Source: a virus. Taken from it: a stretch of 37,659 bases of DNA. The position numbers and the translations under genes are program-made. Of this stretch, positions 1 through 37,659 are shown in pieces. Position 1 is the first letter of the stretch. Each line of letters begins with the position of its first letter. The notes beneath the pieces are model-generated. The model was not told where the DNA came from. It saw only the letters and a list, made by a program, of their open reading frames with translations, and did no database searches. The stretch lies in IMG/VR virus record IMGVR_UViG_3300035661_000168, positions 1-37,659 of that record. One strand, 5' to 3'.

Positions 1-127
1 CGATTCTTCAGGCCTTTGGTAAATTATCAAACAAAGGAAACAGCTCAGTGTTTCCAACTGCCACAGACGGTACCGTTACGATCGCGGCCGATACGCCATT
101 ATCAAGAGACATGTACTATGACGTACT
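1..127. repeat. Terminal direct repeat: bases 1-127 are identical to 37533-37659 (circular-assembly overlap or terminal redundancy)
   Basis: Read directly. Both copies run cgattcttcaggcctttggtaaattatc...agacatgtactatgacgtact without mismatch, so the unique genome length is 37532 bp. Confidence 0.97.
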
Positions 128-833
128 AACTATCAACTCGGGCGCGACACTTTTCCCGAACGGATTCAGAGTCTTTGCTGCGACCTCGATTGTTAACAAC
201 GGATCAATTGATCGATCTGGAAACAACGCGTCAGGAACCGCCGCAACTCCTGCTTTAGCTGTTGGAACTTTGGCGGCCGGTACTGTGGGCGGAGCTGGCG
301 GAACGGCTGCTGGATCTGCCGGTGGAGCAGCGTCTCCAACCCTTGGCGGAGCTGGAGGAGCGGGTGGACTTGGATCAGGTGGTGCCGGTGGTGCCGCGGG
401 TGCTCAGACCGTAAACTCAGCTATCTTAGGCGGAGTCGAGATCCTTCAGGGTTATTCATACGCAAAAGAAACTAAGAACATTGCAGGTACGAGCATCGTT
501 GGTGGCACCGGAGCGGGTGGCGGCGGTGGAGACGGTGTCGCTGGCGGAGCGGGTGGCGGTGGCGGCGGAGCACTTGTCGTAGTGACTAGAAGCTTAACCG
601 GAACCGGAAGCATTAAAGCTATGGGCGGTAACGGCTTCACCCCAGTCACTGGCGGTAACAAGGGTGGCGGTGGCGGTGGCGGCGGCGGAATTATCTGTAT
701 CGCATCTGAAAACGATATTCTCGCAACATCCCTCACGCTATCTGTTTCCGGTGGCTCTGGAGCATCTGGAACTGGAACGGGAGTAAGCGGCGTTAACGGA
801 TCAGCTGGCCGCATCTACTTAGTACGGGTTTAA
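1..833 (+). CDS. Tail fibre protein, 3' part with glycine-rich tip. It continues the ORF that starts at 37253. The first full codon in the window starts at base 3. The ORF-track start at 48 (GTG) is an artefact of linearisation.
   Basis: Frame 3 is open from base 3 (ILQAFGKLSNKGNSSVFPTATDG...). It matches the in-frame end of the 37253 ORF through the 127-bp repeat. The product is Gly-rich (GGAGGTAAGSAGG, GGGGGDGVAGGAGGGGGG, GGGGGGGGG) and ends RIYLVRV*. Confidence 0.85.
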   Translation, partial: ILQAFGKLSNKGNSSVFPTATDGTVTIAADTPLSRDMYYDVLTINSGATLFPNGFRVFAATSIVNNGSIDRSGNNASGTAATPALAVGTLAAGTVGGAGGTAAGSAGGAASPTLGGAGGAGGLGSGGAGGAAGAQTVNSAILGGVEILQGYSYAKETKNIAGTSIVGGTGAGGGGGDGVAGGAGGGGGGALVVVTRSLTGTGSIKAMGGNGFTPVTGGNKGGGGGGGGGIICIASENDILATSLTLSVSGGSGASGTGTGVSGVNGSAGRIYLVRV

Positions 834-834
834 T

Positions 835-1200
835 ATGACAAAACGAGACATATACAATTACGACGGCGTTAAAGTCGGAGAGCTAGAGCTTCCGAACGAA
901 ACAACAGAAGAGCAGTGGGCTGAAAAGCTTGCTGCTTATGCCTCTCCGCCGATAGTTAATTTCGCAGACGTTACGCCCAGACAAATCAGACAAGCTTTGG
1001 TTTTAAGTGGCGTTAGCTTATCTCAAATAGATGAGGCTCTTGCGGGACTGCCAGAGCCCATGAAAACCCTTGCGACAATTGAGTGGCAATACTCTGTCGC
1101 ATTTATTAGAGCAAACCCACTTGTCGCGCAAGTTGGTCAATCTTTGGGCTGGACATCAGCACAAGTAGATGCGCTATGGACTTTGGCTAAGAACTTATGA
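835..1200 (+). CDS. Hypothetical protein; possible tail-fibre accessory or assembly protein, by position only
   Basis: ATG lies 1 nt after the fibre stop. The 121-aa ORF has an ATGA overlap with the next gene. No motif recognised with certainty. Confidence 0.6.
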   Translation: MTKRDIYNYDGVKVGELELPNETTEEQWAEKLAAYASPPIVNFADVTPRQIRQALVLSGVSLSQIDEALAGLPEPMKTLATIEWQYSVAFIRANPLVAQVGQSLGWTSAQVDALWTLAKNL

Positions 1201-1691
1201 TCACAGCGTTTGTCTCAAAGAATCACTTGCCGCTCTCATGGCTCATCCGAAAAATGAGCGGAGAGCCTGCAAGTCACTTTGGCATATGCTTTGACGACAG
1301 ACTCGTGTTTCATTCTACGTTCTCAGGCGCACATCCAAGTTTCAAGAAAACATTCCTTAAGAAGAACTCTATTGTTTGGGAGATAAAAATTCCAGCAACT
1401 TACGAACAAGAAGAAGAGATCTTTCAAAAGTGTTTAGAGTTTGATGGCGCAAGATATGATTTCATGGCGCTCATTTATGACGGTCTTTCTATGTTAAACA
1501 AGATTCTTTTTCACGTAAGAGAGCCTAAAAAGAACGAGTGGAATCAAAAGAACGAGTACCTATGCTGTGAGGTGGCTGAAACTTTAAGTCCAGTCCTACC
1601 TATAGAATGGGACGTTTCTGCCGATACTCCATGGGGAGTGATCAACAAGATCAATCTTGCGGTGAAATCAAATCCCGATACAATAAACTAG
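1197..1691 (+). CDS. Putative permuted papain-like amidase (YiiX/YaeF, peptidase C92-like)
   Basis: His comes before Cys, as in permuted NlpC/P60-type enzymes: ASHFGICF ... GARYDF ... EYLCCEVAE (compare SHVGI ... G.pYDf ... YCSElV). ATGA start/stop coupling to the upstream gene. Confidence 0.45.
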   Translation: MITAFVSKNHLPLSWLIRKMSGEPASHFGICFDDRLVFHSTFSGAHPSFKKTFLKKNSIVWEIKIPATYEQEEEIFQKCLEFDGARYDFMALIYDGLSMLNKILFHVREPKKNEWNQKNEYLCCEVAETLSPVLPIEWDVSADTPWGVINKINLAVKSNPDTIN

Positions 1692-1701
1692 AGGACATCA
1701 A

Positions 1702-2070
1702 ATGCCATTGACTGCCCCTGAGAAGCCTATCAATAAAGAGACGTTCGAAGCCCTCATGTGCTTCCCGTTTGTCACGCTTGAAGGGATAGCCGACTTCTTT
1801 AAATGTAATAAGCAAACCATACAGCGGTGGGTCAAGCGCCAATATAATTGCACTTTTGATACTTTAAAGGCCAAAAAATGGGAAGGCATGAAGACCAAGC
1901 TTTTAGGTAAGCAGCTCGACATGGCGCTTAAGGGTAACATCCAAATGCTTGTACATCTTGGTAAGAACTATTTAGATCAAACCGAGAAGATAGAGCAAAA
2001 AATAGATGTTAAGGTGACTGAGTTCAAAATAGGTTGGGCAGATGAGACTGATACTCCCAAGAAGAACTGA
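1702..2070 (+). CDS. terS: Terminase small subunit (HTH type)
   Basis: GAGGA Shine-Dalgarno upstream of the ATG. The 122-aa product has an HTH-like segment LEGIADFFKCNKQTIQRWVKR. It lies immediately upstream of the large terminase and overlaps it. Confidence 0.65.
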   Translation: MPLTAPEKPINKETFEALMCFPFVTLEGIADFFKCNKQTIQRWVKRQYNCTFDTLKAKKWEGMKTKLLGKQLDMALKGNIQMLVHLGKNYLDQTEKIEQKIDVKVTEFKIGWADETDTPKKN

Positions 2071-3358
2071 GCCTCAAAAAAGAATCCAAAACTCTACAGC
2101 TCGGTTTAAGATTGCCAATTTCGGACGGCAGTCTGGGAAGACGACTAATGGAACATGGACGATGTTTAAAAAGCCCCTCGAAGGTGAGCCCAATAGAGTT
2201 TACTGGCACATCCTACAAACCCACTCGGTCGCGGAGATCGCGTTTAATAGATATGTACAACTCTTCCCTCGAGAGTCATGGACCCATCTATTTGCCAAGC
2301 GGCCAAATGAATCAGAGCGCACAGTCTGGCTCTCGGGTCATAGGCAAGTAAGCTTTAAGTCCGGCGAGAACTTTGAGGATCTAAGGGCTGAGACTTTATC
2401 AGGACTTATCATAGATGAGTGCCGGCAGCAGGATCCGAAGCTCTGGACCATGGTGACTCGACCGATGCTTGCAAAATATAAAGGCTGGGCTGATTTCTAT
2501 TCAACTCCTAATGGCTATGATTGGTTCTATGACTTATACCAATCGGCAAAAACTAATCCAGAAGAATGGGAATGTTTTACCTCGCCATCGACTGAAGCTT
2601 GGTGGTGGACGCCAGAAGAGATCGAGTCTGCAAGAAGATCAATGTCTGAGGCCCAGTTCGCGCAAGAGATCATGGCCGAGTTCAGGGATCTTGCTCAAGG
2701 CAAGGCTTACATAAACTTCGGTGATCACAACAAGCGCATAGGCTCTCCACTTGCTCAAGCCGGATCAGAGCTCAATAGATATCTACCAATTCACGTGGGC
2801 CTTGATTTCAACTTAACCCCGATGGCCTGGACCCTAAGTCAGAAGCGCGGCAACCATATGCATTTTCATGACGAGATATTCCTCGAGGGATCTCACACGC
2901 CAGAGGCCGCGGAAGTCTTAGCTCAAAAAGTAAAGGGCCACGCCATGGGCGTTGTTCTTTGTGGTGATGCTACTTCGAAGGCCGGACAAAGAGCCGCAGC
3001 AGGCGCGAGTGACTATGACATCCTGTGCAGCGTGTTAGATGGTCATGGTATCAAGTGGACTAACCTTACGCCGGCTTCAAACCCTATGGTCAAAGATAGA
3101 GTCAACACCGTGAACGCGAGATTAAAGTCTGCGAGTGGCGAAGCCTTTGTAACGATAGATCCAGTTACTTGCCCGCGGCTTGTAAGGGATTTCGAGCGTG
3201 TGGTTTGGAAGCAAGGCGCATCGTCTTTGATCTTAGATCAAAAGACCGACCCCTTACTCACGCATGCCTCTGATGGAGCTGGATACTTGATCTGTCAGAC
3301 ATTGCCGATTGATTCTACAAGTCAACCCGTTGGCGGTTTGTCAGTTATCTTGCGTTGA
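2042..3358 (+). CDS. terL: Terminase large subunit
   Basis: Walker A-like FGRQSGKTT and Walker B LIIDEC. RNaseH-like nuclease acidic motifs HVGLDFN and THASDGAGYLI near the C-terminus. 438 aa. Confidence 0.9.
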   Translation: MRLILPRRTEPQKRIQNSTARFKIANFGRQSGKTTNGTWTMFKKPLEGEPNRVYWHILQTHSVAEIAFNRYVQLFPRESWTHLFAKRPNESERTVWLSGHRQVSFKSGENFEDLRAETLSGLIIDECRQQDPKLWTMVTRPMLAKYKGWADFYSTPNGYDWFYDLYQSAKTNPEEWECFTSPSTEAWWWTPEEIESARRSMSEAQFAQEIMAEFRDLAQGKAYINFGDHNKRIGSPLAQAGSELNRYLPIHVGLDFNLTPMAWTLSQKRGNHMHFHDEIFLEGSHTPEAAEVLAQKVKGHAMGVVLCGDATSKAGQRAAAGASDYDILCSVLDGHGIKWTNLTPASNPMVKDRVNTVNARLKSASGEAFVTIDPVTCPRLVRDFERVVWKQGASSLILDQKTDPLLTHASDGAGYLICQTLPIDSTSQPVGGLSVILR

Positions 3359-4488
3359 CTCAAGGTCTAGAGCCCTTACAATTAAACCCAATGCCGGGGC
3401 TCAACCAGTCAAGTGTATATAGAAGTTTTGTCAAAGATCGAGATGCGGCTCTCGAAAAGGTCCTGCATAACAGCATGATCAAGATAGACAATGTTTTAAG
3501 GCGCTTATTCCAGGACTGGTTGAGTATCTGCATGCACTCACGCCGTCAGTGTAAGCCCAACACCAACAACGCATACTTTGACTTAGTAGTATTAAAGCAG
3601 GCCGAGAATAGAATGGACTCATTCATTCACGCAGCCCAAATCCAGATACATGAGATCATCAAAGACCTAAGGGTAAAGTCCTACGTGCTAGCGCTTACGA
3701 GTGAGGCTGAGGCTATAGGTAAGGCTTTAGGTAGACCCACGAAGTATAATCACTTGACGGCCGATGGCTTAAAAAGAGTTGAGAACATGCCTGCCCCAAA
3801 AGGTGGCAGCTTCGAGCGAGAGATCTTACATAACCTGTTCAAGATCAGAGACAAGCTTAAGTCTCAACTTCACTGGCTTATCATGAATCCCGATGTGACT
3901 GATCACGAGGGCTTGCAATACTTCTTAAAGAAGCTTCCTAGAACAAAACCTATGGGTTCTATGAAGAAGTCCTTAAAGCCTATCAAGAAGTTCGCTGAGG
4001 CCGACGAGCCTAAGAAGCGCTTCGATGATTTCTCTAGCGGATACATCGACGACGCTACTTGGGATGAGATCCTAGATGACTACCACAACGAGATGATCCA
4101 CGTGGACAGAAGTCCAGGGGCAATCGCTGCCGGTGCTGCCGAAGGCGATCCTTATTATGCATGGGAATTGGAGAGAGATGTCGTTAACGATTTCGTACAA
4201 CAGGTCAGATCTGGACAAGTGGATGCGGCTAATATTAATGGCATCACTGACTTTGTCGTTATTAGTGTGATCGACGATAAGACTTGTGAAGGATGTTGCG
4301 ACGATTATGGTTGCGTTGACTTCGACGGTCTCTTAACATCTGAAGTAGAAAAGATGACTAAAGGTAAGTACTCAGCACCACCCTACCATTTTAATTGTAG
4401 GTGTGCTTTAGCGCCTGCCACTGACGACATCCCGGACAAACCGGAAAGCAATGAAAAGGATTTCAACGCTTGGCTGAATACTCCATAA
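3355..4488 (+). CDS. Head morphogenesis protein, SPP1 gp7 / Mu F-like C-terminal domain
   Basis: C-terminal hallmark SAPPYHFNCRCALAP (the PP.H.NCRC motif of the MuF/gp7 family). TTG start in a TTGA overlap with the terL stop. Confidence 0.7.
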   Translation: MTQGLEPLQLNPMPGLNQSSVYRSFVKDRDAALEKVLHNSMIKIDNVLRRLFQDWLSICMHSRRQCKPNTNNAYFDLVVLKQAENRMDSFIHAAQIQIHEIIKDLRVKSYVLALTSEAEAIGKALGRPTKYNHLTADGLKRVENMPAPKGGSFEREILHNLFKIRDKLKSQLHWLIMNPDVTDHEGLQYFLKKLPRTKPMGSMKKSLKPIKKFAEADEPKKRFDDFSSGYIDDATWDEILDDYHNEMIHVDRSPGAIAAGAAEGDPYYAWELERDVVNDFVQQVRSGQVDAANINGITDFVVISVIDDKTCEGCCDDYGCVDFDGLLTSEVEKMTKGKYSAPPYHFNCRCALAPATDDIPDKPESNEKDFNAWLNTP

Positions 4489-6209
4489 AAGGTCCTGACG
4501 CCTTTCATATAGATGACGGTAATCCACACGCTAAAGTAGAGCGTAGTTACGTCCTTCAAAAACAAATCGTAGACATCGAAAAGAACTATCAGGTCGATGA
4601 CCAATTCAGAGAAGCTCAGTCCGTAGATGAAGTTCACACGATCGCTGAGCTCATCAAGTATGCCGAAGAAGGCAAGATCGAGATCGATGCAAGAGTCATT
4701 GGTCTAGATAAAGACGGCAACGCAGGCGTTGCGCACCTAGACACTAAAGAGTTTGTAGAAGCTCACCGAAATCCAAAAGCAGGCACATTAAAACTACGCG
4801 AGTCAGTCGACACGTTTAATTCTGATGGGCCCTATGCAAACCTAGGGAAGGTCGGCAATGACTTCACTCCTCTTTTGGGCGGCCCTTTTTATAAGCAACT
4901 TTATTATTATGATTACATGCGTATGCATAGTGCTGCATTTTATGCATATAATCATGATCCCTTGGCCAGGGCTATTGTATCTATTACTCGCGACTTTACT
5001 CTGGGTCGCGGTTGGCGTGCTGATAGTTCAAACAAAGCTGCACTAGCTTTATGGGAAGCCTTCGCTGACGCGAATGATCTCTATAATAAAGTAGATCATA
5101 TAGCCGTTGAGCTAGCCGTTTATGGCGAGACCATGATTTGGTGGCTGCCGGATAACGAAACTAAGATCACTTATAATCTAGGTAAGGGACAAACTGTGCC
5201 TAGAGGTTTGATCCCACGCATACGACTTATAGATCCATCATGCATTTGGGACATAATCACCTATCCAGAAGATATTACCAGAGTGCTTGCCTACCAATGG
5301 GTAGCTCCGACTCAGTACCAGATCTATACTAAAGACAACAAGACCGGCACAAGCGTGCCTTCTTCTAAGTTTATCTATCAGCAGATTCCTTCAGATCAAG
5401 TCATGCACTTTAAAGTGAACTCTGTTTCAAATGAGAAGCGCGGACGATCTGATTTGTTTCCGATCTTAGGATACTTAAAGCGCTTAAGAGATTCTGTTAA
5501 CTACGGGATCATTGCCCTACAAAAGAACATGGCCTGGTCAATAGACACGACCGTTGAAGGATCTCAATCTGATTTGAATGCATACGTTATGTCGCAGCAG
5601 GAGATTGGAACTATTCCGCCAGCTGGTTCAGAGTTTGTGCATTCTAAAAAAGTAGAGCGAAAGTATTTAAGCAACGAGGGTGGTCGTGGACAAGGTGTAC
5701 AAATTTTTGAGTGGTGTATGTCCTGCATTGCTGCGGGTAGCGGCATTCCTGTTAACTACTTTGGCTCTCACCTTGGCGGTGGTGGTACTCGAGCAAGCGC
5801 TCTTGTGGCTACAGAGCCGGTAACGAAGAAGTTTGAAAAGCGGCAGCTCGTGTATCAACAGATGCTCGATAAGATGGCTAAGCGATTATTTAAAATGTAC
5901 GGCATCGAAGCTGACATTGAATTTACTTTCCCAGAATTAGTGTCTCAAGACAGATCAGCAAAGCTTAAGGACATGGCTTTGGCAGAACTCCAAGGATGGA
6001 TCTCACGTGAGAAGCTGGCACCGATTGCGGCTAAAGAACTTGGGATTGATGACTATGATCCCGATGTAGACATGGGCATATCAGAGCAAGCTCCACTCGG
6101 TGGTGCAAGTCCACTATCAACTCCGCCAGCATTAGACGCCGGCGACAACCCTAAGCCGTCCGCGGTAACAGGCGAAGAGAGAGCTGCGATTGCAAAACAA
6201 GAATCTTGA
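4470..6209 (+). CDS. Portal protein
   Basis: 579-aa ORF in the packaging/head module. The only start candidate after the upstream in-frame stop is TTG 4470, with AAGGA 9 nt upstream. Size and position are typical of portals. No diagnostic motif read by eye. Confidence 0.7.
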   Translation: MAEYSIKGPDAFHIDDGNPHAKVERSYVLQKQIVDIEKNYQVDDQFREAQSVDEVHTIAELIKYAEEGKIEIDARVIGLDKDGNAGVAHLDTKEFVEAHRNPKAGTLKLRESVDTFNSDGPYANLGKVGNDFTPLLGGPFYKQLYYYDYMRMHSAAFYAYNHDPLARAIVSITRDFTLGRGWRADSSNKAALALWEAFADANDLYNKVDHIAVELAVYGETMIWWLPDNETKITYNLGKGQTVPRGLIPRIRLIDPSCIWDIITYPEDITRVLAYQWVAPTQYQIYTKDNKTGTSVPSSKFIYQQIPSDQVMHFKVNSVSNEKRGRSDLFPILGYLKRLRDSVNYGIIALQKNMAWSIDTTVEGSQSDLNAYVMSQQEIGTIPPAGSEFVHSKKVERKYLSNEGGRGQGVQIFEWCMSCIAAGSGIPVNYFGSHLGGGGTRASALVATEPVTKKFEKRQLVYQQMLDKMAKRLFKMYGIEADIEFTFPELVSQDRSAKLKDMALAELQGWISREKLAPIAAKELGIDDYDPDVDMGISEQAPLGGASPLSTPPALDAGDNPKPSAVTGEERAAIAKQES

Positions 6210-6600
6210 TCTAACCCTAGACGACCTTCAAGAGGATCCGAAGAAGTTCGGACTCCCGACCTTTGAAGAGTTTTGCGCAAACCCAGACAGATGGCGCAAG
6301 CGCAATGAAGATGCATTTAACTTAATAGACGCCGGCTCTCAGGCCATGAAGAATCAAATTGAAAAGCACGTTTACTACGTGGCAGGATATAAGTGCGGGT
6401 CATTAGAAATCGCTCAAAAGGTCTTGATGGATGAATATGGAATTTCAGCCGCCAAGGATTTTTCCGATATAGGTGTAACCATTGAACTAGAGGACTCGCG
6501 CATGGGTAAGTATATTGCTCATGTGAAGATAGATCCTAAAAAACAGACAAAGGCCTTCAAGGATGAAGAACTTCGTAATAAGATCCTCAACCCGTACTAG
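6190..6600 (+). CDS. Hypothetical protein (head module)
   Basis: 136-aa ORF between portal and scaffold. TTG start, overlapping the portal end by 20 nt. Confidence 0.55.
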   Translation: MQNKNLDLTLDDLQEDPKKFGLPTFEEFCANPDRWRKRNEDAFNLIDAGSQAMKNQIEKHVYYVAGYKCGSLEIAQKVLMDEYGISAAKDFSDIGVTIELEDSRMGKYIAHVKIDPKKQTKAFKDEELRNKILNPY

Positions 6601-8428
6601 GGAAGCTAACGCTCCTGAGTTGGGAATAGTCACCAAGCCTGCCGTTTTAGTAGGCGGTCCGATTGGCGTAGTCCAACATAATCTTACAAAGCACTTCTCT
6701 ATTAAGAAGGGTATCAATGGAAAAAAAGCCAAAGAAGCTGAAGACGATTCCGCAAAAGCAGTCAAACCAGGACACGATAATGAACGACCTTCCGAGCCTA
6801 AAGGCAAAGTACAAGATGAAGGAAGTCAGAGTCCCGGCACAGACTCAGGGGAAGATGAAGCTCAGAAAATCCTCTTAGAGAATCCTACGATCTCAGGCGC
6901 TACACTCATCAACATGATCAAGGCTAAGGGCCTAAAGATCGTGCCTAAAGAAGCAGACAGCGCGTCTAGTTTTAGTCCAGCCGTCAGGGCTGGGGTCAAA
7001 AAAGAATCGTCACTTAAGATTCAATCCGTCAGGTTCCTTGAGGGCTCAAACGCTAAGGACTCCGGCGTTGGCTATACTCGCATGAGAGTTGTGCTCATCG
7101 AAGAAGGCATGGGTAATTCAAACTCAGCCTTCTATTATAATAAGGACGCAATCAATTCGTGCGTTGCTTTGTTTGAAGGAAAAAAGATTTATGCTGATCA
7201 CCCTACCCGTACCGAGGACGAAACTCGTCCTGAGCGCTCTGTTCGGGATGTACTCGGACACTACGAGAACGTGGCAGTTACCGAAAGTGACAGTGGTCAG
7301 TCGCAACTCGAGGCCGATGTGGTTATTATGCCAGATCAACCTTTCGCTTGGGCGCGTGCACTTCTGCGTACAGCTGTCGAGTTTTCGAAGAAATACCCGG
7401 ACAAAGAATTCGTAGGACTTTCCATTAACGCTTCCGGCGATGCCGAAGAGCAGCCGATTCAATCAGTCCTCGAGTCCGCTCCCGAGGGAGCAAAGCTTAA
7501 GATCCAAGAAGCCATTCAGGCCGGGATCGAATCACTAAGAGTTGTAAGTAAGATAGATGACGCTGTTTCTTGTGACCTTGTAACAGAGGCCGGGGCCGGT
7601 GGAAAAGTTTTAAACCTAATAGAACAGGAGAAAAGCATGAGCAAAAAAGTAAAGGCTAAGGAGTCTGACGACTCTAAGGACCTCAAGAAAAAAGCGCCCG
7701 CAGCGGCAGATAGCAAAGATGCTGTTAACGCTGATGCAGAAGAAGCTGAGGGCAATGATGCTGCTCAACCTTCTGATGGCGAACACGCAGATGAGAAACA
7801 AGACATTGAGCTCATTAAAAAGATGATCGCTAAATACATGGGCGATGGCGATGGCCAAGTAAAAGAGTCTGAAGCTCAAGAAGCTCAAGGCATTGCACAT
7901 GAGTGTATGAAGCAAGCTCTTGAAATGGGCATGAGCAAAGAAGAAGCTTTGAAGTGTGCTGAGGCTGGAATGCGCGCTGCTAAGAAATTAGCTGCTGCGA
8001 ATGAATCAGTTGAAGCCGAGTCAGAGTCTAAAGAAGAAGCAGAAGCTGTTGAGGCTGAAGCAGAAGCTAAGGAATCTAAAGAAGCATTAGAGAAAAAAGA
8101 ATCTAATGTTATCAAGATGACTGCTCGCATTGCTCTCTTAGAGTCTGAGAACTTAAAGCTTAAAACTGAGAAACATTTAGAAACACTTTGTGTTGAGTCA
8201 GGTCTTCCCATGGCTGCAACTAAAGCGTTCCGCACAATGGAATCAGTTAAGTCTGCAAAGACTGTAGCTGAGCTCGATAAGATCATGAAAGTATTTAAAG
8301 AAGGCTTTGGACATAGCTCAAGCGGTAAGGCTGACAGCATGTACAGCTTTGTAACAACAACAGAAAAAACAACCAATCAGAACAGCTCAAGCGGTAAGGC
8401 TTTAGACTTTTCAGATTGCAAAAATTAA
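6563..8428 (+). CDS. Capsid scaffolding protein, possibly a protease-like/scaffold fusion
   Basis: 621 aa. The central conserved-looking block is FEGKKIYADHPTRTEDE...VLGHYENVAV...FVGLSINASG. The C-terminal third is a highly acidic coiled coil (EAESESKEEAEAVEAEAEAKESKE). Its position portal - X - decoration-like - MCP parallels lambda C/Nu3. Confidence 0.55.
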   Translation: MKNFVIRSSTRTREANAPELGIVTKPAVLVGGPIGVVQHNLTKHFSIKKGINGKKAKEAEDDSAKAVKPGHDNERPSEPKGKVQDEGSQSPGTDSGEDEAQKILLENPTISGATLINMIKAKGLKIVPKEADSASSFSPAVRAGVKKESSLKIQSVRFLEGSNAKDSGVGYTRMRVVLIEEGMGNSNSAFYYNKDAINSCVALFEGKKIYADHPTRTEDETRPERSVRDVLGHYENVAVTESDSGQSQLEADVVIMPDQPFAWARALLRTAVEFSKKYPDKEFVGLSINASGDAEEQPIQSVLESAPEGAKLKIQEAIQAGIESLRVVSKIDDAVSCDLVTEAGAGGKVLNLIEQEKSMSKKVKAKESDDSKDLKKKAPAAADSKDAVNADAEEAEGNDAAQPSDGEHADEKQDIELIKKMIAKYMGDGDGQVKESEAQEAQGIAHECMKQALEMGMSKEEALKCAEAGMRAAKKLAAANESVEAESESKEEAEAVEAEAEAKESKEALEKKESNVIKMTARIALLESENLKLKTEKHLETLCVESGLPMAATKAFRTMESVKSAKTVAELDKIMKVFKEGFGHSSSGKADSMYSFVTTTEKTTNQNSSSGKALDFSDCKN

Positions 8429-8440
8429 AAGGAGTATCTC

Positions 8441-8926
8441 ATGGCAAATAATATTACACGAGAGATCTCACCTGCTTCTATATTTGAAGACGCAAAGCCT
8501 GTAATCAGCTCTGCGACTACATTTAATCAGGGTGATCTTCTCATCTTGGACACGTCGACTCATTTGATTCGGCTTCCAGTAAGTGACGCTGAGTGCGCTA
8601 CCTTCGTAGGTATTGCACGCGTTGCGATCGTTAACGGAAAGAAAGCTTCTCCATATCAAGGAACAGCGGTTGACGCGGCATCGGCCATCGTCACTATCCC
8701 TGGTCCTGTATACGGAGTAATTGCAAAACTCACTCTTAAAACAGGTGATGCTTTCAATCCCGGAGATCTGGTTTATTACGGCGGTGCCGCACAAACTATT
8801 TCTTCAACAGGAACTAAAGCTATCGGTATTTACCAAGGTTTGGCAGTAGCCAGCGCGGTAGCCGGTCAAATCGGTGAAGCTCTCGTGGGACATCGTTTCC
8901 CCGGTGATGCTTTAGAAACAGCATAA
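8441..8926 (+). CDS. Putative head decoration / capsid cement protein
   Basis: AAGGAG Shine-Dalgarno. The 161-aa ORF lies directly upstream of the major capsid gene, analogous to lambda gpD position. Function is inferred from position and loose resemblance only. Confidence 0.4.
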   Translation: MANNITREISPASIFEDAKPVISSATTFNQGDLLILDTSTHLIRLPVSDAECATFVGIARVAIVNGKKASPYQGTAVDAASAIVTIPGPVYGVIAKLTLKTGDAFNPGDLVYYGGAAQTISSTGTKAIGIYQGLAVASAVAGQIGEALVGHRFPGDALETA

Positions 8927-8937
8927 GGAGAATAAAT

Positions 8938-10143
8938 ATGAGTGAAAATAAAAAAAGTCTTCCTTGGGCGTTGAACCTTAAGGAACACAACACGAAAGTG
9001 TTTAAAAAAGTGTTGCTTGAGTCTGAAGAGATCAAGCGCGATCGTAGAAGCTATACTAAGTTAATGGGTTTTGATCCGTTGACTACTGAAGGACAAGCTA
9101 AGTTTCCAGTAATGGAATCTGGTTTTTCTTGGGGCAAAGTACAGAACAAATTGCAAGAGGCAGATTCTGCATCTAGCTTTACACAGTTCTTACGCGCCGG
9201 TATCCAGAGCATTACTAATGCTATGTACGAAGCAGTTGATGTTGCTTACGAAGATTTCGTAACTGTAGTTCAGTCTGATAAAGACACAGAGCTTTATGCT
9301 CCGAACCATGGTGTAGCGTTTCCTCGTCAAGTAGCTGAGCAACAAAAGTATCCTGAAGTTGGCGCTGCCGCTTTAGATATCAAGTTGCGCAACTACAAGT
9401 ACGGTTCTATCTACGCAGTAACTAAAGAGTTACTCGATGATGACCAAACTGGTTCATTCCAGCGTCAAGCTGCGATGATGGGCGAGTACATGAAGCTTCT
9501 TACTGAAGTTTTAGTATTCGGTAAACTGTCAGGCGTTCAATCTCAATACTTGGACTATATTGTTCCAACTTCTGAGACTAAGCCTGCCTCTGAAGCTAAC
9601 TACCCATGGACTAGCTCTGCTGCTCCTATGGTTGGCGGTGGCTATAATAAGCCAGTAGCTTACGGTGCTTTAACTCAAGGTAACGTTCAAAACGGTATCA
9701 TTGGTTTAATGCAACAGAAGAACCTTCAAGGTATCAAAATGCAAGTTAAGCCTAATCGCTTGTTGATTGGCCCAACACTTTCATTTGATAGCTCTGTTCT
9801 TATGAACTCTGCTTACTATCCATCAGGAGCTGCTGCTGCAGGTGCCGTGGGTGGCGCATTCGCAATCAATCCGATCAAGGGTCTCTTGGACGTAACAGTG
9901 TCACGCTTCATGGCTGACAACTTGGGTAAGTTCAATGGCGATTCTAAAGCTTGGTACTTGGTTGACGGATCTAAGCCTTGGTTCGTACTTCAGCTTCGTG
10001 AGGCTGTTACCGTGGAGCAAGAAAATCCTGCTTCAGGTGAGTCTTTTGAAATGGACGTTTACCGCTTCAAAACTCGCGGTCGTATGAATGCAGATTTCAT
10101 CGACCCACGTTTTGCATGGCAAGGTAACGACGGATCAGTCTAG
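8938..10143 (+). CDS. Major capsid protein
   Basis: AAGGAG Shine-Dalgarno. 401 aa, follows the scaffold and decoration-like genes, and is followed by the strongest terminator in the window. Confidence 0.75.
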   Translation: MSENKKSLPWALNLKEHNTKVFKKVLLESEEIKRDRRSYTKLMGFDPLTTEGQAKFPVMESGFSWGKVQNKLQEADSASSFTQFLRAGIQSITNAMYEAVDVAYEDFVTVVQSDKDTELYAPNHGVAFPRQVAEQQKYPEVGAAALDIKLRNYKYGSIYAVTKELLDDDQTGSFQRQAAMMGEYMKLLTEVLVFGKLSGVQSQYLDYIVPTSETKPASEANYPWTSSAAPMVGGGYNKPVAYGALTQGNVQNGIIGLMQQKNLQGIKMQVKPNRLLIGPTLSFDSSVLMNSAYYPSGAAAAGAVGGAFAINPIKGLLDVTVSRFMADNLGKFNGDSKAWYLVDGSKPWFVLQLREAVTVEQENPASGESFEMDVYRFKTRGRMNADFIDPRFAWQGNDGSV

Positions 10144-10153
10144 TATAAGCCTT

Positions 10154-10220
10154 GTCGGGTGGGCCCATTATCAGTGGAGTTTCTAAACGGTTCTCCACTG
10201 ATCCCGCCCGACATTTATTT
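10154..10220 (+). terminator. Rho-independent terminator after the major capsid gene
   Basis: Two-part stem: GTCGGGTGGG (10154-10163) pairs with CCCGCCCGAC (10203-10212, one G:U), and ATCAGTGGAG pairs with CTCCACTGAT. A 6-nt bulge sits on the 5' side. ATTTATTT follows. Confidence 0.8.
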
Positions 10221-10244
10221 AACTTTGGAAGGAATGCCCCAACC

Positions 10245-10622
10245 ATGAAATCAAAAGTAATCAAAGCAAAGAACGAATTGCAGGCCGAGATGGCCGAGAA
10301 GCAAGTCATGATTAGCGTCGTGAACAAAGCTCAAACAAAAGGCACAACAGTGATCGAGCGTGTCGCTGCCAGTGATTTTTATCAACGCTACTACTATTTC
10401 GATGTGCTAAAAAAAGCTTTTCCATTTGCTAAAGACATGCATTACGTGGAAAGATTTTATCCCCACTCGCCTCACGGGTTACTCGCCATCGATGAATCTA
10501 ATTATTTATCAGATATTGAAACCATGAAGCTTAAAAAGAAGCATCTTGCTGAGGCTGGCATTAAGTACATTTTACTTAACCCTAGCATGACGGAAGAAGA
10601 AGCTTTGGAGCAATTAGCATGA
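10245..10622 (+). CDS. Hypothetical protein (start moved from the ORF-track 10152 to ATG 10245)
   Basis: The ORF-track N-terminus lies inside the terminator hairpin. ATG 10245 is preceded by GGAAGGA about 10 nt upstream. Confidence 0.65.
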   Translation: MKSKVIKAKNELQAEMAEKQVMISVVNKAQTKGTTVIERVAASDFYQRYYYFDVLKKAFPFAKDMHYVERFYPHSPHGLLAIDESNYLSDIETMKLKKKHLAEAGIKYILLNPSMTEEEALEQLA

Positions 10623-11272
10623 CGTGGCTAGCCCCCATTCAAGATGTAAGAGATCAACTGTCGGATAACGATAAGTCTAAGCTTCGTTATCGCAAGAAGA
10701 TCATTGGTCAAGTTGATGGGACTAACACTGTATTTAAGACTCTAGAGTTTCGTCGTATCACAGATTTCACAACAGCCGTTGCTCCCATGGGAGTTTACGT
10801 AGCAAACACTTTACAAGTTGTGACCTCTGACTTTCCAGAGATCGGTGAGTTTACTTTAAGCGTTGCTCCTACAGACGGACAAGACGTGTCGGCAACATAC
10901 TACACGCAGTGGTTCTTAGACGCTGAGATCATAGACTTCTTGTCTAAGGCCTCTACATGGCTTGGCTTTGATGAGAACTACGACAACACGCCACCGGGAC
11001 TACAGCCGGCCGCAAAGTTTTATGCATGCAAACAAGCGTGCGAGAACTTGGCTTTACGCTGGGCTGACTACTTAACAGAGACTTATCAGTTTAGTGATGC
11101 CCCGAGAAGTGATGAGAAGAATCCTGTCGAGAGTTATCAAAAGCTTGCTGAGAGTTATATGAAGCAGGCGCAAGAAGCTCGTAAGGGATATTACACAAGA
11201 CAAGATCAAGCGGAAGCTCCGTTGTTCGCAAACATTGGTGGGTGCGTAATTGACGTGCCTCCAAAGAGGTAG
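10619..11272 (+). CDS. Hypothetical structural protein (head-tail joining region) with an N-terminal G-x-V/D-G-x-N-T-x-F small domain
   Basis: ATGA overlap with the upstream gene. 217 aa. IIGQVDGTNTVFKTLEF resembles the modules at 17707 and 19137. Confidence 0.6.
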   Translation: MTWLAPIQDVRDQLSDNDKSKLRYRKKIIGQVDGTNTVFKTLEFRRITDFTTAVAPMGVYVANTLQVVTSDFPEIGEFTLSVAPTDGQDVSATYYTQWFLDAEIIDFLSKASTWLGFDENYDNTPPGLQPAAKFYACKQACENLALRWADYLTETYQFSDAPRSDEKNPVESYQKLAESYMKQAQEARKGYYTRQDQAEAPLFANIGGCVIDVPPKR

Positions 11273-11274
11273 AT

Positions 11275-11748
11275 GTGGCCGGGATGAAGAAGGTTCAGGA
11301 TGGAATTGGAGATGCTATCAGCGGAATGCTTGATCGCTCCAAAAAGCAGATCGGTTATATGAACCGAGTGCTTTATCCATTATATCAACTTCGCCAAGTT
11401 AAGAGATGGCAAACAGAAGGACAATCTGAGGGGCACAAGTGGAAGCCATTAAATCCAAAGTATAAAGAATATAAACTTAAAAAGTTTGCTCAATACGATG
11501 GCGCTGGAGCTAAAATGATGGTTGCTACCAGTCGCCTATATAAAGATGTGGTTGGAAGTAGCGGCGGCAACGGCCATAGAAAAATCATTGAGGGAAACAA
11601 ACTAATTGTTTCCTGGACGACTCCTTACGCAATTTACACCGAAGACATAAGGCCAGTAAACGAGTGGGACCCGGTACAAGATAAAAGAATGTATGCAAAC
11701 CTTGTCCGCTGGTTAATGAAAAATGAATTCGGATCGGGTGGTACTTAA
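11275..11748 (+). CDS. Hypothetical neck/tail-completion protein (loosely Mu gpG virion-morphogenesis-like)
   Basis: GTG 11275 lies 5 nt after AGAGG (alternative ATG at 11284). HKWKPLNPKYKEYK...ATSRLYKDV resembles the W.PL...Y...K....G.L pattern. Position between head and tail genes. Confidence 0.45.
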   Translation: MAGMKKVQDGIGDAISGMLDRSKKQIGYMNRVLYPLYQLRQVKRWQTEGQSEGHKWKPLNPKYKEYKLKKFAQYDGAGAKMMVATSRLYKDVVGSSGGNGHRKIIEGNKLIVSWTTPYAIYTEDIRPVNEWDPVQDKRMYANLVRWLMKNEFGSGGT

Positions 11749-12257
11749 TGGCAGCCCGAAACATAACTGAGAGTACAGTTTACATGATCAAAGACTACAT
11801 CAAGGCAAACATTGCCGGTGCTTTGTCTGACGTTCGTGTAGAGCGCGGAGACGCCAAAGTGACAACAGAGCCGCCTAAAGATTACTTTGTTTATGAGAGG
11901 GCTCGTACATATCAAACGCCATCGGTTTTTATTATTGCAGACCGAGTTGATTTAATGAAACAGGCTGGGCCTAACTCGATCATGGCTAACGTTACCGTAC
12001 GAGTAAGTGTTGTGATCGAGGATGTTAAGGAAGAGAACTTGTCGATCAAAGCTTGGCGCTATCAAGATGCTTTATATGAGGTGCTTGATCAGGCGCAGAT
12101 GGTTTCAACAGACGGAAACATCAAGCTTATCGTAATAGTTCAGAGCATGCTTTTTAGTCCAGTGTTCACGCAGAACACAGACAAAAAGGCAACAGTGAAT
12201 GCGTTTAGAAAAGAAGTTGTTCTAGAATGTGATGTAAGGCACTTCGAGCAACCGTAA
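11748..12257 (+). CDS. Hypothetical neck / tail terminator-region protein
   Basis: TAATG stop/start overlap. The 169-aa ORF lies immediately upstream of the major tail protein gene. Confidence 0.55.
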   Translation: MAARNITESTVYMIKDYIKANIAGALSDVRVERGDAKVTTEPPKDYFVYERARTYQTPSVFIIADRVDLMKQAGPNSIMANVTVRVSVVIEDVKEENLSIKAWRYQDALYEVLDQAQMVSTDGNIKLIVIVQSMLFSPVFTQNTDKKATVNAFRKEVVLECDVRHFEQP

Positions 12258-12296
12258 AAATATTATTAATGGCTTTTTAAGAAAAGGAGTTCTTAT

Positions 12297-13106
12297 ATGG
12301 CAACAACGTACCCGAGTGTAGTAGTCGAAAACATGGAGTTAACACCATGTATCGTTAAGGTGAAAAAACCTGGAGCATCAACTTATTCAGACCTTGGAGG
12401 AACTTTAGGTAACATTAAAGTTAAGACCAAGTATAAGAAGTCTCCAATCAAAGCCGATCAGTTCGGTGATACCGATCTGGATGCGCGAGTGTCTGGTTGG
12501 GAATGTAACGTAGAGTTTGAGTTAACTCAGATTCAAGATAAAGAGCAGTTGAAGGTATTATTCCCTCACGCGACTCTTGTTACTGAGACGTTTCCTGGCG
12601 CAAGTATTTCTCTAGGAACTCCTGGAGTTGTTACTGCAACCGCACATCCATTTGCTATCAACGATGCAATTAAGTTCACAGCAGGAACTCTCCCAACTGG
12701 GTTGGTTCTTAATACGACTTATTACATTATAGCGACAGGCTTTGGAGTAAATAGTTTCTCCGTTGCTGCAACTAAAGGTGGATCTGGTTTGAATACAACT
12801 GGTGTAGCTGGAACTGGTATTACAATTACCGGCGTAAGCAGCGACCTTCAAGCCTTGGATTTCTTAACTAACGTAGGTGATGGCGATATCGTTAATGCCT
12901 GCTCTCTTTTGTTGCACCCACAAAGTAAGGATGTAACAGACTTAAGCACTGACTACTTGTTTTATAAAGCAGTGGCGACGGCTGAGTCTGAGATTACTTA
13001 CGGACCAACAGAACAAGCTAAGATGAAATTAGTTTTCAAAATATATCCTGACACAACACAGACTCCTGCAGCGTTCTATCGCTACGGAAGCCCTGCGATT
13101 GTATAA
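12297..13106 (+). CDS. Major tail (tube) protein
   Basis: AAGGAG Shine-Dalgarno. 269 aa, directly upstream of the G/GT chaperone pair and tape measure (conserved siphovirus order). Confidence 0.7.
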   Translation: MATTYPSVVVENMELTPCIVKVKKPGASTYSDLGGTLGNIKVKTKYKKSPIKADQFGDTDLDARVSGWECNVEFELTQIQDKEQLKVLFPHATLVTETFPGASISLGTPGVVTATAHPFAINDAIKFTAGTLPTGLVLNTTYYIIATGFGVNSFSVAATKGGSGLNTTGVAGTGITITGVSSDLQALDFLTNVGDGDIVNACSLLLHPQSKDVTDLSTDYLFYKAVATAESEITYGPTEQAKMKLVFKIYPDTTQTPAAFYRYGSPAIV

Positions 13107-13107
13107 T

Positions 13108-13545
13108 ATGTTTAAAAAACTGTTTCGTCCCGCAAGAGACAAGAGTTGGATGACGACGGGGCCCGAGGACTTAATCTCGGACCTCGACGCTTTAATTGAA
13201 AAGCCCGTAAGCTTTAGGCTTCATGGGCGCATTCATTCTATTCTGCCGATCACCACTGAGACCTTCATGGTTTATACAAACGCGTTTGCGAACCTATATG
13301 AATTAAATAAACAGGAGAAGATCTCTCCTAAGGAATTAATTCTAAGGTATCACGACATTATCTCTTCTGTTTGTAAGACCGTAAGCGTTGAAGACATTGA
13401 GAATATGACTCAGCCACAGATTGCGGCTTTGTATCAACTTATTGTCGACACGGTTCAGGGTAAGACTCAGGCACAAATAGGTGAGGCTGAAAAAAAAAAG
13501 CTAATGGGAACCCAGACGTTGCCGTTAGTCGAATTAAAGACTTAA
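13108..13545 (+). CDS. Tail assembly chaperone (gpG-like, zero-frame product)
   Basis: ATG 13108 lies just after the tail-protein stop (the ORF track used TTG 13099). It sits between the tail tube and tape measure genes and contains the slippery site near its 3' end. Confidence 0.8.
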   Translation: MFKKLFRPARDKSWMTTGPEDLISDLDALIEKPVSFRLHGRIHSILPITTETFMVYTNAFANLYELNKQEKISPKELILRYHDIISSVCKTVSVEDIENMTQPQIAALYQLIVDTVQGKTQAQIGEAEKKKLMGTQTLPLVELKT

Positions 13546-13883
13546 GTCTCTCGGGGCCTAAAATGATCGCAGAGGTCTGCATGGGCTACGCTTGGAAACC
13601 TGATTACGTTTTGAATATGCCTGCGCGCATGTTCTTTGCAATGCGCAAGGCTATGCTTGAGTTAAAAGACTTAGAGCATAACAAATTCTATTACGAAATG
13701 TGTCGGGTATCCGTCTGCGCCTCTGCTCAAACAGATTATATTGAGGCCATGGAAAAGTATTATTACGAGAAGATTAATCCTGGCTCTAAGAGGTTCAATC
13801 CTAATTCATTTGATATAAACACTGATCGTGGAAGCCAAATGGCAAACGCTAAGCTTAGTTCTATGCTATCGAGGGGACTGTAA
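13108..13883 (+). CDS. Tail assembly chaperone frameshift fusion product (gpGT-like; -1 shift at 13494-13500 joins the 13108 ORF to the 13563..13883 ORF)
   Basis: 13563 minus 13500 is 63 nt, which is 21 codons with no stop in the -1 frame. The downstream ORF has no convincing independent Shine-Dalgarno. The architecture matches lambda G/GT. Confidence 0.75.
13494..13500 (+). promoter_or_regulatory. Programmed -1 ribosomal frameshift slippery heptamer A_AAA_AAG
   Basis: Zero-frame codons are AAA (13495-97) and AAG (13498-500), within a run of 10 A (13490-13499). The -1 frame has a TGA at 13488-90 and is open from 13491. It reads ANGNPDVAVSRIKDLSLSGPK, then straight into ATG 13563. Confidence 0.8.
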
Positions 13884-15887
13884 ATGGCTGATAATAAAAC
13901 CTCGTGGATAGTAGACTTAGACACAAAAGAGGCTACGGAAAAGCTTGGTCATCTTAAAGAACAGATCAAGGGCATTGGCGAAGAAGATAATCTTAAGGGT
14001 ATGCTTGAGGGCTTACTTAAGATGGGCGGCTACATTGCGCTTGCTGCTGCGGCAGCTCTTGCTGCAAAGACTGCGTTTGAAATGGTCTTTGAGGGCGAGA
14101 ATATTAAGGCTATCAATAATCAGTTTGAGACCATGGCTAAGAATGCAGGTCTCGCGGGCGATGCTATTAAAGAGCGACTCGTTAAGGCCGCGAACGGCTT
14201 AGCAGATGACACAGAAATACTTAAAGCCGCGAATGAATCAATCGGTAAGCTTGGGTCAAACGCATCGAAGCTGCCAGAGATCATGGAGCTTGCTCGTAAG
14301 TCTACGGCCGCCATGGGTGGTGACTTAGTCACAAGGTTTAATGAGCTCACAACTGCGATTGCAAACGGCAATCAGCGTGGACTTAAGAACGCTGGAATCT
14401 TAGTTGACGTAACTAAAGCTCAAGTTGAATACGCGAAGTCTGTTGGACAAACGGTCGGCACTCTAAGCGAAGAACAAAAACAACAAGCCTTAATGAACGC
14501 AGCCCTGCAAAAAGGAGCTGAGAGCTTTAAGGGTGTTGATGAGAACATAAAGCAAAATCAAGTTACTTTAAAACAGATCATAGTTTTAATTGATCAGATC
14601 AAAGAAGCATTCTTAGTTGTGTTTGAGAGAACCGTTGGACCGACTCTCGCCAAGGGCCTTGGATACATAAAAGAATGGGCGACGGGGATAAAAGAAAAAG
14701 CAATTGTTGCAACTGGCGAGTGGTCTACAAACCTAGAGGGAACTGAGATAAAGCTTAGAAGCTTAAACGCAGCCCTTGCTGAGCAGCGGCAGGCCTTGAG
14801 AAACAATGAAATGGCTAAGGAAGTAAAAGATCCTGCCATGTACGAGTTTGAAAAGAATAAGGTCTTAGAGAGAATCAATGCTCTTAAAGAAGAGCTCAAG
14901 CTTGTAGACGAAAAGAAGCTTAAGTTTGAAGAGGCCAATAAGGCTGGCGATGATCAGAACGCTGAAGTTAAGGCTAAAAAAGACCAAGACGTTATAAACA
15001 AACAACAGACTGAATTCATGAAGTCTTTGCAAGAGGCTAAGTCTAAGAGCCTAGATCTTGCTCAGCAAACAGCTCTCTCTGAAGAAGAAGCCCAAAGGTT
15101 ACATGACGAGAAGATGCTTCAAATAGAAGCAGACTATAACGCTCAAATGGCAGCCGTTAAAGCAAAGGCCTCTGTCGGCGAGCTCGGTGGTGGTCAAGCC
15201 GCTAAGATGAATGAAGAGCTTGAGGCGCAGAAACAGAGCAAGCTTAAAATAGAAGCACAAAAAGTAGAGGCTGAGAAGTCTGCTGCTCTTGATCGGTTTG
15301 CTGAAAAGAACAAAACGACAACGGCTGGGTTCTCTGCAGGCTGGGCGGTGGCCTCATCTAAGGCTGGAAAAGACTTTAAGAACTTTGCAACTCTTGGTGA
15401 GAAATCAAATGCAGCTTTAGGTGGCGCTTTAACTAAGGGCTTTGCGAATATGAGTAAGGGCTCGGCGGCTGCTGCTGAGGCCATGAAGAACTCAATGCTT
15501 AGTTCTATCGGGTCAGAAGCAACGGCTCGTGGAACATTTATGTTGTTATCAAGCTTGTGGCCACCAAATCCGATCGGGATCGCGGCCGGTGGTGGTTTGA
15601 TTGCTCTCGGTAGTGCTCTGTCTGGAATGGGTGGCGGCGACAGCGGCGGGGCAAGTGTAAGCAGTAGTGGTGGCGGCGGTGGTGGTGGCGTTAGCGCCAC
15701 TTCAACAGGACCATCGATGGGTGGATCGGACGCCACAAAACCAGCCGTGACTGAGCCTAAGAAATCAGTGAGCATAAATGTGCATGGAAGTTATTTCGAA
15801 ACAGAACAAACTAAAACTAGGCTCATGGAAATGATCAGGGAGTCTTCAGACGCAACGGACTTTAGCTTTAAGCAGATTGGGCAGTAA
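13884..15887 (+). CDS. Tape measure protein
   Basis: 667 aa, Ala/Lys/Glu-rich coiled coil with hydrophobic segments (GGYIALAAAAALAA; LLSSLWPPNPIGIAAGGGLIALGSAL) and a Gly-rich tail. It lies immediately after G/GT. Confidence 0.9.
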   Translation: MADNKTSWIVDLDTKEATEKLGHLKEQIKGIGEEDNLKGMLEGLLKMGGYIALAAAAALAAKTAFEMVFEGENIKAINNQFETMAKNAGLAGDAIKERLVKAANGLADDTEILKAANESIGKLGSNASKLPEIMELARKSTAAMGGDLVTRFNELTTAIANGNQRGLKNAGILVDVTKAQVEYAKSVGQTVGTLSEEQKQQALMNAALQKGAESFKGVDENIKQNQVTLKQIIVLIDQIKEAFLVVFERTVGPTLAKGLGYIKEWATGIKEKAIVATGEWSTNLEGTEIKLRSLNAALAEQRQALRNNEMAKEVKDPAMYEFEKNKVLERINALKEELKLVDEKKLKFEEANKAGDDQNAEVKAKKDQDVINKQQTEFMKSLQEAKSKSLDLAQQTALSEEEAQRLHDEKMLQIEADYNAQMAAVKAKASVGELGGGQAAKMNEELEAQKQSKLKIEAQKVEAEKSAALDRFAEKNKTTTAGFSAGWAVASSKAGKDFKNFATLGEKSNAALGGALTKGFANMSKGSAAAAEAMKNSMLSSIGSEATARGTFMLLSSLWPPNPIGIAAGGGLIALGSALSGMGGGDSGGASVSSSGGGGGGGVSATSTGPSMGGSDATKPAVTEPKKSVSINVHGSYFETEQTKTRLMEMIRESSDATDFSFKQIGQ

Positions 15888-16667
15888 ATGGCTTTAAGAG
15901 AAAAAAGCTTATTCTTGTACGGGTTTGAAGTAACGAGCAACAATCGCTCGATTGACTTTAAGACCGCGTCTCTTGGGGCGGAGAAGCAGGCTACTCTTCG
16001 CTTAGGTTATTACTCTTTGACAGGCTTAATGACAGAGGTCGCAAGGGCCATGGTTGAGGCCGACCCGGCTAATTCATTTATAGTAACTGCGGATCGTACC
16101 TACGCTTTCGGTTTAGAAAACCGCGTAACGATTTCAACAGGAGCATCGTTCTTAAGCTTACTCTTTGGCTCAGGCTCAAGGGTTTCAAGCTCTGCAGCGT
16201 CGCTTATCGGGTTTAATGCAATCGACTACACGGCACTGACTTCATACAATGGAAGCTTTTCTGCAGGAACAGCCGTAGTGCCTGACTGGGTCGGATATAA
16301 TTATCTGGGCCCTGATTTTATGCGCAAGAACTTTGGATCAGTGAATATTTCCGCCTCTGGAACAAAAGAGAGCATAACATTTTCTATCCAGAGATTCTTT
16401 CAAGTTGAATTCAAGTATGAGCCGCAGGCTAAGGTCGTTTCTCAGTGGGCAAATCTTATGACCTGGATGATTCAACAAAGAGCTATAGAGTTTACTCCAG
16501 AAATTGGAACGCCTTCTTTATTTTATGAATGCACTTTAGAGGTGACCGGAGATGACGGGAAGGGATTAGGCTATTCTTTTAAAGAGCTGCTCCCTCAGTT
16601 TCCATTTTATTACACGACGGGAATGCTTAAGTTTAGGCAGTTCGTACCGCCAGCGGGCTTTTTATGA
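15888..16667 (+). CDS. Distal tail protein (Dit-like), by position
   Basis: ATG abuts the tape-measure stop (TAAATG). 259 aa. Confidence 0.5.
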   Translation: MALREKSLFLYGFEVTSNNRSIDFKTASLGAEKQATLRLGYYSLTGLMTEVARAMVEADPANSFIVTADRTYAFGLENRVTISTGASFLSLLFGSGSRVSSSAASLIGFNAIDYTALTSYNGSFSAGTAVVPDWVGYNYLGPDFMRKNFGSVNISASGTKESITFSIQRFFQVEFKYEPQAKVVSQWANLMTWMIQQRAIEFTPEIGTPSLFYECTLEVTGDDGKGLGYSFKELLPQFPFYYTTGMLKFRQFVPPAGFL

Positions 16668-16679
16668 TGAGAGGTTTTA

Positions 16680-18188
16680 ATGGGTGTATTTAACGGCCAA
16701 CCAGTCGATCAGGCGATAACAAATCCGGCGTTCATTGACGCCAACGCAGATGATCAGGCTCAAGGTAAAATAGACTTCGTCAACACAGATCCCGTGTCGG
16801 GGCCTTCGGTATTTAATATTCAAAAAGAAATGAACGCGCTGAATTCATTTACAAATAGGCCTGCGGGTTCTGTTTATAATGTGTTGCCTGTTTGGACAAG
16901 TACGCAGGCAGGATCGACAACAGATAATTTACAAGAGCGGGCCGAAGCTTTAACCGTAAAATTTGATCCAGCAGTTGGACACACGCATGACGGTTCTGCC
17001 GGAAATGGTCCACAAATTTCAGCGCCATCTCTCACAAGTGTTCCACTTAAAGGATATGTTCTTCAGGGGGCAAATCTTTTAGGCGTCACCGGAACTACCG
17101 ACGATGTGTCAGCGAATCTTACTGGACAAACGCCCTCAAATTCTTCAACGCAATTAGGGGTTGTCGTCAATTCTCCGTATAATACGGTCGTCTTAAGACA
17201 GGCCACGGGATCAAATCAGGGCGATCCTTTCACGAATGGGTCTGGCGATATTGTTTATGGCCGCTTAACGAATGCTGGGTCAGTCTGGACTTTAAGTTTT
17301 TATGTTAATATTTCTGGAACCGAGACGGCTTATAATTTTTCAAGCTCTTCAGATATAGCCTGGTACTACCAAGAATTGTTTAATCCAATGGTGAATCCTC
17401 CGGTCTATTCGGAGTTTGCCAATATTCCTTCAGATAATCCAACCCAAGACGTAGTCGTTGCGACCACGACAGTTAAAGGGAAAGTGCAGCTCGCAACCAC
17501 GATTGCTGCCATTGCGGCCTCTGGCACAGCTGGAACTCCCAACGCGACGGTCGCCAATGCCGATCACACACACGAAGGGGTTCACGCCATTAAAATTGAC
17601 GGAGACCCGACGACTACGCTTGGGGACGTCTCATTTCAGGCCGGATCAGGAATCACGCTCGCCTGGGTCGGTGGAAAGCTTCAGGTTAATTCAACTGGCG
17701 GAGCAGTAGCTTATCAGGAAGTTCCTACGGGAACCGTGAATGGTTCAAATACGACCTTTGGCCCTCTAACTTTTTCTCCAAGTGATGTTAATTCAGTCTT
17801 AGTCTTTGTCGACTACGTTGCGATTCCTGCGGCTGGGTATTCCATCTCAGGAAACTCTGTAGTTTTTAATGCCGGGTGGATTCCGCAAACTGGACAAAGT
17901 GTCTATGTTTTTTACGTTTACTCGGGCTCGCCTTCAGTCCCAGTTGTGTCCGGACAGTTTCGTGTCGAATATAGAACTGTCACATCGGGTGAAGAGATCG
18001 CAAAAAGCTTAAGCTTAGCTTTTACGCCTGCGACTCCGAGCTATGTTTTGTTGGACGCGATTGGTGGAGGCCCTCAGATTTTTGGGACTGACTTCACTGT
18101 TTCGGGCTCAACTTTATCATGGAGCGGGTTGGGGCTTGATGGCGTGGTCGTAGCTGGAGACGTTCTGCGTCTCTCGTACGTGACATAA
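16680..18188 (+). CDS. Tail fibre / baseplate-associated structural protein
   Basis: 502 aa. Two His-x-His fibre-type motifs (VGHTHDGSAGNGPQIS and ADHTHEGVH). An internal GTVNGSNTTF...YSISGNSVVF small domain. Confidence 0.65.
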   Translation: MGVFNGQPVDQAITNPAFIDANADDQAQGKIDFVNTDPVSGPSVFNIQKEMNALNSFTNRPAGSVYNVLPVWTSTQAGSTTDNLQERAEALTVKFDPAVGHTHDGSAGNGPQISAPSLTSVPLKGYVLQGANLLGVTGTTDDVSANLTGQTPSNSSTQLGVVVNSPYNTVVLRQATGSNQGDPFTNGSGDIVYGRLTNAGSVWTLSFYVNISGTETAYNFSSSSDIAWYYQELFNPMVNPPVYSEFANIPSDNPTQDVVVATTTVKGKVQLATTIAAIAASGTAGTPNATVANADHTHEGVHAIKIDGDPTTTLGDVSFQAGSGITLAWVGGKLQVNSTGGAVAYQEVPTGTVNGSNTTFGPLTFSPSDVNSVLVFVDYVAIPAAGYSISGNSVVFNAGWIPQTGQSVYVFYVYSGSPSVPVVSGQFRVEYRTVTSGEEIAKSLSLAFTPATPSYVLLDAIGGGPQIFGTDFTVSGSTLSWSGLGLDGVVVAGDVLRLSYVT

Positions 18189-18216
18189 ATAAAAACTTTT
18201 CTCGAGGGGGAAAACG

Positions 18217-19035
18217 ATGTCTCAAATAGTTAAGAAATTTATTGGTAATCGTCAGGTTGGTAATGCGCAGGCCAACATGGAGAATGCCCAGTACCTTAAA
18301 GGTAGAAATGCAGCTGGATCAGGCGACGTAAATATTGCGCGCGTTAATTCTTCAGACGTTCCTGAACTTGCAGGATCAATCGAACTTCCTACCATGGGAA
18401 GCACTGCCAATTCAGTTACAAACAAATCCTACGTTGACACTGCTGTCAGCGCAATTAATCCAGCTGATTTTAAGTCTTCTGTTCGCGTAGTTGCTCAAAG
18501 CAATTTAACTTTATCAGCTCCGCAAACTATTGACGGGGTTTCAGTTATTGCAGGAGATCGCGTTTTAGCAGTCGGCCAAACAACTGCTTCGCAAAACGGT
18601 ATTTATGTTTGTGCTGCTGGCGCTTGGGCGCGTGCAACAGATGCGAACTCTTCAGCTCTTGTAACCTCCATGATGATGGTTGGAGTTGAAGAAGGAACTC
18701 TTGGAACAAATACTTTCTGGTTTTTGAGCACAATTAATCCAATCACTTTGGATACGACTTCTTTAGTTTTCTCAAAGCTTATTGCCCAAAGAAACAAAGA
18801 GACGTTTACTTTGTCTGGAACTGACATCACAAATCAGTATGTGAACTTAGCCAAATTAACTTTGAGCAATTCTATGGATCTTGTGGTTTCAGGAACCATG
18901 CAAGTTGAGGGCGTTGACTACACTCTTTCAACCGTATCCGGCGTGACTCGGTTGACGTTCGCAGGGGACTTGGCTTCTGGAGGAAATGCGGCCTTGGTTT
19001 CTGGCGATATTTTATATGTTAAATATGCGTATTAA
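18217..19035 (+). CDS. Tail fibre-like structural protein
   Basis: GAGGGGGA Shine-Dalgarno. 272 aa. The C-terminal block VEGVDYTLSTVSGVTRLTFAG...GDILYVKYAY parallels the C-terminus of the 16680 product. Confidence 0.6.
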   Translation: MSQIVKKFIGNRQVGNAQANMENAQYLKGRNAAGSGDVNIARVNSSDVPELAGSIELPTMGSTANSVTNKSYVDTAVSAINPADFKSSVRVVAQSNLTLSAPQTIDGVSVIAGDRVLAVGQTTASQNGIYVCAAGAWARATDANSSALVTSMMMVGVEEGTLGTNTFWFLSTINPITLDTTSLVFSKLIAQRNKETFTLSGTDITNQYVNLAKLTLSNSMDLVVSGTMQVEGVDYTLSTVSGVTRLTFAGDLASGGNAALVSGDILYVKYAY

Positions 19036-19136
19036 TTGATCGAGGCTCGGGGGAAGATGTATCATTTTTTAACGGGTTTTGTGGCATTACAACGCGTTTT
19101 TAAAGTCTCCCTCGAGCTTCACCTTGAAAGGTTTTT

Positions 19137-19397
19137 ATGTCGAGAATAAGTGCAGAGTTTTTATTAAAATTTTGGACCCTGGAAACTCCCTCTGGAACCG
19201 TGAATGGTTCCAACACTGTTTTTACCTTAGCCTTTACGCCCGTCGAGAATGACGCGGTGACGGTATTTTTAAATGGTCTCTTTCAAAGACCCACGACTGA
19301 TTATAGTATTTCAGGTACGACAATCACGTTTGTAACTGCGCCACCAGTGGCAAGCGATGTAAGAACATCCTACATTAGAAAAACAGGAGAATCATAA
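19137..19397 (+). CDS. Small structural protein consisting of one stand-alone GTVNGSNTVF...DYSISGTTITF domain
   Basis: 86 aa, clearly similar to residues encoded at about 17707-17925 of the 16680 gene. Confidence 0.65.
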   Translation: MSRISAEFLLKFWTLETPSGTVNGSNTVFTLAFTPVENDAVTVFLNGLFQRPTTDYSISGTTITFVTAPPVASDVRTSYIRKTGES

Positions 19398-19642
19398 TGA
19401 CACTTGATCAAGCTCTCGCCCAAACAAATTTAGTAAACACTCAGGAAAGATGCGGAGTCTTTTTAAAAGAAAATAATACTATTTCTATTAAAAACTTAAG
19501 CGAGTCTGGAGACACAATCCAGCTTTTTATTGATGACGTACAAAAAACGACGTTCTCGATTTCAAATGAAATCATGACGATTAATCAAGATTGTTTTCCG
19601 TGTAATAAAATTAATATTATCGTCTGCGGCGATAGGAGCTAA
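19397..19642 (+). CDS. Hypothetical protein
   Basis: AGGAG Shine-Dalgarno, TAATG overlap, 81 aa. Confidence 0.55.
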   Translation: MTLDQALAQTNLVNTQERCGVFLKENNTISIKNLSESGDTIQLFIDDVQKTTFSISNEIMTINQDCFPCNKINIIVCGDRS

Positions 19643-19644
19643 AA

Positions 19645-20343
19645 ATGGCAGGAAGACTTCAAAACGAAGATCATAAGTCGGCAGCCGAATTAGTGTCGGC
19701 AGGAGGAACGGCGGCACAGCTTATAAATGACACCAAAATTTATTCGAGCGTTTTAACCGAACAACTATCGGCGGCTTTAACCTCTGGTGATATTGCAAAT
19801 AAATCAACCATTACAACAAAAGGGGATTTAGCCGTTTCAAACGGAACAACTCTTGTTCGCTTAGGGGTTGGGTCAAATACTCAAGTCTTAACGGCTGATT
19901 CAACAACTGCAACCGGACTTAAATGGGCCGCTGCTGGTGGCGGCTCTGGTGTTGCAAATGCTTTTATGCCTTTCAGAGCAAACGGTCCTTATATTGCGGG
20001 GACTTTTGAGGACGGACTATTTATAGCTTATGCTGCGATTACAATCGTAGACGTTATTGTTTACAACTTGACCGCTGGAACTGGTGGTACGACAGAGTTT
20101 GACGTACGAGTTGCAACACTTGGGGGATCGTTTACAAGTATTTTTTCAACGACTCCAAAAATTACATCAAGTGCCGCTGCGAACGTTTGGATTAGAAGTG
20201 GTCAAACTGTGACGGGCTGTACGGCTCCGATCTTTACATCTCAGCCTTTTTCAGTTTCAGCGAATCAGGGAATCAGAGTGGATCTTGTCACCGCCATGAC
20301 AGGAAGCCCAAAAGACTGTGGCGTTATTTTAGTTTTACAATAA
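19645..20343 (+). CDS. Tail fibre-like protein; its C-terminal domain is paralogous to the 23336..23854 product (cassette A, gene 1)
   Basis: AGGAG Shine-Dalgarno. Fibre-type motif TKGDLAVSNGTTLVRLGVGSNTQVLTADSTTATGLKW. C-terminal GGTTEFDVRVATLGGSFTSIFSTTPK...AMTGSPKDCGVILV aligns with GAITELDLKVGTSGGAYTSIFSTTPK...SMTGNPRDCGLLMY. Confidence 0.7.
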   Translation: MAGRLQNEDHKSAAELVSAGGTAAQLINDTKIYSSVLTEQLSAALTSGDIANKSTITTKGDLAVSNGTTLVRLGVGSNTQVLTADSTTATGLKWAAAGGGSGVANAFMPFRANGPYIAGTFEDGLFIAYAAITIVDVIVYNLTAGTGGTTEFDVRVATLGGSFTSIFSTTPKITSSAAANVWIRSGQTVTGCTAPIFTSQPFSVSANQGIRVDLVTAMTGSPKDCGVILVLQ

Positions 20344-20357
20344 TAAGGAGTTTTTAA

Positions 20358-20798
20358 ATGGCTACATATTCACAGAGTTATAAAGTAAATGCGGCAATTA
20401 ATTCAACGGCTACGCAGGCGGCAACAAATACAAATATTGCTGTCTATACAGCTCCGGCAAACGGGTTTGCAATTGTGAGCGTTCAAATTGCGACAACGCC
20501 AACAACGAGTTTTACTTCTTATTTTAATATTGGAACAACGACGACAAATGCAAGAACTGTTGCCTGGTCTCAAGGCGGCACGGCTGGATTTATAGGATGT
20601 TCTTCTCCTGGAATTAATACTTCTTCAGCCGCTGGCGGAGTTGCGATCACGACTGGAAATACAAATATTACAGGAAGCGGATACATGATTGGGCGAGATA
20701 TTTACGTTGGTCCCGGACAAACTCTTTACGGAAATTCTGTAGGAGCCACTTCTCAAACGTTTGCGGCTGTTGGTGTAGAGTATCTTAACACTCCATAA
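20358..20798 (+). CDS. Hypothetical structural protein, paralogue of the 23857..24339 product (cassette A, gene 2)
   Basis: AAGGAG Shine-Dalgarno. 146 aa. IAVYTAPANGFAIVSVQIATT aligns with TVLYTAPSDRISEVFIKNIATT. Confidence 0.65.
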   Translation: MATYSQSYKVNAAINSTATQAATNTNIAVYTAPANGFAIVSVQIATTPTTSFTSYFNIGTTTTNARTVAWSQGGTAGFIGCSSPGINTSSAAGGVAITTGNTNITGSGYMIGRDIYVGPGQTLYGNSVGATSQTFAAVGVEYLNTP

Positions 20799-20807
20799 AG
20801 GGTAAAA

Positions 20808-23321
20808 TTGAGCAGCTTCATATTTGATAATTCATACCCGACCGCCTATGTGGATAGACGGTTTGAAGTTTCAAAGTCCCTTAATATGGTCATCCAAATT
20901 GAGGGGCTTGACTATTACATTTCCATAGTCCCGACCTACACGAAAATCAGATATGGCGACCCCGGATTGGTTTACGGAGCTCCGGGGCTTGTCTACGGTG
21001 GCTTGCGCTTAAACGATAATGTTGTGGCTGGCCTAAGCCTTGATTCGAGCTTAACGATTTCTCAGAAGCTTGAGCCAGAGCAGGGCCGCGGCGCTGTAAG
21101 CACGATGACTCTTGTGTTTGTAGACTTCAATCAAATGTTTACGAAGCTCATTAGTCCGGGGCAAGACTTAAACGATCTTTTGGGTAATAAACTTGTAAAG
21201 GTTTACTTAGGATATCAAACGCAAAGCTTCCCGGAAGATTATTATGTCGTGTTCAGGGGCTATGCTTCTTCGACAAGGGCTCAGAGTGGTAAAATCACGA
21301 TTCAATTGTCTGACGCTAACTTAAAGCGCAGGGCTAATATATTCTCGAATCAGGCGTGTAAGACGACGGCTGCCATTACAGATTCTCAAACAAACATTCC
21401 GGTAGATAAAAACACCGACTTCTCGCAGCTAATCTTAGGGCCGAATGGAACATATGACACGAGCATTGAGACTTTAATCAGAATCAATGACGAGATCATG
21501 AATTATAATGCGGCCGGATTCTCGCCACCTAATTTATTTACAGTTACTCGCGGGACTCATGGGTCGGTAGCTGTTGCGGCCGACACGGACTCTGATGTAA
21601 ATCAGTTGTTTATGCTTCAAGGAAACATCTTTGACATGGCTTTAAAGGTCATGCTCTCAGGCTGGAACGGCCCGTTTGTTACAGATCTGACGCCACTTGG
21701 AATTCAGAACGCACAAGACTACGGGATTGAATCAAACATTTTGCGCATGCCAGATAGCTACGACACGATCGAAGAGCTAAACGTGCGGCCTGGCGACTAC
21801 ATGTACGTGACCGGCTCGCCATCTGGAAACGATGGGACTTATATTCTAGAGTCTATCGAATCGTCCGACGGACAAAATAATAACATATTAAGGTTTACGA
21901 CCCCATTCGTGGCGGCGGAGTATCCAATCACCACCACAAGGCTAGCTTTCAGAAGCCAATATGATACCTACCCCGCAGCTTGTGGTGTGAAGATGCGCCC
22001 GACTGAAATAGATATGCAGGCGTGGGAAGACCTAAGAGACACGTTCTTTAATACTACCTATTCACAGATGCGCTTTTTTATGAGCGAGAAACAGTCTGGA
22101 AAAGAGTTCATTGAAAAAGAACTTCTTCTTCCGGTTGGGGCTTACTCAATTACCCGCTTCGGAAGGCTCTCGGTCAAGATTACTTTGCCACCGATTGCGG
22201 GACAAAAGATCATCGTACTTGATAACACTAATATCATAGACCCAGCCGGGATTGTTGTAGAGCGAGCGCTTAACACGAGACGATACTTTAATGAGATCGA
22301 TTATCAGTTTGATCTAGATCCGATCAGCGGAAAGTATTTAAACGTCGTAAACACTCTCGACACGGATTCTTTAAACACGATTGGCTTGTTATCAATCATG
22401 CCGATCAAGTCTCAGGGGCTTAGAACTTCTTACGCTGCCGCTACGTTGATAGATAAGCGCGGTTTAAACTTACTTACTAGGTATAAGAACGCAGCCTTTG
22501 AGGTTCAGAACGTAAAGGTAAATTGGGGAGCTGGATCTTTAATTGAAGCCGGGGATACGCCGATCTTAAAAGACAATGGTCTTTTACAAATTGCAAACCT
22601 AAATACTGGCGAGCGCAATCTTGGAACTGCTTTGTTTGAAGTAATTGATCGCGCTATAGACATTAAGACTGGCGTCGTAACCTTAAAGCTTTTATCAAAC
22701 GTCGGGTATCAGGCTAGTGATCGGTTTGCGGTAATTTCTCCGACAAGTCAGATTGCGGCTACGGGATCAACGACTCAGGAAATTAAGATCGAAGACTCTT
22801 ACGGGATTGCGTATCCAGGCAATGAGCGCGAGAAATGGTCTGCGATCATTGGTTCTAACATCAGGATACATACTAAAGACGAGACTCAAAGCTATGTCAG
22901 AACACTACTGGCGTTCTCTTCTTCGGATAGGTATAAGATTATAGTCGACCCAGCACTACCCGTAGTGCCCGATGACTCTTGGGTCATTGATATAGATGAC
23001 TATCCAAACACCGTGAACGCTTTTGATAATCAAGCCTTAAAGCTTTTGTATTGTTATATCGACCCCACGATCAATGTTATCGGCGGCCTATCTAATACTC
23101 AGTTTCAAGTTAACCTGTCGGACGCCTCTGCGTTTACCGTTGGACTTCCAGTGAGTGTGCACAACCCTGACTTTTCAAATGATAGTGTTGAAACTACGGT
23201 GAAATCTATTACAGTAAATGTAATCGAAGTGGCAAACGACTTAGGGTTTACGCCAGCCGCTGGAGATAGTGCTGAGTTGATTGGATTTATTGATGCAGGG
23301 GGCCCTTATCGCATCCTATAG
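20808..23321 (+). CDS. Large tail tip / host-interaction structural protein
   Basis: 837-aa ORF in the distal tail block. TTG start (alternative ATG at 20886). No motif recognised; called from size and context. Confidence 0.55.
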   Translation: MSSFIFDNSYPTAYVDRRFEVSKSLNMVIQIEGLDYYISIVPTYTKIRYGDPGLVYGAPGLVYGGLRLNDNVVAGLSLDSSLTISQKLEPEQGRGAVSTMTLVFVDFNQMFTKLISPGQDLNDLLGNKLVKVYLGYQTQSFPEDYYVVFRGYASSTRAQSGKITIQLSDANLKRRANIFSNQACKTTAAITDSQTNIPVDKNTDFSQLILGPNGTYDTSIETLIRINDEIMNYNAAGFSPPNLFTVTRGTHGSVAVAADTDSDVNQLFMLQGNIFDMALKVMLSGWNGPFVTDLTPLGIQNAQDYGIESNILRMPDSYDTIEELNVRPGDYMYVTGSPSGNDGTYILESIESSDGQNNNILRFTTPFVAAEYPITTTRLAFRSQYDTYPAACGVKMRPTEIDMQAWEDLRDTFFNTTYSQMRFFMSEKQSGKEFIEKELLLPVGAYSITRFGRLSVKITLPPIAGQKIIVLDNTNIIDPAGIVVERALNTRRYFNEIDYQFDLDPISGKYLNVVNTLDTDSLNTIGLLSIMPIKSQGLRTSYAAATLIDKRGLNLLTRYKNAAFEVQNVKVNWGAGSLIEAGDTPILKDNGLLQIANLNTGERNLGTALFEVIDRAIDIKTGVVTLKLLSNVGYQASDRFAVISPTSQIAATGSTTQEIKIEDSYGIAYPGNEREKWSAIIGSNIRIHTKDETQSYVRTLLAFSSSDRYKIIVDPALPVVPDDSWVIDIDDYPNTVNAFDNQALKLLYCYIDPTINVIGGLSNTQFQVNLSDASAFTVGLPVSVHNPDFSNDSVETTVKSITVNVIEVANDLGFTPAAGDSAELIGFIDAGGPYRIL

Positions 23322-23335
23322 AGGAGTATTTGTTT

Positions 23336-23854
23336 ATGTCTAATTTACCTCCGAGCAGAATAGAAGTACAGACTGGACAGGTACAGACCCGCAGACCCGC
23401 GTCTGAGCTTTTAGTTCAAGCCATTTCTGGCACTGCGAATCACTACCTAGAGAGATCTCGCGAGCCCTACAAGTTTAATGTTAATGGTATTTACTCTGGT
23501 CAAATCAACGCTCTGGGTGTAGACGGTCTTTATGTTTTTGATTTTGATATTACCATCACTAATGTTGTTTTGTTTTCTAATGTTCCAGGTGCCGGGGCTA
23601 TCACGGAGCTGGATCTTAAGGTGGGCACTAGCGGTGGCGCTTATACTTCTATTTTCTCAACAACTCCGAAGGCTGCTCCCGCACATGGACTTTACGCCTA
23701 TGTCGGAGTGGGCGGAACGGAAACGGGACTAACTGCGCCAGTGCTTTCAACGACAGACATAGACGCTGGACAAGCTATAAGGTTTGATATTATTTCATCA
23801 ATGACCGGAAACCCAAGAGACTGCGGTCTCTTAATGTATTATTTCAAGAGGTAA
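23336..23854 (+). CDS. Hypothetical structural protein, paralogue of the C-terminal domain of the 19645 product (cassette B, gene 1)
   Basis: GAGGAG at 23321-26 favours ATG 23336 over the ORF-track TTG 23330. Similarity as listed for 19645. Confidence 0.7.
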   Translation: MSNLPPSRIEVQTGQVQTRRPASELLVQAISGTANHYLERSREPYKFNVNGIYSGQINALGVDGLYVFDFDITITNVVLFSNVPGAGAITELDLKVGTSGGAYTSIFSTTPKAAPAHGLYAYVGVGGTETGLTAPVLSTTDIDAGQAIRFDIISSMTGNPRDCGLLMYYFKR

Positions 23855-23856
23855 AA

Positions 23857-24339
23857 ATGGCAACATTTGGCTTAGGCGTTCGATATGAATTGTTTCAAAC
23901 CGTGCAACATGGTCTTACCTTGGGATCAAATGATCTTGAGAGCTTGTTGCCAATGGCGACAACGGTTCTTTATACGGCTCCGTCAGATCGTATCTCGGAA
24001 GTGTTTATTAAGAACATCGCGACGACAAATTTAACTGGGTACTCTTACTCATTTCACGTCTACACAAAAAGAATGGATACCTCGGCCTATATTGATGCGG
24101 AAACTCTTTTCTCTGTAACCGGCTCGGGCTTTAGCATTCCTGGGTACTACGTTAGCGTTCCGACGATTGCGGCCGCCAACAGAGGCTACGCTTTGACTGT
24201 AGACTCGAACGTTGGATCTGGGGCAAACTCTTTAAAGGGAAGCTTTTTACTTTACCCTGACGAGCGGTTGGTTGCGATCGTAACGGGGCCGACCACTCGC
24301 TGTTATTGGTCGGCAACAATTCGCGAATATATTTCTTAA
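23857..24339 (+). CDS. Hypothetical structural protein, paralogue of the 20358 product (cassette B, gene 2)
   Basis: GAGG Shine-Dalgarno, 160 aa, shared LYTAP...ATT and C-terminal blocks. Confidence 0.65.
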   Translation: MATFGLGVRYELFQTVQHGLTLGSNDLESLLPMATTVLYTAPSDRISEVFIKNIATTNLTGYSYSFHVYTKRMDTSAYIDAETLFSVTGSGFSIPGYYVSVPTIAAANRGYALTVDSNVGSGANSLKGSFLLYPDERLVAIVTGPTTRCYWSATIREYIS

Positions 24340-24340
24340 A

Positions 24341-24763
24341 ATGAAACACGAGAACAGCGGAAACTGCGCAAGGTGTAACGAGATTTTTGACACGTTTGCG
24401 GGCTTTGATTCAGTTTTGTTTGCATGGTTTAAGACCCTTCAATATAAGCACCCCGAAGCGCACATATCTTGCGCCGGAAGGGGGCACATTGATCAAGAAG
24501 TCTTGTTCACACGAGGGGCAACGCGTGCCCATTGGATGCAGTCCGCCCATAATTGGAATTGTGCTATTGATCTTTTTGTTAACTTCCCCGGATCTAACAA
24601 CATTTATCCTGCTGCTTGGTTTCACAATACTCTGGCGCAAGAACTTACTGATGACCTTGAATGGTACGGATCTCCAGCTTCCAGATTTTTTGAACTTCCA
24701 CACGTCCAAAGGCGAGGCTGGAAAGATTTAGCTAAAGATGGAAAGCTCAGGCTGGTAGAATAA
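24341..24763 (+). CDS. Endolysin, peptidase M15 (VanY / L-alanyl-D-glutamate peptidase-like)
   Basis: Zn-ligand pattern H ... SAHNWNCAIDL (S-x-H-x-x-x-x-A-x-D) ... ELPHV. 140 aa, immediately upstream of the holin-like genes. Confidence 0.7.
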   Translation: MKHENSGNCARCNEIFDTFAGFDSVLFAWFKTLQYKHPEAHISCAGRGHIDQEVLFTRGATRAHWMQSAHNWNCAIDLFVNFPGSNNIYPAAWFHNTLAQELTDDLEWYGSPASRFFELPHVQRRGWKDLAKDGKLRLVE

Positions 24764-24787
24764 ACCCTATCCATAGGGGGACCAACC

Positions 24788-25003
24788 ATGCTTGAGAACT
24801 TCGGCGGCCGAAAGTTTTTCCTCACTCTTTTGGGAATCGTTGTCATCAGCGTGGTCCCGATTATTTACTCAGTTATGAAGATCGACTCTGCCACCACGCA
24901 AATTGTCGTCGGCGCAATCGCGGCTGGCATTGGAGCTTTTGGGGCCGCCAATGTCCTTAGCGACAAGTATGCGAACCAATCAAAGCCAGAAGATAAACCA
25001 TGA
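24788..25003 (+). CDS. Holin candidate (two TMDs)
   Basis: 71 aa. Hydrophobic segments FFLTLLGIVVISVVPIIYSV and IVVGAIAAGIGAFGAANVL, with a charged C-terminus. GGGGGA Shine-Dalgarno. Confidence 0.6.
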   Translation: MLENFGGRKFFLTLLGIVVISVVPIIYSVMKIDSATTQIVVGAIAAGIGAFGAANVLSDKYANQSKPEDKP

Positions 25004-25197
25004 CTGGAAATTATCAATTTATTATTGGACTCGCTACGGGCAGTGTATTCTTCGCTCTTGCTGCCATGGGCTACTTTAAGAACAAAAAAATTCAAAAGCT
25101 CGAGGCCGAGGCCTTGGAGCAAAAGGTCGTGTCTGATGTTGATAAGAAGTCTCTTGATACTCTCGTTGACGAGTCAAACAAGCGCGCTGGCCGCTGA
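25000..25197 (+). CDS. Small N-terminal-TMD plus coiled-coil protein (i-spanin-like or holin-associated)
   Basis: ATGA overlap with the holin. 65 aa. TMD FIIGLATGSVFFALAAMGYF followed by the charged helix KKIQKLEAEALEQK. Confidence 0.5.
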   Translation: MTGNYQFIIGLATGSVFFALAAMGYFKNKKIQKLEAEALEQKVVSDVDKKSLDTLVDESNKRAGR

Positions 25198-25483
25198 TTT
25201 CAGTCCAGACTATTCCGTATGGGGTAAGGAGTTTGTGCTCGCTGAGGGCGACGTGGTGCCAAATGCCGGGGTATTGGTGCCAGAGGGAAACTACCGGGAT
25301 TATCAGCGGGCCTTAAGTATCGCTATAATAGTAAGCCCTAAGCTTTATGGTGATGTCGGGATCATTCCTGTGCCTGAGTGTCAGCCGCAGGAGAAGATTC
25401 TAGACAAGGTTCAGAATCGCGGGATGTGGTTACTGTTCGGATCCCTGCTTGGTCTCGGGCTATCCACTGGTTTAAGACGCTAA
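25136..25483 (+). CDS. Candidate overlapped ORF: signal-peptide-like N-terminus plus C-terminal TMD (start uncertain; alternative GTG near 25235 after TAAGGAG)
   Basis: Starts in the +1 frame inside the 25000 gene. MLIRSLLILSLTSQTSALA|ADF looks like an SPase I signal (no lipobox Cys). The C-terminus is MWLLFGSLLGLGLSTGLRR. The last 122 nt overlap the convergent RecU-like gene. Confidence 0.3.
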   Translation: MLIRSLLILSLTSQTSALAADFSPDYSVWGKEFVLAEGDVVPNAGVLVPEGNYRDYQRALSIAIIVSPKLYGDVGIIPVPECQPQEKILDKVQNRGMWLLFGSLLGLGLSTGLRR

Positions 25484-25928
25484 CCAAACTTAAATCCTGC
25501 AGCGACCCTAGGCTTACGCCATCCTCTGGCTTCACGGACTTGCCGATCTGGAGCCTTACAAGCTTGTAGGAGTGATAAAAAACTATCCTATTCAGCTCTG
25601 AGTAATAAACGACGTATCCGGCTAGGTGACCAAGCTTTTCTATTTCCATGAGCTCTTTGATCTGATGAGGTGTGCAGTCGCTAAAGGAAAAAGACTTCTT
25701 TAAAGTGATCTTAGTGTCTAAAAACACCGCGCCCTTGCGGTGGATGAGTACGAAATCAAACGGGGTTCTAACGCGGATCATTTTGTTTCTGGCTACTTGC
25801 TTAGCGCCCATTGGGATTTGTATGCACTTGAAGTGGGCTCTGTGCGCGGCACTTCTAAAGGTATTTTCAAATATATCGCCTCGGGCCTTAGCTTTGCGCC
25901 CAGCAAGGATTCTTTTTATCGTAGGCAT
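25362..25928 (-). CDS. recU: Holliday junction resolvase, RecU-like PD-(D/E)xK nuclease
   Basis: GDIFENTF ... TPFDFVLIHRKGAVFLDTKIT ... TPHQIKELMEIEKLGHLAGYVVYY parallels RecU blocks (DY.G...G..i.FEAK.T ... HQ...L....G.iaF). AAGGGG Shine-Dalgarno. Confidence 0.65.
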   Translation of the reverse strand: MPTIKRILAGRKAKARGDIFENTFRSAAHRAHFKCIQIPMGAKQVARNKMIRVRTPFDFVLIHRKGAVFLDTKITLKKSFSFSDCTPHQIKELMEIEKLGHLAGYVVYYSELNRIVFYHSYKLVRLQIGKSVKPEDGVSLGSLQDLSLVSVLNQWIARDQAGIRTVTTSRDSEPCLESSPAADTQAQE

Positions 25929-25934
25929 TGCCCC

Positions 25935-26183
25935 TTAGCATACAAGCTCATACGCCTCAGGGCCAAGAGCTTTTTGATCCGTCCACGCATAGAAAAGCGC
26001 ACGATCAACACAAACTCTTAATCCTGATGGGGTATATGCTTGCGAGTAGATGTTTGTCCACTCTGCCGGCTCATCGTACATAGACGGCCTGAATTCTTGA
26101 ACTATGATTGCGTCAAAACTTTTAACGACGCGGATCTTTTCTCCGTCAAGTAGGTTCAGGTCCAGAAAAATCTTGTGGATCAT
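25935..26183 (-). CDS. Hypothetical protein
   Basis: GGAGGTAACCG-ATG Shine-Dalgarno/start on the minus strand. 82 aa. First gene of the short leftward operon. Confidence 0.65.
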   Translation of the reverse strand: MIHKIFLDLNLLDGEKIRVVKSFDAIIVQEFRPSMYDEPAEWTNIYSQAYTPSGLRVCVDRALFYAWTDQKALGPEAYELVC

Positions 26184-26290
26184 CGGTTACCTCCTGCTTT
26201 ACATTTTCAGTATAGGGTCAAATGATGCCGCAGTGCAATTAATAAAACTGGACTCTGGACCCTGGCCTAAAACACTGTTGCAATACTTGC

Positions 26291-26503
26291 ATGTTTATAC
26301 CAGGGCACCGAGCAGCTAAATCACTATATGAAGTCGCAGTCTACATAGATCAAGGCTCTTTGCCTAAGAACATTAAACATATACTTATTAAGCAGTTAAA
26401 GAGCCACGCAGAGACTCTCGTTGTCTACGGGGAAGCTCAAATAGAATATGAAGCTTGGATTGCAAAGGTACTTGTAGATTTATTTACTGTTGGGAGAAAT
26501 TAA
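26291..26503 (+). CDS. Hypothetical protein
   Basis: 70-aa ORF at the start of the rightward operon. Weak start context. Confidence 0.45.
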   Translation: MFIPGHRAAKSLYEVAVYIDQGSLPKNIKHILIKQLKSHAETLVVYGEAQIEYEAWIAKVLVDLFTVGRN

Positions 26504-26506
26504 ATT

Positions 26507-27001
26507 ATGGAAGCTGAAGTTAATATACATTGTAAATTTGATGAGCTTAAGAACCCGGTTGATTTAAAAGATCATCCATTTAATAGAAATAAACACGGCG
26601 ATGATCAAATCGAGCGGCTGGCTAAACTGTATACTTACCACGGCGTAAGACACCCGATTATTATCAGTAAAACTACTGGGTACATTGTGGCCGGTCACTG
26701 TCGTAAACTTGCCGCAATACGCGCAGGCATTGATGAAATGCCGGTTGTGTATCAAGAATTTAAAGACCGCGATCAAGAATATGCTTTTATACAAAGTGAC
26801 AATGCTGTAGCAACATGGGCTGAACTAGATTTATCCGGAATCAATGCAGACATGGGTACATTTGATCCTAATTTTGACATTGATATGCTTGGTATTAAAA
26901 ACTTTGTACTTGATCTATCGGAAAAAGAATTTGACCCATCTGACTCAACAGAAAGCGATAAGCCACATAAGTTATGTCCTCATTGTGGAGAAGCTCTGTG
27001 A
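26507..27001 (+). CDS. ParB-like nuclease (ParB N-terminal) domain protein
   Basis: HPFNRNKHGDDQIERLAKLYTYHGVRHPIIISKTTGYIVAGHCRKLAAIRAGIDEMPVV is the ParB/Srx fold signature. C-terminal CPHCG half zinc ribbon. GGGAGA Shine-Dalgarno. Confidence 0.75.
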   Translation: MEAEVNIHCKFDELKNPVDLKDHPFNRNKHGDDQIERLAKLYTYHGVRHPIIISKTTGYIVAGHCRKLAAIRAGIDEMPVVYQEFKDRDQEYAFIQSDNAVATWAELDLSGINADMGTFDPNFDIDMLGIKNFVLDLSEKEFDPSDSTESDKPHKLCPHCGEAL

Positions 27002-27978
27002 AGCTTAAGGCTGGTAGCGTTAAGAGATATGGAATTCCCTATCAAGGCTCCAAGACTAAGATCATAGATCAGATAGCTAGATATTTTCCCAATGCAGATC
27101 ACTTCTACGATCTCTTTGGCGGTGGATTCTCGGTCACTCATTACATGCTCGAGAATAGAAGAAAGTCTTTTAATAACTTTCACTTTAATGAAATACGTCC
27201 TGGCATTTGTGAATTAGTTAAAGACTCAATCTATGGTAAATACAATTATGATATATTTAAGCCAGAGTGGATTTCAAGAGATAGATTCATGGCCGAAAAA
27301 GAATCAAGCGCTTATATAAAAATCATATGGTCTTTTGGTAATAATGGAGAGGGTTACATCTTCGGAAAAGACAGGGAATCAAACGTAAGAAGCATGCACA
27401 TGGCCGTTGTGTTTGATGAGTTTGATGAGTGGTTTAAAGATACATTTAAAATAGATCGGTGGCCAAATTCTCTTGATATAACTGGCAAAAGATTGTATTT
27501 AAAAATGATCTTAAGAAAATTAAAACGAGTTGATCTCCAGCAACTCGAGCGACTCGAGCGACTCCAGCAACTCGAGCGACTCCAGCAACTCCAGCAACTC
27601 GAGCGACTCGAGCAACTCCAGCAACTCGAGCAACTCGAGCGACTCCAGCGACTCCATTTAACAAGTTTAGATTATCGACAAGTAAAGATAGAGACAAACT
27701 CCGTTATCTATTGTGACATTCCTTATTATGGAACAGCGGGGTATGGAGATGTGTTTAGTCATAAAGATTTCTTTGATTGGGCCTCTTCGCAAAACAATCC
27801 AGTGTTTGTATCTGAATACGAAGTCAAGGATGACAGATTTTATCTCTTAAAAGAATTCACACACAGATCTACATTCTCCTCAGGCGGAGATAAGAATATC
27901 CCAGTGACAGAGCGCCTGTACGGAAATAAGACGGCCTATGAAATAATTCAAAAGGCCATAGCGTCTCGTATCAAATAG
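26974..27978 (+). CDS. DNA N6-adenine methyltransferase, Dam/D12-class-like, with an internal 9-bp tandem-repeat insertion
   Basis: N-terminal PYQGSKTKI, AdoMet motif I DLFGGGFSV (FxGxG), catalytic motif IV CDIPYYG (a DPPY variant). Start is either ATG 26974 or GTG 26998 (GTGA overlap with the ParB-like stop). Confidence 0.75.
   Translation: MSSLWRSSVKLKAGSVKRYGIPYQGSKTKIIDQIARYFPNADHFYDLFGGGFSVTHYMLENRRKSFNNFHFNEIRPGICELVKDSIYGKYNYDIFKPEWISRDRFMAEKESSAYIKIIWSFGNNGEGYIFGKDRESNVRSMHMAVVFDEFDEWFKDTFKIDRWPNSLDITGKRLYLKMILRKLKRVDLQQLERLERLQQLERLQQLQQLERLEQLQQLEQLERLQRLHLTSLDYRQVKIETNSVIYCDIPYYGTAGYGDVFSHKDFFDWASSQNNPVFVSEYEVKDDRFYLLKEFTHRSTFSSGGDKNIPVTERLYGNKTAYEIIQKAIASRIK
27535..27654 (+). repeat. 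Perfect in-frame 9-bp tandem array, CTC-[C/G]AG-C[A/G]A x13 (plus a terminal CTC), encoding L-[Q/E]-[Q/R] repeats
   Basis: Read codon by codon: LQQ LER LER LQQ LER LQQ LQQ LER LEQ LQQ LEQ LER LQR L. Only unit positions 4 and 8 vary. Confidence 0.95.
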
Positions 27979-28050
27979 ATACGTTAAGCGACAACGAGCG
28001 CTTTGTTCCAAAAGAGAAGCCAAGCCTGTTAAGTAAACTGATCGATATGA

Positions 28051-28614
28051 TTAAAGCAGCTTAATTGTGGTCTGGCGCGGCCTAAAGGCTTGAACAACCC
28101 CGTCGTCGCCAGCCGCCTCTATATGTCTCTGAACGGTATCGTAGATCTGTAGCGTGTCTTCAAATGCAATATTAAAAGTGTCTGCGATCTCTGTTAGGTG
28201 CTGAATTTTTTTGGGCGGTAAAATTTGAATCTTTTCTGGACCACTTGGTTTTTGAATAGAGGAAAGCGCATCCAATTCTTTATTGCCGTCTGTTTCAAGC
28301 AAAAACGCGCTGCTCGTTTGTGAAAACAGGCGATCCCTACCATCGGCATGGGTTAACCTAACTTTCAATCCTACGCGGTCAAAATGCACAATCGTTTCGA
28401 CGCCCCATTCCACTTTTGCTTGATGTGTTATGATGGGCTCAAGTTTTTCGTTGGCGTCAGAATTTTGCCAGGCTTCGATGAGAATTTTTGTTAGGTCCAG
28501 GTTCATGTCAGATCGTTTAGACTTAAGATCCGACTTCTCGAGTTCGGCTTTAATTTCATTAATAAAAGTGGCTTCTGATTTCTGGCTTCGGTTTTGGAAG
28601 AATCTGGTCAACAA
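28051..28614 (-). CDS. Hypothetical protein (start uncertain; alternative Met 36 codons downstream)
   Basis: 187-aa ORF downstream of the helicase on the minus strand. The annotated start overlaps the helicase end by 56 nt. Confidence 0.55.
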   Translation of the reverse strand: MLTRFFQNRSQKSEATFINEIKAELEKSDLKSKRSDMNLDLTKILIEAWQNSDANEKLEPIITHQAKVEWGVETIVHFDRVGLKVRLTHADGRDRLFSQTSSAFLLETDGNKELDALSSIQKPSGPEKIQILPPKKIQHLTEIADTFNIAFEDTLQIYDTVQRHIEAAGDDGVVQAFRPRQTTIKLL

Positions 28615-29788
28615 GTTCGCCCTCGCTTAGTGAGCTTTTTTCAGGCTCGTAATTAATTTTTAACTCAAAGCCGTGTCTTCCGTGACGGTTCTTTAGGGCT
28701 TTGAGAATAAATCCATTCTCTTCAGTTTGGTGGAAAAATAAAACCGTAGATGCCGCCTGCATCATTCGCTTACTCGCTTTTGGTTTTCCGCTCTCCTCAT
28801 CGGCTTGCGATAAGATTACAACGTGCAGCTGTAAACGCTTAGCAAGCTCCTCAAGGGCTTCGCAAGCTTTTTGAATAAATTTCCACTCATCATCTCGAGA
28901 CTCATGAATAATTTTTTGATCGTAGTCGACAAATAAAAATTCAATCTTGCTTTTGTCTTTGCATTCGTTAGCAAGTATTTCTATGCGAGACAAGTCAAGT
29001 GATTTTCCAGAAGTGAAATGTAGGTTTCCAGAGAGGCGCATAACGTCTCTGACAGTTGTCTCGATCTTCTGAACGTAGTTTTGATTTCCAAGCTCGTACC
29101 TCTGAACCCCAGCTTCTGCCATTATGAATCTTGCAGTGAGGTCGTATTGGTCCATTTCCATGTTGATATACAAACTCGGGCGCTCACTTCGCCACAAGCC
29201 TCTTGCAAGAGCCATTGCGAGATTTGTTTTCCCAACCCCGGTGCCGGCAGTAAGAATTGTAACTCGACCAGGATTAAACCCGCCGATGAGCGATGAGAGA
29301 ACTTCCCACTTTGGAATTTTTACTTCGAACGTGTTTTCAGCAATGCGCCTTTCGGTCTCAAGAATAAAATCACTTGTCATGGCTTCGATTGATTTTACCT
29401 CAGCGAAGTCGGAGGCGGCGGCGAGCGCAACATACTCTTTCAGCAGATGGTGAAATTGTGTTGGATCAGCTTTAATTCTAAGACCCATTTCTCTAGCGAA
29501 AAGGACAGTTGACGAAGAATCAAAAATCGACGTGAGTCCAGCTGAGTCTTTCGGGAGTCCTGATGCCCCATCAACGTAATCAATACTCTCTGCAAAAGCG
29601 TACCTTGCAGCTACTACAGTTTTTTCTTTTACGAGAGATAAAAACTCATCGTACTTTACTTTCGCAGAACACTCAGGCCAACGCATTCCAACTATCCCAA
29701 GTTTTTTACAAAGCTCAAAGTATCCGTCTACGAAAACGCAGTTGAAAAGAATGGCGCTTAAGTTTTCATCAGCAAGCTTTGGACTCAC
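28559..29788 (-). CDS. dnaB: Replicative DNA helicase, DnaB-like
   Basis: Walker A GRVTILTAGTGVGKTNLAMALA, YINMEM, Walker B-like FLFVDYDQ, HVVILSQ, KNRHG. GTG start in a GTGA overlap with the upstream gene. Confidence 0.8.
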   Translation of the reverse strand: MSPKLADENLSAILFNCVFVDGYFELCKKLGIVGMRWPECSAKVKYDEFLSLVKEKTVVAARYAFAESIDYVDGASGLPKDSAGLTSIFDSSSTVLFAREMGLRIKADPTQFHHLLKEYVALAAASDFAEVKSIEAMTSDFILETERRIAENTFEVKIPKWEVLSSLIGGFNPGRVTILTAGTGVGKTNLAMALARGLWRSERPSLYINMEMDQYDLTARFIMAEAGVQRYELGNQNYVQKIETTVRDVMRLSGNLHFTSGKSLDLSRIEILANECKDKSKIEFLFVDYDQKIIHESRDDEWKFIQKACEALEELAKRLQLHVVILSQADEESGKPKASKRMMQAASTVLFFHQTEENGFILKALKNRHGRHGFELKINYEPEKSSLSEGELVDQILPKPKPEIRSHFY

Positions 29789-30489
29789 TTTGCAACCCCG
29801 ATTTCACTCAAGAGCGCTTTGCGAAAGTATCTTCGCTTACCGGAAAGAGTTGACGAAATGTTTGAGGCCGCTTCGGAGAGTTCTTGCATAACTAAATTAA
29901 ATTCCCTTTCATCTCGAAATCTTGCGAGTAGCGCATCCTTGTGCCTTAAAATTCCTGTATCGCCAAGTGTTTCATAAACCCTGGTTTCAATTATTTTCAA
30001 TAAGCCTGAATTTTCAGCAGCTGCTGCTTTTGTGGGCAGTGGATCAAATGCTGTGCTTTGCGTTTTTGTTACTTCTACATCTACATCTAATTCTAATTCT
30101 TTATCTAATTCTATATCTAGGCGCGGGTTTTGCGCGTGTTGACCGCGGGTTGACCGCGCTTTTTTCATGTCTCTATCCAATAAATTCAATAAGATAGGCA
30201 TGTCGATTTCAATAAATTCCTCAGAAATTTTGAAAAAAAGTAAAGAATATTCTTGGGAAAACCTTAGAAATTCCTGAAGTTTTGCTGAGGATATGTGTAG
30301 GTTTCTCCGAACTAATTGTTCATGAAACCTAAACTTTTGTTGAACATTTGGCTCAATATTTTCCAACTTTTCGGCGCACATTTCCATCAAAGTATAGTAA
30401 CAAGAGGGCCCCATATGGCCCATTTTGCCAAAGAGCAACTGAATGGACTGACCCCGATGGTTGTCCGTAAAATGCTTAAACCAACGCAT
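29785..30489 (-). CDS. Replication initiation / replisome organiser protein (DUF4373, Lin1244-like N-terminal domain)
   Basis: N-terminus MRWFKHFTDNHRGQSIQLLFGKMGHMGPSCYYTLMEMCAE matches the M.WFkH....d.ki..L....G..G.g.Y..l.E pattern. AAGGAG lies 7 nt upstream. It sits directly upstream of the helicase. Confidence 0.6.
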   Translation of the reverse strand: MRWFKHFTDNHRGQSIQLLFGKMGHMGPSCYYTLMEMCAEKLENIEPNVQQKFRFHEQLVRRNLHISSAKLQEFLRFSQEYSLLFFKISEEFIEIDMPILLNLLDRDMKKARSTRGQHAQNPRLDIELDKELELDVDVEVTKTQSTAFDPLPTKAAAAENSGLLKIIETRVYETLGDTGILRHKDALLARFRDEREFNLVMQELSEAASNISSTLSGKRRYFRKALLSEIGVAK

Positions 30490-30816
30490 TGTAAATTCTC
30501 CTTTATATATATAGACGCAATAAATAAACCATTGATCTTTTGAATGTTTTGCTAGATTCTGCAGATCAATTGGTTTATCGCAACTCCAATTCTTAGCCCT
30601 TCACTTTAAAAAGTCGAGGGCTTTGTCTTTTTAAGACACGCGTCGAAATTATTTTCTCGACACTATTTAAATCTTGTTGTTTAAGAATTCTCGTACCGGC
30701 GACCAGAATAATAAAAATTTAATATTAGGCCTCACTCTGACTCTCTGTTCCCTTCTACTTTCGCCGGTAGTCAACACGGGATAGGAGTGAGGTTTGATTC
30801 TTAATAGGAGTTGAGA
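30490..30816. promoter_or_regulatory. Divergent intergenic control region (candidate early promoters, operators or origin)
   Basis: 327 bp between divergently oriented replication and recombination operons. AT-rich tracts (tatatatata; aataataaaaatttaatatta). Inverted repeats: AACCATTGATCT/AGATCAATTGGTT (about 30529-30578), GTCGAG/CTCGAC, and TACCGGCGA (30694-30702)/TCGCCGGTA (30761-30769). Confidence 0.4.
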
Positions 30817-31521
30817 ATGGAATTAGCCACAACAGCAGAGTCATCGTCATATGAGAGAACGATAAACAAAGTCTCCGCCGCCTTCGTTGCCGCTCAAGCT
30901 AGTTTCCCAGAGATACCAAAAGATAAGCTTGTAGACGTTGGACAATACTCTTACAGCTATGCCGAGCTTGGAACGATCATATCTATGATAAAACCAGCGC
31001 TGAAAGAACATGGGCTTGCAATCATTCAATCCATCGAACAAGCCGATGCAAACACTTGCGTGCTGTTAACCTCGATAGTCCACACCTCTGGTCAAAAGCT
31101 AACCTCAGGCCTACCGTTTCAATTTAAGCCAGGGCTTCCACCACAGCAGCAGGGTGGGCTGATCACCTACATGAAGCGATATGGTCTATGCTTAGCCATA
31201 GGCATATCTCCAGAGGATGATCTAGATGCGCGAGATACAGCTGATGAGAAGCTAAAGTCTAAATCAAAACAAGCCCCAGTAAATCATGCGCCTGGCCAGG
31301 CTGGAACTATATCAGAAGCTCAAGGTAAACTTTTATGGGTTAACTTACAAAAGGCCGGCTGGTCAGAAGAACAGGCTAAGAACTTCATAGGGATTAGATA
31401 TAAAAAGTCATCAAGTAAGGATCTTCGAACTAAACACTTAAATGATTTCTTAGATATTTTAAAATCTGGAACATCATATGATAAAGCGCAGCAGCTGCCG
31501 AGGCCAGAGGGTTTGGCTTGA
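30817..31521 (+). CDS. erf: ERF-family single-strand annealing recombinase
   Basis: QYSYSYAELGTIISMIKPALKEHGLAIIQS is the ERF core (Y.YA.L..v....p.L...Gl...Q). AGGAG lies 7 nt upstream of ATG 30817 (the ORF track used TTG 30811). Confidence 0.75.
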   Translation: MELATTAESSSYERTINKVSAAFVAAQASFPEIPKDKLVDVGQYSYSYAELGTIISMIKPALKEHGLAIIQSIEQADANTCVLLTSIVHTSGQKLTSGLPFQFKPGLPPQQQGGLITYMKRYGLCLAIGISPEDDLDARDTADEKLKSKSKQAPVNHAPGQAGTISEAQGKLLWVNLQKAGWSEEQAKNFIGIRYKKSSSKDLRTKHLNDFLDILKSGTSYDKAQQLPRPEGLA

Positions 31522-31730
31522 AGCAAGAAGAGTTTGAAACATGGAAGATCGTGTCCATGAAACGAAAGCCTAATTGCGGTATAGAAGAGATGTACAAAAT
31601 GAAGGTGCCTGGCGGTTACATATATAGATATTCTAGAACTGAAACAGAGGGCTTAAGTAACATGATAATATCAGACACCATGGTGTTTGTACCATATGCC
31701 GAGGAGCTTGGCGGATTAGAGGGGTTATGA
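31518..31730 (+). CDS. Hypothetical protein
   Basis: 70-aa ORF. TTGA overlap with the erf stop and ATGA overlap with the next gene. Confidence 0.5.
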   Translation: MKQEEFETWKIVSMKRKPNCGIEEMYKMKVPGGYIYRYSRTETEGLSNMIISDTMVFVPYAEELGGLEGL

Positions 31731-32233
31731 GTGAAGCACATCCAGACGGATTCGTTAGGTCCAACCGAAGGACGCGCACAATCATACTAAAAAACAAGCC
31801 AAAGACTCGCGGAAGAATTAAGTTCGGACTTTTGCAAAACGGAAAAGTCTACCACAGGTTCCTGCATACCTTAATTTTAGAAACCTTTATCGGGCCAAGG
31901 CCCGAGGGCCACGTTGGGTGCCATCGAGATGATAATTGTCTCAACAACAAGTTGGAGAATTTATATTGGGGAACGGCTCAGCAGAATAATGAAGATAAGA
32001 TTCGCAACGGTAAAATCTGGAGAGGCGAAACTCATCCAAACGCTAAGCTCACGGCTAAAGACGTCGAAGAAATTCGCAAACTTTACAGATTTAATTACAG
32101 AGGAAAAAACGGCTGCCGAGATTTAGCTGAGCGCTATGGCGTAACCAAGCATGGAATACTTATGGTTATGTGGGGCAAGAAAATTTGGAAAAGAGAAGCC
32201 CTAACCACGACCGCCGAAGGGGGTGAGGGGTGA
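31727..32233 (+). CDS. HNH homing-type endonuclease
   Basis: HRFLHTLILETFIGPRPEGHVGCHRDDNCLNNKLENLYWGTAQQN (H-N-N/H core typical of phage HNH_3 endonucleases). 168 aa. Confidence 0.8.
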   Translation: MSEAHPDGFVRSNRRTRTIILKNKPKTRGRIKFGLLQNGKVYHRFLHTLILETFIGPRPEGHVGCHRDDNCLNNKLENLYWGTAQQNNEDKIRNGKIWRGETHPNAKLTAKDVEEIRKLYRFNYRGKNGCRDLAERYGVTKHGILMVMWGKKIWKREALTTTAEGGEG

Positions 32234-32262
32234 AAATATTTAAAACCAAACAAGGAGAAACT

Positions 32263-32576
32263 ATGGAACAAGAATTTGAAACGATCACGATTAACGGTAA
32301 GAAGTACTATTCGCACGAACAGAAAGAAGACATCAAAGGTGATATTAAAATTATTGTTCTTCAAAGAGGCTGGGTATTAGTTGGAAAGCTAGTCAAGGAC
32401 GGTACTAAATGTAAATTGCAGAATGCTTCTGTGATTCGTAATTGGGGTACAACTAAAGGACTTGGCGAGCTAGCTGAAAAAGGACCGCAAACTAGTACAA
32501 AATTAGACCCATGTAATGGCGAGGTTGAGTTTGATATTTTAACGATGGTTTTAAGTATCAGCGTTAAGGAGTCAGT

Positions 32577-32595
<19 letters not shown>
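32263..32595 (+). CDS. Hypothetical protein (conserved-looking; function unknown)
   Basis: AAGGAG lies 6 nt upstream of ATG 32263 (the ORF track used an upstream start at 32230). Globular-looking sequence IIVLQRGWVLVGKL...VIRNWGTTKGLGELAEKGP. Confidence 0.65.
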
Positions 32596-32882
<287 letters not shown>

Positions 32883-32896
32883 TCCCACCCTCCCGA

Positions 32897-33060
32897 GATG
32901 AAAGTGAGAGAAGATGAAAATAAGAAGAGTTTTTGCTCACGTAATAATGTCACCAGTTTATATTTTAAACGCTTACTGTCTAGTCATTATGTCGCCTGTT
33001 TTTTTGTTTGCGTGGGCAGTGAGTGAATTGCGAACAGATGATGAAAGTGAGTGAAGATGA
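32897..33060 (+). repeat. 21-bp direct repeat GATGAAAGTGAG[A/T]GAAGATGA at 32897-32917 and 33040-33060, each containing a start codon
   Basis: 20 of 21 bases identical. Copy 1 supplies ATG 32914 and copy 2 supplies ATG 33057. Confidence 0.85.
32914..33054 (+). CDS. Small hydrophobic protein (46 aa), below the ORF-track length cut-off
   Basis: MKIRRVFAHVIMSPVYILNAYCLVIMSPVFLFAWAVSELRTDDESE*. Purine-rich GAAAGTGAGAGAAG lies upstream of the ATG. The ORF fills an otherwise unexplained 170-bp gap. Confidence 0.4.
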   Translation: MKIRRVFAHVIMSPVYILNAYCLVIMSPVFLFAWAVSELRTDDESE

Positions 33061-33275
33061 TTAAACATAAGCGCACGCACCAATTAAAAAGACATGGTGA
33101 TTACTGGACAATTGCCAGATCATCTTGTGGTTTAGAGGTTAAGCGTTCAAGCACAACAACATCGGATCTAGAAGTGACTTGCAAGCGATGCGCGTTTGAG
33201 ATCCTAATGATTTATCAAAATAAAACAAATCAAATTAAGCATAACATTGATGCGAGTTCATATGACAATATTTGA
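33057..33275 (+). CDS. Hypothetical protein (possible small Cys-containing/zinc-binding protein)
   Basis: ATG 33057 lies within repeat copy 2 (the ORF track used GTG 33051). 72 aa with SSCG...CKRC. Confidence 0.5.
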   Translation: MIKHKRTHQLKRHGDYWTIARSSCGLEVKRSSTTTSDLEVTCKRCAFEILMIYQNKTNQIKHNIDASSYDNI

Positions 33276-33585
33276 TCCACCTATACGGGATATAATTGCT
33301 CGAGCAAAAGAATATTGCCGAGACTCACATGGCGCTGAATATGATTTAATGCGTGATTTAATTTATCTAGCGGAAAAATTTAAACACGAATTTAAAATGC
33401 TTCAGAGTGGAGCATCAAGATTGAATGATAATAATATGACACAAATCCAATCGCTGGAGTTGCAGGTTAAGGAATTGAGAAAAATTTTAGAGCAGATAGC
33501 AGATACTGACTCTCGAGGGAATCGTTCGGTTGGATTGGTAAATGCCTTTAATGTACTCAAAAAATACCCCAAGCAGAAGGAGTAG
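33250..33585 (+). CDS. Hypothetical coiled-coil protein
   Basis: 111-aa ORF. ATG 33250 (alternative 33262). Overlaps the previous ORF end. Confidence 0.5.
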   Translation: MRVHMTIFDPPIRDIIARAKEYCRDSHGAEYDLMRDLIYLAEKFKHEFKMLQSGASRLNDNNMTQIQSLELQVKELRKILEQIADTDSRGNRSVGLVNAFNVLKKYPKQKE

Positions 33586-33825
33586 AGGGATGAAAAAGAT
33601 TTCACGTATATCAGACTTTTTGTTTGATCAATATAAAACTAGGCTACGCCAAGAGGTAAACTCTTATTGCACTATCGGGATGCTTAAGACACCAGACATG
33701 ACAAGCAAGTAGCTAAGGGAAGAATACTTTAGCAAGATGGCTAAGCACTTTGGGTTTGAAATAGAATGGAAGTATGATACCAATTTAGGTGTTATAGATA
33801 AACAAATATCAAATGAGGATGTCAC

Positions 33826-34092
33826 ATGACCAGACAGTTTAGAAGGCAGGGATATTATTTAAGAACTCTGCGTACAGAATCAGGGCTTACTCAAAAGCAA
33901 TTAGGTAAGAAGATGGGGATACATGCCCAATTTATTTCCAATGCAGAAAGAGGAGTGTCGGCTCTTCCGATTACATACTTAAAGAAAATTAAACTCGGCA
34001 TGTATGGATTTCACACAGAAGCATATATTGGTGCCGCAATATTAGACGCAGCTGACGGAATAGAATCTTACCTTCGCAACTCTTTAAAGTAA
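33826..34092 (+). CDS. XRE/Cro-type helix-turn-helix transcriptional regulator
   Basis: LRTLRTESGLTQKQLGKKMGIHAQFISNAERGVSALP is a canonical HTH_3 pattern. GAGGA Shine-Dalgarno. Confidence 0.8.
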   Translation: MTRQFRRQGYYLRTLRTESGLTQKQLGKKMGIHAQFISNAERGVSALPITYLKKIKLGMYGFHTEAYIGAAILDAADGIESYLRNSLK

Positions 34093-34098
34093 ATCAAG

Positions 34099-34428
34099 AT
34101 GGATGAAGAGCTGAACGACCTAATAAATATTAAAGTAGAGAGCGAGCTTGAGGCCGCCATTGGCGATTATGTAGAGATCATGCGCAACGTATTTGGCGAA
34201 AATAATATAAACGATGAGATCATACGCAATAAGTTCTTAGAGCACATAAACAAAATGAGAGCTAAGGCTGACAAGACAGACGTAGAAGATCTCATGCATG
34301 AGTTTGGAACCGCATTCTTTGCTGCCGTTAACTTCGATATAGAGGCAGGCGTGTTCTTACAAAGGGCTGTATCGACCATAGGCAAGCTCAAGCAGGCAAA
34401 GAAGCAAACCACAAGGGGGCTGCACTAA
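34099..34428 (+). CDS. Hypothetical protein
   Basis: 109-aa acidic ORF. TAATG overlap with the next gene. Confidence 0.55.
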   Translation: MDEELNDLINIKVESELEAAIGDYVEIMRNVFGENNINDEIIRNKFLEHINKMRAKADKTDVEDLMHEFGTAFFAAVNFDIEAGVFLQRAVSTIGKLKQAKKQTTRGLH

Positions 34429-34631
34429 TGGATAAGATGTTAGATAAGTGTTTATTAAGAAAAGAGCATCTTGAGAAGGCAGCGCTTGAAGCAACCGAAG
34501 CCGCATATGGACCCATAGTAAATGCCGAAAGAACGGCCTACTACATGGGCTATTACAAGTGCTATGAGGATCTTTTATCAAGCTGGGAATCAATCTACAT
34601 CCCAAAAGAAGAAGTGTCTGGAAACAATTAA
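34428..34631 (+). CDS. Hypothetical protein
   Basis: 67-aa ORF, translationally coupled to the upstream gene. Confidence 0.5.
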   Translation: MDKMLDKCLLRKEHLEKAALEATEAAYGPIVNAERTAYYMGYYKCYEDLLSSWESIYIPKEEVSGNN

Positions 34632-34965
34632 AGTAATACTTGAAGAAGTCAGGCCATGGCTCACGCCAACGCTTACGCTAATCGCGGGGGTTTATATTAG
34701 ATCGATCTTACTTAAGATTGGCAAGATAGATAAACTAGACCCTTTGATCGAAAAAGTTATAGAGCTTCAAAAGGTTAGAGAAGAGTGGGTGCAGGCGCAG
34801 ATCAAGCTTGCTGTGATTTCAGTAAAGCTAGAGGACGCGGCCGATAAGTTTGAGCAGCTCATCATCTTAGAGAGAAACTTAGCGACAGCGTTTAAGCAGA
34901 TCGATGCGCTAAAGGGAAAGGTAAATTTTAATGAAGAAACTCAAGGGCCGGGGAACAAAGGCTAA
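34522..34965 (+). CDS. Hypothetical membrane-anchored coiled-coil protein (start uncertain)
   Basis: Hydrophobic segment WLTPTLTLIAGVYIRSILL followed by a coiled coil. The annotated start overlaps the previous ORF by 110 nt (alternative ATG at 34564). Confidence 0.45.
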   Translation: MPKERPTTWAITSAMRIFYQAGNQSTSQKKKCLETIKVILEEVRPWLTPTLTLIAGVYIRSILLKIGKIDKLDPLIEKVIELQKVREEWVQAQIKLAVISVKLEDAADKFEQLIILERNLATAFKQIDALKGKVNFNEETQGPGNKG

Positions 34966-35197
34966 GACCACGGAAGCTGAGAAGGTGGAGTTCATTCGTG
35001 AGCACTTCCCGAAAGCTTTAAAAGTAAACCCCTACATAGATCAAGACGAACTGCTTGAAGACATTCGCCGCGGCCTCATTGCCGGAAACTTCTATCAGGC
35101 TAATAAATACATGACCTATAATATTGAGCAGTCTAGAATTATACAGCTCGTGCTAAGGGCTCAGGGCAATAAAAGAACCTACCGATCAGGCCTATAA
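34931..35197 (+). CDS. Hypothetical protein
   Basis: 88-aa ORF. Last gene before the terminator at 35308. Confidence 0.5.
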   Translation: MKKLKGRGTKAKTTEAEKVEFIREHFPKALKVNPYIDQDELLEDIRRGLIAGNFYQANKYMTYNIEQSRIIQLVLRAQGNKRTYRSGL

Positions 35198-35307
35198 ATA
35201 AGACCTAGACAACGATAAGGCCTCACGTCACGATTAGAGCTGGCTCCCCGTAGCAATCATTTATGATGGCGCTCAGGTGAGAACTCAAGGATGAGATATT
35301 CCTTTGC

Positions 35308-35347
35308 GCCCCCAGGGATAAGAGATTGTTCCGGGGGCCAACTTTTT
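35308..35347 (+). terminator. Rho-independent terminator separating the early region from the fibre genes
   Basis: GCCCCCAG (35308-35315) pairs with CCGGGGGC (35331-35338); that is 6 GC pairs, one mismatch, then 1 more pair. ACTTTTT follows. Confidence 0.7.
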
Positions 35348-35361
35348 AAAGGACATTGTCG

Positions 35362-35640
35362 ATGGCCGATAATCAAAAGGTACTAGCTGGACTTGTAATG
35401 GACCGAGGCACCCCACTCGGCAATACCGTAGGATCAGACGGCAGGGGTAAGCTCCACACACTATCCGTTACATCACTCGTCGACTACGGATGGGGCTGGT
35501 TCACGGTCGCCTACCCATCAAGCATCCAAGAGGTCTATACGTTTTACCCGGACTCAAGTATGGCCACAGTTTTAGGACAAGTGGTTTTAAACTATACTGA
35601 CGCCACGAAAACAGATCTCGCAAGCGGGGGCGCTCTTTGA
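35362..35640 (+). CDS. Hypothetical structural protein
   Basis: AAAGGA lies 8 nt upstream of ATG 35362 (the ORF track used TTG 35356). First gene of the fibre operon. Confidence 0.55.
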   Translation: MADNQKVLAGLVMDRGTPLGNTVGSDGRGKLHTLSVTSLVDYGWGWFTVAYPSSIQEVYTFYPDSSMATVLGQVVLNYTDATKTDLASGGAL

Positions 35641-35981
35641 GTATTAAGTTTAATCCCTTCACGGGGAACTTTGACTTTGTCGGTGGATCGTCCACCACTG
35701 CTATAGATAATTTCAGCTACGAAACAATACCAGACGGCATAACCGTTACGATCCCAGATGGCCAGCAGATGCTCCTGAAAGGAAACCTAAACATCTTAGG
35801 CGACCTTATTATACAGGGGACGCTGCAGTTCATAACCGATACACAGAATCAGTTTCCATTTTATTCAAAAATACTTTCTAATGAGGTGGTCGTAGTACCA
35901 CCGGATAGGCTCTTGCTTTATAAGGACTTCCTTATAATCGAGGGGCACTTAAGAAACCAAGGAAGGGTCGAAACCGTATGA
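35637..35981 (+). CDS. Small fibre-associated protein
   Basis: TTG start in a TTGA overlap. The N-terminus MSIKFNPFTGNFDFVGG resembles N-termini I recall from phage fibre or collar proteins. ATGA overlap with the fibre gene. Confidence 0.5.
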   Translation: MSIKFNPFTGNFDFVGGSSTTAIDNFSYETIPDGITVTIPDGQQMLLKGNLNILGDLIIQGTLQFITDTQNQFPFYSKILSNEVVVVPPDRLLLYKDFLIIEGHLRNQGRVETV

Positions 35982-37237
35982 GTTCATTTGGATTAGTTAA
36001 AGTTACCCCCGCAAGCGTTCCAACACCACCGGTAGGACAAGAGAATTACTTCACAGACATCACGGACGATAAGTTTAAAAAGAAACTAGACGATGGATCA
36101 ATCGTTGTGGTCGAGTCCGGCGTTTCTTCCGTCTCTAGTGTGTTTGGAAGAATCGGCGCAGTCGTAGCCGTAAGCGGTGACTACATCGCGGCTCAAGTAA
36201 CGAACACCCCGGCCGGAAACATTATCGCTACAAATGTTCAAAACGCTATCAATGAGCTGGACACAGAGAAGCTCACCGTAGCCCATCAAGGTGCCGGCGG
36301 TCCAGGTGAGCACCCACTCGTGACCGGGGCCGTAGCTGGCTTTATGTCGCCTAGCGACAAGACTAAGATCGACACCGTTCAAACCGGAGCAACTGCGAAT
36401 CAAACAGATTCCTACCTTCTAGATAGAACTAACCATACATCGACACAATTAGCCTCAACGATTAGCAATTTTGATGCGCAGGCAGACTCAAGGATTACTT
36501 TACAAAAAGGTAATACGAACGGTCTTGCATCGCTAGATGGAACTGGAAAAGTTCCTCTAACGCAGCTTCCATCTAGTGTCGTAGGGGGCGTTACTTATAT
36601 TTCAGCTTGGAATGCTGCAATAAATTCTCCTCCTCTTGCGAGTGGAGTTGGAACAAAAGGATATTATTATGTTGTTAATGTTGCTGGATCAACAAGTCTC
36701 GACGGCATTTCTTCTTGGAATATTGGCGACTGGGTTATATTTGATGGAATCGTTTGGGAAAAAGTAGATAATACTGATTCCGTAAGCTCGGTAAACGGAC
36801 AAGTCGGAACGGTCGTGCTTACAAAGTCTGACATTGGCTTATCAAATGTCGATAACACATCTGACTTAAATAAACCGATCAGCACAGCAACTCAAACGGC
36901 CTTAAACTTAAAAGCCGATCTGACAAATGCAATCAATCAACTGACCGGTGAAGTAACGGCCGGGCCCGGTGGTGGATCTCAGGCCGCAACGGTTTCAAAT
37001 GCCGCGGTGATTGGAAAGCTGTTAACGGGATTGTCTGAACAGTATGGCGTAGTCGAAGCGACTGACACGATACTGCAAGCCATTTCGAAATTAGTTTACA
37101 CGCCAGGCATTCAAGCTAAAGATGTAAATGCAAGCATGACCATCCCGTCGGGCTATGTTTTAATTCGTGGAGAAACAAGACTTACTGGAACCAACACGAT
37201 TAAAATAAACTCAGGCGCAACTTTAAAAATTATTTAA
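35978..37237 (+). CDS. Tail fibre protein 1
   Basis: 419 aa. Fibre-type motifs SSVSSVFGRIGAVVAVSGDYIAAQV and SVNGQVGTVVLTKSDIGLSNVDNTSDLNKPISTATQTALNLK. Confidence 0.8.
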   Translation: MSSFGLVKVTPASVPTPPVGQENYFTDITDDKFKKKLDDGSIVVVESGVSSVSSVFGRIGAVVAVSGDYIAAQVTNTPAGNIIATNVQNAINELDTEKLTVAHQGAGGPGEHPLVTGAVAGFMSPSDKTKIDTVQTGATANQTDSYLLDRTNHTSTQLASTISNFDAQADSRITLQKGNTNGLASLDGTGKVPLTQLPSSVVGGVTYISAWNAAINSPPLASGVGTKGYYYVVNVAGSTSLDGISSWNIGDWVIFDGIVWEKVDNTDSVSSVNGQVGTVVLTKSDIGLSNVDNTSDLNKPISTATQTALNLKADLTNAINQLTGEVTAGPGGGSQAATVSNAAVIGKLLTGLSEQYGVVEATDTILQAISKLVYTPGIQAKDVNASMTIPSGYVLIRGETRLTGTNTIKINSGATLKII

Positions 37238-37252
37238 TAAGGAGCAATTAGA

Positions 37253-37659
37253 ATGAGTCAACTAACGGTAACAACGCAGGCCTCGGTATCAACCCCAAGC
37301 ACGGGAGACTCAGTCATCTATGTTGACTCATCTGACAAGCTTTTAAAATCAAAGAATGATGCAGGCGTCGTAACAAACTACGGAGCCCCCGGGACTTCAA
37401 TCACCTCATTGACCGGTGAAGTAACCGCAACTGGACCAGGCGCTGCAGCCGCCACCGTTACAAACTCAGCCGTTGTTGCAAAAATATTGACCGGCCTTAC
37501 TTTCGGTCCAGGCACGATCCTAGCAACTGACTCGATTCTTCAGGCCTTTGGTAAATTATCAAACAAAGGAAACAGCTCAGTGTTTCCAACTGCCACAGAC
37601 GGTACCGTTACGATCGCGGCCGATACGCCATTATCAAGAGACATGTACTATGACGTACT
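37253..37659 (+). CDS. Tail fibre protein 2, 5' part. It runs off the window end and continues at base 3. The full gene is 37253..37532 plus 1..833, which is 1113 nt and 370 aa.
   Basis: AAGGAG Shine-Dalgarno. MSQLTVTTQASVSTPSTGDSVIYVDSSDKLLKSKNDAGV.... No stop before the window end. 37533 is codon position 2, so the frame joins base 3 and the ORF ending at 833. Confidence 0.85.
   Translation, partial: MSQLTVTTQASVSTPSTGDSVIYVDSSDKLLKSKNDAGVVTNYGAPGTSITSLTGEVTATGPGAAAATVTNSAVVAKILTGLTFGPGTILATDSILQAFGKLSNKGNSSVFPTATDGTVTIAADTPLSRDMYYDV
37533..37659. repeat. Second copy of the 127-bp terminal repeat (identical to 1-127)
   Basis: Direct comparison with the first 127 bases. Confidence 0.97.

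Follow-up and report, generated by a model that had tools for sequence, protein, structure and literature searches.

A hypervariable in-frame tripeptide array in a predicted phage Dam-like methyltransferase and its relatives

We analyzed a 37,659-nucleotide stretch of viral DNA (positions 1 to 37,659 of IMG/VR record IMGVR_UViG_3300035661_000168), hereafter called the window, in which a gene with a ParB_N domain overlaps the start of a predicted DNA methyltransferase gene (Table 1). The same phage encodes an Erf-like single-strand annealing protein at 30811–31521. A preliminary description, made from the nucleotide letters and their open reading frames, had called the methyltransferase Dam-like, and this assignment held up. 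The protein scores above threshold for Pfam PF02086, the D12 class (E 5.9e-09, 36.5 bits, cutoff 22), nearly all of its homologues have PF02086 in precomputed annotation, and it matches phrog_56, 'DNA methyltransferase', with an E of 9e-29. D12 was the sole domain detected in this protein by the Pfam search, which gave no match to the HsdS family. The TIGR00571 'dam' model reached 33.9 bits against a cutoff of 114.85 and so failed at the subfamily level, meaning that the enzyme is not an orthodox GATC Dam. When the AF2 model of the protein (pLDDT 78, pTM 0.78) was compared using Foldseek, the best PDB matches were T4 Dam and E. coli Dam (E 8e-07, probability 1.0), with TM-scores of just 0.39–0.52.

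Table 1. Positions of the methyltransferase gene, its upstream neighbour and the segments discussed in the text.
Feature	Position	Strand	Basis
ParB_N-domain gene with C-terminal CxxC, overlapping the methyltransferase start	26507..27001	+	Pfam PF02195, E 2.3e-06
Predicted D12-class (Dam-like, alpha-type order) N6-adenine DNA methyltransferase gene, 334 aa	26974..27978	+	ORF, Pfam, phrog, Foldseek
Motif I, AdoMet-binding, DLFGGGFSV, residues 46–54	27109..27135	+	Sequence; homologue alignment; aligns to T4 Dam residues 5–39
Putative DNA-binding (target-recognition) region, residues ~73–186	27190..27531	+	AF2 secondary structure; approximate boundaries
9-bp array: 13 units CTC-SAG-CRA + CTC	27535..27654	+	Read from sequence, TRF, translation
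Post-array strand HLTSLDY and motif IV strand ending CDIPYYG (27712–27732)	27655..27732	+	Sequence, AF2, T4 Dam alignment

The motifs follow the alpha-type order, with motif I (FxGxG) N-terminal and CDIPY (residues 247–251) C-terminal to the recognition region. Both are invariant in 118 homologues, the invariant residues being F44, D46, F48, G49, G50, G51 and F52 near motif I and Y246, C247, D248, P250 and Y251 around motif IV, while some family members have DPPY instead. The putative DNA-binding region holds a conserved WSFGNNG..Y.FG loop and AF2 helices at residues 135–147, 152–158 and 169–183. It is flanked by the motif I/II strands on one side and the post-array strand on the other, in agreement with Dam domain boundaries of 57–144 (PMC10073500). 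The post-array segment, with AF2 strands at residues 227–230 and 243–247, aligns to T4 Dam 147–188, DPPY included. As first described, motif I stands near the N-terminus, CDIPYYG comes 20 codons past the array, and the array falls between the AdoMet-binding motif and the DPPY-type motif; CDIPYYG begins at residue 247.

The array consists of 13 nine-base units (27535–27651) closed by a terminal CTC (27652–27654), and it codes in frame for residues 188–227 as (L-[E/Q]-[Q/R])x13 + L, reading LQQ LER LER LQQ LER LQQ LQQ LER LEQ LQQ LEQ LER LQR L. Unit positions 1–3, 5–7 and 9 show no variation in 13/13 units, and all of the variation is confined, as noted previously, to position 4 (C in 6 units, G in 7) and position 8 (A in 7, G in 6). 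The array had also been called a perfect 9-bp x13 in-frame array; the 13 in-frame units are there, but they are perfect only against a degenerate consensus, with a TRF match rate of 86% at period 9 (scores of 156 at period 9 and 205 at period 27). Outside the array, the degenerate 9-mer occurs only four times in the whole window on both strands, against about 1 copy expected by calculation, so the array is non-random far beyond chance. The ORF list has all six of six frames open across the array, with 83-aa and 45-aa ORFs among those on the minus strand. The CTCGAG found within the array is a palindrome.

The preliminary description called the array inserted; the relatives show that it is no insertion special to this phage. 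The repeat stands just ahead of the conserved L-T-N-L-D-Y...YCDIPY segment in 120/120 of the best homologues (48–75% identity), with 3–21 units (median 8), and every one of these proteins reads through the array into DPPY. A GTDB scan started from peptide patterns that lie elsewhere in the protein than the array ([HN]FYDLFGG and WSFGN[ND]GxxY), and in about 40 of the 47 relatives it returned (31–69% identity), found independently of the repeat, the repeat is at the equivalent place; the rest have 4–6-unit remnants or N-masked gaps at the array site. The word "inserted" is therefore right relative to T4 Dam and E. coli Dam and wrong relative to the enzyme's own family. Over all relatives the repeat has 3 to 27 units, and the homologues are repetitive here rather than carrying a non-repetitive segment of the same length. 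The consensus is L-[E/Q]-[Q/R], or L-[E/Q]-[S/R] in gut lineages, and the cultured phages Lau218, CrV-01T and Lc-Nu have 7–14 degenerate [L/I]-x-x units at the array site. In the 743 kb of loci that were scanned, no array was seen outside this methyltransferase family; 84/89 are upstream of DPPY, and the other 5 are reverse-strand readings or contig ends. Some phages hold 2–3 tandem methyltransferase paralogues with differing arrays, and these paralogues differ in the FGN..Y.Y recognition loop as well.

The homologue search gave 3,837 proteins at E ≤ 1e-5 among 8,000 candidates examined, and members of the clade occur in viromes from fresh water, the sea, soil and the gut, as well as in prophage-like contigs of many phyla. 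A protein database search with the 54-aa repeat peptide alone gave no match at E ≤ 0.001. On the sequences compared, the tripeptide repeat is a hallmark of a very large clade of phage Dam-like methyltransferases and not peculiar to this phage. Full-text literature searches found no description of this repeat; absence there is not proof of novelty, but we appear to have found a tripeptide array without published description that would join the DNA-binding and catalytic halves of thousands of these enzymes.

Array length changes rapidly, as is seen among relatives with nearly identical flanks. Loci L013, L015 and L016 have arrays of 14, 16 and 18 units, with zero mismatches over about 6.7 kb between L013 and L015 and between L015 and L016, and 99.9% identity between L013 and L016. 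The L013–L016 loci derive from IMG samples 3300046028, 3300046006, 3300044987 and 3300046001. Loci L035 and L036 (99.4% identical) have 9 and 11 units, and L044 and L051 have 19 and 27. The gain and loss of in-frame units proposed in the preliminary description thus occurs in nature, with identical-flank contigs differing in the array alone. Near-identical enzymes differ by 1–8 units, and the mean unit difference in protein pairs of ≥95% identity (3.3) equals that in pairs at 60–70%, with no phylogenetic signal in array length. Among the best homologues, unit numbers 3 to 12 are all common and a six-unit (18-residue) periodicity is absent. It is possible that short-read assembly error accounts for some of the length differences between identical-flank contigs, since arrays of 126–243 bp approach or exceed read length, and in two GTDB loci stretches of N fall at the array site. 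The array is in this respect a practical hazard, as it breaks or mis-sizes short-read assemblies. A megablast of window positions 1–25000 against GenBank phages gave no match, nor did exact searches for the array flanks in IMG/VR and JGI metagenome contigs. Since the same phage was not found in other samples, the population evidence on array length comes from relatives.

Codon usage in the arrays points to where selection acts. Each array uses one Leu codon throughout, and across lineages that codon is CTC, TTG, CTT, CTG, CTA or TTA, covering all six, which indicates homogenization within arrays and selection on the protein pattern rather than on a DNA or RNA motif. Across lineages, position 2 is coded by SAG or SAA and position 3 by CAR/CGR or AGY/AGR/CGC. 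In the sampled Q/R arrays Arg is nearly always CGR, one step from Gln CAR, whereas AGA is the commonest Arg codon outside arrays in the same sample. Gut lineages reach the neutral/basic dimorphism at position 3 via different one-base toggles (AGT/AGG, AGC/CGC and AGC/AGA). In roughly 960 units counted, LQQ, LER, LEQ and LQR make up ~93%, and Lys, Asp, His and Pro variants are rare. E and R are both present in every array of ≥6 units, and their proportions among arrays are not over-dispersed (chi2/df 1.01 and 0.72). Pairs of E and R within one unit are enriched (249 observed vs 185 expected), though this may simply reflect the manner of unit duplication. Both concerted evolution and protein-level constraint are evident in these arrays when their codons and peptides are read together.

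To place the array in the fold, the family profile was aligned with T4 Dam, and the last ~three units fall on T4 Dam 138–150, immediately ahead of the IIFSSL strand. In E. coli Dam the domain boundary lies at 144/145 and the catalytic domain resumes at residue 145 (PMC10073500). More precisely than "between the two motifs", then, the array sits at the C-terminal edge of the DNA-binding domain at the crossover to the catalytic domain. AF2 draws a helix at residues 187–218 within the array of the 13-unit protein and coil in that of a 3-unit homologue, with pLDDT <50 in both; the fold is confident outside the array, and confidence within it is too low to tell helix, hairpin or disorder. Leu recurs exactly every 3.0 residues, compared with ~3.5 for the a/d positions of a heptad coiled coil, and a canonical coiled coil was rejected on this periodicity. 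By geometric reasoning, a Leu period of 3.0 would leave no continuous hydrophobic seam on an alpha-helix. The strictness of Leu at every third residue, kept even in degenerate 'fossil' arrays, exceeds what a passive tether needs and may reflect a specific role in packing or binding.

T4 Dam and E. coli Dam (PDB 1Q0S, 1YFJ, 2ORE) are D12-class alpha-type enzymes that share fold and motif order with this enzyme, from the Y-x-G-x-K N-terminus through the FxGxG motif I and a helical DNA-binding domain with a conserved loop to D-P/I-P-Y, at only 13–16% sequence identity. Where the array stands, these two enzymes have a short helix of about twelve residues without repeats, which in the array family is replaced and extended by 3–27 tripeptide units coded by a homogeneous 9-bp repeat. 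Another likeness is to the TAEL repeat in the central conserved region of type IC HsdS (EcoR124I/II, EcoDXXI), where going from 2 to 3 copies in EcoR124 shifts the spacer from N6 to N7 (PMC3874165). TAEL and the array are both short in-frame repeats (12 bp vs 9 bp) for a Leu-containing segment, probably helical in the array, linking recognition modules of a methylation system, and both vary naturally in copy number with the frame kept. However, TAEL has 2–3 copies against 3–27 here, there is no sequence homology, and HsdS is a separate subunit with two recognition domains joined by an antiparallel coiled coil, whereas the array enzyme is a single chain with only a D12 domain and one helical DNA-binding region. 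In phasevarions (type III mod, type I hsdM/hsdS), slippage-prone repeats inside methyltransferase genes give heritable, rapidly arising variants (PMC7383803, PMC10073500), and the array is likewise a repeat, probably slippage-prone, inside such a gene. Phasevarion tracts have unit lengths that are not a multiple of three and switch ON/OFF by frameshift, while the 9-bp unit changes length and not expression; ON/OFF phase variation was rejected because the unit is divisible by three and 120/120 homologues read through. Charged single alpha-helix (ER/K-type) spacers typically lack Leu. The array resembles them in being E/R/Q-rich with high helix propensity and in the i, i+4 spacing of Glu at position 2 of one unit from Arg at position 3 of the following one, and it differs in having Leu at one residue in three and low AF2 confidence. 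E(i)-R(i+4) pairs occur about as often as expected (164 observed vs 160.5 expected), which gives no support for a salt-bridged single helix.

With moderate confidence, we read the array as a slippage-driven, length-tolerant and probably alpha-helical connector under protein-level selection. It would be a live in-frame minisatellite coding a connector of variable length that links the DNA-binding domain to the second half of the catalytic domain. Near-identical 9-bp units would be gained and lost via replication slippage or unequal recombination, with a possible contribution of the Erf-like annealing protein to repeat instability, and this turnover would homogenize each array and alter its length faster than the flanks gain substitutions. 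The enzyme would not be switched off, since the frame is never lost when units come or go. Selection acts on the protein, keeping Leu at every third residue, an acidic or amide residue at position 2 and an amide/Ser or basic residue at position 3, and the selected product would be a soluble, charge-balanced tract rich in helix-favouring residues. The units nearest the strand preceding DPPY may correspond to the short helix of T4 Dam and E. coli Dam at the domain crossover, and the other units would add an extension of tolerated variable length, projecting or looping out from the body of the enzyme. A change in length would then most likely have a graded effect on the tethering or flexibility between domains, or on a protruding arm, and a discrete change in the recognized sequence with array length seems less likely than such an effect.

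As the preliminary description hinted in citing TAEL, the array could instead be a specificity or spacing ruler. In that case the length of a rigid helix would set the geometry between recognition and catalysis, perhaps in a dimer or domain-swapped dimer, and a change in units would retune the methylated sequence or half-site spacing as TAEL does in EcoR124I/II, forming a contingency locus against host restriction. EcoR124 provides a documented precedent (PMC3874165), the array sits exactly at the crossover, its copy number is hypervariable on identical flanks, there is strong protein-level selection for helix-forming residues, and tandem paralogues with different arrays are retained in some phages. 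By calculation a straight 13-unit helix would be ~60 Å. A monomer whose DNA-binding domain otherwise keeps its length could not enclose such a helix, so long arrays would need fold-back or domain swapping. We nonetheless find a ruler unlikely. Dam-type enzymes such as T4 Dam and E. coli Dam are monomers on short contiguous sites, and this protein, which lacks similarity to HsdS, has a single DNA-binding domain. Since each added unit would rotate a helix by 300 degrees, certain lengths should be preferred in a rigid ruler, yet no periodicity appears among the common unit numbers, and near-identical enzymes are 1–8 units apart. Furthermore, the recognition loop differences between paralogues could by themselves explain different specificities. 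A broader version, to which we give rather little weight, has array length as a fast heritable geometry setting: long arrays would force an open, dimeric or domain-swapped form, a change in units would alter the methylated sequence, the half-site spacing or the balance of site-specific and relaxed methylation, and the array would be an in-frame contingency locus re-tuning self-methylation against host restriction in a large phage clade. An arm for oligomerization or partner docking is possible, though we doubt it; here a protruding helical tract with Leu at every third residue would self-associate or bind, for example, the upstream ParB_N protein, with length loosely constrained. The persistence of Leu/Ile at every third residue in the degenerate arrays of cultured phages suggests packing and not a passive linker, and the restriction of arrays to this family within the 743 kb of loci, nearly all upstream of DPPY, fits as well. 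A ParB_N homologue ends just 5′ of the methyltransferase gene in >30 related loci (tblastn), but this linkage is confined to part of the family among the loci examined. In addition, the 3.0 period is neither heptad nor hendecad, so that Leu would spiral round the helix axis with no seam, and AF2 gives the array no confident structure.

The homogeneous repeat could also serve as homology for swapping the N-terminal (AdoMet and DNA-binding) and C-terminal (catalytic) halves between related genes of co-infecting phages. One pair of proteins, P0120 and P0014, is 92% identical in the N-terminal half and only 51% in the C-terminal half, with the switch at the array, and the phage has its Erf-like annealing protein. 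This is the one clear chimera among 118 sequences, however, and the identities of the two halves otherwise correlate (r = 0.63). Lineage-specific codon sets limit cross-lineage homology, and swapping leaves the amino-acid-level constraint unexplained; as a function we consider it very improbable, and most plausibly it is a by-product. Least credible of all is an element acting at the DNA or RNA level (a binding site, RNA structure or overlapping ORF) to which the methyltransferase frame is incidental. The open frames and the palindrome could be taken in its favour, but the nucleotide sequence is not kept between lineages, so other-frame products and palindromes vary by lineage, while L-[E/Q]-[Q/R/S] in the methyltransferase frame is always kept. 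A DNA/RNA-level function and the alternative-frame ORFs, such as the 83-aa and 45-aa ones on the minus strand, were rejected on these grounds.

Phage orphan methyltransferases are a major anti-restriction device, and reviews of rapid methyltransferase variation describe frameshifting repeats (type III mod, type I hsd), hsdS shuffling and the TAEL repeat of type IC HsdS. The array clade would add single-chain Dam-like enzymes in which the hinge from recognition to catalysis carries an in-frame tripeptide repeat of hypervariable length, and its signatures of concerted evolution and convergent protein-level selection are unusually clean. If length is neutral, the array would be a striking coding minisatellite that perpetuates itself, and it could serve as a marker for typing phages at strain level. 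Should length bear on specificity, processivity or oligomeric state, the arrays would offer a natural linker-length series for engineering and would give phages a new way to diversify epigenetically and against restriction.

We found the preliminary description of the array and its gene to be correct after checking the units, the reading frame, the PF02086 match and the positions of motif I and CDIPY. Thirteen nine-base units are read directly from the sequence before a closing CTC, with unit positions 1-3, 5-7 and 9 invariant, C in six units and G in seven at position 4, and A in seven and G in six at position 8. Tandem Repeats Finder scored the array at 156 with a period of 9 and at 205 with a period of 27. 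It encodes residues 188-227 of the methyltransferase (LQQ LER LER LQQ LER LQQ LQQ LER LEQ LQQ LEQ LER LQR L), the product of which matches Pfam PF02086 (D12-class N6-adenine methyltransferase) at 36.5 bits (cutoff 22), and also phrog_56; its score under the orthodox Dam model TIGR00571 was below the cutoff. Motif I (DLFGGGFSV) occupies residues 46-54, and CDIPY starts 20 codons past the array end.

Features of the window (coordinates in nucleotides)
Feature	Position	Strand	Remarks
First ORF	48-833	+
Gly-rich coding repeats	378-688		in first ORF
Large terminase	2042-3358
Portal	4470-6209
Major head protein	8938-10143
ParB_N-domain gene	26507-27001		CxxC at end; overlaps methyltransferase start by 28 nt
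Array-bearing methyltransferase ORF	26974-27978	+	334 aa; array in frame
Array, 13 nine-base units	27535-27651
CTC closing the array	27652-27654
DnaB-like helicase	28559-29788	-
ORF at the direct repeats	29785-30489	-
Direct-repeat sets	30070-30158		in or adjoining the preceding ORF
Erf-like single-strand annealing protein	30811-31521		phrog_2324, E 9e-31
ORF with second in-frame array	32577-32882		101 aa
Second in-frame array	32621-32870
Tail protein	35978-37237

The array had been presented as an insertion, but it is a family character rather than one private to this phage, as L-[E/Q]-[Q/R] units were present in 120 of the 120 best database homologues (48-75% identity, all metagenomic, many from 35-42 kb contigs), at the same site directly ahead of the conserved L-T-N-L-D-Y...YCDIPY. 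Strictly counted, the arrays of these homologues range from 3 to 21 units (median 8), and IMG/VR loci extend the array to 27 units. Since one pattern used in the IMG/VR scan fell within the repeat itself, GTDB genomes were scanned with patterns outside it, [HN]FYDLFGG and WSFGN[ND]GxxY. The scorable relatives (31-69% identity) came from metagenome-assembled genomes spread over many phyla, gut Treponema, Prevotella and Clostridia among them, and about 40 of 47 had the array 13-16 residues ahead of Y-x-D-x-P-Y; the others had remnants of 4-6 units (e.g., LENLERLERL) or N-runs exactly at the array site. Gut lineages have L-[E/Q]-[S/R] in place of L-[E/Q]-[Q/R]. Degenerate arrays occur at the same position in three cultured phages, namely Lau218 (LNK IQQ LEH LTR LNK LKQ LDR IQH LGR LNS LKK LNG IQG), Cylindrospermopsis virus CrV-01T (LQH LER LER LEK LNH LEK LKH) and Lactobacillus phage Lc-Nu (LAN ILR LNR IEQ LQQ LQQ LNS).

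Array length turns over among near-identical relatives. The related loci L013, L015 and L016, from different metagenomes, have 14, 16 and 18 units, with zero mismatches over ~6.7 kb for L013/L015 and for L015/L016, and 99.9% identity for L013/L016 (3 and 2 mismatches in two aligned blocks). Two further locus pairs differ by 19 vs 27 units (L044 and L051) and by 9 vs 11 units plus two unit-type differences at 99.4% identity (L035 and L036). Protein pairs at least 95% identical differ by a mean of 3.3 units, equal to pairs at 60-70% identity, and array length therefore has no phylogenetic signal. Some length differences among arrays of 126-243 bp could be assembly errors, because these arrays are near or above short-read length; such errors cannot account for the L035/L036 arrays (81 and 99 bp) or for the range of 3-27 units over thousands of independent assemblies. 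GTDB contigs with N-runs exactly at the expected array site include L095, L109 and L065, in which the repeat either interrupted the assembly or was masked, a practical warning for anyone sizing these arrays from short reads.

Each array uses one Leu codon in every unit, and all six Leu codons are found across lineages (CTC in the window; TTG, CTT, CTG, CTA and TTA elsewhere), so that the arrays are internally homogenised by concerted evolution. Position 2 is encoded by SAG or SAA and position 3 by CAR/CGR. Between lineages the nucleotides can drift freely while the peptide pattern is held, which rules out both a conserved DNA or RNA motif and an alternative-frame product. LQQ, LER, LEQ and LQR make up ~93% of the ~960 units counted, and variants a single mutation off (K, D, H and P) are rare. 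Arg in Q/R arrays is almost always CGR, a single transition from Gln CAR; outside the arrays AGA is the commonest Arg codon. Ser/Arg lineages reach the neutral/basic dimorphism at position 3 via other one-base toggles (AGT/AGG, AGC/CGC and AGC/AGA). Since the same dimorphism arises by different single-base toggles, convergent evidence suggests selection for a neutral and basic mix at position 3 and a neutral and acidic mix at position 2. Every array with at least six units contains both E and R, and their proportions among arrays are not over-dispersed (chi2/df 1.01 and 0.72).

The array was thought to lie where the target-recognition region sits, which is right in spirit, with the T4 Dam alignment moving the precise site to the C-terminal junction of that region. 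In the family profile the last three or so units align to T4 Dam residues 138-150, which form the helix just ahead of the IIFSSL strand and DPPY; T4 Dam itself has a short helix without repeats here. The DNA-binding domain of E. coli Dam comprises residues 57-144 and its catalytic domain resumes at 145 (PMC10073500). Taken together, the alignment and this boundary place the array where the chain crosses between DNA-binding and catalytic domains for the second of two times. AlphaFold2, run with a 118-sequence alignment, returned a confident Dam-like fold (pLDDT 78, pTM 0.78), for which the best Foldseek matches were T4 Dam and E. coli Dam. The array was modelled as a helix at 187-218 with pLDDT <50, and in the three-unit homologue P0101 as coil, also with pLDDT <50.

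As a straight alpha-helix, 13 units would span about 60 Å. Because a single compact enzyme anchors the segment at both ends, and the helix ahead of it (residues 169-183) is fixed in length, long arrays would have to fold back or loop out of the body or be flexible; otherwise they would impose an open or domain-swapped state. A canonical coiled coil was rejected, since on an alpha-helix Leu residues spaced exactly three apart do not line up in an unbroken seam; the array could form Glu(i)-Arg(i+4) pairs, but these are not enriched. A rigid ruler, keeping two elements in register at set unit numbers, is less likely: a rigid helix would turn 300 degrees per unit and particular unit numbers would be expected, yet among the 120 best homologues all unit numbers between 3 and 12 are common. 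For this reason we favour a helical connector or arm that tolerates changes in length. The proximal units would be structurally needed, fitting the observed minimum of about three and the remnants in nearly all relatives, while the extension would persist because a homogeneous repeat is unstable in a self-perpetuating way, with selection keeping residues that are soluble and helix-favouring. A connector leaves the contacts of the invariant Leu residues without explanation, and an oligomerisation or docking arm built on the invariant Leu tract is therefore retained as a less likely alternative.

From its gene content, the window is a tailed-phage genome or genome segment. In more than 30 related loci (including L002-L005, L007, L012, L054 and L058) a ParB_N homologue directly precedes the methyltransferase, making the pair a conserved two-gene module; Lau218 has a small zinc-ribbon (FmdB-like) gene there instead. 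In one clear chimera, the homologues P0120 and P0014 are 92% identical upstream of the array (N-terminal half) and 51% downstream (C-terminal half), a switch showing that recombination junctions can fall at the array. In some phages the methyltransferase is present as two or three tandem paralogues, 84-88% identical (L045 332-2921; L033 1833-4071), whose main differences are the length and composition of the array and the FGN..Y.Y loop; in L045 the third paralogue is truncated past DPPY.

Other repeats were also observed in the window. The second in-frame array has ~42 units of 6-bp GGC-NAC varying at unit position 4 only (G/A/T), its ORF product reading MEKRTINFEDTKSSL + (G-[D/N/Y])n + LGY; in style it matches the methyltransferase array, the codon scaffold being fixed except for a single-base toggle. 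The Erf-like protein may add to the instability of both coding arrays in this genome. Next to the DnaB-like helicase gene, two adjoining direct-repeat sets (TCTACA/TCTAAT-type hexamers ~7x and CGCGGGTTGAC ~3.4x) look iteron-like and may mark a replication origin. The Gly-rich repeats of the first ORF have units GGTGGC, GGTGGAGAC and GGTGGCGGCGGCGGAGAC.

No description of such a repeat in D12 methyltransferases was found in the searchable literature. Frameshifting repeats of mod and hsd genes switch expression ON or OFF, which a 9-bp unit cannot do. In type IC HsdS, 2 vs 3 copies of the TAEL repeat give a recognition spacer of N6 vs N7 (PMC3874165). The TAEL repeat is the closest functional analogy, as both are in-frame, Leu-containing repeats, helical in HsdS and probably so in the array, with natural copy-number change; however, HsdS is a separate subunit with two recognition domains, and a specificity change through the array is a hypothesis. 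We regard the array as repeat-mediated variation of a DNA methyltransferase, and the descriptive evidence is robust.
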